From an uncultured virus (IMG/VR IMGVR_UViG_3300020048_000097) (lineage: Duplodnaviria > Heunggongvirae > Uroviricota > Caudoviricetes), in IMG/VR virus record IMGVR_UViG_3300020048_000097: a stretch of 64,000 bases of DNA, one strand, 5' to 3'. This document shows positions 1-64,000 of this stretch, in pieces (the first letter of the stretch is position 1; the number at the start of each line of letters is the position of its first letter). The translations under genes were made by a program, and so were the position numbers. Below the pieces are notes generated by a model. It searched no databases, was not told the origin of the DNA, and was given only the letters and a program-made list of their open reading frames with translations.

Positions 1-35
1 ATAAAGTTTTTATTCTCTGTTTTTATTTTATAGTG

Positions 36-68
36 CAAATATACAAAAAAGTTTTCCAATCTACCAAA
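36..68 (-). promoter_or_regulatory. Bacteroidota sigma70-type promoter (-33 TTTG / -7 TATATTTG) for a gene beyond the left edge
   Basis: Minus strand reads TTTG-21 nt-TATATTTG. Shares TTTGGTAGATTG with the promoter at 1537-1568. Confidence 0.7.
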
Positions 69-77
69 TTTATTTTG

Positions 78-104
78 AGCAGATACCCGGATTTGAACCG
101 GGAT
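78..104 (-). pseudogene. tRNA 3'-half remnant (T-arm plus acceptor 3' strand, U discriminator)
   Basis: Minus strand CCCGG-TTCAAAT-CCGGG-TATCTGC-T-CAA. No matching 5' half or anticodon arm upstream. Confidence 0.6.
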
Positions 105-148
105 TTTTTATTTATATATTAATTTTTATAACTTCAAAAGTGCCACGG

Positions 149-218
149 TACCGTATGTGAGGTTCGAACTCACTTAACATCGGATATGAGCCAATGTCCT
201 TTTCCGCTAAGCTACGGC
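149..218 (-). tRNA. tRNA with CAU anticodon (Met or Ile2), atypical D-arm
   Basis: Anticodon arm ATTGG-CTCATAT-CCGAT, T-arm GTGAG-TTCGAAC-CTCAC, acceptor GCCGTAG/ATACGGT with one mismatch. Confidence 0.7.
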
Positions 219-229
219 ATTTATATTTG

Positions 230-302
230 AGCACCTGGAGGGACTTGAACCCCCGTATCTGGGTTTGCAATCCAGTGCCTAAGCCAACTCGACCACAGGT
301 GC
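230..302 (-). tRNA. tRNA-Cys(GCA)
   Basis: Acceptor GCACCTG/CAGGTGC, U73, anticodon loop TTGCAAA, TTCAAGT T-loop. Confidence 0.9.
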
Positions 303-313
303 ATATATTTTAG

Positions 314-384
314 AGCATCCTACCAGATTCGAACTGGTGTCACTGGGTTACAAATCCAGAATATTACCTCTATACGAAGGATGC
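314..384 (-). tRNA. tRNA-Thr(UGU)
   Basis: Acceptor GCATCCT/AGGATGC, anticodon loop TTTGTAA, TTCGAAT T-loop. Confidence 0.85.
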
Positions 385-393
385 GTTTTATTG

Positions 394-467
394 TTGGAAT
401 AGTAAGACTCGAACTTACGACCTATCGCGTATCAGGCGATTGCTCTAACCAACTGAGCTATATTCCA
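394..467 (-). tRNA. tRNA-Ile(GAU)
   Basis: Canonical D-arm GCTCAGTTGGTTAGAGC, anticodon arm ATCGC-CTGATAC-GCGAT. Confidence 0.92.
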
Positions 468-473
468 ATTTAG

Positions 474-561
474 TACAGAAGGTGGGACTCGAACCCACAC
501 GCTATCTTTTCAAGCACCAGCTTCTAAGGCTGGGGTGTCTCGCCAATTCCACCACTCCTGC
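474..561 (-). tRNA. tRNA-Leu(UAG)
   Basis: Class II body with long variable arm, anticodon arm CCAGC-CTTAGAA-GCTGG, A73. Confidence 0.92.
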
Positions 562-568
562 ATTTTAG

Positions 569-641
569 TAGTCCTACCGGGATTCGAACCCAGACGATAC
601 GCTTAGAAGGCGTAGATGCTATCCAGTTACATCATAGAACC
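569..641 (-). tRNA. tRNA-Arg(UCU)
   Basis: Anticodon arm TACGC-CTTCTAA-GCGTA, TTCGAAT T-loop. Confidence 0.9.
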
Positions 642-648
642 ATTTTTG

Positions 649-732
649 TCGGTAGGGTGGGATTTGAACCCACGTCACACTTTCGTGTCCAGTGTATCAG
701 ACTGGTTCCTGAAACCGCTCGGATACCTACCG
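649..732 (-). tRNA. tRNA with Ile anticodon (GAU) on a class II, long-variable-arm body
   Basis: Acceptor CGGTAGG/CCTACCG, anticodon arm CCAGT-CTGATAC-ACTGG, variable arm ACAC-GAAA-GTGT, T-arm GTGGG-TTCAAAT-CCCAC. Confidence 0.8.
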
Positions 733-741
733 TTATTTTTG

Positions 742-813
742 CTGGGTTGGCCGGACTCGAACCGGCATCATTCTACTTAACAGGTAGAAGTTTTACATTA
801 CTACTACAACCCA
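742..813 (-). tRNA. tRNA-Asn(GUU), divergent D-arm
   Basis: Acceptor TGGGTTG/CAACCCA, G73, anticodon arm TCTAC-CTGTTAA-GTAGA. D-loop lacks GG. Confidence 0.8.
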
Positions 814-819
814 ATGTTG

Positions 820-892
820 CGGACTATGCAGGTTACGATCCTGCCACCCCCTGATTAACAGTCAGGTGCTCTACCAATTGAGCTAATAGTCC
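820..892 (-). tRNA. tRNA-Asn(GUU), ATCGTAA T-loop
   Basis: Acceptor GGACTAT/ATAGTCC, G73, anticodon arm CCTGA-CTGTTAA-TCAGG. Confidence 0.88.
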
Positions 893-904
893 TTCTTTCT
901 TTTG

Positions 905-978
905 CTCCTCCGACAGGATTCGAACCTGTAACCTTCCGCTTAACAGGCGGTTGCTCTGACCGTTATAGCTACGGAGGA
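905..978 (-). tRNA. tRNA-Asn(GUU), canonical type
   Basis: Acceptor TCCTCCG/CGGAGGA, G73, anticodon loop CTGTTAA. Confidence 0.92.
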
Positions 979-990
979 ATGTATGTAAAT

Positions 991-1022
991 AAAAAAACCC
1001 TCAGATTTTTGTCTGAGGGTTT
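991..1022 (-). terminator. Intrinsic terminator (candidate attenuator) directly upstream of the tRNA array
   Basis: Minus strand AAACCCTCAGA-CAAAAA-TCTGAGGGTTTTTTT: 11-bp stem ending in a 7-U tract, 12 nt before the first tRNA-Asn. Confidence 0.85.
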
Positions 1023-1046
1023 CAATGTTTTTTTAGTATAATGCCA

Positions 1047-1160
1047 TTACGCAATATCCTTAAACAGATCGAAACCCTCGCTTGGTCTAATACATAACGT
1101 ATTATTCACCACCATATTCAGCGTGTTATTCAAATTCATATTTAAGTTAATTGTTCTCAT
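1047..1160 (-). CDS. Putative attenuator leader peptide MRTINLNMNLNNTLNMVVNNTLCIRPSEGFDLFKDIA (37 aa)
   Basis: Translated by hand (too short for the ORF track). A-rich upstream region with A at -3, 8 Asn codons, and GAGGGTTTCGAT complementary to the terminator 5' arm. Confidence 0.75.
   Translation of the reverse strand: MRTINLNMNLNNTLNMVVNNTLCIRPSEGFDLFKDIA
1068..1079 (-). promoter_or_regulatory. Antiterminator segment
   Basis: GAGGGTTTCGAT can pair with ATTGAAACCCTC (1026->1015): 12 bp with one G-U. This is mutually exclusive with the terminator stem. Confidence 0.7.
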
Positions 1161-1200
1161 TATTTCTAAATTTTTAAATGTTGTTTTTAATCTTTTTTAG

Positions 1201-1273
<73 letters not shown>

Positions 1274-1282
1274 ATATGTCTT

Positions 1283-1291
1283 TATATATTA
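1283..1291 (-). promoter_or_regulatory. TAATATATA putative phage (late-type) promoter driving fMet, leader and tRNA array
   Basis: Same motif precedes many structural and motif-bearing genes in the window. Confidence 0.55.
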
Positions 1292-1365
1292 AAAAGGATT
1301 TCTCCCTTTTGTCATTTTCTTTATATTTTATTCAAATTTATTAAAAAAGTTTTAATTATTTGCAT

Positions 1366-1518
1366 TTATTTTACTTTTTTTTGTTTTATCTCAACTTCAT
1401 AAGGGTTGATCATGCTTTTTTTGCTATCATATTTCCAAATTGAGATTGAATATTCGTCTTCAAATGTTCTTTCCCATTTCTTATGAACTTCTTCTACTTT
1501 CTTAACTACTTTTGCCAT
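1366..1518 (-). CDS. Small hypothetical protein (start MAKVVKK)
   Basis: ORF directly downstream of the Bacteroidota-type promoter at 1537-1568. Confidence 0.65.
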   Translation of the reverse strand: MAKVVKKVEEVHKKWERTFEDEYSISIWKYDSKKSMINPYEVEIKQKKVK

Positions 1519-1536
1519 ATACTTATTTTGTGAGTA

Positions 1537-1568
1537 CAAATATAAGGACACTTTTTCAATCTACCAAA
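1537..1568 (-). promoter_or_regulatory. Bacteroidota sigma70-type promoter
   Basis: TTTG-20 nt-TATATTTG. Confidence 0.7.
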
Positions 1569-1922
1569 TTAAATTGCCTTTTCTAATTGAATTTTTCCAG
1601 TAAGACTAGCAAAATCTAAATGTATTGATGTTTGTATTAGATGGTATGAAACTTTATAACCCATTCTTTCTAATCTATTTACGAGATCTGAATATTCTTT
1701 TATAACCTCTATAAATTTTTCCGATGTTTCTGTGATTTTAGTTATATCGCTTTTACCTTCATTATAAACAGAAAGTTCTATGTTATAATTTCTATATCCA
1801 TTAACTTCACCATTAGAAGATATTTCTAAATCATCGCAGTGATCAGACATCCAAACACAAACATCATTTAATTCTTCTAATTCTTGCTCTTTTGATTCGA
1901 AAATTCTCTTTAAATGTTTCAT
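1569..1922 (-). CDS. Hypothetical protein with N-terminal MKHLKRIFES motif
   Basis: ORF, shared N-terminal motif, TAATATATA upstream. Confidence 0.75.
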   Translation of the reverse strand: MKHLKRIFESKEQELEELNDVCVWMSDHCDDLEISSNGEVNGYRNYNIELSVYNEGKSDITKITETSEKFIEVIKEYSDLVNRLERMGYKVSYHLIQTSIHLDFASLTGKIQLEKAI

Positions 1923-1956
1923 TATATTAATATAATTTTTATTATATATTAAAAAG

Positions 1957-2358
1957 TCATTTTAATTTATGCCAAAACCTTTTAGGTAAATGTATATTAT
2001 TTATATTAATCGCTTCTTTTAATAAAGGTGCAACATCTTTTGGTTTCAATCCTGCTAAACCACATCCTATCTCAGTAACTAAAAATGTTAATGAATGATT
2101 GTTTTTAGCGAACTCTATAAAATCATCTACAAATGGTTTGATCTCAGTTAAAGTTAGTGTTTTAGTTATACTAGCATTCTTTGTTGGTATACCATATGTT
2201 CTACCTTGAATACCTGATGCTTGACCCCAGATCGCACCCCAAGTCAATGCTTGTTTAGCGGCACCTTTACCGTGTCTACCGGACAAGTTTGATCCAAAAA
2301 CGAATATTTCATTTTGTGCTAAATGCGTTATATTATCTGGTGTTGTTCTATTTTCCAT
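1957..2358 (-). CDS. Macro-domain-like phage protein (A1S_2505-type)
   Basis: FVFGSNLSGRHGKGAA and VTEIGCGLAG motifs. Confidence 0.7.
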   Translation of the reverse strand: MENRTTPDNITHLAQNEIFVFGSNLSGRHGKGAAKQALTWGAIWGQASGIQGRTYGIPTKNASITKTLTLTEIKPFVDDFIEFAKNNHSLTFLVTEIGCGLAGLKPKDVAPLLKEAININNIHLPKRFWHKLK

Positions 2359-2406
2359 ATTATTTATATTGATTAAAACAAATTTGTTTTTTGATATAAA
2401 ATATTT

Positions 2407-2628
2407 ATGAATGTAATTAGAATAAATATTGGTGGTGAATTAACAGAAGTTCATATAAACTTTTTTATAGATCAAAAAGTTATTCGTAATGAAAAGATAT
2501 CTGATACTTATTTCATAACAATGGATAATGGTGATTATAATCTAACATATAGCATTCATCAAAACTATTATGATAAGGTTAAAATAGAATTAAGAAATCT
2601 AAAAATAGATAATATATTAGGAAAATAA
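2407..2628 (+). CDS. Hypothetical protein, C-terminal RNLKIDNIL motif
   Basis: ORF, recurring C-terminal motif. Confidence 0.65.
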   Translation: MNVIRINIGGELTEVHINFFIDQKVIRNEKISDTYFITMDNGDYNLTYSIHQNYYDKVKIELRNLKIDNILGK

Positions 2629-2677
2629 TATTTTTTATGTAATATATTTAATATATACTTTAAAAAATAAATAATAT

Positions 2678-3355
2678 ATGAAATATTTGAAAAAATTCAA
2701 CTCTTATTTAATAAAAGAGTCTCAGGTAAATCGTGCTGGTGGTGTTTTTCTAAGTTATGTTTCAAGTAAATCTTCGTCTAGAAACGTATATCCAACTATT
2801 GATATTGAAAAGGCAAAGCAGGACCCAACATTGAAAAAATTTACTTGTGAAATTGGACCATTTGTATTGGTTTATGATGGCACTACATCAAGAGATAGTA
2901 TTGGTGGAACTGCTTATGCAAAAAAAGGTGAACAAAAATCTACATCAATACTTAAAGTTTGGTGTCAAAAAAGTGCATATGATTGGGAAGTTTCATCTCT
3001 TACAAATGATCAAAAAAAAGATCCAGAAAATTCTGGTGTAAAACCGGATGTGGTATTTGAACAATTGCCAGGTTTCATGTTAACAGAAAAAGATAAAAGT
3101 AGACAAAATGCAGAAATGGAAATTGCAAAAGAAAAAGCAAAAGAAGAAATTGATAAAGCAGGTGGATATGAAGAACCAGGTGTAACTAAAACCGCATATG
3201 CTTTTTATAAACCATCAGGTAATTTTAGTGACAAGTATATATGGGCTGAAGTTGGACCAGATGATAATTTAATAGATTGTTTTGACGAAACTCGAATTAT
3301 AGATGATTTCATTTTTAAAATAAAACAAGAAATTAAAGAAAAATTAAAAGGATAA
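2678..3355 (+). CDS. Hypothetical protein with MKYLKKFNSY motif
   Basis: ORF, TAATATATA upstream, terminator downstream. Confidence 0.8.
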   Translation: MKYLKKFNSYLIKESQVNRAGGVFLSYVSSKSSSRNVYPTIDIEKAKQDPTLKKFTCEIGPFVLVYDGTTSRDSIGGTAYAKKGEQKSTSILKVWCQKSAYDWEVSSLTNDQKKDPENSGVKPDVVFEQLPGFMLTEKDKSRQNAEMEIAKEKAKEEIDKAGGYEEPGVTKTAYAFYKPSGNFSDKYIWAEVGPDDNLIDCFDETRIIDDFIFKIKQEIKEKLKG

Positions 3356-3362
3356 TATTAAT

Positions 3363-3390
3363 AAAAAGCCCACTTATGAGTGGGCTTTTT
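3363..3390. terminator. Bidirectional intrinsic terminator
   Basis: AAAAAGCCCACTTATGAGTGGGCTTTTT between convergent genes. Confidence 0.85.
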
Positions 3391-3398
3391 ATTAATAG

Positions 3399-3656
3399 TT
3401 AGACTAATTGATTTAGATTCCATTCTCTTAATATATCTCTATATTCTTCAAATGTAAGCCAGGTTTTATATCCACCAAACAATTTGGCTATACCTTCAAC
3501 CATTATAACTTTTTTCATATCATCATTTACGTTACCATCTAATGTATGTGCATAACCTATATAAATATTCTCAACGGTTTGTTTATCTAATCCGTCATTA
3601 TCTTCGATTAGTATATATTCCTTTATAGCATCTATATTTAAATTTTCTAATTTCAT
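3399..3656 (-). CDS. Hypothetical protein
   Basis: ORF in an operon downstream of the M42 peptidase. Confidence 0.65.
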   Translation of the reverse strand: MKLENLNIDAIKEYILIEDNDGLDKQTVENIYIGYAHTLDGNVNDDMKKVIMVEGIAKLFGGYKTWLTFEEYRDILREWNLNQLV

Positions 3657-3658
3657 AA

Positions 3659-3769
3659 TTAAAAATTTGGATCATTTGGATCTAATTCTTTTATTATATA
3701 TCTTTCTACCCACTCTCTTGGAGCGAGAGCGGATATTAAGCCTATTATTATTATTGTTAAGGGTAACAT
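3659..3769 (-). CDS. Small hydrophobic peptide MLPLTIIIIGLISALAPREWVERYIIKELDPNDPNF
   Basis: Hand-translated. TAATG overlap with the M42 stop codon, and it fills the gap to the next gene. Confidence 0.5.
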   Translation of the reverse strand: MLPLTIIIIGLISALAPREWVERYIIKELDPNDPNF

Positions 3770-4839
3770 TATGAGTTATACTTAAAATTGTGATCTTCTT
3801 CTATATTTAATAGAGTTTGATATATTAATTTGATAATATTTTTAACATCATCTTTGTGAGCAGTTTCACAAGTTGTGTGCATATACTTCAATGGTAAAGA
3901 AATAAGAACAGAAGGAACACCACCATTTGAATAAGCGAATGCATCTGTATCAGTTCCTGTTGAAGTTGAACTTGCTGCTAACTGAACAGGTATTTTCTTT
4001 TTATCTGCAACATCAAGAACTAATTTTCTTAATTTATTATGAACCGCAGGAGCTCTTGTAATCACACCACCTTGTCCTGCAATGTGTTCTCCTTCTTTAC
4101 TAGGTGTATAACAAGGTGAAGATGTTTCGTGACACACATCAGTTATAATTGCAACATTTGGTTTAATTGATTGAGCAACCATTTGAGCACCTCTTAAACC
4201 TATTTCTTCTTGAACAGAGTTTACGATATAAAGTTTGAATGGTAATTCTTTACCTTTTTCTTTTAATTTTCTAGCAACTTCTGCTATCATAAAGCCACCA
4301 ATTCTATTATCTAATGCACGGCCAGTGTAGTAATCGTTACCAAGTTTCATAAACTCATCTTTGAAAGTTATTACCGTACCAACATTAATACCCATTTCAA
4401 TAACTTCTTCTTTTGTATTTGCACCAACATCAATAAAGATAGAATCTAAATCTGCGTCTTTCTTTCTATAAGAAATGTGTATTGCCGGGTGTCCAAATAT
4501 ACCATCAACTGGTCCTTTATCACCCCATAGTGTAACTCTCATAGAAGGTGCTATAGTTGCATCTGATCCACCATTTCTAATAACTTTAATATAACCTTTT
4601 GGATCGATATAATTAACGAACCAAGAGATTTCATCTGCGTGTGCTTCAATAACTACTTTGAAATCAGAGTCAAGGTTACCTGTAATAGCGTATGCGGTTC
4701 CATAATTATCAAGTTCTACGTGATCAACAAATTCAGATATGTAGTCCATCCACACTTTTTGTCCACCTAATTCATATTCGAAGCCGGTTGGTGAACTACT
4801 ATTTAGATATTCTTCTAAAAAATTCTCGTTTATTTTCAT
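3769..4839 (-). CDS. M42 family aminopeptidase (TET/FrvX-like)
   Basis: HADEI, ALDNR, QEEIG and YMHT metal-binding motifs. Confidence 0.92.
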   Translation of the reverse strand: MKINENFLEEYLNSSSPTGFEYELGGQKVWMDYISEFVDHVELDNYGTAYAITGNLDSDFKVVIEAHADEISWFVNYIDPKGYIKVIRNGGSDATIAPSMRVTLWGDKGPVDGIFGHPAIHISYRKKDADLDSIFIDVGANTKEEVIEMGINVGTVITFKDEFMKLGNDYYTGRALDNRIGGFMIAEVARKLKEKGKELPFKLYIVNSVQEEIGLRGAQMVAQSIKPNVAIITDVCHETSSPCYTPSKEGEHIAGQGGVITRAPAVHNKLRKLVLDVADKKKIPVQLAASSTSTGTDTDAFAYSNGGVPSVLISLPLKYMHTTCETAHKDDVKNIIKLIYQTLLNIEEDHNFKYNS

Positions 4840-4853
4840 ATTTTATTTATTTT

Positions 4854-5165
4854 TTAAGCACCTATTTTCTCATAGATATATTCATCTGAAAGTTCGTCAA
4901 TAGTAACTTCTTCGTTTACGAAGAAATCAGTAGTGTCTACTGTTTCAAATTCAACATTATATTTAAATAATACTGATTTTATTTTTTCTAGATTAAGTTC
5001 ATTGCATACCATAAAAGATGTTATTTTATCATCTTCTAATACGTCAACTGATAAGTCTAAATCAAGGGTCATCATTAGATCATGATCCTCATCTGTCATA
5101 GAAGACATCATTTTTTTATTTTCGTCTTCTGTTAAATTCGTTTTTACTTTCCAAACTTTTTTCAT
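4854..5165 (-). CDS. Hypothetical protein, probable paralog of 7655-8080
   Basis: Shared NExxLEKxxxxLxKYxxxxxxxDxTD segment. Confidence 0.7.
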   Translation of the reverse strand: MKKVWKVKTNLTEDENKKMMSSMTDEDHDLMMTLDLDLSVDVLEDDKITSFMVCNELNLEKIKSVLFKYNVEFETVDTTDFFVNEEVTIDELSDEYIYEKIGA

Positions 5166-5224
5166 ATTTAAATTTTAGTTTCTTTTTATAAGTAAATAAT
5201 AATTAAAAGTTTTATATATACATT

Positions 5225-5497
5225 ATGAATTATATAAAGACATTTGAATCGTATTCGGATATTGAACAATATACAAATGAAATTTTTACGTTTTTAAGAC
5301 GATATAATTTGTTTCCTGAGCAGGAAAGATATCTAAGAAATGCTTATGCTGATAAGATAGAAGAATGGTATAATGAAGGTAAATATACAAGAGAATTTGC
5401 TGAGAAGATTGCTAAGGATTTGCAATTGAGTACTGGTGGTTTAATGCAATATAAGATGACTGGTGGTAATCAGTGGCAAAATATTTACTATAAATAA
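5225..5497 (+). CDS. Hypothetical protein with MNYIKTFESY motif
   Basis: ORF, shared motif. Confidence 0.75.
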   Translation: MNYIKTFESYSDIEQYTNEIFTFLRRYNLFPEQERYLRNAYADKIEEWYNEGKYTREFAEKIAKDLQLSTGGLMQYKMTGGNQWQNIYYK

Positions 5498-5536
5498 AAA
5501 TAATATATAGTAAATAGTAAAAAAAAAATTAAAAAT

Positions 5537-6503
5537 ATGTTAAAAGACGATCCAAAAACAATAAAAGAACAATGGGGTATTGATCCATTAGAAGGAGTTC
5601 AATTAAATGATATTCAACAAACTTTGTTAGATGAATCATTGGGTAATGCACAATCAATGAGAACTGAAAAAAGTGTAAGTATGGAGTTAGAGAATAAATA
5701 TAAAGGTTCTTTCGATCAGTGTGATTCACTTATAAATGGATTAAGTGGTGATTTAAAAAAGAAATTGCTTAGTAATGTTTATATAAATGAAAACCCAAAG
5801 TGGCATCCAGAGAGAAACTCATTAATTCATATTAAAATTGTTATGAGTAGAGGTATCGAAACAGGTGATAAAGATTTAGAACAAGCTGCGCTTTATCACG
5901 ATATAGCAAAATTTGATACCGTTTCTTTTAATAAAGAAGGATGGCCAACATGTTTAGGACATGATTCTGCAGGTGCAGCATTGGTTAGTGATCCTATGAT
6001 TAAATATATATGTGCAAAACATATGGTTATTAAAGGGTGGCAAGGTGCATCAGAAGCAGGTGAATTAACTCCTAAAACTAAATTTAAGATATTTTCGGAA
6101 GCCCCTGGTGATGATAATAATGAAAAAGCAAAAGCATTTTGGAAACTATGTGTGTTCACTAAAATGGATAATATGTCTTATGACTTCAATTATGAATCAC
6201 TTAAATGGGATAATCCATCTTATGACAAATGGGATGAAGAATGTCCACTTAAAGAACAATTTAAAAAGGCTGAATTAGTTCAAATAGTTGAGGAAAAACC
6301 NNNNNNNNNNTACATCACAAGAACTTATGAAAATGGGTGCAAAACCTGGACCAGATCTTGGTAAGATGATAGGTGCTATAACTGGTAAAACTCCAGAAGA
6401 AGCGAAAGTTATATTAAGCGATCAATTTGGATTAACTGTTGAAAAATTATCAACTAAAAGTTATATAAAAATGTTTGAACAATTTAGAAATGGTTTAAAA
6501 TAA
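5537..6503 (+). CDS. HD-domain phosphohydrolase resembling the C-terminal half of CCA-adding enzymes (one gene across the N gap at 6301-6310)
   Basis: WHPE..H, AALYHDIAK and GH..AGA motifs, then after the gap ELMKMGAKPGPDLGK. Confidence 0.7.
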
Positions 6504-6507
6504 AACT

Positions 6508-7416
6508 ATGAAATACATTAAGAAATATCAAAAATTTTTTGAAGATGGTGTTGCTTCGGCAAATGCATCAACAACTGCAGGTGCTGGTTCAGTATCAAAT
6601 GCAGTTGTTGGTTCAACACCGGGTGTTCCTGGTGGATCTGGGTCTGGTGATACATCAACATATTTAGTAAGTAAGGATCAACCAAAGAAAGGTAATCCTA
6701 GTGAAGTTTCTGATGCTAGATTTTTAGATGATGTAGATGATGAGATAACAAGAGTTGAAGAAGCAAAAGAAGAATTAACTAAGACTGAAAAAATGATTGA
6801 AGAATTTGAGAAAGACTTTGATACCATTTTAGATCCAAAGTTTGAAATATCTCAAATTAAATTACTTAGAAAAGCATTTAGTCACTTCAATAAAAAGTTT
6901 TTGAAGAATAAAATAGATAAAATAACATTAGAAGATTTAGGTGGAGTTCACGGTAAGTGGAGAGAAACGCCAAAGAAAAATCAAATGATTTTAAATCCTA
7001 GTATTTTTGATTTTACGAAAGAATTTGATAATGATATAGGTAACATACCCTACAAAGAGTTTGTGATTGTTCACGAAATAGGACATTGTATTGATCACAT
7101 AGAGAAAGTATCATATTCTAAAAAATGGCAATCAATATCTGGTTGGAAGAAATGTGAACGTGATGAGAAAATACCTGATGAGTATGAAAGATATATTGAG
7201 AAAAGACCAGGTAGAGAAAAAGCAGGACCAAAAAAATCCAATTGGGTTTATAAAGAAGGTTCTCATTTTTGTAGAAAATATTCTAGTAGAAACCCAAGAG
7301 AAGATTTTGCGGATTCGTTTGCGTTTGCAGTATTTAAAAACTACAAAAGATTTAATTCATCTGGATGTAAAGAAAAGTTAGAGATTGTTAAAAAAGTTCT
7401 ATGTGAAATAGATTAG
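6508..7416 (+). CDS. Zincin-like metallopeptidase with MKYIKKYQKF motif and Gly/Ser-rich linker
   Basis: HEIGH motif and downstream YSSRNPREDFADSF. Confidence 0.7.
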   Translation: MKYIKKYQKFFEDGVASANASTTAGAGSVSNAVVGSTPGVPGGSGSGDTSTYLVSKDQPKKGNPSEVSDARFLDDVDDEITRVEEAKEELTKTEKMIEEFEKDFDTILDPKFEISQIKLLRKAFSHFNKKFLKNKIDKITLEDLGGVHGKWRETPKKNQMILNPSIFDFTKEFDNDIGNIPYKEFVIVHEIGHCIDHIEKVSYSKKWQSISGWKKCERDEKIPDEYERYIEKRPGREKAGPKKSNWVYKEGSHFCRKYSSRNPREDFADSFAFAVFKNYKRFNSSGCKEKLEIVKKVLCEID

Positions 7417-7652
7417 ATCCTTTTCTTAAATTTCATTTTTAACTTATCAGCATCATAACCAAGTGATATTGCGGTTATAAAGATAAATACAAATATTAAT
7501 GAGAATCCGATAAAAAGTGCAATTGGAATCCAGATAGGTGATAAAACCCATAACCAAGACCAGTTTATATTACCAGTTAGTTTAAGAACTAAGAAAACAA
7601 TAAATAGAACTCCTGTTAGTCCTATTCCGCTAGATTTTGTTGTGTTTGTCAT
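7413..7652 (-). CDS. Small two-TM membrane protein
   Basis: LFIVFLVLKLTGNINWSWLWVLSPIW, a common phage membrane family. Confidence 0.75.
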   Translation of the reverse strand: MTNTTKSSGIGLTGVLFIVFLVLKLTGNINWSWLWVLSPIWIPIALFIGFSLIFVFIFITAISLGYDADKLKMKFKKRI

Positions 7653-7654
7653 AA

Positions 7655-8080
7655 TTAATAATTTTTTGATTGTTTTTCTAAAAACTTTTTCTCAAATTTA
7701 GAAATTTTTTCGATACCAACCAAATTAATTCTATCTAAAATAAAATCAACTGTTACAAAAGATTCCATCCACTTATCTAATTCTTCTCTAAGTACAGGTA
7801 CTTTTTCCGGATTATATAAGTAGTTATCAGTATGATCCGTTATTTTATATCTAATTTCATACTTTTCTAATATAGCAATTGCTTTTTCTAAATCTTTTTC
7901 ATTTATCCAGATCCAATCTGCTATATTGTTTCTTTTTTTAATTGTATGATTAATACAATTATCGTTTATATTATAAACCCATTCTAATTCTTCGGGTGTA
8001 AATAGATCACACATATTGTCATATTCTTTTATAGTATGATCGTACTTAAATTTAACTAATCTGAAGTCTGAGATATTCAT
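7655..8080 (-). CDS. Hypothetical protein with C-terminal DxILDRI..G..xxxxExxFL module (DUF6576-like)
   Basis: VDFILDRINLVGIEKISKFEKKFL. Confidence 0.7.
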   Translation of the reverse strand: MNISDFRLVKFKYDHTIKEYDNMCDLFTPEELEWVYNINDNCINHTIKKRNNIADWIWINEKDLEKAIAILEKYEIRYKITDHTDNYLYNPEKVPVLREELDKWMESFVTVDFILDRINLVGIEKISKFEKKFLEKQSKNY

Positions 8081-8084
8081 ATTA

Positions 8085-8465
8085 TTAATTATTTATTAAT
8101 TTAAATTGTATTGGAATTACGCCTATTTTTTTACGCATTCTTTCTTTTTTCTTAATATCGGTTATTGTGTCTAATTTAGTTAATCTATCAAAACATAAAT
8201 GATTTAGATCAACATGATTAACTCCCATACTATGTCTATCTGTAATAACTACGGTGTCGATAACTTTATTTTTCAAATTAGTAATAACCATTCGCATATT
8301 TTTATATTTAAAGTGACAATATGCTGCGGTTGAATAAGGTCTGTTTACCTTTGGATGTGGTGTTGTGTCATAATAGGTTGCTTTCCCTGTCTTATTAGTA
8401 TTATTAACTATGCTTAAGTTAAATAATGATAATATTATTAGTAGTAGTGTTAGTATTTTTCTCAT
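8085..8465 (-). CDS. RlpA-like double-psi beta-barrel protein with signal peptide
   Basis: GKATYY, TAA, VVITDR and VDL motifs. Hydrophobic N-terminus from MRKILTLL. Confidence 0.65.
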   Translation of the reverse strand: MRKILTLLLIILSLFNLSIVNNTNKTGKATYYDTTPHPKVNRPYSTAAYCHFKYKNMRMVITNLKNKVIDTVVITDRHSMGVNHVDLNHLCFDRLTKLDTITDIKKKERMRKKIGVIPIQFKLINN

Positions 8466-8577
8466 ATTATTTTTATTTTTAAAAATAAAAAACTTATGTC
8501 TTTGAAACATAAGTTTTTAATGTTAAGTATTATATACCATATAAGTTATAGTAAAAATAAATAAAAAGTTTAAATAA

Positions 8578-9105
8578 TTATACTTGAACTGAATAGGTTG
8601 CAGTAAGTGTCCCACCAGCATTAACTGCTTGTAATACCACTGAATATGAACCTGATTGAAAGTATTGATCATGTTTATTTTGATTACTATAACTCTCGGT
8701 TATAGTAAAAGAGGTATTTTGTAATACAACACCATTTCTTGTAACAATATATCCATAATTATCTTTAACAATTATATTATAAGTATTAACACCTGCTAAT
8801 GAATTCCAAGTAAATGTGGTTGGTTGAATGCTACTATATGTAAATCCTAAACTACTTGTAGGTGCTATAAAATTCTGTGATCTCTCATTCCATTTTGCAT
8901 TGAAGGATAAAACACTATTGTCATTCCAACTAACACTTTCTACACCTGCGTTTAAAGTAACTTTTCTGATAGACCATATATCATCAGTATCTGATCCGTT
9001 TATTTTGTTTGAATAACCATAATATCTAGTTACTATCTGGTCACCTGTTGATGCGGTTGTGCCTAATTCTCTTCTAAGCCAATCGTTATTTAAATTTAAA
9101 CTCAT
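8578..9105 (-). CDS. Hypothetical, probably virion-associated beta-rich protein
   Basis: Ser/Thr/Asn-rich with an FN3/Ig-like C-terminal pattern. Confidence 0.6.
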   Translation of the reverse strand: MSLNLNNDWLRRELGTTASTGDQIVTRYYGYSNKINGSDTDDIWSIRKVTLNAGVESVSWNDNSVLSFNAKWNERSQNFIAPTSSLGFTYSSIQPTTFTWNSLAGVNTYNIIVKDNYGYIVTRNGVVLQNTSFTITESYSNQNKHDQYFQSGSYSVVLQAVNAGGTLTATYSVQV

Positions 9106-10009
9106 ATTTGGTAATTATTATTTTCGTCGTCCATTTCAGGATCAAAGCTATCTTTATTTGTATCAAGAAACTTAAAATTATCGGTTGTTATTCTAAATTT
9201 AGAATCCCATCTATTAAAGAATTCAACTAATTTTTTAATAGAATCACTTGTAAAAGAAAACATAGTTTCTGGATCTACAATAGACTTAGAACCTGTGTAA
9301 TCATGAGTTTCAACTATATTAGNNNNNNNNNNTTAAATGATGATACTACCGCATCACCATATGTTATATCAACATTTAATGATAAATTATCAGGGTTTGC
9401 CTGAGTTCCATCGTTATCCTTAAGTATATGAATATCGAATTCTAAATTATCTGGTTCACCATCTGCTAAGACATCATTATCTTCTTTATTTGGTGTGTTT
9501 TGTGAATATATTATTGATATTTTAAGTGGATCAACCGAAAGGTCACCTGAACCATATTTTTTACCTGGTTCTGCATTTAGTCCTGATTCCATTTCTTTCT
9601 TTTCTTCTTTACTTAATCCTAAATTAAGAGTCCAAGTTTTTGGTTGAGAATCTACACCTTTAGTATGAATAATTTGTAATTGTTTTGGTAATAATTCGAA
9701 TAGACGCTTTTCATCAAACATAGATATTCTACCATTTTCTTCTTTAAAATCATCTGGATCGTTCTCTGAAAGATTATTAAATTCTTCGTATAGTTTTAAA
9801 TACTTCATACTACTATATATTATTTCCTCGTTTGCTTTTTTAGAGATTCTAAATTTAAGCAAAGGTTTACCATTTATAGTAATATCTCCTTTTGCATTTT
9901 TACCTATTTTTTTAACAACTACTTTTTTATTCTTAAATCTTCCTCCAAGAATAGTGTCACCAACTTCAATAGGTATTCTAATATCTTCAAACTTTTTTAA
10001 ATTTTTCAT
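9102..10009 (-). CDS. Hypothetical protein spanning the N gap at 9323-9332, with a second in-frame start at 9808
   Basis: An open frame continues after the gap (NIVETHDYTGSK...YQI) to a TGA overlapping the next ATG. Contains two MKxLKxxE motifs. Confidence 0.65.
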
Positions 10010-11403
10010 TATGCAATATCTCCTTCGTCAAATGTATTTATCTCTTTAGCAAGTCTGTTGTCCCAACCTTTTGAAAACTCTTTTTTTTCAGAAGGATCTG
10101 CATTAGTTCTATATTGTTCAAGTCTTTGGTCTTTAATCTCTTGGTGAAGTTCTTTTAGTTCGTTTTTATCCATTGTGTTAACAATAGGTGTTAACTTTTT
10201 GTGTATATCACCCCAACCTTTTATGTCATCTACATTGTGTCCTAATTTATCCATAGATCTAGCATATACTGTTTTAGCAATACCTGGTCCTTGATTTACA
10301 CAAGCGTCATATAATATATTAGCAATTGATTGACTTTTAATATTTGAAAAACCTTGTGGGTTCCAATATTCACTTTCATAAATTTTAGTAGCGGTTTCTT
10401 TTTGCAAAGACTTCATTATATTTGTCCACTTTATACCAATGTCCTTTGAATTAACATATTTTTGATCCAATCTCCATTGTTCACCAAATGAAAGCAATTT
10501 ACTTCCACATAGTTCTTCGTATCTAGATCCATAACATTGTTTTAATGCTTTTATTTCTACATCAGATGTTGGTTTAATATCAGTTTTAATAATAGTAAAT
10601 GCTGCGATACCATGATTAGTTCCGATTAAGTAACCTGATTTACTAGATGGTCCACCAGTATAGTTACCTGCATCAATTGCATTATCTGTATAACCACCCT
10701 CTGCGAAAGAAACTAATTTATTTGCATCTTCAAATGAAGAACCAATTTGTTCTACTTCTTGTTTAGTATCAACTACTTCTTTATCTAACTTATTTGATGC
10801 TACTTCGGTTTTAACTTCACTTAAAAATTTATCTTTACCTGCATCTTGATCAGATATTAATTCACCAATCGGTAAACTTGAAATAGTCATTATTAATAAT
10901 GAAAGTTTTACAAATAAATCTTTTTTTACTTTATAAGGAAGTTCTTTTAATTCTTCTAATAATTTGTAGAAATATTTTTTAACTTGTTCTTTTGTATCTA
11001 AACCTTTTATAAATTCCTTTATCTTATTAAAAATAACAGAATTTACATCGAATTCGATATCTACGTCACCTTGTCTTATGTAGTCTCTAAATTTGTGTAA
11101 CTTTGATTTTACTTTACTAGCACCTGACTTTAAAGAATTAACATAATCTTTAATGCTTTTACTTTGTTGCTCAACATCTTTTGAGAAGTCCCAAACAATT
11201 TCTTTTGCTGGTTCATCTTTAATTATATCTGTATTCCTTTTTGAAGGTATATCCCACTCAACTGTGTCACCTGCACTTAATTTATCTTTATCAGTTAAAT
11301 CCCATTCATATGTATTTGATTCAACTAATATTAAAATGTCTTCTACAATTGATTTGAATTCTTTCTCTATTAAGAACTCATTATATTTAGATAATTTACT
11401 CAT
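10009..11403 (-). CDS. Glycoside hydrolase family 108 lysozyme domain fused to a long N-terminal region
   Basis: EGGY..D.G, GTNHGI, IY...YW, YDACVNQG and GWDNR motifs. Confidence 0.8.
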   Translation of the reverse strand: MSKLSKYNEFLIEKEFKSIVEDILILVESNTYEWDLTDKDKLSAGDTVEWDIPSKRNTDIIKDEPAKEIVWDFSKDVEQQSKSIKDYVNSLKSGASKVKSKLHKFRDYIRQGDVDIEFDVNSVIFNKIKEFIKGLDTKEQVKKYFYKLLEELKELPYKVKKDLFVKLSLLIMTISSLPIGELISDQDAGKDKFLSEVKTEVASNKLDKEVVDTKQEVEQIGSSFEDANKLVSFAEGGYTDNAIDAGNYTGGPSSKSGYLIGTNHGIAAFTIIKTDIKPTSDVEIKALKQCYGSRYEELCGSKLLSFGEQWRLDQKYVNSKDIGIKWTNIMKSLQKETATKIYESEYWNPQGFSNIKSQSIANILYDACVNQGPGIAKTVYARSMDKLGHNVDDIKGWGDIHKKLTPIVNTMDKNELKELHQEIKDQRLEQYRTNADPSEKKEFSKGWDNRLAKEINTFDEGDIA

Positions 11404-11439
11404 AAGTGTATATATTAAATTTATATACTTATTTTATGA

Positions 11440-11808
11440 CTATTGGTTTTTTTTATTTCTCTTGAAACTGGATGGTAAGATATGGTCGTTTAATTTAAAT
11501 ACTCTTAATAGAACAAATACTAATGTTCCACCAGGTAAAAGTGTAAGTGATGTTAAACCAATAACTCTTAGAACATCAACTGCTTGTTCTCTTATTTGTT
11601 CTTTTTCTTGTGGTGTTAAATCTCTTACATTACCATCACTATCCAATAACTGACCTCTTGATTCTTTTAATAAAAGATCAAATGCTTCTTTTGTTTCATC
11701 ATTCTCGTTTTTTATATTTTCAATAAACTCTTTGAAATTTACTTTAAGTTTGAGAATAAACTTATTTATGTCACTCATATATTCTTTTGGTGATTTAATG
11801 TATTTCAT
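11440..11808 (-). CDS. LETM1-like domain protein
   Basis: LTPQEKEQIREQAVDVL...LLPGG...LPSSF pattern. Confidence 0.6.
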   Translation of the reverse strand: MKYIKSPKEYMSDINKFILKLKVNFKEFIENIKNENDETKEAFDLLLKESRGQLLDSDGNVRDLTPQEKEQIREQAVDVLRVIGLTSLTLLPGGTLVFVLLRVFKLNDHILPSSFKRNKKNQ

Positions 11809-11868
11809 ATTATAAAACAAATTTAATTAAAAGATATATATTAATTGTATTAATTGAAAAATATTTAT

Positions 11869-11876
11869 TAACTTTG
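11869..11876 (+). promoter_or_regulatory. Bacteroidota -7 element TAACTTTG
   Basis: TAnnTTTG 5 nt before the ATG. The -33 element is weak. Confidence 0.4.
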
Positions 11877-11881
11877 CTATT

Positions 11882-12652
11882 ATGAAAAGATTATTTTATT
11901 TAGGAGACATTCACGGGACTTTTAATTTGGTTAACCAATATATCAAGAAGTTTGATATAACAGATGCTTATATTATACAAGTTGGTGACTTTGGTGTTGG
12001 ATTCAGCACTGAGATAAAAGAACGTCGTTTATTAGAAATGACAAATGATTCATTAGCGAAACGTAATATTGTTATGTATGCATTTCGTGGTAATCACGAT
12101 TTCAAACCTTATTTCGATAATGATCCATTTGGTTTAAGTAACATAAAATTATTACCTGATTATAGTGTTCTAGAATTATGTGGTAAGAAAATACTTTGTG
12201 TTGGTGGTGCAGTTTCTGTTGATCGTCAATGGCGAATGACTAAATTACAAAAACAAGGTGATCATATAAGTGATATAAGAACTAAAAGTTGGTGGCCAGA
12301 TGAAGTATTTAATTTGGATGTTGATAAAGTGACTTCTATAAAAGATATTGATATCATATTAACACATACTTGTCCTGCTTATTGCCCTCCTGATAACACA
12401 TTTAGTTTTGGACCATTCGTTGAAGGTATAATAAAAGAAACTGGTGATACTGATTTAAAAACAGATTTAAATTTTGAGCGTCAACAAATGAATGAATTAT
12501 TTCATTTATTAAAATTGAATGGAAATAATATAGAAAAGCATTACTATGGGCACTTCCATTCAAGTAATTTAATAACAATTGATGGTTGTCAACACCGAAT
12601 GTTGGGAGTTGGTGAACTTTGGGAAGAGAAGTTAGATAATTATGAGATATAA
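11882..12652 (+). CDS. Calcineurin-like metallophosphoesterase
   Basis: GDIHG, GDFG, GNHD, THT and GHFH motifs. Confidence 0.9.
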   Translation: MKRLFYLGDIHGTFNLVNQYIKKFDITDAYIIQVGDFGVGFSTEIKERRLLEMTNDSLAKRNIVMYAFRGNHDFKPYFDNDPFGLSNIKLLPDYSVLELCGKKILCVGGAVSVDRQWRMTKLQKQGDHISDIRTKSWWPDEVFNLDVDKVTSIKDIDIILTHTCPAYCPPDNTFSFGPFVEGIIKETGDTDLKTDLNFERQQMNELFHLLKLNGNNIEKHYYGHFHSSNLITIDGCQHRMLGVGELWEEKLDNYEI

Positions 12653-12836
12653 AACAGTTATACATATTAAATTTAAACTTACCGGGCGTTTTGAGTTATT
12701 CATAAACCTCGGTAAGTTATATTCTACATATAGTGAGGCTGAATTAGGTGTAAGTAGACACACTCTAAATAAACGTGATTTATTTGATGGTTATAATAAT
12801 AATACGGTAGAGATTTTTAAGTGTATTATTAAATAA
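12642..12836 (+). CDS. Small hypothetical protein
   Basis: ORF overlapping the previous stop codon. Confidence 0.55.
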   Translation: MRYKTVIHIKFKLTGRFELFINLGKLYSTYSEAELGVSRHTLNKRDLFDGYNNNTVEIFKCIIK

Positions 12837-12861
12837 TATATACTTAAAAATAGTCAATACT

Positions 12862-13305
12862 ATGAAACATAATGTAAAATCATTTGAAGAATTACATAAA
12901 ACTAGACCTGAAATAACAGACGCAAATAAAGATCACGAAGAAAGTTTATCAAAATTAGATAAGATTGCCGTCTGGATTACTGATCGCGTGGGAACTATGA
13001 GTTTCTTCATTGCTATTTTCATATGGACAATATCTTGGTTGAGTTGGAATTCATTAGCACCTGTTGCAATGAGATTTGATCCATTTCCAGCATTTGTACT
13101 TTGGTTATTCATTTCTAATATGATACAAATATTCCTAATGCCATTGCTTATGATTGGTCAAAATCTACAATCAAAACATTCTGAGACAAGAGCAGAAAAT
13201 CACTACGAAGTAAGTATTAAAACCGAAGAAGAAATAGATACTATAATAAAACATTTAGAGAACCAAAATGAATTATTAGAAGAATTCTTAAAAAAGAAGA
13301 AATAA
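12862..13305 (+). CDS. DUF1003-like membrane protein
   Basis: DKIA...VGTM.FF, FDPFP.F and PLLMIGQN motifs. Confidence 0.8.
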   Translation: MKHNVKSFEELHKTRPEITDANKDHEESLSKLDKIAVWITDRVGTMSFFIAIFIWTISWLSWNSLAPVAMRFDPFPAFVLWLFISNMIQIFLMPLLMIGQNLQSKHSETRAENHYEVSIKTEEEIDTIIKHLENQNELLEEFLKKKK

Positions 13306-13307
13306 TT

Positions 13308-13517
13308 CTAACCGGTTACTATTATTTCACCAAGATTATGAGCCATTATCATCCATTTGAATTTATGGTGATCTAGAATACTTATAGTTTTCTTTCTCAT
13401 TGTTTCTGAATTACCTGTTATTATAGTCATTGGTGTTTTATTAGTCAATACGAAATCTTCGACCAATATATCAACATCAGCGTGTTTTATTCCATGTAGA
13501 TCTAATTTATTTTTCAT
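13308..13517 (-). CDS. Small Smr-like domain protein
   Basis: LDLHG and IITGNS motifs. TATATTTG -7 element at 13535-13542. Confidence 0.7.
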   Translation of the reverse strand: MKNKLDLHGIKHADVDILVEDFVLTNKTPMTIITGNSETMRKKTISILDHHKFKWMIMAHNLGEIIVTG

Positions 13518-13576
13518 ATTATTTTTCTATTATGCAAATATAATAAACATTTAGTTAAAATAAAAATATAATAAGC

Positions 13577-13924
13577 ATGATTATTTCAATATTTTATGTC
13601 GTTTTTTTATTATTCATATGGTTCGATACAACCGCATTTGTTGACTACTCAAAACTATTCAGACTTAATAAAATATTCTTAATTAGTAATTGGGAAGAAT
13701 ATAGAACTATAAATCCTAGAATAGATTATTTAAGTTTTATCGGTACTAGAAAAAGAAACTTTATAACTAAATTAGTTAGTTGTAAACCTTGTTTTACTTT
13801 TTGGTTAAGTATAATTTCTTGTTTAATTTTTTCTAAAATTTTATATTTACCTATCGTTTACATACTATCATATTTGATATATAACATATACGTTTATATA
13901 TTATGGAAATTAAAAAAGTCTTAA
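13577..13924 (+). CDS. Membrane protein with CxxCxxxW (DUF1360-like)
   Basis: Hydrophobic segments and KLVSCKPCFTFW. Confidence 0.55.
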   Translation: MIISIFYVVFLLFIWFDTTAFVDYSKLFRLNKIFLISNWEEYRTINPRIDYLSFIGTRKRNFITKLVSCKPCFTFWLSIISCLIFSKILYLPIVYILSYLIYNIYVYILWKLKKS

Positions 13925-14178
13925 AGATAGAATCCCCTGTACATCTAGTTAAGTTGCTAGAGAATAAAAATGAAATTGTTGATACTGCAGATGATCAAAT
14001 ATTTCATATACTTAATTATTATATTGATTGCGTTAATGACTATTTATATGGTTGTAAATGTGAAGAAGAATTACACTACGATAGAATGATTGTAGAGTAT
14101 GAAAATACAATACGTCAAGAAGAAGTAGTAAATCATTTAATGAAAGGTTTTGGGTGCGATAGAATCGATTTTAACTAA
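13903..14178 (+). CDS. Hypothetical protein
   Basis: ORF in operon. Confidence 0.65.
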   Translation: MEIKKVLKIESPVHLVKLLENKNEIVDTADDQIFHILNYYIDCVNDYLYGCKCEEELHYDRMIVEYENTIRQEEVVNHLMKGFGCDRIDFN

Positions 14179-14423
14179 TGTGGTATGTGTATCTATTAGA
14201 ATGTTCTGATAGTTCTTTATATTGCGGTATAACGAATGATATCGAAAATAGAATAGCAACACATAATAGTGGTAAAGGTGCTAAATATACAAAAGTTAGA
14301 TTACCTGTTAAATTATATTGGTTTGAGGAACAGCCTGATCGAAGTGCTGCTAGTAAAAGAGAGTATAAGATTAAAAAATTATCTAGAAAAGAAAAGATTA
14401 AATTAAAAAACCCACTCGATTGA
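14178..14423 (+). CDS. GIY-YIG nuclease (UPF0213/YhbQ-like)
   Basis: WYVYLL.C.D.SLY.GIT...R...HN.GKGAKYT. Confidence 0.9.
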   Translation: MWYVYLLECSDSSLYCGITNDIENRIATHNSGKGAKYTKVRLPVKLYWFEEQPDRSAASKREYKIKKLSRKEKIKLKNPLD

Positions 14424-14434
14424 GTGGGTTTTTT
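14405..14434. terminator. Bidirectional intrinsic terminator
   Basis: AAAAAACCCACTCGATTGAGTGGGTTTTTT. Confidence 0.85.
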
Positions 14435-14436
14435 AA

Positions 14437-14862
14437 TTATTGTGCTTCTAGTACTTCTAGTACTTCAATTTCAAAAGAAAGATCCATATTTGCTAATGGA
14501 TGATTACCATCGATAACAACGAAGTCTTCCAATATTTCTTTAACTCTTACTGGAACTGGCTCACCATTTCCACCATTCGCTTGAAGAACTGTTCCAACTT
14601 CAACATCACCTGGCATTTTATCTTTTGGTACTTGAACAAAAAGATCTTCTCTAATTGGTCCGTATGCTTCATCAGTTGGAATTGTCACATTTACTTTATC
14701 ACCAACTATTTTACCCAAAACAGCATTTTGGAAGCCAATGATTATATTATCTGCACCAACTGTAAAAGTTAATGGATCTCTTCCTTCAGAAGAGTCAAAA
14801 ACTTCTCCATCTGATAATTTTCCTGTGTAGTGTACCGTTACGGTACTTCCGCTTTTAATCAT
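14437..14862 (-). CDS. slyD: FKBP-type peptidyl-prolyl isomerase (SlyD-like)
   Basis: VTVHYTG..DG.VFDSS, AYG and D.NHPLA motifs. Confidence 0.9.
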   Translation of the reverse strand: MIKSGSTVTVHYTGKLSDGEVFDSSEGRDPLTFTVGADNIIIGFQNAVLGKIVGDKVNVTIPTDEAYGPIREDLFVQVPKDKMPGDVEVGTVLQANGGNGEPVPVRVKEILEDFVVIDGNHPLANMDLSFEIEVLEVLEAQ

Positions 14863-14906
14863 ATAAAGTTTTATTTTTTATTTATATGATTTTTAAATAA
14901 AAAAGT

Positions 14907-15641
14907 TTATATAGTTCTTAATTCTATTTCACCATTCATATTTTCAACTAGATAAGAACAAGATTCACAGAAATCACCAGTGTTATAATATCTTTTATCA
15001 TTTATATCTTCGATTGCTGGTGTGTGTATATGACCGATCATAATTGCATCACAATTATTATCTTCAATTTTCTTCATACTAAGGTATTTAAAATCATTTA
15101 TAAAAGAAACAGCATCTTTTACTTTACTTTTTAAAAATTTAGATAAAGACCAATATTCTAATCCAAACATTTTCCTTATTTTATTATAGATTGTATTTAT
15201 TTTAAAACTTAATTCATATGCCCAATCACCTAACATATATAGAAATGGATGTAGTCTAACAAAGCCATCGAATTGGTCACCGTGACATATGTATATTGTT
15301 TCACCTTTTGCGGTTGTATAATATAATTCATCTGATATTTCTATATCTCCTAGACTTATATTACCTTCTTTTATAAGTTCTCTTAGATAATGATCATGAT
15401 TACCAAGTATATAATTGACTTTAACTCCTTTTCTAGACATTCTTAATACTTTTTGAATAATAGTTGAGTGACTTTCTTTCCAATAAAATTTTCTCTTTAA
15501 AGATGTTAAATCAACAAAGTCTCCTACTATTATTAGTTGTTCAAATTCATAATTTTTAAGAACTTCCAGTAATTTATCTGCTTGACTTTTTTTTGTACCT
15601 AAGTGAACGTCGGATATGAATAGTGTTCTAATTTTTTCCAC
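14907..15641 (-). CDS. UDP-2,3-diacylglucosamine hydrolase-like (LpxH/YbbF) metallophosphoesterase
   Basis: SDVHLG, GDFVD, GNHD, HGDQFD, GHIH and NTGD motifs. Confidence 0.85.
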   Translation of the reverse strand: MEKIRTLFISDVHLGTKKSQADKLLEVLKNYEFEQLIIVGDFVDLTSLKRKFYWKESHSTIIQKVLRMSRKGVKVNYILGNHDHYLRELIKEGNISLGDIEISDELYYTTAKGETIYICHGDQFDGFVRLHPFLYMLGDWAYELSFKINTIYNKIRKMFGLEYWSLSKFLKSKVKDAVSFINDFKYLSMKKIEDNNCDAIMIGHIHTPAIEDINDKRYYNTGDFCESCSYLVENMNGEIELRTI

Positions 15642-16608
15642 AATATTTTATTATTTTTTCTATGATATCATCAATTGGATTATCCCATTTATAATCTATA
15701 CTTTTATAGTTTGTTAACCAATTAGATATTGAATCTGCATTCAAATCGTCTGTCATTACACCTAATTTTTTTAACGATATTGCATTACACAATTGCTCAT
15801 ATTGTTTTTTTATTGGAATTGACCAAAGTTTTTTATTTAAAATTAGTGCTTCACTTGTTGTTGAGAACCCAGATGCTGTTATGACACCAGAACAACTTAG
15901 TAGATCTTTTGTGAATTCTTCTTTATTTGGTTTTTTTAATAGAATACCTTCTTTTATAGTGTCTTTTTTTATATCAGGTGAATATATCTTCCATTTATAA
16001 TTTGTGAATTTTTTAACCTGTTCAAATATAGAATCAGTGGATAAAGATGGAAGATAAATTAATATAGATCCATCATCTGTTATCTTTTTACCAAGAAGAT
16101 CTTCATTTATTATTGGCTTTACTATAAAATCATCATAGTTATCATAACCTAAACCAATATTAATATCACAAGGTGCAAATTTTTTAAGAAAGATCTCGGC
16201 TAATTTACTTTTTCTTTTGGGTCTATGAATTTTATTTGATCTAAATGAGTATTGATTACCAATACCGATTGATTTGACATTTTGTCTTATAGCACTCCAA
16301 GCAGATATTGGTTCAAAATCAGATATAACTAAGTCATAATTGCTTACATCATAATCTATATCTTTTATGAATTTCTTCAATTCTGCATTTTTTATTGTAT
16401 TGAACCAATCTATACCACCATTTCTATTATAGAACATTGATATTCCACTATGATGTGATTTGATCTCATATGGTATTTCTAATTGATAGTTATTACCAGA
16501 TGTTATGATATCAACTTCAAAGCCCCTTTCTTTAAGAGATTTTATTATTTGAATTGATCTTGTTATATGTCCATTTCCGGTTAACTGAATACCATATAAA
16601 ATTTTCAT
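15628..16608 (-). CDS. GT-B glycosyltransferase (MJ1255/VC2487-like)
   Basis: MKILYG..TGNGHITR, ISDFEP, GF.T.SEAL and QYEQ.CNA motifs. Confidence 0.85.
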   Translation of the reverse strand: MKILYGIQLTGNGHITRSIQIIKSLKERGFEVDIITSGNNYQLEIPYEIKSHHSGISMFYNRNGGIDWFNTIKNAELKKFIKDIDYDVSNYDLVISDFEPISAWSAIRQNVKSIGIGNQYSFRSNKIHRPKRKSKLAEIFLKKFAPCDINIGLGYDNYDDFIVKPIINEDLLGKKITDDGSILIYLPSLSTDSIFEQVKKFTNYKWKIYSPDIKKDTIKEGILLKKPNKEEFTKDLLSCSGVITASGFSTTSEALILNKKLWSIPIKKQYEQLCNAISLKKLGVMTDDLNADSISNWLTNYKSIDYKWDNPIDDIIEKIIKYCGKN

Positions 16609-16731
16609 AATCTATATATGGTTTGTTTTGGATAAAAATATTGATTTTTTAAATAATAGTTATTAAGTTATTGTTAATTTTTTTTAATAATAAATTATCA
16701 AAACTTTTTATTCTTATTATATAAAATTATT

Positions 16732-17043
16732 ATGAAAATATCAGAGAAAATATCGGAAGTAACTTCACATCTAAACGATGAGAGATATAATTATCTTATT
16801 GTTCCAATTGCTATATTAAATATACTTGATCAAGATAATAGATTTTTATATTTACCATATGGAGAGATAAATGGACTGACTAAAGTTGGTAATTTTATGT
16901 GGTATGAAGTTTATCTTGATATTCTTATGCCACCAGATCAGATTCTTATTTATTGTGATAAGTCTATTACTAGGAATAATAAGATTGACTTTTTATTAGG
17001 TGATGATGAGTTATTAAAAGAAAAAAGGGTTAATTTAAATTAA
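16732..17043 (+). CDS. Hypothetical protein with RNNKIDFLL motif
   Basis: ORF, recurring motif. Confidence 0.65.
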   Translation: MKISEKISEVTSHLNDERYNYLIVPIAILNILDQDNRFLYLPYGEINGLTKVGNFMWYEVYLDILMPPDQILIYCDKSITRNNKIDFLLGDDELLKEKRVNLN

Positions 17044-17051
17044 CCCTTTTT
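17021..17051. terminator. Bidirectional terminator
   Basis: AAAAAAGGGTTAATTTAAATTAACCCTTTTT inverted repeat between convergent genes. Confidence 0.7.
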
Positions 17052-17053
17052 AT

Positions 17054-18682
17054 TTATTTATTAATGAATTTCTCAAATTTTGCAATAACTATTTTATTGT
17101 CGTTATCTATTTGAATTTCATTTGGCTTCATTCCTTTATCTAAACCTGCTTTAACGAATTCATCTCTTGATACACCTCTTGTATTACCATCTTTGTCTTT
17201 TATATGATAATCATAACTTTCATTTTTTGTCATTATGTTACCGAATTTATCTATTTTAGTAACATCACTTGCTCCTAAAACTTTATTATTCATTTCGGGT
17301 TCTTTACCTTTATATTCTTGTTTTTCTGACCATTTTAAAGAAAGACTAAATTTAACTCCTGATAAATCGTTTATTATTTTGTTTTTAAACATATCGATAA
17401 ATCTAAGTCCTGCGTAAGGTGCTTTTTCACAAGTTCCGAAAACATTAGATATAGATCCAATTCCACCGTGTCCACCTGAAACGGTAATCTCATCTTGTCC
17501 AACTGTTGTGTCTGGATCATAGTAATCAAGGTGTGCTTTAAAGTTGTTTAATAATCCTGTCATATAGTGACCTAAATCATCTATTTGTTTACCGTCTTTA
17601 CCTACTGGTAAGTTTTCAGTTTCTGCTATTTTCTTATATGCACATACTTGAAGAGTGCCACCATATTGAAGTAGAATGAATTTAGGCTCAGAATCTAATT
17701 TACCATCGTTAAAATCTTTTTCAACAATTGTTCTTGCTCTAAGAGCATTGGCCCAAGTTCCAGTTGGTATAAATACTAGATCACCTATTTTGATGTAACC
17801 TTTCATTCTAANNNNNNNNNNCATTCTAATTAAACCACCTTGCACATATTTTTGAACGAATTCATCTTGTGAGTTTATTGTAGTTCTAAAATATTCACCT
17901 TCTCTTACTCTTCTTTGCATCTCTTTTAGTCTCCACTCAGAGTCTTTTAGAAAGTCTTTCTTTTGTCCTGCGTTTATATTATGTTCAGGATATATTTTTC
18001 TCATAGAATTGAATATAGCATATATAGACACATCTTGACAATTATCAATAACTGATATTAAAGTTTTGTGATCAGATCTTTTTAAGAATTGATTAAAAGA
18101 AGCTGCGAATTCAAGTCTTTTCTTTTTTGACTTCTTAATAGCAGATAAGTCGAAGTCTAAAAGTCTTTGCCAATCAACTCCGTGTTCTTGGTATTTAGCA
18201 GCATCGATCATATCAATAACTGATAAAGTAAGTTCATCTTGTGGTAATCCTAATACAATACACAATGCTTCATATGCAGATGATGTATCTAATTTCTTAA
18301 CTGGTGAGCCTTTATATTTCTCTAAATCCTCTTCGCTGAATAAACCGTGATGATCTAGATAGTAATCAATATTTTGATCTCTTTCGTCACCTGGCATATT
18401 TGCAAAGTCAAGAGCAATATTTATTAATTTAGGATCAAGTGTTGTGTATTTCCAACCATCGGTGTAATTAATGATACCATACTTAACGATTTCAAATCCT
18501 CTATTAAGTAGCCATTTTTTCATCTCAATAGCACAGAATATACCATCCATATCATCATGAGTGTATAAAGCAACTTTCTTACCTTCTTTACCTTTTTTAA
18601 TCCAGTATTCTTCACTAGTTGATGGTGTTCTTAGTGCGCCTTCGTTTACTATTGACCAATTGTTGAATTTATCTACTCTCAT
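17054..18682 (-). CDS. DHH/DHHA1-type phosphoesterase
   Basis: YTHDDMDG, LDF, LDHH and SGGH motifs. N gap at 17812-17821. Confidence 0.7.
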   Translation of the reverse strand: MRVDKFNNWSIVNEGALRTPSTSEEYWIKKGKEGKKVALYTHDDMDGIFCAIEMKKWLLNRGFEIVKYGIINYTDGWKYTTLDPKLINIALDFANMPGDERDQNIDYYLDHHGLFSEEDLEKYKGSPVKKLDTSSAYEALCIVLGLPQDELTLSVIDMIDAAKYQEHGVDWQRLLDFDLSAIKKSKKKRLEFAASFNQFLKRSDHKTLISVIDNCQDVSIYAIFNSMRKIYPEHNINAGQKKDFLKDSEWRLKEMQRRVREGEYFRTTINSQDEFVQKYVQGGLIRMXXXXRMKGYIKIGDLVFIPTGTWANALRARTIVEKDFNDGKLDSEPKFILLQYGGTLQVCAYKKIAETENLPVGKDGKQIDDLGHYMTGLLNNFKAHLDYYDPDTTVGQDEITVSGGHGGIGSISNVFGTCEKAPYAGLRFIDMFKNKIINDLSGVKFSLSLKWSEKQEYKGKEPEMNNKVLGASDVTKIDKFGNIMTKNESYDYHIKDKDGNTRGVSRDEFVKAGLDKGMKPNEIQIDNDNKIVIAKFEKFINK

Positions 18683-18801
18683 ATTATTCTTGATTTTTAT
18701 TATATATTAAACTTTTTTAATAATTTTTTATTATAAATCTATTGTAACATTCACAATATTAGTAATTTTATCTTTAATATCCAAATTATTTTTAATAAAA
18801 C

Positions 18802-19275
18802 TTAATTTATATCATCATCATCGTCTTCTAATGCACCATTTTTACCATAATCATCAGGAGTTTTTTCAACAAAGACTTTTATTATTGGGTTATAAGGTCT
18901 AAATTCTGGTTTAAATCTCCAATTTATATGCTTCTCTACCTTAACATCAAATAAATCCTCTAATTCGTGTTTTACTTTATTAAAATACTCATCTACTAAA
19001 TCTATACTTTCTGCTCGAAACCTAATCTCATAACTAAATATTTTTTTAGGAAAATCATCCCATTCTTCAAGTTCTTCAATTTTTTCTTCAATATTGTCAC
19101 TATCACCAATTAGATACATATTTTCAGCACCATTGTTATTTTGTCTAACATAATATTGTATTATTACACCCTGTTCTTTAAGAATATAATCTAATGATCG
19201 TATCTCATTCAAAAGTTCTTTTGTGTCTACATTATCATCATCGTTGAAGTTTTCGTATAGTTTTAAATATTTCAT
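18802..19275 (-). CDS. Hypothetical protein with MKYLKLYENF motif
   Basis: ORF, shared motif. Confidence 0.75.
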   Translation of the reverse strand: MKYLKLYENFNDDDNVDTKELLNEIRSLDYILKEQGVIIQYYVRQNNNGAENMYLIGDSDNIEEKIEELEEWDDFPKKIFSYEIRFRAESIDLVDEYFNKVKHELEDLFDVKVEKHINWRFKPEFRPYNPIIKVFVEKTPDDYGKNGALEDDDDDIN

Positions 19276-20660
19276 TTTCCTAGTTTACCGAACCCGGTGA
19301 TTTTTCCTTTTTTATCTCCTTTTCCACCTTCATCATCATATTTAGTATCAAAGAAGTTTTCATTATCATTTACTATTTTAACATCAGCATCCATATTAGC
19401 ATATGGTCCTAGTTCACCTGATCTAAATACACCACCCATCATATCACCATTTAGGAATCCTTCCATAAAGTAGCAATTTTTAAGTGATGATCCATCAACT
19501 CTACAAGCAAGTACTTTTGAATTATCAACATCACTATGTATAATTGTAGATTTACTCAATTGTGAGTTTATTATTTCACAACCAACTAATGTACAACTCT
19601 CAAATATTCCTTCAAGGTTGCAATTTATTAATTCAAAGTTTTTTATTGTAGAAGTTGCTTTAATAGTAGCATCTACTATTTCTATAGCTTGTGTAGCAGT
19701 TACATAATTAACCATACACTCTTTGATATCACTTGATGAGTCTATTATAGAATATAATTTTGGATATATTTTAGAATAGTATGCATTTATAAGATCATAG
19801 TCGCTACTTTGATCTACTTGTATTTGTATTGTTGGAAATTCAACTATGAAATTATCATATTTAGAAAAGTTTTTGAATAATCTAATATTTTCTTCTAGAT
19901 ATTCTTCTAGTTTATTAACATCTTCTGAATCAAACCCAACGTCAACCGAATCATAAACATTTACTATGAATCGATCCATAAAATAAATTAGTTGTCCGAT
20001 ATTCTTTTCATAATCTTTACCACCGATATATCTAAATTCAAGTCTTTGAGATTCTTTATCATTATTTATGTGAGTAAAGTTTACACCATAATATTTATCA
20101 TTAGGAACTCTAATATTATTTTTAACAGCATTGATAGGTACATTAAAGAAGTCATACTCTTTATAAGGAATCATCTTTTTAATACTTTTTGCATAAACAT
20201 TATCTTTTCTGGTTGGGAAAACTTTGTATATTTCGTCTTCGTTTGTTGTAAGTATAAGTTTAAGTATGTTTAGATCATTTAAATCTTTATCTTCGTTTGT
20301 AAATGAAAGGTTAAAGTGTATTGATGATTTATCGTTTGTATAACCATAATTTTGAATAAAATTAGATATCTTTATTAAATAATATTTAGCATCATAGTAA
20401 TCCATTGGACCAGTAACTAACTCGACCATATTAGAACCACCTGAAAGATCTGGTTCAATTTTAAAGTTATTTGCATCCGGTGTATAATCAGAGTGGTATT
20501 TTCTAAAACCCCATACTTTTACTGGTGCTAGTTCTATATTTAATAGTTCTAGTGTCTTATAGAAAGAAAGATCTTTCATATAGAACTCAAACTCAAGTCC
20601 TATACGAGCGTGTTTTAATTTATTTGACTGGTTTAAAAACTTGTCTGAATATTTTTTCAT
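19272..20660 (-). CDS. Putative amidoligase (COOH-NH2 ligase fold) with beta-helix-like C-terminus
   Basis: GLEFE, ELVTGP, SIHFNLS, KYYGVN and RLEFR motifs. Confidence 0.7.
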   Translation of the reverse strand: MKKYSDKFLNQSNKLKHARIGLEFEFYMKDLSFYKTLELLNIELAPVKVWGFRKYHSDYTPDANNFKIEPDLSGGSNMVELVTGPMDYYDAKYYLIKISNFIQNYGYTNDKSSIHFNLSFTNEDKDLNDLNILKLILTTNEDEIYKVFPTRKDNVYAKSIKKMIPYKEYDFFNVPINAVKNNIRVPNDKYYGVNFTHINNDKESQRLEFRYIGGKDYEKNIGQLIYFMDRFIVNVYDSVDVGFDSEDVNKLEEYLEENIRLFKNFSKYDNFIVEFPTIQIQVDQSSDYDLINAYYSKIYPKLYSIIDSSSDIKECMVNYVTATQAIEIVDATIKATSTIKNFELINCNLEGIFESCTLVGCEIINSQLSKSTIIHSDVDNSKVLACRVDGSSLKNCYFMEGFLNGDMMGGVFRSGELGPYANMDADVKIVNDNENFFDTKYDDEGGKGDKKGKITGFGKLGK

Positions 20661-20773
20661 ATCTTATATATATTAAAATAAATTTTTCAAATTTAAATTA
20701 TAGGAAAAGTATTTCTTTTATATATACTTTCATTAAGTTAATCCTTAAATGGCTAAAAAAGAAATATAAGTAA

Positions 20774-21163
20774 ATGAATTTTTTCTGTGTGTATGTGAAA
20801 ACTCGTAAGAAGATAGATAAGTACATTAAGATTAATAGGGTTAAGAATAAGTATATAATAGATATAAAGAAGATAATCGAAGAAGAAGAGTTGACTCACA
20901 CAGAAGACAAGACTTATTTGAAAATAATAATATTCAACAAAATACAACAAGCAATAGATAAAAAGAAGGATATTTATTACATTCCTGATTTTGAAAATGA
21001 GTTTTCTATTGAGAAGTTATTAAATCTTAAAAAGATATTAGGTGATAATAGTTTTAATGTATTGATATTCTATAACGAATTCCGTAAAAACCCTGAAATA
21101 ATCGATGATGTTTTTGAGAATCTTTCAAAATTTAGTAATAGTCAAATAATAAGGGATTACTAG
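20774..21163 (+). CDS. Hypothetical protein
   Basis: ORF. Confidence 0.65.
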   Translation: MNFFCVYVKTRKKIDKYIKINRVKNKYIIDIKKIIEEEELTHTEDKTYLKIIIFNKIQQAIDKKKDIYYIPDFENEFSIEKLLNLKKILGDNSFNVLIFYNEFRKNPEIIDDVFENLSKFSNSQIIRDY

Positions 21164-21532
21164 TATAATAAAAATAAGTCGGATGTTATTTTTAAACTAA
21201 AGAAGAATTGTAGGTGTATGATAGGAAATTCACTTAGGTTTAATGGTTATTTAAAAAATTCAAAAACAGAAAATATACTTGGTTGTACATTTGAAGATTT
21301 TAAGTTATACTTAGAATCTAAGTTTGAAGTTTGGATGAATTGGGATAATCATGGTAAATTTAATAGTGAATTAAATTATGGTTGGGACATTGATCATATT
21401 ATACCATTAGATACTGCAGAAACAGAAGATGATATTATTAAATTAAACCATTTTACCAATTTGCAACCACTATGTTCTTATACTAATAGACATATAAAAA
21501 TGTATAAAACAAATTACCAACAGAGTAACTAA
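21164..21532 (+). pseudogene. N-terminally truncated HNH (homing-type) endonuclease
   Basis: LGC....K..LES.F...MNWDNHG, WDIDHIIPL and LNHFTNLQPL motifs. Family-like sequence runs back in frame to the upstream TAG. Confidence 0.6.
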
Positions 21533-21568
21533 TATTATTTAATATATAATAAAAATAATATACTATAA

Positions 21569-23446
21569 ATGGCAATTTTAGGTGGTTCACCCTTAGGTTT
21601 AATAAATGTTCGTTCTAATCCAAATCCTAGTGGTAGATCTACATTTAATGATGGTACTACAAGAAACGTTAATGTTCTTAAGTATAATTCTGGTGCATAT
21701 GATGCTTCTTTTAGAGGTAATAGTTTATTCTCAGGTGATAGAGTTGTTAGAGCTTGGCCTGGTCAGGATGCATTTAAATCTCCTATGGCTGGTTCTAATG
21801 ATGTTAATTATGCGGCTTTAAAGACTGGTACTTCTAGTCAAACACCTCAAGGTTCATTTAAACAAAGAAAGACACTTCACAATAACGATGTTTATGATAC
21901 AAGTGTTCTTAATATAATCGAGCATATGTCTGGTACATCAGGCTCTTTAAAGATGGCTGATTTTGCATATCTTAAAGATATAGGAGTTTATCCAAATAAC
22001 AGACTTATGATCGCTAGAAGATTTGGTGGTCCAATAAGTGATAATGTTATTGCTCCTAAATCTAAAAACGCAAAGGGTCAAGTAAGTGAATATGGTCCAT
22101 TGGCAACTCTTATAAGTTGGGTACCTGCAGATACTGATTTTCTTAACATATCATTTGGTGAAAAATGGACCGATGCTGAAGCAGATTTCAAGGATCTATT
22201 AAACAGAATTGGTGGTGATATCTCCGCAAAGGGTAGTTCTAATGCAGGTGGTATTACAGAGGCCGTTGCAGGTGCTGTTCCGCTTCCTGGTTTTACTGAG
22301 ATATTTCAAAGAAAATTTTTAGAGAAAATTGGTATATTCGAAGAAGGTGCTGGACAAACTATTCCTTCTGGTAATCCAAACCTTATAAAAGAAGCGAAAA
22401 GAAGAAGTGTTATTCCATATGAACAAGCAGGTTCAGGTTTAACTTGTGAAGTAACAATTGAGATGAACTGTGAATATGAACTTAAATTTATATCAGGTAT
22501 TGATCCAACTATTGTTTGGATGGATATACTAGGTATGATATTAAGATTCGGTACATCACCTAGTGATACCTATGGTTTAGGTAAAGAGTTAGGTGGAAAA
22601 GTAGAGGGTTGGTTGAAAAATCCATATGCTTTAGTTAAAGAAGTAGTGGAAAAACTAGCAGATACATTACGAGATCTAGTTAGTACTCTTAGTACTGAAA
22701 TTGAAGCAAACTTTGAAAAGGCAAAAGATTTATTATGGGGTGGTGAGAAGAAAAAATTAGGTAAAGATGGTAAACCACTTAGTGATGATTTTCAACAAAA
22801 AGCAGATGAGCAAAATGCACTGGCTGAGGTAAAAAAAGCAGGTGAGAAATTTGTTGGTTTTATAGAAAATTTTATAAGTACCGCTTTAAATGGTTTAGCA
22901 AAGAAATATAGGGTTGAGATAATGGGTATTGTTAATGCTCTTTCTGGTCTTCCTTCTACACCTTGGCATATAACAATTGGTAATCCATTAAGACCTGTGT
23001 TTTGTGCAGGTGATATGTTCACAACGAGTGTTAAAATAACACTTGGTCCCAATTTAGCATTTAATGATTTACCTTCTTCTATAAAAGTTAGTTTTAGTTT
23101 AGCAAATGCAAGACCTTGGGGTTTACAAGAAATAATGTCTAAGTTTAACTCAGGTTATTTGAGAACAGTTGATGTTCAGAAATCATTCTATGAAACTAAT
23201 AGTGGTGAAGTTCCGGGTCAGTTTCCATTTGAAATTAACCCACCTAGTCTTGATACTGGTACTAGTTCTACACCACAAGGTGGTTCACAATCTACTCCAA
23301 TACCTGGTAGTACGCAATCAACCAGTACAAAAGATACTTTAAATGCAATTAAATCTGCTAGTTTTGGTGTTGGTCTTACCAACTCAAATTCAAATGGTGG
23401 CTCCGCAACAAAGGCAGAAAATGGTAAATTAACTAAGAAAAAATAA
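21569..23446 (+). CDS. Putative baseplate/tail-tube junction protein (gp48/gp54-like)
   Basis: PWHITIGNP..P and F.DLPS.IKV.F.L..ARP C-terminal pattern, position next to a gp53-like gene. Confidence 0.5.
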   Translation: MAILGGSPLGLINVRSNPNPSGRSTFNDGTTRNVNVLKYNSGAYDASFRGNSLFSGDRVVRAWPGQDAFKSPMAGSNDVNYAALKTGTSSQTPQGSFKQRKTLHNNDVYDTSVLNIIEHMSGTSGSLKMADFAYLKDIGVYPNNRLMIARRFGGPISDNVIAPKSKNAKGQVSEYGPLATLISWVPADTDFLNISFGEKWTDAEADFKDLLNRIGGDISAKGSSNAGGITEAVAGAVPLPGFTEIFQRKFLEKIGIFEEGAGQTIPSGNPNLIKEAKRRSVIPYEQAGSGLTCEVTIEMNCEYELKFISGIDPTIVWMDILGMILRFGTSPSDTYGLGKELGGKVEGWLKNPYALVKEVVEKLADTLRDLVSTLSTEIEANFEKAKDLLWGGEKKKLGKDGKPLSDDFQQKADEQNALAEVKKAGEKFVGFIENFISTALNGLAKKYRVEIMGIVNALSGLPSTPWHITIGNPLRPVFCAGDMFTTSVKITLGPNLAFNDLPSSIKVSFSLANARPWGLQEIMSKFNSGYLRTVDVQKSFYETNSGEVPGQFPFEINPPSLDTGTSSTPQGGSQSTPIPGSTQSTSTKDTLNAIKSASFGVGLTNSNSNGGSATKAENGKLTKKK

Positions 23447-23455
23447 TATTAAAAT

Positions 23456-23959
23456 ATGAGTTATGATATTAAATCTCTAGAGAAAGCACTTATTTCAACA
23501 GAAGTAGATGGAACTATAATTTATAATTTATTTTCACCATCTTTTGTTTGGGGTGCTAATTACCCATTTTCTACGTATATAGTAGAAGAGAATGAAGAAG
23601 GTAGAATTGATCTAATAATGCAATCTATATATGGTGCTGATCTGAGTTATTTTAATGATTTAGATGTTTTGTTATATTTAAATGATATTGATAATCCATT
23701 GTCTATATTAGCAGGGACAGAAATAATTTATGTGAGTGGTGATCTTTTAGATGATTTTAGATATACTGAAATAGGCGGTGGTGTTGTGGACACTGATGTT
23801 AAAAGAGCTCTTGCTGTTCCTAATAAAACAACTAGAGTTGATAAAAACAGACAAAAATATGTTGATAATGATTATTCATTACCTCCGGTTGTTAGTTCTG
23901 ATAATACACCTCCGGTTAAAGTAACTAGTGATAAAATAATTGTAGGAGGACTTAAATAA
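23456..23959 (+). CDS. Baseplate wedge protein, gp53/LysM-like
   Basis: Y.V....EGRIDLI...IYG and LL..N.I.NP.SI..G motifs. Confidence 0.7.
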   Translation: MSYDIKSLEKALISTEVDGTIIYNLFSPSFVWGANYPFSTYIVEENEEGRIDLIMQSIYGADLSYFNDLDVLLYLNDIDNPLSILAGTEIIYVSGDLLDDFRYTEIGGGVVDTDVKRALAVPNKTTRVDKNRQKYVDNDYSLPPVVSSDNTPPVKVTSDKIIVGGLK

Positions 23960-23964
23960 ATATT

Positions 23965-25725
23965 ATGTCAGATGTACTTATAAAATCGATACGACTGGAT
24001 CTTAGAAGATCAGCGGATAAATATAATAATATTAAATTATCTATATATAAATCCGGTATTTTTGGTAAAAAAAGAATTTTAAAAGTTGATAGCGGTGAAA
24101 TAGAAGATGATTTAGGTAATAAATTACAACCTAAAGAATACACCACTGATGATGGTAGTGATGATCAGTTAATAATTGACTATTTGCATAAATTTTTAGC
24201 TCTTGTAAAAAGTGTAGATAATCATAATGATTTTAATAAAGATGCATTTAAATCTAAGACTGAACTAGATAAAAGACTGACACAATATATTCCACTATGT
24301 AAATATGAAATAGTTGAGGATAATTATACTGATGGTTATGAGTCTAAAAGTAGAGCTTTTAGTTTTGATTTTTATCATTTAAATAATGGTGTTAGTATTA
24401 GTATAAGTTGGACAAAAGATTCAACAAGTGTTGGTGGTAAAAAGTATAGTGACAACTGGGGCTATGAGGTAAATACCGGTGATTATGCACTATATGATGA
24501 TGGAAGTAAGTGGTCATTTAAGAAAAATGTTAGAATTTGGTTTGATGCTAAAAGTTATGGTCTTAAACCGGATTATACAAAGGATGTTCCTGCTATTACT
24601 TTGGATAAAGATAATAACTTCATATATGCAAAGGATGAAACTTATGAAAATATAAATAAGTGGAATGATAAATCAGGTGCTCATCCATCAAAGACATTGG
24701 ATAGTTATATTCTTAGTACTATAGTTGATAAGTGGAATGAGTTATATCCAAATAAAGAACTTAGATTATTAAGTCTTAGTTCTAATAGACCTACGATTGA
24801 TGTTAAGTTTATAGATCCTGTTGATAGATCGGTTCCTGCTGAACAGGTTGATCCATTAAATCCACCAGGTTTATCTGCATCAACTCCTATTGCTGCTACT
24901 CCTTCTGCAACAGCATCTGCTAAAATACCATTAGTTGTAAATGATATTCCAGAGGGTTTTACCATTCAAGCAAAAACTGATATGCCATTATTTTCGATAT
25001 ATGTTGGTGATAAACCATTAGATTCTAAAAATATTGATATATTTGATGATTCTGTTACAGCTGATGATGAGTATTCAGAAGTAGCTTTTAGTGGTATAGA
25101 AGATAGTGTAGTTGATTTAAGTGATGTGTTTAGTTCTTTCCCAGAATCAAATGTAACATATAATGATTCGTCAAATACTAGTTTAGATGATCCTTCTATT
25201 GAAAAGAGTATGGCTAAAATATCTGCTGCTTCTAAAAAAGAAACAGAGTCTGATAAACAATTAACATTGATAAGAGAAGCAACTAGTAGTGATAAAGGTG
25301 TTAAGGGTACTATGTACTTTAATGGAAAAGTTGTAGCGTTAACATTAGAAAGACCTTATAATCCACCTCAGAATAAAAAACAGAACGAAAAATGTATAAC
25401 TGCTGGTACTTATAATTTATCCTTAGATTCAACGAGCAAAGATTTCATTAAAAAACACTATGTTAAATTCCCAGAAAGTGATATTGCGGTTTATAGAACA
25501 GGTGTTGCGCCTAGAATAAATAATGTACCTAGTCAACAAGGTATAAGAATACACGGTGGTGGTAATATGACACATTCACTTGGATGCGTTCTTGTTTCAA
25601 AGAAAAGAAAATCTAATGGATATGATATAGTTAGTGAGGTTGAGGTAACACAATATATAACTAAGTTAATTAATCTTAAAAAGATTAAGAATATTAAAAT
25701 AATAAATGAATTCTTAGTTAACTAA
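23965..25725 (+). CDS. Tail-associated protein with C-terminal DUF5675 (L,D-peptidase-like) domain
   Basis: TLERP, CI.AG.Y, NVP...GIRIHGG and HSLGCVLV motifs. Confidence 0.7.
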   Translation: MSDVLIKSIRLDLRRSADKYNNIKLSIYKSGIFGKKRILKVDSGEIEDDLGNKLQPKEYTTDDGSDDQLIIDYLHKFLALVKSVDNHNDFNKDAFKSKTELDKRLTQYIPLCKYEIVEDNYTDGYESKSRAFSFDFYHLNNGVSISISWTKDSTSVGGKKYSDNWGYEVNTGDYALYDDGSKWSFKKNVRIWFDAKSYGLKPDYTKDVPAITLDKDNNFIYAKDETYENINKWNDKSGAHPSKTLDSYILSTIVDKWNELYPNKELRLLSLSSNRPTIDVKFIDPVDRSVPAEQVDPLNPPGLSASTPIAATPSATASAKIPLVVNDIPEGFTIQAKTDMPLFSIYVGDKPLDSKNIDIFDDSVTADDEYSEVAFSGIEDSVVDLSDVFSSFPESNVTYNDSSNTSLDDPSIEKSMAKISAASKKETESDKQLTLIREATSSDKGVKGTMYFNGKVVALTLERPYNPPQNKKQNEKCITAGTYNLSLDSTSKDFIKKHYVKFPESDIAVYRTGVAPRINNVPSQQGIRIHGGGNMTHSLGCVLVSKKRKSNGYDIVSEVEVTQYITKLINLKKIKNIKIINEFLVN

Positions 25726-27907
25726 TTAATTTTCTTACATTATTCCAAGCATTATCATCTTTAAATGTTTTACCTACGTATTTACCTTCTGTTACGGTAA
25801 GACTTCTACATCCATCATCATAGTTACCCTTAGAAACTAATGTATTATACTTATCAAATATGAAAAATCTTTTATTCTCATATGCATTTAAAGTCCACTT
25901 TTCATTATTAAATGGTGATGTAAATGTATAAGTATTATCTGCGTTTTTGATTACTTTACCATATGGAAATAATCTAGCCATTACTAATCTTAGATCAGAA
26001 TCTTTAACAAATCCTATTTGTTTTAAATATTTAGTTTTTAATTGTGACCAAGCATTTTTAGTACTATCGCCCCAAGCACCATCATCTTTTAAATTAACAG
26101 AGTTTTTATTTGAATAAACTTGAAATGAAAGTATATCTGTTTTATTTGAAAGTTCTTTTGGTTTATCTTGTGGTTTATCACTTACCACTACTGGTGCTTT
26201 TTCTTTTTGTGGATTTGTTGTGGAGTTAGCATCACCTTTGTTTGCTTCAACATTAGCAGTTGCGGCATCCCAATCCGTTTTAGTAACAAGTGTGTATGTG
26301 AAACTATCACCATTTTTTTCTTTATGTTTGTTACAAATGTCGAAAAATTCACTTGAATCCTCTTTTGTAGATAAAGTTTGACTACCATCTATTGACCAGT
26401 TTCCAACTTTTTTACCACCTGGAAATCCATTTTGTATTGCTATTCCAAAATCACTACTTCCTGAAACTTTTTGCTTAATCGGTTTAGATAAGTTTGCTGG
26501 TAAATATTCAGGTTTTTTAAATTCACTGTCGATCCAAACCATTTGTTTTGCATTTAGTTTAGTTACAAGTGCGTTTCCACCCATTTTACTACCAATTTCA
26601 TATGTACCTAAATATTGTGATGGCACTAGAGTTTGTATTCCAGGATTATTATCATCTTTTATAATATTATAAAATTCCTTCATTGTAATTCTCTTGTTTA
26701 TATAACTTTCAAATTCAACATAACTTGTTAGATTTTTATTTTCTATGAAAGACTGAGTAACGGTAAATTCAGCACCTGCCATAGTAGAGAAAATATATTT
26801 CTTTAAAATCCACTGATCACTTTCATCTTTAAACATAACATATAGTTTATCAACAAACTCATCTGTATATTTTTCATTTATTGATAAACATTGATTTCTA
26901 ACACCTATTATATTTAATTCATATGGTTTTGAATATAAAGTATAATTTTTTGTTTTTATGATCTCTAATAATATTTTAACATCAGGGTTTGCTTCTTTAA
27001 CCACTGGTTCTAATTTAGATGGTGTAGCGACTGATGATGTACCTGCTTGTGTATTATTTTCCTTAGGTTGTTCAAATGTAGTGTCACTTGAACCATCTAC
27101 CGATTTATAAGTAACTTCTTCTGTTTTTGTCAAAGTATTTTCTTCTATAGTAGATTGCCAGTTGTCTCCTAATGTACCATCTGCTATTCTGTCTAATTTT
27201 TTAACATCCTCATTATCTACTATATAGACATTTTTAGATAGAATTTTAGGATCTTTTATTGCTTTATATAATTGTATATGTTTTATTAATTTTGGAGCAG
27301 GGACTACTTTTGCACCAAAGTTTCCTAAAAAAGCACCGCTCATAAATATAGCAAGTAGTTCATCTAACCAGTTTGTAAATGTATCACCTAATATTGCTCT
27401 TTGTGTTGCATTTTCGGTTCCTAAATTTAATTTACCAAAATTATCTTTAAGATTGACGTTAATACTTTGATCTTTTATGTTTATATTATTGAACTTGTGA
27501 TCGATTTTAAGACCTTCTGAATCATTTACATATATTTGTGTTTTGTGATCAAATATAAGTGCTTTCATAGTTAGGTAATCTTCTTTACTTAAAGATTCCA
27601 ATTTCTTTTCAAGGTTCACATTATAATGGTCGGAAGATATATATTCAGGTGTATTTTGATTACCATTTTCAAATACAACAATAACTATTTTACCAATATC
27701 TGGTACATTGAATGCATTTCCATTTAAATCTTTCCAAGGAAAAGCCCAAGGTAGATCTTCTGTTTTCACTTCATATTCATTGTCTTTGTTTTTACCATCA
27801 AAGACATCCATTACTCTTATTTTACATCTACCATCTTTTTTAGGATCGTTATTATCTTCAACAACTCCTAGATATGTTTTACCGGATTCTACTACTGTTT
27901 TTGCCAT
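25718..27907 (-). CDS. Baseplate spike/hub protein, gp5-like OB fold plus degenerate peptidase-like and peptidoglycan-binding domains
   Basis: YLGVVEDNNDP...GR.KIRV, LPWA.P and VP.IG..V.V.FENG motifs, with later DG.WG..T..AW. Confidence 0.75.
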   Translation of the reverse strand: MAKTVVESGKTYLGVVEDNNDPKKDGRCKIRVMDVFDGKNKDNEYEVKTEDLPWAFPWKDLNGNAFNVPDIGKIVIVVFENGNQNTPEYISSDHYNVNLEKKLESLSKEDYLTMKALIFDHKTQIYVNDSEGLKIDHKFNNINIKDQSINVNLKDNFGKLNLGTENATQRAILGDTFTNWLDELLAIFMSGAFLGNFGAKVVPAPKLIKHIQLYKAIKDPKILSKNVYIVDNEDVKKLDRIADGTLGDNWQSTIEENTLTKTEEVTYKSVDGSSDTTFEQPKENNTQAGTSSVATPSKLEPVVKEANPDVKILLEIIKTKNYTLYSKPYELNIIGVRNQCLSINEKYTDEFVDKLYVMFKDESDQWILKKYIFSTMAGAEFTVTQSFIENKNLTSYVEFESYINKRITMKEFYNIIKDDNNPGIQTLVPSQYLGTYEIGSKMGGNALVTKLNAKQMVWIDSEFKKPEYLPANLSKPIKQKVSGSSDFGIAIQNGFPGGKKVGNWSIDGSQTLSTKEDSSEFFDICNKHKEKNGDSFTYTLVTKTDWDAATANVEANKGDANSTTNPQKEKAPVVVSDKPQDKPKELSNKTDILSFQVYSNKNSVNLKDDGAWGDSTKNAWSQLKTKYLKQIGFVKDSDLRLVMARLFPYGKVIKNADNTYTFTSPFNNEKWTLNAYENKRFFIFDKYNTLVSKGNYDDGCRSLTVTEGKYVGKTFKDDNAWNNVRKLIS

Positions 27908-27943
27908 TTGTTTATATATTATTTAGGCAGGTTCCCAGGAGTA

Positions 27944-30097
27944 TTATAATTTACCTTTTCCGAATTTTTTAACAATATCACTTAGTGTATTGGTAACATT
28001 TGCTGTGTTGTTTTTATAGACACTTGGAAAGGTTCCATACTTCTGAACAATGGAACTCAATGGATTACCAGTTGGTTTCATAGGATTTTTAAATGGGTTT
28101 AAAATATTATTAAATCCTGCTAATGCACTTGATACATCTTCTCCTATAAAATTAAATAATTCATTTCTAACATCGAAAAATATACCAAAACTTGCAGGTG
28201 AATATGGTTTAGGATAAATATTTTTAGGTTCAGTTGGTAGACCACCTAAACCTAATGAGTTTCTTATTTTATTTAAAGTGTTATTTAAAAGTGCGGTTCT
28301 ATTTGTTATTTGTTGATTTATTTCTTTAATTGCAAAGTTTGCTGCTTTTTTTGCTGCTTTTTTTGCTGCGGTTTTTGAAGCCTCTTTAAATTTATCAAGA
28401 CCACTTGGATTTGTGTCTTTTGTTTTCTCTGAACTACCAGGTGATTGTTCTTCACCTGTTGCTTCATCTCCTTTTGCTTCTGCAGATTTACTACCCACAA
28501 CACCAGTTACATCATTAGCAACGACCGATTCATCTTTAACAATTTTCTCATCTTTAACAACTGAATAGTCTTCCAATATAAGTGCGGTATTTACACCATT
28601 TTCACCAAATGCATTCGTATCTTTAGTATAGAACATTGGCACTGATGTATCAATTATATTACCATTATTTCCACCAACTGCGTTTGTCTCCGCGGTTCTA
28701 GATGCTCTTGTTCCTTTATTACCTATTTTCCAAATAGCACCATTGTTGTAACCTATGTATGTTCCAAATTTAACTGGATCTGCTACCCATTTTTCGAATT
28801 TACTTGTAGAATATTTATAGTCAAAGTTTACTTCAAGCATAGAATATGGTTGAATATTACCCATATCTATTGCGTCATCGTGCGGTGCTTTATCAAAATA
28901 AAATTGACATTCTTTTAGTGAATATATATGTCTTGAAACATTATCTTTTATTACTTGTAGACTTCCGGTAGATATACTATTGGCATCTACGGCTTTTCTT
29001 ACTCTATTGAAATTTCTACACTCGGAAACGATTATATCACAGTTGAATCTAAGTAGATTTTCAGGTATCATACTCTTACCATTTGGTTTTGACCAATAAA
29101 GTAATTTATATAAATGTGTAAGAGCACTAAGTGTACCACTAACATCTTCATTGAATGATAATTTAATAGTATCTTTGCCATAATCAACTAAATATTTATA
29201 TTCTGTTGATGTATTTGCCTCAACAAGTTTATTTAATCCATCTATTTTTTGTAAATAGTGTGATAAATATGCTACTTTACCACCTCTTCTCATACCATCA
29301 CTTGATTGTATATCAGAGTTTGCATATATATTAAGTGAGTTAGAATTTGAGTTTGCATCACTCATTAATTTATATCCTGACTTATTAAATTTAACTCTAC
29401 CTTTTGTTTTAAATAGTTTGACAAATTGAGTTTTAAAATCTTCATAAACTATGTTTCTTGCTTGTAATTCTGCTACATTTGGATATGATCTAAGAAAGTC
29501 TTCTATTGATCCGTTAAGTAAAGGTGAACTAACCGAATCTATAATAATTTGGAAGCCATAAATAACAGGATCTTGATTCTCAAAATCACTTTCTTTAAAG
29601 TTATCTAATCTTATTGATTTAGTTTTATCACTATTGGTAAATGCATATCTATCATTTTCACCACTTTGGAATGGTGTTTTCCCAGCAATTTGTAGATTGT
29701 GTGAAAAGTAATCTGTGGAACTATCATTAAATCTTAATAAAGTATCTCTCTTACTAAATGGTTTACCATCTTGTGTATTTTTATTACTTTCATTGAATCT
29801 TTCTTCAATTGTAATTGATTTCATAAGAGAATGCTCATTTGAGTCAATGTGTGCCTTTATTAAATCACCATACCAACCATTTGGTGCACTTGTTGTTGCT
29901 GCTAAATAGATTTCATTAGGTGTGAAACCTGGTACAAATCTTTTATCACCCGCTTTTTGTGCAACTAAACTCTTACCATCTGATTTTTGATAACCGCTTT
30001 TATTAATTTGTATATGATCACCAGTACCACCACTAACAATTTTATTACCAAAACTTATATTACCTTTTTTAAACCATTGTCTTTTACCATCTGCCAT
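27944..30097 (-). CDS. Putative tail-tube-related baseplate protein
   Basis: Large late gene in the baseplate cluster. Fold assignment is tentative. Confidence 0.45.
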   Translation of the reverse strand: MADGKRQWFKKGNISFGNKIVSGGTGDHIQINKSGYQKSDGKSLVAQKAGDKRFVPGFTPNEIYLAATTSAPNGWYGDLIKAHIDSNEHSLMKSITIEERFNESNKNTQDGKPFSKRDTLLRFNDSSTDYFSHNLQIAGKTPFQSGENDRYAFTNSDKTKSIRLDNFKESDFENQDPVIYGFQIIIDSVSSPLLNGSIEDFLRSYPNVAELQARNIVYEDFKTQFVKLFKTKGRVKFNKSGYKLMSDANSNSNSLNIYANSDIQSSDGMRRGGKVAYLSHYLQKIDGLNKLVEANTSTEYKYLVDYGKDTIKLSFNEDVSGTLSALTHLYKLLYWSKPNGKSMIPENLLRFNCDIIVSECRNFNRVRKAVDANSISTGSLQVIKDNVSRHIYSLKECQFYFDKAPHDDAIDMGNIQPYSMLEVNFDYKYSTSKFEKWVADPVKFGTYIGYNNGAIWKIGNKGTRASRTAETNAVGGNNGNIIDTSVPMFYTKDTNAFGENGVNTALILEDYSVVKDEKIVKDESVVANDVTGVVGSKSAEAKGDEATGEEQSPGSSEKTKDTNPSGLDKFKEASKTAAKKAAKKAANFAIKEINQQITNRTALLNNTLNKIRNSLGLGGLPTEPKNIYPKPYSPASFGIFFDVRNELFNFIGEDVSSALAGFNNILNPFKNPMKPTGNPLSSIVQKYGTFPSVYKNNTANVTNTLSDIVKKFGKGKL

Positions 30098-30137
30098 AAT
30101 CTATATATTAAACCAATACTTCCGTGTATTGTGATTT

Positions 30138-31763
30138 TTATTTTTTCCTGTCCGGACCAAGATAATCTTTGTATAATTTTTCCACATAAGAAAATGATCT
30201 TCCTCTACCACCTGTTGAATCTGCAACTATTTCATCAAATGATTTTGAAAAACCTGCATTAGCATGGTAGAATGCACCGGTTGCATCTTTTAAACTTTTA
30301 AATGAGTTTATGTCCGTAAAATTATATTTTGATTTAATATTCTTTGATGCATCTGAAAAGTTTGATTTAAAATATTCAACTAGACATTTTGCGGCAACAT
30401 CTACGGTATTTAAAAGATCTGGATCACCAACTATATCATGTCCTGATAATTTTTTATATGCTACATAGTTACCTTTAAATGTAATTTGGTTAAATCCTCT
30501 TCCTCTATATTTATATCCTTCATCGGGACCATTATCAAATCTACTACCATATATTATATCAAAGAATTTCTTTGCATCTTTCTTTATTTTATCAACCTCT
30601 GTATCTGTATATTTTCTAAATTTTTTAAATACAGATTTTATATGAGATGCTGCTGTTCCGGAATATGATGCTTCAGATTGAGGAACCAAACCACTTTCTT
30701 TTTTACAAATAGCCAACATAGCAGCAATTGAATATCCATTTGTTATACCTGAATCTTTTGCAACTTTTATTATTGCTTTTATATTTTTATCCTGATTTTT
30801 TGAAATAGGATATTTAGCACCATTGTCTGTTGATAAACTATCATCTGGATTTTCAGGATCATATCCTTTTATACTATTCGCTGATTCTTGACTTATTTCA
30901 CCATTTGGTTCTAAAAATACCAATTCTTCTTCCATACCTGAAAAATTCTCATCAGTGTATTCAGAATCTAATTCTACGAGTTCGTCACTATAAGGTGTTA
31001 ATATTCTGATTATTTCCGGATCATTTGGATCTTCTTTTTTAACCACGCTTAATTCACCTAGATCAACTATTGTTCCATCTGGTAGAGAAACTAGATTTCC
31101 ATTATTACCACTAGTTATTACAAATGTGTTTTCCTTTTTAACGCTAAAATTGAAATCACATTGTAATTTTATAGGTGGTGGTATAACAACTGGTGGTACA
31201 ACAGTCGGTTCTATTATTTTTTCTGGTGGTGGTGTAGTTTTTACTATGTTATCATCTGGTTTTATAGGCTCTCCGGGTGGACCTGGTATAAAGTCAACAA
31301 ATACTGTTGGATCCCAAGGATCTTGTATTATAGACCAAGGACCTTCAGTAGTAAAGTCTCTTTTTATTCGATTATTAATATATTCAAGTTGTTTATTACT
31401 ATCTAATTCAAATGCGTCTAGTTCTTTTTTTGATAAATTAGGATCTATTGAATTTGGACGATCAGTGTCTACTCTTAAATATTTACCTATTTTACCGGGT
31501 ATAGGTGGATCGTTTCTTTTTATTGTTTCATTATCTTCCTCAAAATTGTCAATAATATATGTTCCGGTTCTGAATGAATCTTTATCTATTCTTACTAATG
31601 CATATATTATAATTTTTGTGAATGTTGCACCAGAAACTCCCTTTTTGCTAAAATATGATCCTGGACTATCGAGTCTAACGGCTCTAATAACTTTAAAGTA
31701 TTTACTTTGTGAACTACTTTCAAAAGAGTCTTTAAAGTATTCAGTTGGTGTTAAATTATTCAT
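30138..31763 (-). CDS. Tail-associated GH19 lysozyme/chitinase-fold hydrolase
   Basis: KESGL...E and GYKYRGRGFNQITFKGNY motifs. Confidence 0.8.
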   Translation of the reverse strand: MNNLTPTEYFKDSFESSSQSKYFKVIRAVRLDSPGSYFSKKGVSGATFTKIIIYALVRIDKDSFRTGTYIIDNFEEDNETIKRNDPPIPGKIGKYLRVDTDRPNSIDPNLSKKELDAFELDSNKQLEYINNRIKRDFTTEGPWSIIQDPWDPTVFVDFIPGPPGEPIKPDDNIVKTTPPPEKIIEPTVVPPVVIPPPIKLQCDFNFSVKKENTFVITSGNNGNLVSLPDGTIVDLGELSVVKKEDPNDPEIIRILTPYSDELVELDSEYTDENFSGMEEELVFLEPNGEISQESANSIKGYDPENPDDSLSTDNGAKYPISKNQDKNIKAIIKVAKDSGITNGYSIAAMLAICKKESGLVPQSEASYSGTAASHIKSVFKKFRKYTDTEVDKIKKDAKKFFDIIYGSRFDNGPDEGYKYRGRGFNQITFKGNYVAYKKLSGHDIVGDPDLLNTVDVAAKCLVEYFKSNFSDASKNIKSKYNFTDINSFKSLKDATGAFYHANAGFSKSFDEIVADSTGGRGRSFSYVEKLYKDYLGPDRKK

Positions 31764-31771
31764 ATCTATTA

Positions 31772-34465
31772 TTATTTTGTTGGTGTAACTACGGTGCTAT
31801 TAGTTACCTCACTTGATGTCAATCCAATTGGTTCGGTGGAAGTTTTTATTGAAGTTAATTGTCCAAATATACCATTTCCGTCATCGGTTTTTGCTTTAAT
31901 TAAGATTAAGTATTCTTCACCTTTGCTATCTTTAACTCTATATATATCACCTAAATCATAAACACTGTTAGGTTCTACTGGATCAGGATTAGTATTTACT
32001 TTATCGTTATTTTCATCTTTTTTCTCAACTGGTTGATCTTGTGCAATCTCATCTTTTGTTTTACCTAATTCTTTTCTTATTAGTATTATTTCTTGTGTAA
32101 ATACTTTTTTTGTTCCTCCTTCTGTGTTAAATTTAAAAACTATATCTGATATTATCCAATCACCTGATTGTCTCCATAATATTCTTTCTATATCTGTAAC
32201 ACTTGTTTGTGTATTTATAACACTAACATTTATTTTTTGAAGTTTATAAAGGTTTAAATTATGTGATGATAAAACTAATTTCATTTGTAATTTATTTAAA
32301 TCATCAAGATTTCTTTGATTTAAAATAGGTGCATATAAATAATTTTTATGAACATTATCTAAATCCATTTTACCCATATACTTTGTTGTTACGTTGTTAT
32401 TAAATGCATCTTTATCATATTTTGATCCTTTTAATATTAATGACTTAGAACCATCTGATGTAAATGCATCTATGTTAAAAACTTGCATAGTTTTTTTTGA
32501 TCTATCATAACTTTTGATTATTGTTGTGTTACCATTTTTCATTGCTAACTCAGTTGCATTATTTTGTGTTGTGTACTGACTAAAATAAAAACAACTTTTA
32601 TTCATAGATGGCTCATTTATCAATTGTAATTTAACAACTTTAGAAACGGTGTCTACTTTATCAACTCCTGTTTCAACCCCTACATCCTTTGATGTATCTC
32701 TAACCGATTCTTTCTCAACATCAACATAATTAAAGCAATAATAATAATCTATATAACCTGCCATAAAAGAAGTATCTGAAATGTATGAATGTTTTACTAT
32801 TTCGGATATAGATTCAAAGTTTTTTTTACCATTGAATTTCCAAGTCATACTATCATTTGTGTTCAATATGTTTGAATTAAATCCTAGTCCAATTTCCTTA
32901 CATAAATTTCTTATTACTTCAAATGATGTACCCATCATAGTTGTATATTTTATTCTATATAATAAATCAACATCTAATGCTCCTTCAATAGCATAAAGTC
33001 CACCACCCATATCTTTAAATACCTCGACTTTGAACTTTAAATGTATAGATTTTAAATTATTTGATTTTGCATTTATGAAAACCTCAAATTTTGAATCTTC
33101 TTGTGGTGCACCAACCGTTTTCATTAAATTTTGTGAATCAATAAAGGTCATTTTACATTTAGGTACAATACCATCATGATATATTTTCAGATTTTCTACA
33201 TCTCTATCTTGTATAGGACTTCCCATATAATTTACAAATGGCATAGCACCAATAGAATCAGCCACTAATCCGGCATTGGCATCATTAACTTTCTTATCAA
33301 ATTCCATAGGTGGGAGTTTTATAGTTGGTTGATCAATTTGTGCTATTATAGGTCGGTTACCACTTATAACTTCTTCTTTTCCTCTAGATTCATCTTGTGG
33401 TATTACGTCTGGTTCGGGTGTAACTTTTATTTTAAATTCAGTTGGTTCTGTATCTGGCGATGTACTTGTAACTGATATAACATAATCACCCGGTTGATCA
33501 AATTGAATATCTTTAAAAATTGAAAATCCACCTACAATATCTTTTTCTGTTTCACCGATAATTGAACCTGGTCCACTTTTAACTTTAAGTATTATTTTAC
33601 CACTAACATTTATAGGATCTATCTTTATATTTTTAACTGGTTCTAATGGTTGAGGATCTGGAGTTGATTGTGATCCTGTTATTAAATTATTTTTACTTTC
33701 ATTTATAGATTCTATTAATGCATCATATAATGTGCTTGTTTTTGACCAAGGATTTTCAATAAAAAGCCAAAAAGTACCACCATAATAATTTTGTAAAATT
33801 GGATATTCTCTTGATACTATATCTATTATGCCTATATCACTATGTGAGTATGATGCTTTACCATCAATGCCACCATACCAATAATCATCTGGTGTTGTTG
33901 TGGTCCATTTGGTTAGTATATAGTTACTTTGAAATTTTTCTAATATTACTTCTAATACCTTTTTTGAGAACTTTTCACCTGTTGATTTTGCAATTTTATA
34001 TTTATTATAAACTTGTATATTATCATGTTTTGATCTCAACTCTTTATAAATTGGTTCCTGTGTGGTATCTGAAGTTATTTTCTCTTTTAATGATTGTGGT
34101 ACATTAAAATCTGAACCGCTTCCACCAACTGGACTAACTCTTCTATTCTTTTCATTTTCACCAGTTACAAGATCAATATATTCACTATATGATGTATTGA
34201 CATCCTTTTCATTATAAAATACTGAACCATATTCTATATTAAAAAGCCATTTATAGAATTCGCCATACGTTTTTATATTTGGTTTATCAGGAAAGAAATC
34301 TCTTGGCCAAACCTTATCACCTACGTTACCATCATATGATTCTGTTCTAGTTATTGCAGTATTGTATGTATCAATAAAACTTTTATAATCAGTTTCATAT
34401 TTTGTGAATTGCGAATTGAAAAAATCATCACATTCTTTAATTAGTTTATCTAATTTTTCGGACAT
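31772..34465 (-). CDS. Putative baseplate hub protein (gp27-like C-terminal half)
   Basis: TSFEVIRNLCKEIGLGF.SN, YIDYYY.FNYV and SG.W.I..I patterns, plus cluster context. Confidence 0.5.
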   Translation of the reverse strand: MSEKLDKLIKECDDFFNSQFTKYETDYKSFIDTYNTAITRTESYDGNVGDKVWPRDFFPDKPNIKTYGEFYKWLFNIEYGSVFYNEKDVNTSYSEYIDLVTGENEKNRRVSPVGGSGSDFNVPQSLKEKITSDTTQEPIYKELRSKHDNIQVYNKYKIAKSTGEKFSKKVLEVILEKFQSNYILTKWTTTTPDDYWYGGIDGKASYSHSDIGIIDIVSREYPILQNYYGGTFWLFIENPWSKTSTLYDALIESINESKNNLITGSQSTPDPQPLEPVKNIKIDPINVSGKIILKVKSGPGSIIGETEKDIVGGFSIFKDIQFDQPGDYVISVTSTSPDTEPTEFKIKVTPEPDVIPQDESRGKEEVISGNRPIIAQIDQPTIKLPPMEFDKKVNDANAGLVADSIGAMPFVNYMGSPIQDRDVENLKIYHDGIVPKCKMTFIDSQNLMKTVGAPQEDSKFEVFINAKSNNLKSIHLKFKVEVFKDMGGGLYAIEGALDVDLLYRIKYTTMMGTSFEVIRNLCKEIGLGFNSNILNTNDSMTWKFNGKKNFESISEIVKHSYISDTSFMAGYIDYYYCFNYVDVEKESVRDTSKDVGVETGVDKVDTVSKVVKLQLINEPSMNKSCFYFSQYTTQNNATELAMKNGNTTIIKSYDRSKKTMQVFNIDAFTSDGSKSLILKGSKYDKDAFNNNVTTKYMGKMDLDNVHKNYLYAPILNQRNLDDLNKLQMKLVLSSHNLNLYKLQKINVSVINTQTSVTDIERILWRQSGDWIISDIVFKFNTEGGTKKVFTQEIILIRKELGKTKDEIAQDQPVEKKDENNDKVNTNPDPVEPNSVYDLGDIYRVKDSKGEEYLILIKAKTDDGNGIFGQLTSIKTSTEPIGLTSSEVTNSTVVTPTK

Positions 34466-34519
34466 TTTTAGTTATAAGGTTTATTAACTATATATAAAAA
34501 ATATGATCTTGTATGATAT

Positions 34520-36127
34520 TTATAGGTTTAATTTTAGTATTTTATAAGGATATTTTCTTTTAATATAAAAACCTTCTCTTTCTTTATAGTGTTTATAAAG
34601 AGCATTATTCATATCATTTGGATCAAATATATCAACGATGTCAAATATATTTACTTTATCTTTATCTGAGTGTAAACGAAGTCCACGACCAATCGATTGT
34701 ATAATAATCTGTTCTGATTTAAAAGAATCCGCGAAAATAACATTGAATATTGCATTTATACTTACACCGGTTGATAAAGTACCAAAAGAAGCAACTAGAA
34801 CTCTAACTTTACCATCAGTTACTTCCATTTGTTTTTTAATCTCTTCTCTTTTTCTACCACTTATTTCACCATCAATATAATAAAACTCTTTATCTGTTAT
34901 TTCGGATTGTAATTTTTCAAAAATTCTTTTACCATTATCAATTGTATGAAAAAGTAAAAGTGTATTATTCTTACATTTATCTACTAAACTTTTTATGAAG
35001 CCTAATCTTTTATCAGATTGATGAATATACATTTTTTCAAAGTCGAATGCTGCTTTACCATCACCACCTTTTCTAACTATTTTAAGTCTTTCACTAAATT
35101 CTGAATCATTATGATTTAAAACAACAACTCTAATTTCCATAGGTGTTATAATACCTTTCTTTTTTAATTCATCAGCACTTACTTCTGTAATCTTAGGTCC
35201 TAATACTGATTGAATAGTAAGTATTTCACAACTTTCTTCTAATGGAAATGTACCAGAAACACCAAATCTGCAGTATGCTTTACCAAATGTATATTCTAGA
35301 ATAGTAGTAATTGTTTTTGCCTTAGCACCGTGAGCTTCATCGGTAGCGATTGTGTGAAATTTTTGAAAGAAATCTTTTGGCCATTTTTCAAGTGATTGAT
35401 ATGTACCAATATAAATGTTTGGGTTTTCTGTTCCTGAGAATTTTCTTGGTCTATCTGACATTACTTCTTCTACTCTTGTTACACAAGGTATGTGACCAGA
35501 TGATAATTCCGTTGTGTTCTTTTCCTTCATTTCGAGAAGGTTGTTGATACCATAATTATATTCAAGTATGTTATCATAGAATTGTGTTACAAGTGTAATA
35601 GAAGGTACTATAATAAGTATTTTAGCATCTTCTTTTATATTCTTAAATGTATAAAACATAACAATTGATATGATCAAAGATTTACCACCTGATGTAGCAA
35701 CCTCAGCCATACAAAATCTATTTTTAAGTATCTTATATGCTGCTTCTATTTGATGATCATATGGTGTAAAAGGAACCCACTCGCCTTCTTTTGTTCTAAC
35801 TCTATGTGTTTTGAAAAAGTCTTTACAAAAATCTTGTACTTTTTCTAGTGTTACATCTCTATTAATAGGAAAGTCTTCTTTATTTTCTAATATAAAAGGC
35901 ATTTCGATTTCTTTACAACCTCTCATTGCTTCTTTCCATAAACCGATGTTTATTCTACCATTCTTAAAATGAGAAATATTACCATCCCATATACCTGCTT
36001 TAACTAGCGGATGAAATTTCCAGCCCTTAGTTTTTCTAGTAAGCCATAATTCCATTTGGTGATATTCTATTCGAGTTGCTTCCGAAACAACTATTTCTTC
36101 TGTCTGTTTATCGTACCTAAACTTCAT
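34520..36127 (-). CDS. uvsW: UvsW-like SF2 DNA helicase
   Basis: ATSGGKS, DEAH, SGT and QSIGRGLR motifs. Confidence 0.9.
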   Translation of the reverse strand: MKFRYDKQTEEIVVSEATRIEYHQMELWLTRKTKGWKFHPLVKAGIWDGNISHFKNGRINIGLWKEAMRGCKEIEMPFILENKEDFPINRDVTLEKVQDFCKDFFKTHRVRTKEGEWVPFTPYDHQIEAAYKILKNRFCMAEVATSGGKSLIISIVMFYTFKNIKEDAKILIIVPSITLVTQFYDNILEYNYGINNLLEMKEKNTTELSSGHIPCVTRVEEVMSDRPRKFSGTENPNIYIGTYQSLEKWPKDFFQKFHTIATDEAHGAKAKTITTILEYTFGKAYCRFGVSGTFPLEESCEILTIQSVLGPKITEVSADELKKKGIITPMEIRVVVLNHNDSEFSERLKIVRKGGDGKAAFDFEKMYIHQSDKRLGFIKSLVDKCKNNTLLLFHTIDNGKRIFEKLQSEITDKEFYYIDGEISGRKREEIKKQMEVTDGKVRVLVASFGTLSTGVSINAIFNVIFADSFKSEQIIIQSIGRGLRLHSDKDKVNIFDIVDIFDPNDMNNALYKHYKEREGFYIKRKYPYKILKLNL

Positions 36128-36245
36128 TTCATGTTATATATAAAAATGTCGTAAATGTTTATTTTTCAATAAAGTAAATTTTTTTACGGTTTTTTATAGT
36201 GGAAAACTAAACAAATAGATATATACAGAAAAAATAAATATAATT

Positions 36246-36581
36246 ATGAGTTTAATATCATGGATTAAAAATCTTTTTACAAAAGAAGAAGCAGTAAAAG
36301 CAGAAGTAAAAGTTGTTTCTGAAGAAATTGCGGTTGTGGAAGAGGTTAAAGAGGTTGTAGAAAAAGTTGCAGAAGTTGCAAAAGAAGAACCTACTAAAAA
36401 AATCGAAGAAAGATTAGCAGAAGTTGCTAAGGAAGAAAAAGTAACGGCAAAAGAAATCAAAGCGAAAGCTAAGAGACCTACAAAAGCAAAAACTGAAACA
36501 CCAGTTGCTGAGGTTAAACCAGCAAAGGTAACTCCTAAGCCACGCAGAAAACCTGCTGCTAAAAAACCAAAAGGAGAATAA
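36246..36581 (+). CDS. Low-complexity Glu/Lys/Ala/Pro-rich protein with basic tail
   Basis: ORF with promoter-like motif upstream and terminator downstream. Confidence 0.7.
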   Translation: MSLISWIKNLFTKEEAVKAEVKVVSEEIAVVEEVKEVVEKVAEVAKEEPTKKIEERLAEVAKEEKVTAKEIKAKAKRPTKAKTETPVAEVKPAKVTPKPRRKPAAKKPKGE

Positions 36582-36597
36582 TAATTCTTACTAAAAT

Positions 36598-36627
36598 AAA
36601 AAGCCACTCAATTGAGTGGCTTTTTTT
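36598..36627. terminator. Bidirectional terminator
   Basis: AAAAAGCCACTCAATTGAGTGGCTTTTTTT. Confidence 0.85.
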
Positions 36628-36628
36628 A

Positions 36629-37291
36629 TTAACTTGATTTCCATCTAAAAGATGGATTAAATATATCTATCTCTATTACTAGGTTCTCAATTTGATTTAT
36701 GTTTTCTAAGGCACTTAGATATAACCATTGATCGATATCTATTTTACCACCACCATATTTTTCCTTAGAAAATTTTCCTTTTCTTACATGATCTCCTTTG
36801 TATGTTACATTTATCTCAAAATCTGTTGGATGATCAACTCCTTCCAACATCCAAAGTTTACCATAAACACCTTTTAAATCATTTACAAAGTTATCAAATG
36901 ATGTGTAGTTGAAATCCGACATATATACATTATATTCACCAGTTTCTATAATAGGTGTGTAATGTTTTTTATGACAATTATCTGATAGTTCTTGTACATA
37001 ATCATCTATATCATCTTTTGTAGTATCTATATCAAACATTTTGAAAAATAAATTTGGATCTTTTTTAATTTCCGGTTTTCTTTTACTTACATAATCTTGA
37101 TTAATAGATCTAACTAAGTTTAATAAATTATCCATTGTATATTTCTGGAATAAAGTTGGAGAAACAGCAAACATAGTATCTATTAATGGTTGAACTTTGC
37201 TATCCCAAAATTCTTTATTTACTGCAGGATGAGGTTTAAATTTTTTCTCATCATAATCATAAGATTCGGTTATTTGTGAAAATTTCTTCAT
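36629..37291 (-). CDS. Hypothetical protein with MKKFSQITES motif
   Basis: ORF, TAATATATA upstream. Confidence 0.75.
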   Translation of the reverse strand: MKKFSQITESYDYDEKKFKPHPAVNKEFWDSKVQPLIDTMFAVSPTLFQKYTMDNLLNLVRSINQDYVSKRKPEIKKDPNLFFKMFDIDTTKDDIDDYVQELSDNCHKKHYTPIIETGEYNVYMSDFNYTSFDNFVNDLKGVYGKLWMLEGVDHPTDFEINVTYKGDHVRKGKFSKEKYGGGKIDIDQWLYLSALENINQIENLVIEIDIFNPSFRWKSS

Positions 37292-37321
37292 TAATTATAT
37301 ATTAAATAAAAAACCTCATTT

Positions 37322-38317
37322 TTAAATGAGGTTTAATTTAAATGTTCCGAATTCTTCTTTAATTAATTCTGCTAATTCTAATCCTATTCGATCTTGTGCT
37401 TCGATTGTCGCTGCTCCAATGTGTGGAGTAGTTGCAATTTTAGGATGGTTTAGAAGTGCTCGATTTGGGTTTGGTTCATCTTCAAATACATCCAATGCTA
37501 TTCCTCCAACTTGTCCACTTTCTAGTGCAAATATTAAATCATCTTCATTAACAACACCGCCTCTTGCGGCATTTACTATTAAAGTGCCTTTTTTCATTAA
37601 ATTGAATTCTCTCTCGTTGATAACAGAATCACCATTTTCCTGTTTAGGTATATGAACAGATATTAAATCACACTTAGGTAATAATTCATCAATACTTGTA
37701 GTTGTTTTAATTTTTATACCGATTTTATTATGAACATCTTGTCCTTCTGATGTTGTCCAAGGTAGTTCAATTTCAATATTTTCATATCTTTCTTCAATAT
37801 CAACTGCTAAAACTTTGATACCCATACCAATTGCATAACTTGCTAAGGATTGACCAATTCTTCCGAATCCAATTATACCTAATGTTTTACCTCTAAGTTC
37901 AGTACCTTTTGAATATCTTTTCTTTAAAAAGTTGAAGTCTAGTTTATTCATATTTTTTGAAGAGTCGTGTAATGATCTAGATAGTGAGAAAAATTGACCC
38001 ATTACTAATTCAGCAACTGATTGGGATGAAGATGCTGGTGTGTTAATAACTTTAATACCTCTTTCTCTTGCATATGATACAGATATATTATCCATACCTA
38101 CACCACCTCTACCGATTAGTTTAAGATTAGGACAATTATCTATAATATCCTCTCTTATTTGTGTAGCACTTCTAACAAGAACTATTTCATAATTCTCTTC
38201 GTTTATTTTATTTATAAGATCTTCTTGTTCGACCTTTTCGGTTACTACGATATAACCTGCATTTTCTAATGCACTTTTACCTTCTGGTGAAATACCATCA
38301 TTTGCTAATATCTTCAT
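37322..38317 (-). CDS. serA: D-3-phosphoglycerate dehydrogenase / D-2-hydroxyacid dehydrogenase
   Basis: VRSAT, GVGMDNI, GFGRIG, NAARGG, LDVF..EP and TPHIGA motifs. Confidence 0.88.
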   Translation of the reverse strand: MKILANDGISPEGKSALENAGYIVVTEKVEQEDLINKINEENYEIVLVRSATQIREDIIDNCPNLKLIGRGGVGMDNISVSYARERGIKVINTPASSSQSVAELVMGQFFSLSRSLHDSSKNMNKLDFNFLKKRYSKGTELRGKTLGIIGFGRIGQSLASYAIGMGIKVLAVDIEERYENIEIELPWTTSEGQDVHNKIGIKIKTTTSIDELLPKCDLISVHIPKQENGDSVINEREFNLMKKGTLIVNAARGGVVNEDDLIFALESGQVGGIALDVFEDEPNPNRALLNHPKIATTPHIGAATIEAQDRIGLELAELIKEEFGTFKLNLI

Positions 38318-38326
38318 TTTTATTTT

Positions 38327-38779
38327 TTATTTTTTTAATATGCTATCTATTTTATTATCTCTTTCGATAATCTTTTTAGCAATTTCATCTTCAATTATAG
38401 CGTATCTAAGATTAAAACCTCCTTGAAAAGACATACTATTTTTTGATATAGAATAAAATGCTATACATTCATATTCTTCTATATTATTAATTTTTATAAT
38501 AGCGTCTTCTATTGAATTATATGAGTATGTGTCTGTTTTATAATTTTTAGAATATACTTTACCATTTTCTTTGTATAAGAATTCAAATGCTGGTGAGGTT
38601 GCTATATAAAGTGTTTTTTCTTGAATACCTTCAAATAATTCTGTTAATTCATCGATACTTGTATGTGAGTCTATAAAAATAGAAGATGATATAGAACTCA
38701 AAGTCGAATTATAGTTAATATGATGTTCAATCAAAGTTTTAATTCTATCTTCTTTATTTAGATCTCTTAAATTAGTCAT
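38327..38779 (-). CDS. Hypothetical protein with RDNKIDSIL motif
   Basis: ORF, recurring motif. Confidence 0.7.
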   Translation of the reverse strand: MTNLRDLNKEDRIKTLIEHHINYNSTLSSISSSIFIDSHTSIDELTELFEGIQEKTLYIATSPAFEFLYKENGKVYSKNYKTDTYSYNSIEDAIIKINNIEEYECIAFYSISKNSMSFQGGFNLRYAIIEDEIAKKIIERDNKIDSILKK

Positions 38780-39422
38780 TTTCTTCTATAACATTTTCTT
38801 CAAATAATGATCTAAGTTTGAAGTCTCTTATATATGATTTGAACTTTTCACGAAATGCTTCAATATTTCTCTCATCACTTTTCTCCATTCTTACTAACAT
38901 TTTATTTAAAAATGTATCAATAGAATCATTGGTTACTATATTATTTAAATTAGTTCCTGGTCCTAAATAAGTGTTAAATAGTTTCAATAAATTTGTTGAA
39001 TTTCGGAATGGTGAGTTCTTATCACTATTACACTCTACTTCAATTTCAGAATATAATTGTCTTACTGCATCTACGGTTTCTTTATTACCCTCTAACAGAG
39101 AGAAGTTAGTTCCATTACATTCGTGTAATTTAACCCAGAATTTACCACCACCTAATTGAACATTATTAGGATAATTTAACTTATCTGCTTTTGATCTAAC
39201 GGTTGGTATTGAAAAAGTTATAGAACTAAATTGTGAACTTCCTTTTTTTATATAGATTCGATCTACTTTAACCAAAGTACCCTTAGGTACTTCAACAACT
39301 TGTGTCTCTCTTTTTAAATCTAATTTTTCAAATAGATTATTTCTATATTCTTGATATAAAGTAAATTGCCAATCTTGTTCTAATTTTAAGATTGTTCCTA
39401 TGTCTGGTATAAATAGTTCCAT
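38772..39422 (-). CDS. Hypothetical phage protein
   Basis: L.IPDIG..L.L..DW.F.L..EYRN and VDRIYI.KG motifs. C-terminal RDFKLRSLF. Confidence 0.7.
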   Translation of the reverse strand: MELFIPDIGTILKLEQDWQFTLYQEYRNNLFEKLDLKRETQVVEVPKGTLVKVDRIYIKKGSSQFSSITFSIPTVRSKADKLNYPNNVQLGGGKFWVKLHECNGTNFSLLEGNKETVDAVRQLYSEIEVECNSDKNSPFRNSTNLLKLFNTYLGPGTNLNNIVTNDSIDTFLNKMLVRMEKSDERNIEAFREKFKSYIRDFKLRSLFEENVIEEND

Positions 39423-40096
39423 TATTTTCTTTTTTGTATTATCTCGTCAATCATTCCGTATTTTTTCGCTTCTGCTGCGGTCATCCAATAATCTCTTTCA
39501 CTATCTTTATAAACTTTATCATATGCTTGGTTAGTACTATCTGATATTATCTCATAAAGTTCTTTTTTAAGAGAGTTTATTTCCTTTGCTTCGATCTCCA
39601 TATCAGTTGCTTGTGCATAACCAGTATATCCAAGCGGTTGATGAATCATGGTTCTACTTCTTTTTAGAGCTTTTCTTTTACCTTTTGTTCCAGAGCAAAG
39701 TATAACCGCTGCCATAGATGCTGCTAACCCAGTATTAACTGTTATGATATCAGGTTTAATAAAATCCATAACGTCTAATAAACCTAGACCTGAGTAAACC
39801 GAACCTCCACCTGAATCAATATACAATTTTATATCTTCGTCGCTTTCTGTTTCTAAATATAGAAGTTGTGCTTTTATTATATTACATACATAGTCATCAA
39901 CATCAGTTGATAAAAAGATAATTCTATCATCTAACAATTTTGAAAATATGTCTACTGACATACCATTGCTTTCTAATAGATATGGTGTGTTGTTATTTTG
40001 GGTTCTTGATACTTTTTTAAAGTAATCATCAAATACTGAACCAGATATATTATTATCTCTCATATGAGATTTCAAAATCCTTTCGTTTCTATTCAT
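39422..40096 (-). CDS. clpP: ATP-dependent Clp protease proteolytic subunit
   Basis: DIFSKLL.DRIIFL, SGGGSV, AASMA and MIHQP motifs. Confidence 0.93.
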   Translation of the reverse strand: MNRNERILKSHMRDNNISGSVFDDYFKKVSRTQNNNTPYLLESNGMSVDIFSKLLDDRIIFLSTDVDDYVCNIIKAQLLYLETESDEDIKLYIDSGGGSVYSGLGLLDVMDFIKPDIITVNTGLAASMAAVILCSGTKGKRKALKRSRTMIHQPLGYTGYAQATDMEIEAKEINSLKKELYEIISDSTNQAYDKVYKDSERDYWMTAAEAKKYGMIDEIIQKRK

Positions 40097-40196
40097 TTTA
40101 GATTTTATTTTACCTTTTTATTATTTCAAACTATAAAAGTTGTTTATAAATGTAGTTTTAAAATTTAATATATACAGAAAAAATAAAACTAATAAT

Positions 40197-40493
40197 ATGA
40201 AAACAACAGTAGAAATTAATGGATATTTTATCGATGTTGAAGAAAAAGACGGAGTTATATCTGTAACTGCAACTTTCGAAGATGAGGTTATCGAAGAATT
40301 CTCAATTGAAGTTGAAGAAGGACAAGGTGAAGAAGGACAAGGTGATGATATTCAAGACGAAGAAGATGTTCAAGGTTTTGATGAGTTTGGTCAAGACGAA
40401 GAAGAAGAAGACTTTGAGGATGATGAAGAAGAGGATGAAAAAGTTGAAGGTGCATTAGAATCTTTTCAATCATTCATTAACAAAAAAAAATAA
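40197..40493 (+). CDS. Highly acidic protein with C-terminal LESFQSF motif
   Basis: Start reassigned to MKTTVEI, downstream of TAATATATA. Confidence 0.7.
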   Translation: MKTTVEINGYFIDVEEKDGVISVTATFEDEVIEEFSIEVEEGQGEEGQGDDIQDEEDVQGFDEFGQDEEEEDFEDDEEEDEKVEGALESFQSFINKKK

Positions 40494-40497
40494 CAAT

Positions 40498-41598
40498 ATG
40501 AAATTTTTAAAGAGATTTAACGAAGAATTAGATCCTAGTACATACAGAAGTGCTGCTGATAAAATAGAGGCAGGTGAAGGTAGAGAAAGAGGTGAATCTA
40601 GATATAATCGTGCTAAATCACTAAGAGGATATGCTAAAACTAGAGAGAATAGGACTCTTCTATACTATGCTTTTGACTGGGATGATAACATTCTAAGAAT
40701 GCCAACTCAAATTATGGTGCAAACCGAAGATGGTAATGAGATTGGAATGAGTACTTCTGATTTTGCAATATATCGTTCAAAAATAGGTAAAGAACATTTT
40801 GAATATAATGGACATACTATTGTAGGTCTAGATTACAATGTTGCTTTTAGAAATTTTAGAGATGATGCTGATAATACAATATTTAAAACGGATGTTGAAA
40901 GAGCGTTGAATCTTGGTGATAAAGGAAAAGCACCCGCTTGGAATAAATTCATTAAATGTTTAACAGAAGGTTCATTTTTTGCTATTATTACAGCAAGAGG
41001 ACACGAACCAGAAAGTATCAGAAAAGGTATAGAATATATAATTGATAATGTTTTAGATGATGATCAAACACAAGAGATGTATAATAATTTATTGAAATTT
41101 GCTCATTTATTTAAGATAGCAGATGTAGATTCACTTCCTAGAATTTTAAATGGTGTTGCAAGTGAGAATTTATTGGTTAAAAATTATTTAGATTTATGCG
41201 AACCTCATTTAGTTGGTGTTTCTGCTACATCTAGAGGTGGTTCTCCTGCAAACCCAGAAGAAGCAAAAGTAAGTGCGCTTACTGATTTTATTGATGATGT
41301 TAATATGCACGTTAGAGACTTAAATGCTATTACAATGGCATCAAGTGCGCCAGATAAAATGCCTTATATAGCAAAGGTTGGTTTTTCTGATGATGATCCG
41401 GGTAATATTAAACATATGACACACGCGATTTTAAATCACGAAAAATTATGGAGTGATTGGGAATTTATTAGTAAAGTTGTTATAATTGATACTAATAAAG
41501 AAGAAAATGTTGTTAAGACAAGTATACCAACAACACGTGAACCGAGAATGGTTGAGCGTAGAAATATAAAAGGATTTGGAGATTTTGATGGAAAATAA
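40498..41598 (+). CDS. HAD-superfamily phosphatase (polynucleotide 3'-phosphatase-like) with MKFLKRFNEE motif
   Basis: FDWDDN, IITARG, K and GFSDDD motifs. Confidence 0.7.
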   Translation: MKFLKRFNEELDPSTYRSAADKIEAGEGRERGESRYNRAKSLRGYAKTRENRTLLYYAFDWDDNILRMPTQIMVQTEDGNEIGMSTSDFAIYRSKIGKEHFEYNGHTIVGLDYNVAFRNFRDDADNTIFKTDVERALNLGDKGKAPAWNKFIKCLTEGSFFAIITARGHEPESIRKGIEYIIDNVLDDDQTQEMYNNLLKFAHLFKIADVDSLPRILNGVASENLLVKNYLDLCEPHLVGVSATSRGGSPANPEEAKVSALTDFIDDVNMHVRDLNAITMASSAPDKMPYIAKVGFSDDDPGNIKHMTHAILNHEKLWSDWEFISKVVIIDTNKEENVVKTSIPTTREPRMVERRNIKGFGDFDGK

Positions 41599-41818
41599 TA
41601 GAATTAAAAGATTTAAAGATTTTAATGAAAGTCAAGACCCTACGCTTAATAGTAGTATGTCGATGTTGACACCAAATGCTTCTATGTCTGCTGGTATGGA
41701 TAGTTCTGATCCTTTTACTACACAAAGAATAATGCAAACAAAAGTAATTGGTAAAATTACTAAGGATGCGGTTGATGAAGTTGAAGATGACCAAGACGAA
41801 GAAGAAAATGAAAATTAA
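41588..41818 (+). CDS. Small hypothetical protein with IKRFKDFNES motif
   Basis: ORF. Confidence 0.65.
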   Translation: MENNRIKRFKDFNESQDPTLNSSMSMLTPNASMSAGMDSSDPFTTQRIMQTKVIGKITKDAVDEVEDDQDEEENEN

Positions 41819-41838
41819 ACCGAAAGGTTATAAAAGAT

Positions 41839-41869
41839 AAATCCACTTAATTTTTAAGTGGATTTTTTT
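41839..41869 (+). terminator. Intrinsic terminator
   Basis: AAATCCACTTAATTTTTAAGTGGATTTTTTT. Confidence 0.75.
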
Positions 41870-41880
41870 ATATATACATT

Positions 41881-43773
41881 ATGTTAAAAAGATACGATGA
41901 ATTTGTTTCGGAAAGTAAAGAAACTATGAGAATATTTTACTCTGATCAATTTAGAAAATTACTTGAAAAGGTTTCAAAGAAAAATATTTCAAATAAAATT
42001 GCTACTATATTATTAGAAAGCGAAGACTCTTATACTGATTTAGATGTTTATACCGCAATTGATATAACCGACAAAAATGATATGATCTCTTATATTCAAG
42101 TAAGTAGATTAGAAAGAGAAAATCCAACTGGTGGAACAAACATACATAAAATTCCTAATGTTAATCTTCAAGCGATAACACTTAAATCGGTAAGTGATAG
42201 AATTTGGAGAGATGGTAGAACACCATATTATTCTATTGGTAGATGGGTTAGACATATATTCACTGATGTTAAAAAAGAGACTATATCCAATACTGATTTA
42301 GAGAATTTTGTTATTGCATATAAAATGGTATATGGTTTAAAGGATCAAAAAGAAGATGATAATAGATTAGAGTTGGTATCTGGTGAAGAAATAAGAAAAT
42401 GGTATCTTGAAGATAATTATGAAAAGGATTGTGAAACTACTGATTTAGGAAAATCTTGTATGAGGTATGAGAAATGCCAAGGATATTTTGACATATATGT
42501 TAAAAATCCAGAAGTTTGTAAATTGTTAATTCTTAAAAGTGAAACCGAAACCGATAAAATATGCGCAAGAGCATTATTATGGACAATTGATAATACTTCT
42601 AGAGGATATGATAATGAACTTTATTTAGATAGAATTTATTTTGTTGATGTTGATGATGTCGAGTATTACTACAATTGGTGTAAAAAGAATGGTGTTAAAT
42701 TAGCATATGATAATTATAGAATGGGTTCTGATATTAAAGCGTTAAAATATTTTGCTGATGTTAATTTAGGTGAACACGAATATGAAACTTTTCCTTATAT
42801 AGATACATTTGGTTATTATAATCCGTATGTATATATGTTGACTCAAGAAGAAGATAGAGAATCATATAAAGTGCAACAAACAGATGGTTCTTTTATTCCA
42901 CTTAGTGAAAGAGTATATAGTGAAAGAGAAGGAGATTATATTAATAAAGAAGATGCTGAGTGGTGTGAAGATATTGATGATTGGTTATCTAAGGAAGATA
43001 CGGTTTATCTAGAATATAAAGATATTTCTGTATCTACTGATGCGAGTACGGTTTATAGTAGTCAAACCGAAAGGTATTATTATACGGATGATTGTGATTA
43101 TTCAGAATGTATGAGTGATTGGTTATGTTCGGAGGATGATGATGTTGATCTGGTTTACTTTTATATAAATAGTTCAGAAGATCAAGATTGTTGTATTAAA
43201 GGTGAATATGAATATTATATGAAAATTGATGGTGAAAATTATTCCAGAGAAAACTATTTAAAAGATCCATATACTAGTGAGTATCATTTTATAGATGAAG
43301 AAATTGAAGGTGATAAATACTTCGACTACTTAGATAATAAACTTGCACTAGATTTAAAAATAGGTAATGCGGATGTTAGAAATGATCTTAAAAAGTTATT
43401 ACTTGATTATGAACCAACTGATGAATTTTTAGATGAGATATCGACTAAATTTAAGAATTATATAGATGATGAATATAGTTCTGAATATTTATTACTAGGT
43501 GTTTATACTTGGTTAACGATTGGTGATAAGTATATGCGAAGTCAAAACTTTTTTAGAGAGAAGTTTATAAATGAAGTATGGAATTTTATAAATTTAAAAT
43601 ATGAGGATGAGGATGAAATATCCAAAATAAAATCTTATTATAAAGATAAATTTCCAGTTGGTCAAGCATATGGATTTAGAAGATGTAGTTTTTTCATTAA
43701 TTGTTTGTATTCTATTGATTATTCTAAATTACCTGTTGAAATTTATAAACGAGTTCTTTATTTAGATCTTTAA
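41881..43773 (+). CDS. Large conserved-type phage hypothetical protein (SCMR / ARALLW / DRIY / PYIDTF), acidic Cys/Tyr-rich repeats
   Basis: ORF with N-terminal MLKRYDEFVSES motif. Confidence 0.7.
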   Translation: MLKRYDEFVSESKETMRIFYSDQFRKLLEKVSKKNISNKIATILLESEDSYTDLDVYTAIDITDKNDMISYIQVSRLERENPTGGTNIHKIPNVNLQAITLKSVSDRIWRDGRTPYYSIGRWVRHIFTDVKKETISNTDLENFVIAYKMVYGLKDQKEDDNRLELVSGEEIRKWYLEDNYEKDCETTDLGKSCMRYEKCQGYFDIYVKNPEVCKLLILKSETETDKICARALLWTIDNTSRGYDNELYLDRIYFVDVDDVEYYYNWCKKNGVKLAYDNYRMGSDIKALKYFADVNLGEHEYETFPYIDTFGYYNPYVYMLTQEEDRESYKVQQTDGSFIPLSERVYSEREGDYINKEDAEWCEDIDDWLSKEDTVYLEYKDISVSTDASTVYSSQTERYYYTDDCDYSECMSDWLCSEDDDVDLVYFYINSSEDQDCCIKGEYEYYMKIDGENYSRENYLKDPYTSEYHFIDEEIEGDKYFDYLDNKLALDLKIGNADVRNDLKKLLLDYEPTDEFLDEISTKFKNYIDDEYSSEYLLLGVYTWLTIGDKYMRSQNFFREKFINEVWNFINLKYEDEDEISKIKSYYKDKFPVGQAYGFRRCSFFINCLYSIDYSKLPVEIYKRVLYLDL

Positions 43774-43803
43774 ACTTATCAATATTTTTTCATATATCAT
43801 GAT

Positions 43804-44994
43804 ATGGATAAGGTATATATAACTGACTTACTACAGAAGATTTTAAATAAGGAGTTCTCTAATACACAGAAGAGAAGAATAAACGATTTCAATGATCGAT
43901 TGAACTTCGCGTGTCCATTTTGTGGTGACTCTCATAAGAATAATCACTCAAAAAGAGGTAATTTATATTTCAATAAACTATTCTTCATATGTTTTAACTG
44001 TGATAAGAAGACCACATTTGATAGAATGTGTAAAGATTTCAATGAGCAGGTTGATCCTGACAAAAAACTTGAAATGATTGAACACTTAAATAGTGTTGTT
44101 ACTTATACCGACTATGAAAACAATATGTCGGATGCTAAATTCGAAAATCTTATTGACTTATCTGAACTTGAAAGAGTATTTTCAAATGATTTAACACCAA
44201 TTTCAGATTTCAAACCAATACAAGTTAATGGTGGTGTTTATAAATACTTATTAAATCGTGGTATTGGTCCAGAACTACATAAAAATATTTATCAAGGTAA
44301 GTATTGGAAAAACGAAGATGAGTCAGAGTGGATCATTATAATGCTAAACCGAAGAGATGATAAGGTTCTAGGAATTCAGGTTCGTAATTTGAAAGAAGGT
44401 AAACGAAGAATGTTTAAAATCTACAATTATGAAAATTTATTAGAGTGGGTTAATATAGGAAAAGATGAACCAGATATCGATATGAATGAACTTGTTATTT
44501 ATAATAAGTTATCTTATTATTTCAATATATTGAATGTTGATTTAGGTAATATTATAACTGTTTTTGAAGGATATATTGACTCTTTATTTTATCCTAATTC
44601 TATTGGACTTGTTGGTGTAAATACCGATTTCAAACTTATTGAAAGTAGCGGTTTGGATCTTAGATACTTTTTTGATAATGATGAAGCAGGTTATAAAAAG
44701 ACAGAAGAAAAGCTAAAAGAGGGTTATCCGGTATTCTTATGGAAAAAAATATTTGAAGATATTGTAGATAAAAAGAAATCACCTGACCCAGATAAATTAA
44801 TGCATAGAATAAGTAAGGTTAAGGATATGAATAAATTAGCACAATTAGTACCTGATCCATATAAGAAATTAAAACTAGATGATTTTTTCAGTCAAGATGA
44901 ATACGATATTAAATGGATTCCTAAATTTAGAAAAAAGAAAAAAGTAGAGGAAACTGATTATAACAAGAAATTCAGGTCATTCGACTCCTTATAA
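43804..44994 (+). CDS. DNA primase, T4 gp61-like
   Basis: CPFCGDS..CFNC zinc finger, and VFEG.ID and FDND TOPRIM motifs. Confidence 0.88.
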   Translation: MDKVYITDLLQKILNKEFSNTQKRRINDFNDRLNFACPFCGDSHKNNHSKRGNLYFNKLFFICFNCDKKTTFDRMCKDFNEQVDPDKKLEMIEHLNSVVTYTDYENNMSDAKFENLIDLSELERVFSNDLTPISDFKPIQVNGGVYKYLLNRGIGPELHKNIYQGKYWKNEDESEWIIIMLNRRDDKVLGIQVRNLKEGKRRMFKIYNYENLLEWVNIGKDEPDIDMNELVIYNKLSYYFNILNVDLGNIITVFEGYIDSLFYPNSIGLVGVNTDFKLIESSGLDLRYFFDNDEAGYKKTEEKLKEGYPVFLWKKIFEDIVDKKKSPDPDKLMHRISKVKDMNKLAQLVPDPYKKLKLDDFFSQDEYDIKWIPKFRKKKKVEETDYNKKFRSFDSL

Positions 44995-45036
44995 AATTGT
45001 TTTTTTATTTTTAATATATAAAATAAAACAAAAAAT

Positions 45037-45372
45037 ATGGAAAAGAAAGTAAGATTCAAAAACATTAAATGGTTCTTTAAAGAGTGGCTTAATGTTTATT
45101 CGGATAGACCATCTTTTTTCTCTAAAAAAAGAGTAGAATCTGGTATTGGATTTATAATTGCAGAATGGGGAATGATATTCTTTTTATTAGAGAATATCAC
45201 AACTATGGGTATGAGTGGATTTGCTTTATGGGCGTCTATTCAATTCTTCGTTGCTGGTTATATGGTTAATCAAATACAAAAAGAGAAAAGTAAACTTACC
45301 TCTAATGATTCTGTAAATGATCAGATAACTGATTCTGTTACACAAGTAGAGGATGAAGAAAAAGATAAATAA
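45037..45372 (+). CDS. Two-TM membrane protein, possible holin
   Basis: SKKR followed by two hydrophobic segments and a charged tail. Confidence 0.5.
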   Translation: MEKKVRFKNIKWFFKEWLNVYSDRPSFFSKKRVESGIGFIIAEWGMIFFLLENITTMGMSGFALWASIQFFVAGYMVNQIQKEKSKLTSNDSVNDQITDSVTQVEDEEKDK

Positions 45373-45404
45373 AAAAAAGCCACTCGATTTGAGTGGCTTT
45401 TTTT
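45372..45404. terminator. Bidirectional terminator
   Basis: AAAAAAAGCCACTCGATTTGAGTGGCTTTTTTT. Confidence 0.85.
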
Positions 45405-45405
45405 A

Positions 45406-45909
45406 TTATTTTCTTTTATTGAATTTTCTTGTCTCTTTATAAGATTTAGATTCTTTTAAATTATTTTTACCTTTTAATGCTTCGTATTCTGCTTCAAAGT
45501 TGTTTAATTCACCGTCTTCTCCAACTGTTACGTCAGATAATTCAGGCTTATCATAGTTTACATCATAATATCCAAGATAATCTGCTACTTTTTTTAATTC
45601 CACTTTTGTACCATCAATTGATACATATTCTTTACCTTTAAATTCAGATGGATATTCAATCTCGTGTCCATTATAATAAAGTGTGTTACCTTTTAATTCA
45701 GAACCTTCTAATTCTTTACTTAAATACGCTAATGGATCAGGATTAACTGAAGGAGTTTCAACTGGTATAATTGATGGATCTTTTTCTCTACCTGGTAGAG
45801 CAGGTGCTGGTCTACTAGGAGTATCAATATCCGGTCTAACTGGTGTTTTCGTTCTTTCTCGTTCTGTATTACCTACAAATTCTTCGTATTTTTTAACTAA
45901 TTTACGCAT
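45406..45909 (-). CDS. Hypothetical Pro-rich protein with VKKYEEF motif
   Basis: ORF, TAATATATA upstream. Confidence 0.75.
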   Translation of the reverse strand: MRKLVKKYEEFVGNTERERTKTPVRPDIDTPSRPAPALPGREKDPSIIPVETPSVNPDPLAYLSKELEGSELKGNTLYYNGHEIEYPSEFKGKEYVSIDGTKVELKKVADYLGYYDVNYDKPELSDVTVGEDGELNNFEAEYEALKGKNNLKESKSYKETRKFNKRK

Positions 45910-45944
45910 ATTATTAAAATATTTTTTATTTTATATATTAAATA

Positions 45945-46424
45945 TTAATTTTGACTTTCTAATTCAGAAACAACATAGTCTATGAAACTATCTAACTCGT
46001 ATTCTAATCCTTCGCAAAAATCAAATATTTCCAATCCTGTATTTTCATAGCAAAAATCAGGTGATGTAAGTCCTTCGCTAGTAACAACTATTCTACCTTC
46101 TAATATACCAGGTATAGTTTCGCCACCATCACCATATGTATAATCAGGACATTCGATTGTACCGATGTAATGTGTTTCATCACCATAATCCTCAATTGAA
46201 TCAAGTGTGAATGTAAAGTAACCATCATCATCTTTAAATACTGTTTCACTTTGTTCTTTTGTGATTTTATTGTGTATCTCTTCTTCACCACCAGTTTTGT
46301 GAGCATCTAGGAATTCTAATTCTAATTTACTCAATGACTTCATACCATATTTGAATATTCTATCCAATATGTCATCAACTCTTTGTTGAGTTGTATAGTT
46401 CTCATATAGCATTAAATGTTTCAT
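45945..46424 (-). CDS. Hypothetical protein with MKHLMLYENY motif and DUF6576-like module
   Basis: VDDILDRIFKYGMKSLSKLELEFL. Confidence 0.75.
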   Translation of the reverse strand: MKHLMLYENYTTQQRVDDILDRIFKYGMKSLSKLELEFLDAHKTGGEEEIHNKITKEQSETVFKDDDGYFTFTLDSIEDYGDETHYIGTIECPDYTYGDGGETIPGILEGRIVVTSEGLTSPDFCYENTGLEIFDFCEGLEYELDSFIDYVVSELESQN

Positions 46425-46454
46425 AAGTTATATATTAAAATTATAGTATTGATT

Positions 46455-46784
46455 TTATGCTAAAGTTCTCCAAGGCTCAAAAAATGGCTTCCTTTCTAAT
46501 AATTTTGATTTAATTGTTAGATAGGTCATTTCTAGATTGCCCGATGTTTGGTAAACCGCTATCCAATTATTTTCCATTGTTCTTGGATTAAAGTCATCAT
46601 TTATATCAGTAAGTAGACTATCGATCTTTTTATCTCTTTCCCATTGTTTATATGAGTCGATCCAGTTATCTATAAAGAATATTAGAAATTCTTCCTTTTT
46701 ATGATCCCTAATCATATCAAAGTCAATTCCGTCATAGAATCTAACTATACAAGTTTCAATATTTATTTCCTCAATCAAGGTCAT
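46455..46784 (-). CDS. Hypothetical protein with RDKKIDSLL motif
   Basis: ORF. Confidence 0.7.
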   Translation of the reverse strand: MTLIEEINIETCIVRFYDGIDFDMIRDHKKEEFLIFFIDNWIDSYKQWERDKKIDSLLTDINDDFNPRTMENNWIAVYQTSGNLEMTYLTIKSKLLERKPFFEPWRTLA

Positions 46785-47004
46785 CGAATATGTCGTCTAT
46801 TTTTTTATCTCTAAATTCTTTTATTTGCTCACTTTCAAAAAGTTCATCTTTTTCCATTTTTATAACAAACTCTTCGAATTTATTTCCTGCTATTTTAAAA
46901 AGTGCATAGGAACCCCTTGTTATTTTACCATCATTTAGTTGTTCATTTAAATAATTAAGATACATTGGATATAATTTTTCATTTTTCATAGGTTTATATA
47001 TCAA
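46771..47004 (-). CDS. Hypothetical protein with RDKKIDDIF motif
   Basis: ORF. Confidence 0.65.
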   Translation of the reverse strand: MIYKPMKNEKLYPMYLNYLNEQLNDGKITRGSYALFKIAGNKFEEFVIKMEKDELFESEQIKEFRDKKIDDIFDDLD

Positions 47005-47045
47005 AAATTATTATCTTTATGAATTATAATTTAATATATAACATT

Positions 47046-47867
47046 ATGAAGATAATTAAAGAATATTCGGACTTTAAGTTTGTACCCAAACAAAACACTC
47101 CTATAACACTTACGGTTGCTGATGGATTAAAGATATATTTTGATGTTGATAGAATAACTGAAATAAGAACTATCATAAAAGAGTATCTAACTACTATACC
47201 AGAGTATGGTGGTAATATTTATGGAACTGAAAGAGATATTAAAGTATCGGGTAAAATAGTAAATGGTAAATATATTGCATTAATGCCAAATAACATTTCT
47301 GTTTTATATGGTGTATGGTATGCAGCAAGTGGAGCTGGTCACCATATTGATAATGTTGATGATTTTATATTTTGGACTAAAAATAATTTAAAGAATCTTT
47401 TTCATCCAAGTGGAAAATTCTTTAATAGTATTTATTTAAGATTGGATAAGGCTAGTAATATTGGCAAAGCTAGTGAATTGGATGCAGTAACTTTTTTCAC
47501 AAATTACGCAAAAGATAATAATATAAATGTTAATATTATGTCACCTACTACTGATGAAGATGCATTTGGTGGTATAGATTTTTATTTTGTACATAATGGT
47601 AGAAAAATAACAATACAAGTAAAAACACTTAGAAGTATAAAAAAGGAACTTTATAATAAAGAAGAATGTTATGTTGTTGATATAAAAGGTGATTTTACTG
47701 AAATAAAAACAGATTACTTAATTCTAATGTCTGATAAAAAAGGTTTTCCTAGTTATATTTTTAGAGGTGCTAAAGGTGATAAGAAGATAATAATTGATAA
47801 TGATTTATTAAAATATATTATACCAGAGGATAATTTAGTAGTAAATCAAGAAACTATGTTTCAATAA
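47046..47867 (+). CDS. Putative PD-(D/E)XK nuclease-fold protein
   Basis: G.ASE, D...GIDF and TIQVK motifs. Start reassigned to MKIIKEYSDF. Confidence 0.55.
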   Translation: MKIIKEYSDFKFVPKQNTPITLTVADGLKIYFDVDRITEIRTIIKEYLTTIPEYGGNIYGTERDIKVSGKIVNGKYIALMPNNISVLYGVWYAASGAGHHIDNVDDFIFWTKNNLKNLFHPSGKFFNSIYLRLDKASNIGKASELDAVTFFTNYAKDNNINVNIMSPTTDEDAFGGIDFYFVHNGRKITIQVKTLRSIKKELYNKEECYVVDIKGDFTEIKTDYLILMSDKKGFPSYIFRGAKGDKKIIIDNDLLKYIIPEDNLVVNQETMFQ

Positions 47868-47882
47868 AAAAAGATATAAAAA

Positions 47883-48125
47883 ATGGAAAATGATATAAAA
47901 AAGTTTAATGAGATTAATGAGATTAGTGAAGAACAAAAAGATTTTCAAGCAATAACATTAGAAAGATGTAGAGAAGAAGTAATAAGACTATTAGGTGAAG
48001 ACGGACACGATACTGATACATCTAGTGAAGAAATTAATAAATTAGCAGAACAAATAATGAGAGAATTCAATTGGACTTTTTCACTTCTAGAAAAAAGAAT
48101 ATTTGGATGGAAGAAAAATAAATAA
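47883..48125 (+). CDS. Small hypothetical protein with IKKFNEINE motif
   Basis: ORF. Confidence 0.65.
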   Translation: MENDIKKFNEINEISEEQKDFQAITLERCREEVIRLLGEDGHDTDTSSEEINKLAEQIMREFNWTFSLLEKRIFGWKKNK

Positions 48126-48154
48126 AAAAGTCGCTCAAATTGAGCGACTTTTTT
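48124..48154. terminator. Bidirectional terminator
   Basis: AAAAAAGTCGCTCAAATTGAGCGACTTTTTT. Confidence 0.85.
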
Positions 48155-49577
48155 ATTTACCGAAACCGCCAAATATATCCATTACCACTGACAATCTTTC
48201 TGTTATTTCCGGCATACCTAATGGTTCAATAATGGTATTAATTGGAGATAAGATAGATTTAGCAAATTGAATATCATAATCTATCTGAGGAGCTAATTCA
48301 ATAGGATATGATCCTCTGATATAAGCAAATATATCACCATTATTCTTATTCTTACAATAGTAATACTTAATCTTAGTACCTGATTTAATAAACTCATACT
48401 TCTTCTGTAACTCTTTATCTTGTCCAAGTAAGTAATTATGATAAGCACTTGCTTTAACTGCAAAGTGAGCACCATTTACAAATTGAAGAGGTAAAACTTT
48501 ATCATTTATAACCTTAGTTGAATAGTTAGAACAAGAAGATTGCATCGCGATATCATCAATATCTGCTAATTCGAATTCTTTTCTAAGACCTTTTACTAGT
48601 TTAAGTAAGTCTTTAATGTTGAAACTATCTGAATTCTCAAATAAATACTTAACAATATTAATAATCTTCTCTCTTGCGAAAAGAGGAGTTGATGATCTAA
48701 CCAATTCTACACCTTTTGGAAACAGATAAGTTAATCTTTCATATGGAATACCATCTTCGAAAGAAACGTGTTGTATGTACTTCTTTTTAGCCAAAGAGAT
48801 AATAGACTCTGATATTCTTTCTAACTCAAAATCTTCTTTATTCTCAACACCAAATGATCCAGCATAATCTTCTAAACATTGTTTAAAGTAATCACCATAT
48901 CTGAAATGATCCATTCCTTGTATATAATCAACCTCTCTAGCCCAGTTCCATTTAGGCTCTGATGTGAATACACCGCTTTTGATAAGTTTGTTTAGATCGC
49001 GATCTTTAACAAATCTACCATCGATTAATATTGCTTCATAATCAGTAGTTAATAACTTTTCAAAGTCTGAAACATTATCTGCAGTACCTAAAAAGTTAGG
49101 GTTTTCAAAATTAGGTAATTCTTTTGATAATATAATGAATTTTTTACTTATTGATTCTAATCTTTTTTTATTAAATAATAAATCTTTCCATTCAGAGTGT
49201 TCAATTGCGGGTAAAAAAGAAACAAAAAGTGAATCGGTATCTGCGTAAATTGATACTGGCTCATTTTTATTAATTGGGCTTATACATTTTATACAAAGTT
49301 TGTTATGTAAAGCAAAATCATTATGCCATTGGTTGTACCAATAGTCTTCGTTTACTCTGTCCATTGTTTGTGTAAGATCTCGACCTTGTGCGGTAATAGT
49401 ACCTGCTACGTGGTTGTTGAATAGTATGAAGTAAGCAGTTGCGAATGCACCATAAGATCCATTTAATACTAATTTAAGTGCAGTCTGCATTGCATTATAG
49501 TATTCAACTGTTTTTTTAACTTCTATTGCTTGTCTTTTTAATTCTTCAATCTTCTTTAATTTTTCCTCTTTTGTCAT
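48153..49577 (-). CDS. Family B DNA polymerase, C-terminal subunit (split gp43B-like)
   Basis: Motif B QTALKLVLNGSYG, motif C YADTDS, KKKY and KGVELVRSS. No exonuclease domain or motif A. Confidence 0.88.
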   Translation of the reverse strand: MTKEEKLKKIEELKRQAIEVKKTVEYYNAMQTALKLVLNGSYGAFATAYFILFNNHVAGTITAQGRDLTQTMDRVNEDYWYNQWHNDFALHNKLCIKCISPINKNEPVSIYADTDSLFVSFLPAIEHSEWKDLLFNKKRLESISKKFIILSKELPNFENPNFLGTADNVSDFEKLLTTDYEAILIDGRFVKDRDLNKLIKSGVFTSEPKWNWAREVDYIQGMDHFRYGDYFKQCLEDYAGSFGVENKEDFELERISESIISLAKKKYIQHVSFEDGIPYERLTYLFPKGVELVRSSTPLFAREKIINIVKYLFENSDSFNIKDLLKLVKGLRKEFELADIDDIAMQSSCSNYSTKVINDKVLPLQFVNGAHFAVKASAYHNYLLGQDKELQKKYEFIKSGTKIKYYYCKNKNNGDIFAYIRGSYPIELAPQIDYDIQFAKSILSPINTIIEPLGMPEITERLSVVMDIFGGFGK

Positions 49578-49586
49578 ATCATTTAA

Positions 49587-49913
49587 TTATATTGTATCTC
49601 TAATTACGGTAACCGGTGTTACGATCAGAATATCTTTTCTTCTTTTATATAATGGTTTTGTAATAGTTTTTATACTTTTAATAGAATCTAATCTTTTCTC
49701 TAATTGTCCATTTTTAAAAATAAAAATCTGTTTAATAGAGTCTGATTCATTTAATTCATACTTTAAAATCTCATTATCTACTGATAACGATTTATTATCA
49801 CCATATAGATGATTCATTATGTATAGTAAAACAAATATTAATAAAATTAATAAGTATGGAGTTTTATTTACTCGATCATATGATCTGTGGTTATTTCTTC
49901 TATTATTCATCAT
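49587..49913 (-). CDS. Single-TM membrane protein with coiled segment
   Basis: YLLILLIFVLLYIM hydrophobic stretch. Confidence 0.55.
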   Translation of the reverse strand: MMNNRRNNHRSYDRVNKTPYLLILLIFVLLYIMNHLYGDNKSLSVDNEILKYELNESDSIKQIFIFKNGQLEKRLDSIKSIKTITKPLYKRRKDILIVTPVTVIRDTI

Positions 49914-50700
49914 CGCTAAAATCTTGTTCATATGACAACATTAAATTTGTTGTCTCATCTTTTATTAACATAAAACTTTCAAATATACTGAAATCGACAT
50001 CTTTGCTATCATCGATACATTTCAAGAATCTTTTATTTAAGATCATAGTAGAATTTCTATCATCACCTGTGTTAAATATATCTAATTCCCAAGCAGCATT
50101 TTCCGAAATAACTACTTTACCATTTGTTACATTTATGTGTAGAAGTTTATCACCATTAATAGAAGATAATTTTTTAATATCACTAAAATCTTGTTTTTCA
50201 ATAACAAAGTTCCACTTTCTGTGTTTTAAGTTAAGTCTATCATTTAAGATAGTTTTGTTTATATCTCTAACTTCATAATGTTCACCAGCAATCCAGTTAA
50301 CTTTAAGTTTACCACCGGTTACTTGTATTGATCTAGCAACCATAACATCATCATCATCTTGTGATACTTTATGGTCGATATTTATCATTACTTTATCTGA
50401 TTCTTTAAGGAAGTTTAAGTTTTTAACAAACTTCTTCGCACTTAATATAATAACATCAATTGAGTATTCTAGTTCATCATTCCATTCAAAATATTCTTTT
50501 GTGTCTATAAGATAGTTTTTGAATGCAAGTAGAACTCCACCACCGAGTGTAGAGTACATCATTATGTTGTCGTTATCTATTTTCAACTTGATTGTATCGG
50601 ATATATCCGTTAAATCACTTAGCTTAGATATAAAGTCTGAGAACATCTCAGGTTTAATTTTTAATTTAGTTTTATTAGCCATATCTTTATTATTACTCAT
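49903..50700 (-). CDS. Putative sliding clamp (gp45/PCNA-like)
   Basis: About 265 aa with a two-domain clamp-like alpha/beta pattern, next to the polymerase gene. Confidence 0.6.
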   Translation of the reverse strand: MSNNKDMANKTKLKIKPEMFSDFISKLSDLTDISDTIKLKIDNDNIMMYSTLGGGVLLAFKNYLIDTKEYFEWNDELEYSIDVIILSAKKFVKNLNFLKESDKVMINIDHKVSQDDDDVMVARSIQVTGGKLKVNWIAGEHYEVRDINKTILNDRLNLKHRKWNFVIEKQDFSDIKKLSSINGDKLLHINVTNGKVVISENAAWELDIFNTGDDRNSTMILNKRFLKCIDDSKDVDFSIFESFMLIKDETTNLMLSYEQDFSDDE

Positions 50701-50750
50701 GATATATGCAAAAAAACAAATTTTGTTTATTAGTTTTTAATATATAATCT

Positions 50751-51182
50751 ATGATTAAAAAATGGAACGAATATATTAAAGAAGATCTTGATGGTGGTAC
50801 TGACTATATAAGTGCTAAGTTGGTCGAACTTAAAGACTTAGTTAGTAATATAAGTCAGGCTCAAAGCGATGGTACTTCATTTAATCTAGTTTATAATTGG
50901 AAAAATAATATAGATGAGGGTATTGTTGTTGAATTTACAAAGAATGATATGTTTATAAAGTATGAACTTGTAAAGAAAAAAGAGCAACCTGTGGAAGCAG
51001 AACAGAAAGTAAAATATCTTTTCGTCGTTAAGAAAACCGTTAATGATGTAGAACAAGTAACTGATTTTGAAACAATTGATTCGGGTCTTGAATTTATAGA
51101 TAAAGACATTAAATTGATTTTAGGTATAAATGAGAGTAAAAGAATTGAAACATTTTTAAGTTTCGATGAAAATAAAATATAA
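50751..51182 (+). CDS. Hypothetical protein with MIKKWNEYIKE motif
   Basis: ORF, TAATATATA upstream. Confidence 0.75.
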   Translation: MIKKWNEYIKEDLDGGTDYISAKLVELKDLVSNISQAQSDGTSFNLVYNWKNNIDEGIVVEFTKNDMFIKYELVKKKEQPVEAEQKVKYLFVVKKTVNDVEQVTDFETIDSGLEFIDKDIKLILGINESKRIETFLSFDENKI

Positions 51183-51190
51183 TAAAAAAT

Positions 51191-51475
51191 ATGAAATTTA
51201 AGTATTTAAAAGAGTATTCGGAGTTCAAAGATAACTTCGAAAAACATCCTGAAGAGAAGTACAAAGATATTATCGATAGTGATAAAGAAGTAAGTACGGA
51301 AAAAGAAATTAAAATATTATCTGATTCTGGTTTTGATAAAGCGGATTTAGAAGAGTGGCCTAAAAAAGAGGTTGAAGATATGTTCAACGCTTGGAAAAAA
51401 GATTCGGAAAAGGATCTAGAAGAGGAAAAAGAAGAGGATGAAGAAATTGATCCTGATTTAAGAGACGAAGAATAA
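51191..51475 (+). CDS. Acidic hypothetical protein with YLKEYSEF motif
   Basis: ORF. Confidence 0.7.
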   Translation: MKFKYLKEYSEFKDNFEKHPEEKYKDIIDSDKEVSTEKEIKILSDSGFDKADLEEWPKKEVEDMFNAWKKDSEKDLEEEKEEDEEIDPDLRDEE

Positions 51476-51476
51476 T

Positions 51477-52223
51477 ATGAGAAAATTTTCAAAAATATTA
51501 GAATCACTAGATAGTGATATGGTATCTGACATAAAAGACATATTTGTTCATTTAATTGATAAAGGATTTGAAATTAAAATTAAAGAAGGTCAAGGTGTCT
51601 ATTTAATAGAACTTCATCATGATACTTCTGTTGAAGATCCATTAGATTATATGGAATGTGTAAGTGATATTCACGTTGCAAATAAAAGATTATTAGATCT
51701 TGGTTTAAATTATATTAAATCAGACTTCATAGTACTTGGTCAAAAAAGTGGTAATGAATTATACTCTCATCTTGCTATAAGATATAACAATTCTAGTTCA
51801 GTTGCTTCAAAGGATGTTCATAATTGGAAAGAATTTAAATTGTATGTTGAGAATGTTCTCGGTGTTACTGGAATTGAAGGTAAACAAAGCGACGATAGTT
51901 ATTTCAGAATAGATGTTGCTAGTGAAGAAGGATGGGATAAAACAGAATATTTTGGTTGGCAAATAGGTATAAATCGTGATATTGATAATCCAGTAGAAGT
52001 ATTTGTTTCTGAATATCCTGGTTATGAAGATTTTCTTAGAGGTATTCTTAAAAGAAGACTTGATTATGATGCACTTTGGGGTCATGAAAGAAGAAAAGAG
52101 AATAAAGATAATCCAGAAATTGGAAATCCTCTTAAATTTGATAAAGAAGGTATTGAGGTTGTTGAAAAACTTTTAGAAATGGCTAAAAAGTTTACAGGTA
52201 AAATTCAAGTTAATAAAGTATAA
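51477..52223 (+). CDS. Hypothetical protein (MRKFSKILES), paralog of next gene
   Basis: N-terminal ~35 aa similar to 52223-52615. Confidence 0.75.
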   Translation: MRKFSKILESLDSDMVSDIKDIFVHLIDKGFEIKIKEGQGVYLIELHHDTSVEDPLDYMECVSDIHVANKRLLDLGLNYIKSDFIVLGQKSGNELYSHLAIRYNNSSSVASKDVHNWKEFKLYVENVLGVTGIEGKQSDDSYFRIDVASEEGWDKTEYFGWQIGINRDIDNPVEVFVSEYPGYEDFLRGILKRRLDYDALWGHERRKENKDNPEIGNPLKFDKEGIEVVEKLLEMAKKFTGKIQVNKV

Positions 52224-52615
52224 TGAGAAAATTTAGTAGAATTTTGGAGTCTATTGAAGATCCTATGATAGATGAGATTAAGTATATTTTTATGGATTTA
52301 CAAGATAATGGTTTCAAGATTGAAATTAGACCTTATTGGGAAGACGGTATGTTTTATTTATATAATAAAGATTCACAACATCACGCAGATAAAAGTAAAA
52401 ATGGTTATATAATAACAGGTAAAACCGATAAACTGGCAGAAAATAACCCATTTAAAGCAGTTAGAGACTTTCTATCAATTGAAGAAAGAATGCTTGAATT
52501 GGGTTATGAATTAGATGATGATGATAAAAGTGCTGATAATTCTCTAATAGAAATTGGTGGTAGATGGATTAAGAATTATGAATTTCGGTTTCCATTTAAA
52601 GAAATTAAAAAGTAA
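52223..52615 (+). CDS. Hypothetical protein (MRKFSRILES)
   Basis: Paralog of previous gene. Confidence 0.75.
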   Translation: MRKFSRILESIEDPMIDEIKYIFMDLQDNGFKIEIRPYWEDGMFYLYNKDSQHHADKSKNGYIITGKTDKLAENNPFKAVRDFLSIEERMLELGYELDDDDKSADNSLIEIGGRWIKNYEFRFPFKEIKK

Positions 52616-52617
52616 TA

Positions 52618-53187
52618 ATGAAATACATTAAGTGTTTTGAAAATTTTCAAGTAATAAATGAAGTAAGAGTTCCAAGAGAGGAAAGAGTTCAGTTATATAA
52701 AGATGATAATATAATTGTTGTAGTTCCGTTAACACATAGAGCCTTACAGAAATATGCCCACAGATGTCAGTGGTGTATTAATGACGATAAGGGTGAGTGG
52801 GAAGATTACCATAAAGGATTACATGCGGTTATTATCCAAAGAAAACCAAAGAAAGTAAAAAATGGTATAACAAATAAACCAACACCTGAAGAGATATTCT
52901 TAATCAATAAATATGATAATGATATGTCGACTTTTGAGGATATTTGTGGTATGTTAGAATATGATTTTTACAGTGAAACTGATATGACTGATTACTATGT
53001 TAATTTATCTAATGATATTAATAACTTCGGAATCAATATAGTTTATTACTCACCTGAAAATGGTATTTATGATATGGAGGATAATTTTTTGTGGAACTAC
53101 CATTTTGAAATATCAGACATACCAAATGTCACACCTGAAGTTATACAGATTATGGATGATTATTTATACGAAAAAGACACTGAATAG
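52618..53187 (+). CDS. Hypothetical protein with MKYIKCFENF motif and VVPLT..A..Y...WCI domain
   Basis: ORF. Confidence 0.75.
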   Translation: MKYIKCFENFQVINEVRVPREERVQLYKDDNIIVVVPLTHRALQKYAHRCQWCINDDKGEWEDYHKGLHAVIIQRKPKKVKNGITNKPTPEEIFLINKYDNDMSTFEDICGMLEYDFYSETDMTDYYVNLSNDINNFGINIVYYSPENGIYDMEDNFLWNYHFEISDIPNVTPEVIQIMDDYLYEKDTE

Positions 53188-53199
53188 TGTCTTTTTTTT
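53171..53199. terminator. Bidirectional terminator
   Basis: AAAAAGACACTGAATAGTGTCTTTTTTTT. Confidence 0.75.
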
Positions 53200-54262
53200 A
53201 TTTATCTAATAATTTATCAAAGTATTCTTTAAATAGATCATGATTAACGGCTACTGATATTCTACTGCAGTTATCATATACTCTTTCTTTAACTAATGCA
53301 AAGTTATTTATAGGAACACTAGATATTCTATTTTCTATAAGTCTTTCGAAACCAATATTTATAACCGCGAATGGTCCAACTGGTATACTTGAATAATCAT
53401 CAAATAGCAATCCATTATCGGTTAAGTATTTTATATTCTTTGTTATGTGTTCTACTGTTATATCTTTATATTCTCTAACTGCTTTCTTTTCTTTTAGAAG
53501 TTCTGCTATTATTATCTGAGGTAATGTTGATATTGAATTGTATTTATAAAGAGATCTGATTGTTAGTGTGTTATATAACTCATCATTTTTAGTTAAGATG
53601 TAACCAACTCTATATCCTGATAAACCAATTGATTTAGAGAAAGAAGAAACTAAAATAACATTATCTAAAAGCAATTCAGATATTTTATTATCATTAAATA
53701 AGTGATAATAAGGTAAATCCAATATAACGGTTATACCATTTTCTTTTGAATAATTTATAAACTCACTAATTACATTAAAATTTGGACAATATCCTGTTGG
53801 ATTTGATGGATAACATAACATTACTACTCCGCTTCTAGGTCTGAAATTTTCTAGTTCAAAATCGTTAAATGTGTTTATTTCTTTTTCGTATGTTTTAAGA
53901 ATTTTATTCCAAGAACCCCAGTGAAATGTTGGTATATAAAATTTTTTACTTTCTAATGAGTTAATTATTAGGTCTAACGCTGCCATTCCACCTGGTGTAA
54001 CTACTACGTTACCTTCTAGGTTAAACTCTTCCTTGATCGCGCTAATCAATGCAGGGTGACCATCGTTACCACTATATTGTTGTGTTGCTAAACTATTTAG
54101 ATCTAGGTTAAGTCCAATAGAATTGATATCTATGTTAGTTACATCCATTACACCTCTGTGTAGTTTTAGGTATTTCAACCCGGATTCTTTTTCTAATTTT
54201 TGAATGTTCTCACCAATCTTTACAATTGATGAATAGGTTACAGTTGCTGTATTTACTCTCAT
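53198..54262 (-). CDS. PLP-dependent aminotransferase class I/II
   Basis: PSNPTG, D.PY and SFSKSIGLSGYRVG motifs. Confidence 0.88.
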   Translation of the reverse strand: MRVNTATVTYSSIVKIGENIQKLEKESGLKYLKLHRGVMDVTNIDINSIGLNLDLNSLATQQYSGNDGHPALISAIKEEFNLEGNVVVTPGGMAALDLIINSLESKKFYIPTFHWGSWNKILKTYEKEINTFNDFELENFRPRSGVVMLCYPSNPTGYCPNFNVISEFINYSKENGITVILDLPYYHLFNDNKISELLLDNVILVSSFSKSIGLSGYRVGYILTKNDELYNTLTIRSLYKYNSISTLPQIIIAELLKEKKAVREYKDITVEHITKNIKYLTDNGLLFDDYSSIPVGPFAVINIGFERLIENRISSVPINNFALVKERVYDNCSRISVAVNHDLFKEYFDKLLDK

Positions 54263-54615
54263 AGCATATCAGATATATTTTCTTGTATAAATTTTTGTAT
54301 TTCTTTTAATTTTGATTGAGTGGTATTAACATCTAATTGTATTCTCCACTTTTTGACTTCTTCTGCTTCATCATCTTTGATTTCTTCTACAATCAATTCA
54401 ATCTCTTGTTCGTTTATTGTTTCAAAACGTAATTCACCTTCTGGTAATTTAGAATTTAGCATATCATCAAATTTTAAATACATTTCTGTACCTTTAATTC
54501 CTTTCATCATATATCTACCATCTTCTGTTGGTGAGAATATATACCCAGCATCGTATATTTTTACTTTATCAAAAAAGTCATCTATGTACCAGTCTTCTTT
54601 TAATCTAAATTTCAT
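54259..54615 (-). CDS. Hypothetical protein
   Basis: ORF in operon. Confidence 0.65.
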   Translation of the reverse strand: MKFRLKEDWYIDDFFDKVKIYDAGYIFSPTEDGRYMMKGIKGTEMYLKFDDMLNSKLPEGELRFETINEQEIELIVEEIKDDEAEEVKKWRIQLDVNTTQSKLKEIQKFIQENISDML

Positions 54616-55121
54616 TATCTTCCTAAGTAATTCATTAATTCAATTTTGTTCTTTATTGCATAAGAGATAGATTCAAGATTTTTAACCGTATCTCTAAGAT
54701 ATTCTATATAAGATTCTATCAATTCTATGCATCTATCATTTTCTCCTAGGTGAGCATCTATTAAAGTAGATTGTTGACCACCGTTTGTTTTAACTGGAAA
54801 ACCGATCGCGTAGAAAACAAGTTTATCTTGTCTGATCTTTTTAATTCTAACAGTTTCTTTACTTCTTTTATTCAAGAAAAAGTTAATGTTTTCGTTTATT
54901 TGTTGTCTATAAGAAAGTGCGTGTGATTGAACCTCCATTATCTGACCAGAATTTGTTGGGTTAGAAAGATCGACTGTTAAAACTTTGAATAATGGTTCTA
55001 CCATTTTATTCCACTCAACTCTTTTATCATTAAATAGTTCTTCGAGTTTATCGTTTTTATCTTTTTCTTTTTGTATTCTATCTAGTTCTTCTTGGTTATA
55101 TAGATTCATCTTCTCCATCAA
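54615..55121 (-). CDS. UvsY-like recombination mediator
   Basis: Helical protein ending IEYL...K.L...YAIKN.IE, as in T4-like UvsY. Confidence 0.55.
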   Translation of the reverse strand: MMEKMNLYNQEELDRIQKEKDKNDKLEELFNDKRVEWNKMVEPLFKVLTVDLSNPTNSGQIMEVQSHALSYRQQINENINFFLNKRSKETVRIKKIRQDKLVFYAIGFPVKTNGGQQSTLIDAHLGENDRCIELIESYIEYLRDTVKNLESISYAIKNKIELMNYLGR

Positions 55122-55509
55122 ATATTTTTTTCATCTTCCAATCTCTAAGGAAGTCTTTGCTAAAAGCATCATTGAATGATTCGTTTACGATCTTATCAAA
55201 ATCCTCATCTGCGATCTCTTGTATATATTCTTCGATTTTATCGCTCCATAATTTTATTAAATCACAATTCTCTATTATTACTTCATTTTCTGATCCATAA
55301 CTTAAAGAAATGCATTTGTTCTCATTATCGATAAAAATCATCATTCTTCCTTTATAATTATAATTGCTAGTTTTAGTAGCAGGATCGTTGTCTGGCTCAA
55401 AGTAAACATAATAGTTTTTAGCACCAGGTCTATTCTCTTTTTGAAAAGATACTCTTTTGTCTTCTCTTCTTTCGTATAAGAAAGTTAGTAACTCGTTAAT
55501 TTTTTTCAT
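55096..55509 (-). CDS. Hypothetical protein with RDWKMKKIF motif
   Basis: ORF. Confidence 0.65.
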   Translation of the reverse strand: MKKINELLTFLYERREDKRVSFQKENRPGAKNYYVYFEPDNDPATKTSNYNYKGRMMIFIDNENKCISLSYGSENEVIIENCDLIKLWSDKIEEYIQEIADEDFDKIVNESFNDAFSKDFLRDWKMKKIFDGEDESI

Positions 55510-55616
55510 TTTAGTAATTATTACTTCAAATAGGTTTATATAAAATATAGCAAAAAGTTCAAAAAAATGATTTTTTTATTTAATATATAATGTATAAAAA
55601 AAATAAAAATATAAAT

Positions 55617-56192
55617 ATGAAATATTTAAAAAAGTTTGAAGGGTTTTCAAGTAGAATAGTTGAAAATGCAGAAGCGGCTGATTTAGATGCTATTGAAAAA
55701 GCGGTTTTAGCAGCAACAAGTGCTTTAATTACAGACCCAAAGGTATTACCATTAGTTAAAGCAGAAGAGGTTTCGGATTCTCAAGAAGCACAAAATCAAA
55801 TTCAAAGTAAACCAGAAGTACAAGCAAAACCAGAAGTGGCTTTAAAAGAAGAACTTATGCAAGAGTTGGCATTTGAGAACTCAACATCATTTGAATTCTT
55901 TTTGAAAATAATTTTACCTGCTCTATTATTTTTAATTGGTACACCGATTGCGATATTTGCAAAAAAAGCAACCAAAGAAAGAAAAAAATTCATAATGGAT
56001 TATTTGACAAAGGATAATTATAAAAATTTAAAAGCAGTTTTAACTAAAAACCCTGAGACAAAATCAAAATTAGATAGTTTAGGTGAGGCGGCATTTAAAG
56101 ATGTTTCATTTATAAAAGCTGCTATGAAAGAGGCTTCTGAGATGTTAAAATCAGATACTAAATTTATGAGATATATGAATTCAAAAGTATAA
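55617..56192 (+). CDS. Hypothetical single-TM protein with MKYLKKFEGF motif
   Basis: Start reassigned downstream of TAATATATA. Confidence 0.75.
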   Translation: MKYLKKFEGFSSRIVENAEAADLDAIEKAVLAATSALITDPKVLPLVKAEEVSDSQEAQNQIQSKPEVQAKPEVALKEELMQELAFENSTSFEFFLKIILPALLFLIGTPIAIFAKKATKERKKFIMDYLTKDNYKNLKAVLTKNPETKSKLDSLGEAAFKDVSFIKAAMKEASEMLKSDTKFMRYMNSKV

Positions 56193-56224
56193 AAAAAAAG
56201 AGAGCGTTTGCTCTCTTTTTTTTT
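56191..56224. terminator. Bidirectional terminator
   Basis: AAAAAAAAAGAGAGCGTTTGCTCTCTTTTTTTTT. Confidence 0.85.
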
Positions 56225-56576
56225 ATTCATTAATTATAGAATTCAATTTATTTAATTGTGTTTTGTATAAATTTAATTCTTTTAATTCTTTAATAGTTAT
56301 AATTGTTAAATACGCTGATACTATCAAAGGTAATGCTACTATTAATAATGGACTATTGAATACTATGGTGTATAACAAGACCAATAAGAAAAAAGCATTC
56401 GCTTTTAAAACTTTGTTAAAAGATTCTTTTGTTAAATCAATCAAAAATTCAAATTCTTCTATCATTTTTCTTTTATCAAAGATATTTAATGATCTAAACT
56501 CGTTTGAGATTTCGTTGATGTTTATTTTAGATAAGATTTCAGATTTCATAACCATTTCGTTTTGTTTGTTTAACAT
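56223..56576 (-). CDS. Two-TM membrane protein
   Basis: Start reassigned to MLNKQ downstream of a TATATTTG element at 56594-56601. Confidence 0.6.
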   Translation of the reverse strand: MLNKQNEMVMKSEILSKININEISNEFRSLNIFDKRKMIEEFEFLIDLTKESFNKVLKANAFFLLVLLYTIVFNSPLLIVALPLIVSAYLTIITIKELKELNLYKTQLNKLNSIINE

Positions 56577-56628
56577 TCGTTTTGTCTGTTTAACAAATAT
56601 ACAAAAAAAATCGATTAAAAAAAATTTT

Positions 56629-57531
56629 TTAAACTTTTTTATCAAAAATATATAAATCGTAGATGGTATTACCTTTTACATTCTTAATACTTTTCAGTGT
56701 TTGTCCAGTAATTGAGTCTAATACTTTAAAAGTTCCAATTAGATTATTCTTATCAGTTGTTACTTTAACGGTATTACCTGGTTGACCTAATGCACCCAAT
56801 ACAGCGACATACTTATTTCCTGAAACACTTTTAAGAAAAGTCAATTTAAGTCCAACGATATCTTTAGTTTCACTTATTGTTGGATTTTCCATCGCTTTGG
56901 CTAAGTCTAATTGTGATTCCGTATCTTTTACTATAATAGATGAGAAAGCACTCTGTGCGGTGCCTAATTCTATCTCTTCTCTTGGTTGAATCTTACTTTG
57001 GTTTACTAAGTTTTGTTGGTTTCTTCTAATCTCAGCAAAATCTGCTTTAACAATGATACCACCTCTCATTCCTTTATCATTCATATTATAACCTGCAGGT
57101 GCTAAACGATAAAATGATCCAGTAAATGTCATAGAAAGAATTCTATCGGTTCTGAATAATCTCCAAATCTTATTAATGTGTCTTTTATTCGAAACTGACC
57201 AACCATTCAAGTGCCAACCTCTTAATAAATATTTACCTTTTGCTGATCTACCAAGAACCATTGGATAAATTACTCGCTCGTGGCCCGCAAAATGGTTATC
57301 TTCTTCGCCTTTATAGTTTATTAAAAAGATCATTCCATATTTAATGGCTTTGATCATCATTTGTTCGTTATACTTTATAGGTTCGTTAATTGGAATATTT
57401 GCTATATCCGTTACGTTTTTAAGACTAAACCTAGGTATGAACTCATTATCCTCTTTTATAGGATAATATTGCTTTACTACATATTCAACTGGCTTAGTAT
57501 TATAATATGTTCTTGAATGTGATAAACTCAT
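56629..57531 (-). CDS. WYL-domain protein without HTH
   Basis: INY.G...ER.IYP..LG, YL.RGW and WRLFR.DRI..M motifs. Confidence 0.7.
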   Translation of the reverse strand: MSLSHSRTYYNTKPVEYVVKQYYPIKEDNEFIPRFSLKNVTDIANIPINEPIKYNEQMMIKAIKYGMIFLINYKGEEDNHFAGHERVIYPMVLGRSAKGKYLLRGWHLNGWSVSNKRHINKIWRLFRTDRILSMTFTGSFYRLAPAGYNMNDKGMRGGIIVKADFAEIRRNQQNLVNQSKIQPREEIELGTAQSAFSSIIVKDTESQLDLAKAMENPTISETKDIVGLKLTFLKSVSGNKYVAVLGALGQPGNTVKVTTDKNNLIGTFKVLDSITGQTLKSIKNVKGNTIYDLYIFDKKV

Positions 57532-57601
57532 AGAGTATATATTAAATAACTTTTTTCTAAAAAATATTTTTATATATAGAATATAAATAAATAATTTAAT
57601 T

Positions 57602-58354
57602 ATGTCTATTAATAACAGAGAAGATGCAAATAAATATTATCAAGAAATCAATAAATTGATTGATGATTATATGGAGAGTGGTAAAATAAGACCATCTAAT
57701 TTAAAAGAATATTTAAAGCCGGGTTCTGATAGATCTAAAAAGTTTCTTGCTAGAAATAATTATAAAGAGGTTGCTGGTATCGATCAGGTTTTTTCTGATG
57801 TTATTGAAGATCGTGTAAATATGGAAAGAGATGGTGTTTTATCATTCGAGAATTTTAAATTTTTTGAATCTGATGAATTTAAATTTAGTTCACTAACACA
57901 ATGTTTATACAAAGGAGTTGGAAAGGCTGATCGTGATATGGAAAAAACATTAGCAAATGTATTTAAAACTGATCTAGGATCTTTAGATTCTGAATCCGAA
58001 GAAAGTGTAGATAGTTATCTAAGTTCAATTGACGGAAAAGATACTTATAAGCATTTATTTAAAATAGATGATTGGGGTAAAAATATAGAGACGGTTATTT
58101 ACTCAAAAGAAGATTTAGATATAATTTATTTAAATGTTGTTGAATATTTATATGATGAGTTTCAAAAGAAAGAAATTGAAATTGTACCGGGTATTAAAAT
58201 TGCTTTAAAAAGTATGATTGATAAAAGTGGTTTCGAAAAAGGTATGCATTTATATTTTGAAGAAGATATTTGGTTAAATCTTGTTGGATCTTTATTAGAA
58301 ATGGAATTTCATAAACAAGTTGGTGAGTACTATATTTGGGTAAAAAATGCATAA
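57602..58354 (+). CDS. Hypothetical protein (internal VLSFENF motif)
   Basis: ORF. Confidence 0.75.
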   Translation: MSINNREDANKYYQEINKLIDDYMESGKIRPSNLKEYLKPGSDRSKKFLARNNYKEVAGIDQVFSDVIEDRVNMERDGVLSFENFKFFESDEFKFSSLTQCLYKGVGKADRDMEKTLANVFKTDLGSLDSESEESVDSYLSSIDGKDTYKHLFKIDDWGKNIETVIYSKEDLDIIYLNVVEYLYDEFQKKEIEIVPGIKIALKSMIDKSGFEKGMHLYFEEDIWLNLVGSLLEMEFHKQVGEYYIWVKNA

Positions 58355-58442
58355 TTTCATGCAACATCATGATATATAATAACTATAATTTTGTTTTTTC
58401 CGAATTTTACTTGAAATATATAAAGAAAATTAATCTATAAAT

Positions 58443-59258
58443 ATGTTATTAAAAAATGGATCTAACGGAGATGATGTTAAGAAACTTCAGGAAAAGTTAG
58501 GATTGAAAGTAGATGGTTCTTTTGGACCTGGAACCGAAAAAGCAGTTAAAGAATGGCAAACAAAAAACGGATTGACTGCGGACGGAGTTATCGGTGATAA
58601 AAGCTGGCAACTTTTGGCTTTATTCGGAACAAAAAAAGAAGAGTTTGTAATACCTGCAAGTGAATTTAAACTTGAAGCACTAAAAGGACATCTTCCAGAA
58701 TCTGTTATAGCACAGATACCTGAAACTGCTAAAAAATTCAATATTACAAACGTATTGAGACTATCTCATTTCTTGGCACAATGTGGTCATGAGTCTGGTG
58801 GATTCAAAGCGGTTTCTGAAAACCTAAACTATTCTGCTGACGGATTGAAAAAAATATTTGGAAAGTATTTTCCTGGAGACACTACTGCTTATGCTAGAAA
58901 TCCAGAAAAGATTGCATCCAAAGTTTATGCAAACAGAATGGGTAATGGAGACGAAAATTCTAAAGAAGGATTCAAGTTCAGAGGTAGAGGATATATCCAG
59001 TTGACCGGAAAATCAAACTATCAAGGATTCACAAAATTCATTGGTGAGGATTGCGTAGCAAATCCTGATTTAGTAGCGACTAAATATCCATTGGCATCTG
59101 CTGCATTCTTTTTTGATTCTAATAAACTATGGTCTATTTGTGATAAAGGTGCAGATGATGCAACGGTGACTGCAGTTACTAAAAGAGTTAATGGTGGTAC
59201 AATAGGACTACCAGATAGAATTAAACATTTTAAAGAGTTTTATAACCTTCTAAAATAA
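58443..59258 (+). CDS. Endolysin: peptidoglycan-binding domain plus GH19
   Basis: LKNGS.G.DVKKLQ..LGL..DG.FG, HFLAQCGHES, ENLNYS, RGRGYIQLTG and VNGG motifs. Confidence 0.92.
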   Translation: MLLKNGSNGDDVKKLQEKLGLKVDGSFGPGTEKAVKEWQTKNGLTADGVIGDKSWQLLALFGTKKEEFVIPASEFKLEALKGHLPESVIAQIPETAKKFNITNVLRLSHFLAQCGHESGGFKAVSENLNYSADGLKKIFGKYFPGDTTAYARNPEKIASKVYANRMGNGDENSKEGFKFRGRGYIQLTGKSNYQGFTKFIGEDCVANPDLVATKYPLASAAFFFDSNKLWSICDKGADDATVTAVTKRVNGGTIGLPDRIKHFKEFYNLLK

Positions 59259-59259
59259 G

Positions 59260-59286
59260 AAAAGAGAGCCTAAAAGCTCTCTTTTT
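59260..59286. terminator. Bidirectional terminator
   Basis: AAAAGAGAGCCTAAAAGCTCTCTTTTT. Confidence 0.75.
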
Positions 59287-59950
59287 CGTTATCAACTATA
59301 ATATCTATTTTAGCATCTCTTACTATTGATTTGAAATCTGGTAATCTTTTCTCAATCGCATTTAATATATTAATTTTAGAGAAAAAACCAGAATATATTA
59401 CTATATGTAATTCTTCTGCGTGTGTTAACTTAAGTGTTAGATTAGGTTGTAACCTTATTATAAGTTTATAACCTTTTTCTAATTCTAATGTAAATGAGTT
59501 TTCATACTCAGCACCATAATTAAACTCACCTGATGTAAATCCAATTTGTTTAAACCATTCCGTAGCAAAATTATGTTTTTTGTATCTACAAGTTAATTTA
59601 GTTTCTGTATCATAGTATGAAAACCTAGAAGGCATTATTCTGAAATCATCCTCAGTGCCAATTTCATAAGGATCATCATCTATTAACTCAGATAATATGA
59701 TATCTCTTCTATCTGAGTTGTCAGATATTGTTAACTTTTTAATTTTTAATGATGTATCAGTATCAAATAAAAAGTGTGTCATACCTGTTTCTTCTGCAAT
59801 TTTTTCACATTTATCTATAAGACTTTGTTCTATATCAGCGGTCTCTCTTTTTAATTCACCAAGATCTTCTATAAACCCAACTGGTTTGCTACCATCATTA
59901 ATTTCTATTGCGGTTGTTCCATCTGGAAGAGTAACCATATTAATTTCCAT
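59270..59950 (-). CDS. Hypothetical protein with RDAKIDIIV motif
   Basis: ORF. Confidence 0.7.
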   Translation of the reverse strand: MEINMVTLPDGTTAIEINDGSKPVGFIEDLGELKRETADIEQSLIDKCEKIAEETGMTHFLFDTDTSLKIKKLTISDNSDRRDIILSELIDDDPYEIGTEDDFRIMPSRFSYYDTETKLTCRYKKHNFATEWFKQIGFTSGEFNYGAEYENSFTLELEKGYKLIIRLQPNLTLKLTHAEELHIVIYSGFFSKINILNAIEKRLPDFKSIVRDAKIDIIVDNEKESF

Positions 59951-60161
59951 TTAATTTGTAATTTTTTTCATGATCAAATCGATCATTAAATTTTTGAAGA
60001 GTTTGACATTTTTCAAATTCTTCTTTTAATTCAAAGTACTGAATCATATCTTTTATGAATTCCTTAGTATAAGGTTTTAACTTTTCATCAAAATGTTTAC
60101 CTTCTTTAATCCTATCATAACTATTGTTGATAAGAAAATCATAACTGTGTATTGTTGTCAT
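59940..60161 (-). CDS. Small protein with UVR-like motif
   Basis: YFELKEEFEKCQ.L. Confidence 0.55.
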   Translation of the reverse strand: MTTIHSYDFLINNSYDRIKEGKHFDEKLKPYTKEFIKDMIQYFELKEEFEKCQTLQKFNDRFDHEKNYKLNGN

Positions 60162-60796
60162 TACTCTTTACTTTTTTGATCTAAAAAATCTATTTCTTCT
60201 TGTGATAGAAAATTTCTGTTATAACCATTTTTTGCTAATTTGTCTAGAATTTCATCTAAGTCAAATTTATTTTCATTATCGATAACTATTTGATCAACTT
60301 CTGAATCTTGTTCTTCTGTAACAAAGTTGAAATTTAAACCATCCATAGATGAAGATTTAAATTCGTTAACTCTGCTTTCGAATTCACTTTTAGATATTTT
60401 AGTACCCATAATTTCAATTACATCATCGATTTCTGTTTTGTATATTTCACATATTTCAGAAATTAATTTATTTTTAAGATTCTCATCAACTATTTCGGTT
60501 GTGTATAAGCATTTATTATCTTTGAATATACACACCATTTGTTTATCAATAAGATAGATAATACTTACATCTTTCCAGTCTTTTAGATTGGTGTCAATAA
60601 ATATTGTTTCATTTACTCTACTAACAAAGTTGGTTGTACCAGTTTTTAGATTATTGATAATCTCTTTGAATTGATTAGAACTATCGTCTATTATCTTTTT
60701 ACTTTTTAGATATTTACCCAATGAATCTATAATCATATAGAAAAGTATTCCTAATACGAAACTACCGCCTAAAAGAATGATGTTTGAAGTGCTCAT
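60161..60796 (-). CDS. N-terminal TM protein with C-terminal DUF6576-like module
   Basis: LDEILDKLAKNGY...LSQEEIDFL. Confidence 0.7.
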   Translation of the reverse strand: MSTSNIILLGGSFVLGILFYMIIDSLGKYLKSKKIIDDSSNQFKEIINNLKTGTTNFVSRVNETIFIDTNLKDWKDVSIIYLIDKQMVCIFKDNKCLYTTEIVDENLKNKLISEICEIYKTEIDDVIEIMGTKISKSEFESRVNEFKSSSMDGLNFNFVTEEQDSEVDQIVIDNENKFDLDEILDKLAKNGYNRNFLSQEEIDFLDQKSKE

Positions 60797-60815
60797 AATT
60801 TTTATTTAATTTATA

Positions 60816-62003
60816 TTATACGTTATATATACTTTTTCTAATTTTGATCAATAAATCATTAACAAAGTCTTTATCTACTTTATCAGGTAGATTAGAATTA
60901 GCGAATAATTCATCAATTTCAACAATTTCTTTTTCGACCTCATCAATTAAAGTTTCTAGATCAATTTCACCTCTTCTAATTGAGATTAGATATTCAGCAT
61001 CATCTCTACGAACGTTGATACCTTTACCTTCAGCAATTTCTCTAGCCATAGACATTAAACGTTTAGAGTGCATCATATTCTTACCATCAATCTTTTGACC
61101 GTGAGATTTAACATCGACCCATCTAGCATCGTTTTTATTTGCTAACCAATCTTCATAAGATTTAAAATCTTTACAATGTTCTGAATAACCATCTTTGTTA
61201 TAGACGATATTACAGATTGGAGTTTCACCTTTTGGAATGGAAGAAAGTCTAAGTGCATTTGATTCGGCTACGTTATCACCTTCACCAGTCTTTACAAGTC
61301 CTTTATAACCAAATCCCATTGAGTGACCTTCTTCTTTTCTCCATGCTTTAGCTTTTTCCCTCAAGTCTTCTGGAATCCTTTCATTAAAACAGTTGTTAGC
61401 ATCTGTATCAAAATAAACAGCATATGAATCTCTAGCATTTGGTACATTTACAACTCCACAGAACTTTTCTTCAAACCCCTTATCAGAGTTCCATTTTTTC
61501 CAAGGAATAGATTTTGGTCCTTCAATCACATAAACAAAGTCAAGAACATCTTTACGAGTTACTTTATCTTTTTCCCAGTTTTGTTTTTTGTTTTGTCCTT
61601 TTGCTTTTTGAATTTGCATCTTACCATAACCACCAAAAGATTTAGCACAAATCTTAGTAATAAATACATCTCTGTTATTTAGAATCTCATCAAAGATTGG
61701 ATCTTTATAGACAATACAATCTTCGGGTGTATTAAGTAATTCTAATATGGTTGGATTATTAGATGATAATAAATCTAGAAATCTTCTAATCTCATAAATA
61801 ACGGTATCGTTTTTATCATCATTAATTTGCTCAGTATAATTGAAACCGAGAATATCTTCCATTTTTTGGATAAATACACCTGCGTAATCAGTATCTGAAG
61901 TTTCTACGTTAGTACCATATGCGTGAGATCCTCTAATAACAAGTAGTAAAGGTTTTGCGCCTGGTGACTTATCTTCGATAAATTTGAATAATTCTTCTTT
62001 CAT
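60816..62003 (-). CDS. Pol-beta-superfamily nucleotidyltransferase (phage/YcgL-like)
   Basis: GSHAYG.....SD.D, NP.ILELL, K..MH..RL and L..IR.G motifs. Confidence 0.85.
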   Translation of the reverse strand: MKEELFKFIEDKSPGAKPLLLVIRGSHAYGTNVETSDTDYAGVFIQKMEDILGFNYTEQINDDKNDTVIYEIRRFLDLLSSNNPTILELLNTPEDCIVYKDPIFDEILNNRDVFITKICAKSFGGYGKMQIQKAKGQNKKQNWEKDKVTRKDVLDFVYVIEGPKSIPWKKWNSDKGFEEKFCGVVNVPNARDSYAVYFDTDANNCFNERIPEDLREKAKAWRKEEGHSMGFGYKGLVKTGEGDNVAESNALRLSSIPKGETPICNIVYNKDGYSEHCKDFKSYEDWLANKNDARWVDVKSHGQKIDGKNMMHSKRLMSMAREIAEGKGINVRRDDAEYLISIRRGEIDLETLIDEVEKEIVEIDELFANSNLPDKVDKDFVNDLLIKIRKSIYNV

Positions 62004-62018
62004 ATAAATTGTTTTATG

Positions 62019-62050
62019 CAAATATAGTAAATTAATTCTAAAAAGCCAAA
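62019..62050 (-). promoter_or_regulatory. Bacteroidota sigma70-type promoter
   Basis: TTTG-20 nt-TATATTTG. Confidence 0.7.
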
Positions 62051-62086
62051 GTAAAATTTAATATATAATAAAAAATAATAAATTTT

Positions 62087-63085
62087 ATGCCAGGAACAGG
62101 TAGTTACGTGGGTACGAATGTAAATGCTAATTATATTTATCAAGTTGGTGATGCTTTATATGAATTAAAGGATAATACATCTAACTTAATAAAACCACAA
62201 GATATTAGAGACTCTATATGGACTTTATGGAATAGAATAGATGATACTCAGATAATAGCAAGTCAATCTTTATCAGCATCATCAGGTACTACATATACAA
62301 ATAGTAATACTACAACGATTACTGTTGGTGGTATTGCTATTGGTTCATCATTTTCTGCAACTTATTCAGTTCAACAGATGTTTGACTTGTTACTTTATCC
62401 TTATACGGCACCAACACTTGCTATGAGTGCAAATAATACACCTAGACAATTTGGTAGTTCAACGGCGGTTACATTAACTTGGTCTGTTGTTAAGACTAAA
62501 GAAGCAATAACCGCAATAACCGTTGATGGTTCTAGTATTGTTGCAAATGGTGGTAATCAAAATGCTACAAAATCAACTACTGCTACACATAGTTTAGTAC
62601 CAACGGCGGTTCAAGAAATACAAACATATACTATGTCTGTTGTTGATTCTGCTTTAAAAACAACTACAAAAACCGCGACTGTTACTTGGCAAAATAAAAT
62701 ATATTGGGGTAATATTGATTTAAGTAGTTTGAGTAATCCTAACTTAACGACATCACCATCTTCTGCATCTTCTGTTGGTTCTTATATAACACCTCTTATG
62801 ATTAGAAGTCTTACAGGTGCTGGCGTTTCACCTGGATCTGTATTAGCGACTAGTTATTCTAAAACATATACAGGTATAAATGGAGCAAGTAAATATTTAA
62901 TATTTGCTCATCCTACTATTTTTGGATCAGCACCAACATTTGTAGTTAATGGATTGGCAAATAGTGCATTTACAAAAGTTTGGAGTTCAAATACATTTGT
63001 TAATGAAAGTGGATTTAGTTCAAATTATGATGTTTGGGTTAGTAATACGGCATATAATGGTGCTGCTAATATAATAATAAGTTAA
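62087..63085 (+). CDS. Ser/Thr-rich virion structural protein (tail/fiber-associated, Ig-like)
   Basis: Composition, TAATATATA upstream, adjacent to a fiber-like gene. Confidence 0.65.
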   Translation: MPGTGSYVGTNVNANYIYQVGDALYELKDNTSNLIKPQDIRDSIWTLWNRIDDTQIIASQSLSASSGTTYTNSNTTTITVGGIAIGSSFSATYSVQQMFDLLLYPYTAPTLAMSANNTPRQFGSSTAVTLTWSVVKTKEAITAITVDGSSIVANGGNQNATKSTTATHSLVPTAVQEIQTYTMSVVDSALKTTTKTATVTWQNKIYWGNIDLSSLSNPNLTTSPSSASSVGSYITPLMIRSLTGAGVSPGSVLATSYSKTYTGINGASKYLIFAHPTIFGSAPTFVVNGLANSAFTKVWSSNTFVNESGFSSNYDVWVSNTAYNGAANIIIS

Positions 63086-63103
63086 AAAATATAAATATAA
63101 AAT

Positions 63104-64000
63104 ATGCCAAATCTTAAACCTGGTATTGCTACCGCAAGTAATGGAAATAATATAGGTACCCTTGTTGGTGCTGCGATAAGACCAATTAATCCTTTTGATC
63201 AAATTGCGTCTGCTTATTCTTTTGAGATAAACGGTGGTTTGCACTCTTATGAAACTATTGTACAAAGAGATCAAATAATACAAGAGCGAAGAGATTGGGG
63301 AATGCTTGTTAATGTTTATAATAATGTTTCTGATACTACAAAGAATAATACATATCAATTAAAGTATGGTGTTAGTAGTACAACTATAACAGATAATTCT
63401 AACTGGGTTATATTTGCTGGTGGATCAGGTGCTGGTGGTGGTAGTTCATATTGGATTGATCCTGTTAAGTCTATATTGAGTTTACAACCAATTGGTCCTG
63501 TTGATGGTGATCGATATATATTAGGTCCTGCGCCAAGTGGTTCGATTTGGGGAACTCTTAGTGAATCAACTATTGTTCAATGGAATTCTACGCTTAGTAA
63601 ATGGGAAATTACTTTACCAAAGGAGAGTATGACTGTTAGGGTTAATAATCAAAACAATGCAATATATATTTATGAAACAAGTTGGGTAAAGGAAAAACAA
63701 AATCAAGTAATTCCTTTAACGGCAACAAGTTCAAATGGTACTTCTTATTTTGGAACAGTTGATCGTCTATTTTCTTATGAGCCAGACACAATATTTGTTG
63801 TTCAATTTGCTACGGCGAACACTGGTTCGACATTCACATTAAATTTAAATGGTTTGGGTACAAAAACGGTTAAACAACAAATTAACTCAGGTATTTCTGA
63901 TTTTGTAGCAAAGGAAATAAGCACAAGTGTTGTTTATAATTTACAATATGATGGTACTTATTTTAGATTAACTAAGCCTACTAGTGCTCCTACTTTGGTT
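63104..64000 (+). CDS. Tail fiber-like protein, N-terminal part (runs off window)
   Basis: Hand translation MPNLKPGIAT... is open to the window end and includes a DUF2793-like P..GDRYI...G.W segment. Confidence 0.7.
   Translation, partial: MPNLKPGIATASNGNNIGTLVGAAIRPINPFDQIASAYSFEINGGLHSYETIVQRDQIIQERRDWGMLVNVYNNVSDTTKNNTYQLKYGVSSTTITDNSNWVIFAGGSGAGGGSSYWIDPVKSILSLQPIGPVDGDRYILGPAPSGSIWGTLSESTIVQWNSTLSKWEITLPKESMTVRVNNQNNAIYIYETSWVKEKQNQVIPLTATSSNGTSYFGTVDRLFSYEPDTIFVVQFATANTGSTFTLNLNGLGTKTVKQQINSGISDFVAKEISTSVVYNLQYDGTYFRLTKPTSAPTLV

What the first reader, a model, noticed from the sequence alone, without database searches (positions are those of the whole stretch)
1086..1160. Leader codons mirror the downstream tRNA set (multi-tRNA sensor)
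Codons 1-25 are ATG AGA ACA ATT AAC TTA AAT ATG AAT TTG AAT AAC ACG CTG AAT ATG GTG GTG AAT AAT ACG TTA TGT ATT AGA. Twenty of the 25 are readable by tRNAs of this locus (Asn 8, Met 3, Thr 3, Ile 2, Arg-AGA 2, Leu-CTG 1, Cys 1; Met assumes the CAU tRNA at 149-218 is not Ile2). All seven specificities in the array are represented, and the most frequent codon type (Asn) matches the tRNA present in three copies. Only 2 of the last 12 codons match. Lys, very common in this genome's proteins, is absent from the first 25 codons, and there is no tRNA-Lys in the array. Eighteen of the 25 are ANN codons, the class decoded by t6A37-modified tRNAs, so the sensed stress might hit that class (inference).
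Basis: partly seen in the sequence, partly recalled or inferred. Interest (0 to 1): 0.85.

Follow-up and report, generated by a model that had tools for sequence, protein, structure and literature searches.

The report
Leader-peptide attenuator gating phage tRNA genes
A tiny translated test gene, written in the codons read by the phage tRNA genes just downstream and wired to a switchable transcription stop, probably turns those tRNA genes on when ribosomes decode these codons slowly.

Summary
The minus-strand ORF 1160-1047 has 20 of its first 25 codons readable by tRNAs of the locus. The next best of 175 short ORFs in the window scores 13.

Six related phage records, among them two uncultured phages of 634 and 642 kb, carry seven classes of such leaders. 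I label the classes by their dominant amino acids: N (the window's Asn-rich type), KHFW, SR, YE, IGA, PD and Q. Each class is spelled in the codons of the tRNA sub-array behind it, and the true leader/array pairing is the best of 5,040 permutations in both large phages.

Every leader is followed by a hairpin plus T-run. An upstream strand, placed just after the matching codons, is complementary to the 5' arm of that hairpin. Both helices show compensatory changes in 43 aligned relatives.

The best reading is ribosome-mediated transcription attenuation giving negative feedback on tRNA supply. Nothing here is experimental. A simple ribosome-footprint model does not explain the off state for this leader type.

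Five literature searches found no description of this control for tRNA genes. This scan has noted similar elements on other DNA.

The parts
1333..1340 (-). Promoter-like -7 box TAAATTTG (weak; no clear -33 TTTG)
   Evidence: Read. It resembles the TTTG..TAnnTTTG boxes seen before most other leaders. The consensus is recalled from the literature on Bacteroidetes promoters and was not tested.
1282..1310 (-). Conserved motif AAAAGGGAGAAATCCTTTTTAATATATAA, function unknown
   Evidence: The same motif lies between the promoter and the ATG of most promoter-proximal leaders. It also lies before the tRNA-Met of LR745206.1.
1200..1273 (-). tRNA-Met (CAT), initiator-like, upstream of and so outside the attenuator
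   Evidence: Called. The anticodon stem ends in GGG/CCC and positions 1/72 are T x T (read; the initiator hallmarks are recalled). The same layout is seen in L219, L230, L232, L256, L272 and in L203.
1047..1160 (-). Leader ORF, 37 codons plus stop
   Evidence: An ATG-to-stop frame is kept in 63 of 63 related loci.
1086..1157 (-). Regulatory codons 2-25 (Asn x8, Thr x3, Ile x2, Arg-AGA x2, Met x2, Leu x4, Val x2, Cys x1)
   Evidence: In relatives, 436 of 508 such codons are readable by the array behind them, against 79 of 295 tail codons.
1068..1079 (-). Upstream strand of the antiterminator, GAGGGTTTCGAT (codons 28-31)
   Evidence: Duplex of -18.8 kcal/mol with the terminator 5' arm. 1 of 300 shuffles was as good. 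Covariation.
1015..1026 (-). Downstream strand of the antiterminator, ATTGAAACCCTC; it overlaps the terminator 5' arm
   Evidence: Pairs 21-96, 22-95 and 23-94 covary, and columns 93-95 lie outside the terminator stem.
991..1023 (-). Intrinsic terminator: 12-bp stem (1023-1012 with 1005-994), loop CAAAAA, T-run to 991
   Evidence: -17.2 kcal/mol. 98.2% of cells are paired in 43 relatives, with 6 covarying pairs.
229..978 (-). Gated array of nine tRNA genes: Asn x3, long-arm Ile-GAT, Arg-TCT, Leu-TAG, Ile-GAT, Thr-TGT, Cys-GCA
149..218 (-). tRNA-like sequence with CAU anticodon, sub-threshold
   Evidence: 24 bits, gathering score 29. Its homologue in L256 is called tRNA-Met.
1..67 (-). Next promoter (TTTG..TATATTTG) and the start of the conserved motif, running out of the window; probably the next leader/array unit
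   Evidence: Read, compared.

Best explanation
The ORF 1160-1047 is the leader peptide of a ribosome-mediated transcription attenuator that gates a phage tRNA array.

**Layout.** Transcription enters from upstream, passing an initiator-like tRNA-Met at 1273-1200. It then meets the leader, an intrinsic terminator (1023-991) and the array (978-229).

**Switch (inferred).**
- On state: a ribosome stalls on codons 2 to about 22 because charged Asn, Thr, Ile, Arg(AGA), Leu, Val or Met tRNA is scarce, or no ribosome loads at all. The strand GAGGGTTTCGAT (1079-1068) then pairs with ATTGAAACCCTC (1026-1015). The terminator cannot form and RNA polymerase runs into the tRNA genes.
- Off state: the ribosome reads the leader smoothly and occupies or separates these strands. 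The terminator forms and the array is not transcribed.

Because the products are the tRNAs that read the test codons, this is direct negative feedback on decoding capacity.

**Wider pattern.** Related huge phages use seven such units, one per sub-array. I label them by dominant amino acids: N, KHFW, SR, YE, IGA, PD and Q.

**Shown by computation:** the anatomy, the codon/anticodon covariation, and the covariation of both helices.
**Inferred:** translation of the ORF, the stalling, the direction of the switch and the physiological trigger.
For: 1. **Codon match.** 20 of the first 25 codons match. The matched set has frequency 0.20 in long ORFs of the window. This is the top of 175 short ORFs; the next best scores 13.
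2. **Covariation across classes.** I curated 24 leaders from 7 phage records into seven classes, each followed by the matching tRNAs.
   - Examples: MTTSFQQQQQQQINRTD precedes four tRNA-Gln. MKTTHKIEAIGYAYEAG.. precedes Tyr, Glu, Ile-TAT, Gly and Ala. MRTINKHKHFSKSSKWFS.. precedes Lys, His, Phe and Trp.
   - The match holds at codon level. Ile is ATA in front of Ile-TAT arrays and ATT in front of Ile-GAT arrays. Arg is AGA in front of Arg-TCT and CGC in front of Arg-ACG.
   - The identity pairing of 7 leaders with 7 arrays is the single best of 5,040 permutations in LR745206.1 and again in LR756502.1.
   - Matching codons lie before the antiterminator strand: 207 of 456 there against 37 of 227 in the tail. 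The same zones scored against other non-N arrays of the same phage give 44 of 1,269.
3. **Selection on composition rather than sequence.**
   - In 34 distinct N-type ORFs, codons 2 through Cys-Ile-Arg use only N, L, T, M, V, I, R and C in 740 of 752 positions. 436 of 508 are readable by the array behind, against 79 of 295 tail codons.
   - Rare codons are preferred: ACG is 45 of 121 Thr codons and GTG 58 of 62 Val codons, against 4% each in long ORFs of the window.
   - The frame is kept in 63 of 63 loci.
4. **Terminator.** 24 of 24 leaders, and 51 of 51 distinct N-type relatives, have a hairpin plus T-run 14-37 nt after the stop codon. In 43 aligned sequences 98.2% of cells are paired and 6 pairs change on both sides; 0 of 500 shuffles reach this.
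5. **Antiterminator.**
   - The upstream complement is better than 95% of shuffles in 17 of 24 leaders and in 51 of 51 N-type relatives.
   - Own pairs average -13.3 kcal/mol against -8.7 for other-class pairs; 0 of 10,000 permutations are as low.
   - On the alignment, 10 of 15 pairs change on both sides (46 cells). The covariation score is 0.221, against 0.100 or less when the partner is slid, and 0 of 500 shuffles reach it. Covarying pairs include ones outside the terminator stem.
6. **Folding of the nascent RNA.** With a ribosome stalled on matching codons, the antiterminator is in the minimum-energy structure for 22 of 24 leaders, including the window's with 12 bp.
7. **Negative control.** Lone tRNA genes in the two huge phages (L205-L209) have no such leader.
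8. **Weak hint of co-transcription.** One contig from an RNA library (run X19, a relative) bridges window 815-1254, covering tRNA-Met, the leader, the terminator and two tRNA-Asn. DNA carry-over is not excluded.
Against: - **No experiment.** Translation, termination and read-through were not observed. The sequencing runs are held only as contigs and cannot show RNA ends.
- **The off state is not explained by simple masking.** With a -15/+14 nt footprint at the stop codon, the antiterminator helix of at least 6 bp survives in 11 of 24 leaders. The window's is one of them, with 12 bp; its strand ends 18 nt before the stop. For this class the off state needs steric exclusion or tight coupling, which is inference.
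- **No protector hairpin.** Free RNA also forms the antiterminator in 17 of 24 leaders, so there is no trp-like 1:2 protector.
- **Codons 23-25** (Cys, Ile, Arg) lie only 2-4 codons before the strand and may be too close to act as sensors.
- **Unmatched codons.** In this window, 5 of the first 25 codons (Leu TTA/TTG, Val GTG) have no tRNA in the visible array.
- **Some matches are weak by called tRNAs.** The G002 SR leader matches 1 of 24 codons. The PD leaders match 5 of 30 and 5 of 34 (P 0.16-0.22). ARAGORN misses some tRNAs.
- **Some antiterminators are weak.** 7 of 24 are no better than the best 5% of shuffles.
- **Limits of the controls.** The sequences are related, so the shuffle controls overstate significance. 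The N-type set was collected with a 19-nt string from the leader, so it is biased toward conserved leaders.
- **Unknown context.** The host and the RNA polymerase that transcribes these units are unknown.
Confidence: 0.8

Rival explanations
1. A translation-dependent switch with a different signal or output. It might act as a general gauge of ribosome availability or as a timer of infection, rather than as a sensor of particular tRNAs. Alternatively it might control processing or stability of the tRNA precursor rather than termination.
For: Free RNA forms the antiterminator in 17 of 24 leaders, so any failure to translate the leader would switch the array on. All classes share the N-terminus M-(R/K/T/N)-T-(I/M/T)-N and a common upstream motif.
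Against: A general gauge would not need seven codon compositions that track seven arrays at codon level. It would also not need a preference for rare codons read by the array's own tRNAs. The covarying terminator and antiterminator helices point to termination control.
Confidence: 0.1
2. The short ORFs encode functional micropeptides, and the hairpins are ordinary terminators or insulators between transcription units.
For: The ORF is conserved in frame in 63 of 63 loci, with a conserved N-terminus and a conserved NTLCIR segment.
Against: - Within a class the order of residues drifts while the composition is kept. The PD, YE and Q leaders of the two huge phages show this.
- The peptides have no PHROG family.
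- Composition tracks the neighbouring anticodons.
- The C-terminal part changes freely as long as it stays complementary to the terminator arm, for example SEGF, CSGIA, QSGLV and ASDFV with four different stems.
Confidence: 0.05
3. An RNA-only sensor: the codon runs pair directly with tRNA anticodons, in the manner of a T-box, without translation.
For: Codon content matches the tRNAs, and a terminator/antiterminator pair is present.
Against: - No T-box match was found at the gathering score in the window, or at E up to 1 in 1-1400.
- The start codon, stop codon and reading frame are conserved through indels.
- There are many different codons per leader rather than one specifier.
Confidence: 0.03
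4. Chance or compositional artefact of AT-rich intergenic DNA.
For: The genome has 28.8% G+C, so AAT, ATT and similar codons are common.
Against: The leader is the top of 175 short ORFs by a wide margin. The permutation results and the covariation also argue against chance.
Confidence: 0.01

Closest known systems
Leader-peptide transcription attenuators of amino-acid operons (trpL, hisL, leuL, pheL; the multivalent thrL and ilvL leaders) (knowledge recalled)
   Same: A short ORF enriched in the codons whose decoding is to be sensed. An intrinsic terminator stands before the regulated genes. A mutually exclusive antiterminator has its upstream strand at the ORF end. Several amino acids are sensed by one leader, as in thr and ilv.
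   Different: - The regulated genes are tRNA genes, so the sensed molecule is the product itself.
- The element is phage-borne.
- Up to seven leaders in one genome divide the tRNA set between them.
- Some leaders sit inside tRNA precursors, directly after a tRNA.
- There is no clear 1:2 protector hairpin.
- In the N class the stop codon lies 9-21 nt beyond the antiterminator strand.
pheM leader attenuator of the pheST (phenylalanyl-tRNA synthetase) operon of E. coli (recalled)
   Same: Leader-peptide attenuation that controls a component of the translation apparatus in response to charged-tRNA supply.
   Different: It controls a synthetase, not tRNA genes. It senses a single amino acid and is chromosomal.
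T-box riboswitches
   Same: They sense the tRNA state and switch between a terminator and an antiterminator.
   Different: T-boxes bind uncharged tRNA directly, without translation, through one specifier codon and a conserved T-box sequence. No such match was found here.
Rfam Phe_leader (RF01859) and trpB motif (RF04312)
   Same: Weak matches over 989-1110 and 985-1098 on the minus strand, reflecting the layout of a leader plus terminator.
   Different: Scores of 21.8 and 32.8 bits are far below the gathering scores of 55 and 59, so this is not a member of either family.

Membership tests
Ribosome-mediated (leader-peptide) transcription attenuators | Short ORF with start and stop codons upstream of the regulated genes, with the frame conserved | tested here: met
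   37-codon ORF. An ATG-to-stop frame is kept in 63 of 63 related loci.
Ribosome-mediated (leader-peptide) transcription attenuators | Enrichment of codons cognate to what is regulated | tested here: met
   20 of 25 codons match and the ORF is the top of 175 short ORFs. Seven classes covary with their arrays, and the identity pairing is the best of 5,040 permutations in two phages. 436 of 508 regulatory codons match against 79 of 295 tail codons.
Ribosome-mediated (leader-peptide) transcription attenuators | Intrinsic terminator between the leader and the regulated genes | tested here: met
   A 12-bp stem plus a run of 7 T at 1023-991. Present in 24 of 24 leaders and 51 of 51 relatives. Covariation.
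Ribosome-mediated (leader-peptide) transcription attenuators | Antiterminator mutually exclusive with the terminator, its upstream strand downstream of the regulatory codons | tested here: met
   1079-1068 pairs with 1026-1015 at -18.8 kcal/mol. Cross-pair control. 10 of 15 pairs change on both sides.
Ribosome-mediated (leader-peptide) transcription attenuators | A ribosome that reaches the stop codon prevents the antiterminator | tested here: inconclusive
   In a simple footprint model the helix is lost in 13 of 24 leaders but kept in 11, including the window's. A steric argument remains, but it is inference.
Ribosome-mediated (leader-peptide) transcription attenuators | Read-through rises when the cognate charged tRNA is scarce (experimental) | not testable with these tools
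   The public runs are held only as contigs.
Ribosome-mediated (leader-peptide) transcription attenuators | Regulated genes are amino-acid biosynthesis or synthetase genes, as in all described members known to me | tested here: not met
   The downstream genes are nine tRNA genes. I therefore file this as a new variant, not an ordinary member.
Rfam leader families (Phe_leader RF01859, trpB motif RF04312) | Score at or above the gathering score | tested here: not met
   21.8 bits against 55, and 32.8 bits against 59.
T-box riboswitch | Match to the T-box model (specifier loop and T-box sequence) | tested here: not met
   No T-box match at the gathering score in the window, nor at E up to 1 in 1-1400.

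The most novel reading that the evidence does not exclude
Huge phages that infect Bacteroidetes-type hosts carry a modular tRNA homeostat. Up to seven codon-class-specific leader attenuators divide nearly the whole tRNA set between them. Each measures how well its own codons are being decoded and switches on only the matching tRNA sub-array. The phage would then detect and repair selective loss of host tRNAs, for instance from anticodon-nuclease defences or host shut-off, species by species. Rare G-ending codons would serve as the most sensitive probes.
Probability: 0.5. Interest if true: 0.92.

Novelty: new variant of a known kind. Interest (0 to 1): 0.87.

Why it matters
**A gap in knowledge.** How phages regulate their tRNA genes is largely unknown. 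Phage tRNAs are usually discussed only as codon-usage compensation or as a counter to tRNA-cleaving defences. The opinion paper PMC11025619 has no occurrence of 'attenuat', 'leader', 'promoter' or 'terminator' in its main text.

**What the element would be.** A leader-peptide attenuator in front of tRNA genes is a direct product-feedback loop on decoding capacity. It extends a textbook mechanism, known from amino-acid operons, to the translation machinery itself.

**Practical uses.**
- It gives a readable signature, since each leader spells its array. That signature can be used to annotate phage tRNA operons, to predict which tRNAs a phage treats as limiting, and to find unusual tRNAs.
- It offers compact, codon-programmable sensors of tRNA availability for synthetic biology.

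**Testability.** It makes the long-standing question of why and when phages express their tRNAs directly testable with reporters.

Tried and rejected
- No whole genome is held for this window, so genome-wide codon usage was taken from the window's 45 long ORFs.
- A distant search of the phage collection gave only tRNA-level matches and no close relative. It did point to the two huge uncultured phages used later.
- An exact search for the terminator in viral contigs found 0 matches.
- Of 80 loci encoding relatives of the neighbouring 133-aa protein, 3 held a leader homologue (L001, L002, L030). These are the same sequence, so gene neighbourhood was a poor guide.
- Most of the 105 matches to a 16-nt string at the leader start were chance. 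11 were short ORFs followed by tRNAs.
- No PHROG family matches the leader peptide or its two upstream neighbours.
- The scan holds no earlier notes for this genome or for look-alike sequence.
- All four runs that were laid are held as contigs. They cannot show RNA 3' ends, strand or level. Uncovered stretches are not interpretable.
- **t6A37/ANN idea.** Rejected as an organising principle.
- **Artefact of low G+C.** Rejected.
- **Small functional proteins.** Rejected as the main reading.
- **A trp-like 1:2 protector hairpin.** Not supported, because free RNA forms the antiterminator in 17 of 24 leaders.

Full report
**What is there.** The window has 28.8% G+C. It holds phage genes, including baseplate hub and DNA helicase families.

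On the minus strand, from high to low coordinates:
- a tRNA-Met(CAT) at 1273-1200;
- a 37-codon ORF at 1160-1047, MRTINLNMNLNNTLNMVVNNTLCIRPSEGFDLFKDIA;
- a 12-bp hairpin with a run of seven T at 1023-991;
- 12 nt later, nine tRNA genes at 978-229: Asn x3, a long-armed Ile-GAT, Arg-TCT, Leu-TAG, Ile-GAT, Thr-TGT and Cys-GCA.

The tRNA-Met has an anticodon stem ending in GGG/CCC and a T x T at positions 1/72. I read it as initiator-like; those hallmarks are recalled, not tested.

**The observation.** The codon list is exact. 20 of the first 25 codons and 2 of the last 12 are in the set read by the locus tRNAs.
- In 45 long ORFs of the window that set has frequency 0.20. The binomial P for 19 of 24 codons is 9e-10, with the caveat that the 25-codon cut was chosen after the fact.
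Of 175 ATG ORFs of 25-60 codons in all six frames, this one scores 20 and the next best 13.
- The 'CAU tRNA' at 149-218 scores 24 bits against a gathering score of 29. ARAGORN does not call it. Its homologue in L256 is called tRNA-Met.

**Relatives and covariation.** A search by the neighbouring 133-aa protein gave 80 loci. Three of them, identical to each other, held a leader homologue. That contig (L001) has three leaders, each starting MRTI and each followed by a hairpin with a T-run and then a tRNA array:
- MRTINKHKHFSKSSKWFS.. precedes Lys, His, Phe and Trp;
- MRTILNILVSSSRSSSG.. precedes Arg-ACG and Ser;
- the N-type leader precedes Asn, Ile, Arg-TCT, Thr, Leu, Cys and Val.

Pattern searches, and the two uncultured phages LR745206.1 (634,780 bp) and LR756502.1 (642,428 bp), added more. 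In all I curated 24 leaders from 7 phage records into seven classes. The further classes are:
- YE or YEGAI, before Glu, Tyr (and Ile-TAT, Gly, Ala);
- IGA, before Ile-TAT, Gly and Ala;
- PD, before Pro and Asp;
- Q, for example MTTSFQQQQQQQINRTD before four tRNA-Gln.

The match holds at codon level. Ile is ATA before Ile-TAT arrays and ATT before Ile-GAT arrays. Arg is AGA before Arg-TCT and CGC before Arg-ACG. In each of the two huge phages the true pairing of 7 leaders with 7 arrays is the single best of 5,040 permutations.

Matching codons sit before the antiterminator strand (207 of 456) rather than after it (37 of 227). The same zones scored against other non-N arrays of the same phage give 44 of 1,269. 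Lone tRNA genes elsewhere in those phages have no leader.

**The window's own class.** A 19-nt string from the leader found 9 viral and 54 metagenome loci. They give 53 distinct leader-plus-terminator sequences, all followed by Asn/Ile/Arg-TCT/Leu/Val/Thr/Cys arrays wherever the flank reaches. This set is biased toward leaders that keep that string.
- In 34 distinct ORFs, 740 of 752 codons between the start and Cys-Ile-Arg encode only N, L, T, M, V, I, R or C.
- In the 23 ORFs with at least 8 called tRNAs, 436 of 508 of these codons are readable by the array, against 79 of 295 tail codons.
- The leaders prefer rare G-ending codons. ACG is 45 of 121 Thr codons and GTG 58 of 62 Val codons. In long ORFs of the window each is 4% of its family.
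- The five unmatched codons of the window's leader (TTA x2, TTG, GTG x2) are served by Leu-TAA and Val-TAC genes in relatives. In the 90%-identical L232 these follow Cys. In the window the likeness ends near position 148 and these genes are absent.

**The switch.**
- All 24 leaders have a hairpin of -11.8 to -20.3 kcal/mol plus a T-run, 18-33 nt after the stop codon.
- In each leader, a segment just after the matching codons is complementary to the 5' arm of that hairpin. In 17 of 24 leaders, no more than 5% of 300 mononucleotide shuffles do as well.
- Own pairs average -13.3 kcal/mol and other-class pairs -8.7. None of 10,000 permutations is as low.
- In the window the strands are GAGGGTTTCGAT (1079-1068, codons 28-31) and ATTGAAACCCTC (1026-1015).
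- Among N-type relatives, 51 of 51 analysed have both elements. Two were dropped because they lie too near a contig end.
- Where the terminator stem differs (ACCCGAAC, ACCCAGAT, ACCCAGAC, GTCCGAT, ACCCGGAA), the upstream strand differs in step.

On a MAFFT alignment of 43 sequences:
- The antiterminator has 10 of 15 pairs with changes on both sides (46 cells). Its covariation score is 0.221, against 0.100 or less when the partner is slid. 0 of 500 shuffles reach the score. Covarying pairs include three outside the terminator stem.
- The terminator has 98.2% of cells paired and 6 of 12 pairs changed on both sides.

These sequences are related, so the shuffle counts are not probabilities.

**How it most likely works.** This is ribosome-mediated attenuation. 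A ribosome stalled on the test codons leaves the upstream strand free. That strand captures the terminator's 5' arm as it emerges, and polymerase reads into the tRNA genes. A ribosome that runs through prevents this, and the terminator forms.

I folded the nascent RNA, without the 3' arm, under three ribosome masks. The antiterminator is in the minimum-energy structure in:
- 22 of 24 leaders with a ribosome stalled on matching codons;
- 17 of 24 with no ribosome;
- 11 of 24 with a ribosome at the stop codon.

Two points follow. First, failure to translate at all should also switch the array on, so there is no trp-like protector hairpin. Second, for the N class, including this window, simple masking does not explain the off state. 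There the stop codon lies 18 nt beyond the strand. I infer steric exclusion by a ribosome sitting between the two strands, or close coupling. This is the weakest step of the model.

The initiator-like tRNA-Met lies upstream of the attenuator, so it would be made whether or not the array is. That fits its need for translating the leader (inference).

**Expression data.** Of the 20 listed runs that hold at least part of the stretch, 18 are aquatic, freshwater, lake-water or aquaculture metagenomes. One contig from a marine RNA library, from a relative, bridges window 815-1254. This is only a weak hint of co-transcription across the terminator.

**Comparison with the known.** The anatomy is that of trp/his/leu/thr/ilv-type leader attenuators. 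The difference is the target: tRNA genes, which makes the sensed molecule the product.
- Rfam gives only sub-threshold matches to Phe_leader (21.8 against 55 bits) and the trpB motif (32.8 against 59 bits), and no T-box match.
- Five full-text searches (I saw listings and abstract starts only) found no paper describing leader-peptide control of tRNA genes.
- The huge-phage paper PMC7162821 has no occurrence of 'attenuat' or 'leader' in its main text. It states that the genomes over 634 kb are predicted to replicate in Bacteroidetes (passages only; I did not see its supplements). That the two records I used come from that study is my inference from their lengths.
- PMC11025619 likewise has none of 'attenuat', 'leader', 'promoter' or 'terminator' (passages only).

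Earlier notes of this scan describe similar leader-attenuators before tRNA arrays on other DNA, in at least 66 genomes. I reached my reading before looking them up, and I did not test their DNA.

**Verdict.** This is a new variant of a known kind of regulator, unpublished as far as my searches reach, and of high interest. Its mechanism is well supported by comparative computation but untested at the bench.

Noticed in passing
window 648-732 (-); L001 7573-7658: A tRNA with an Ile anticodon (GAT) but a long variable arm (85 nt), beside a normal tRNA-Ile-GAT. It is conserved in relatives, and which synthetase charges it is unclear.
   Followed up: partly
window 1282-1310 (-); also before most leaders in L195-L204: A conserved motif, AAAAGGGAGAAA..TTTTTAATATATAA, lies between the promoter and the leader ATG. 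It also lies directly before tRNA-Met here and in LR745206.1. It could be a phage-specific promoter or start site, a processing site or an operator.
   Followed up: partly
window 1-148 (-): Likeness to the 90%-identical relative L232 ends near position 148. The relative goes on with the Val-GAC, Val-TAC, Leu-TAA, Thr-GGT and Leu-TAG genes. The window instead has a lone T-arm-like hairpin (about 76-110), then a new promoter and the start of the motif at 67-1 running out of the window.
   Followed up: partly
window 1086-1104 (-): AATACGTTATGTATTAGAC is conserved at nucleotide level in 63 loci, including the rare ACG codon. It can form a small AATAC/GTATT hairpin, possibly a polymerase pause site.
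   Followed up: no
L001 5675-5971, 7013-7609, 8045-8731: ORFs with Cys/His-rich HNH-like motifs are inserted between tRNA genes inside the arrays. They are probably homing endonucleases.
   Followed up: no
L001 6771-6859; L200 23399-23485: Some tRNA-Asn genes are 87-89 nt long, which may reflect an intron or insertion. Several Ser-like tRNAs after Arg-ACG (L001 5400-5660) are not called by ARAGORN.
   Followed up: no
leaders of all classes: All seven classes share the N-terminus M-(R/K/T/N)-T-(I/M/T)-N and the start context GAAAT(A/T)ATG. This suggests common descent by duplication or a shared initiation signal.
   Followed up: no
window 6301-6310, 9323-9332, 17812-17821: Three runs of 10 N in the window, either masked stretches or assembly gaps.
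   Followed up: no
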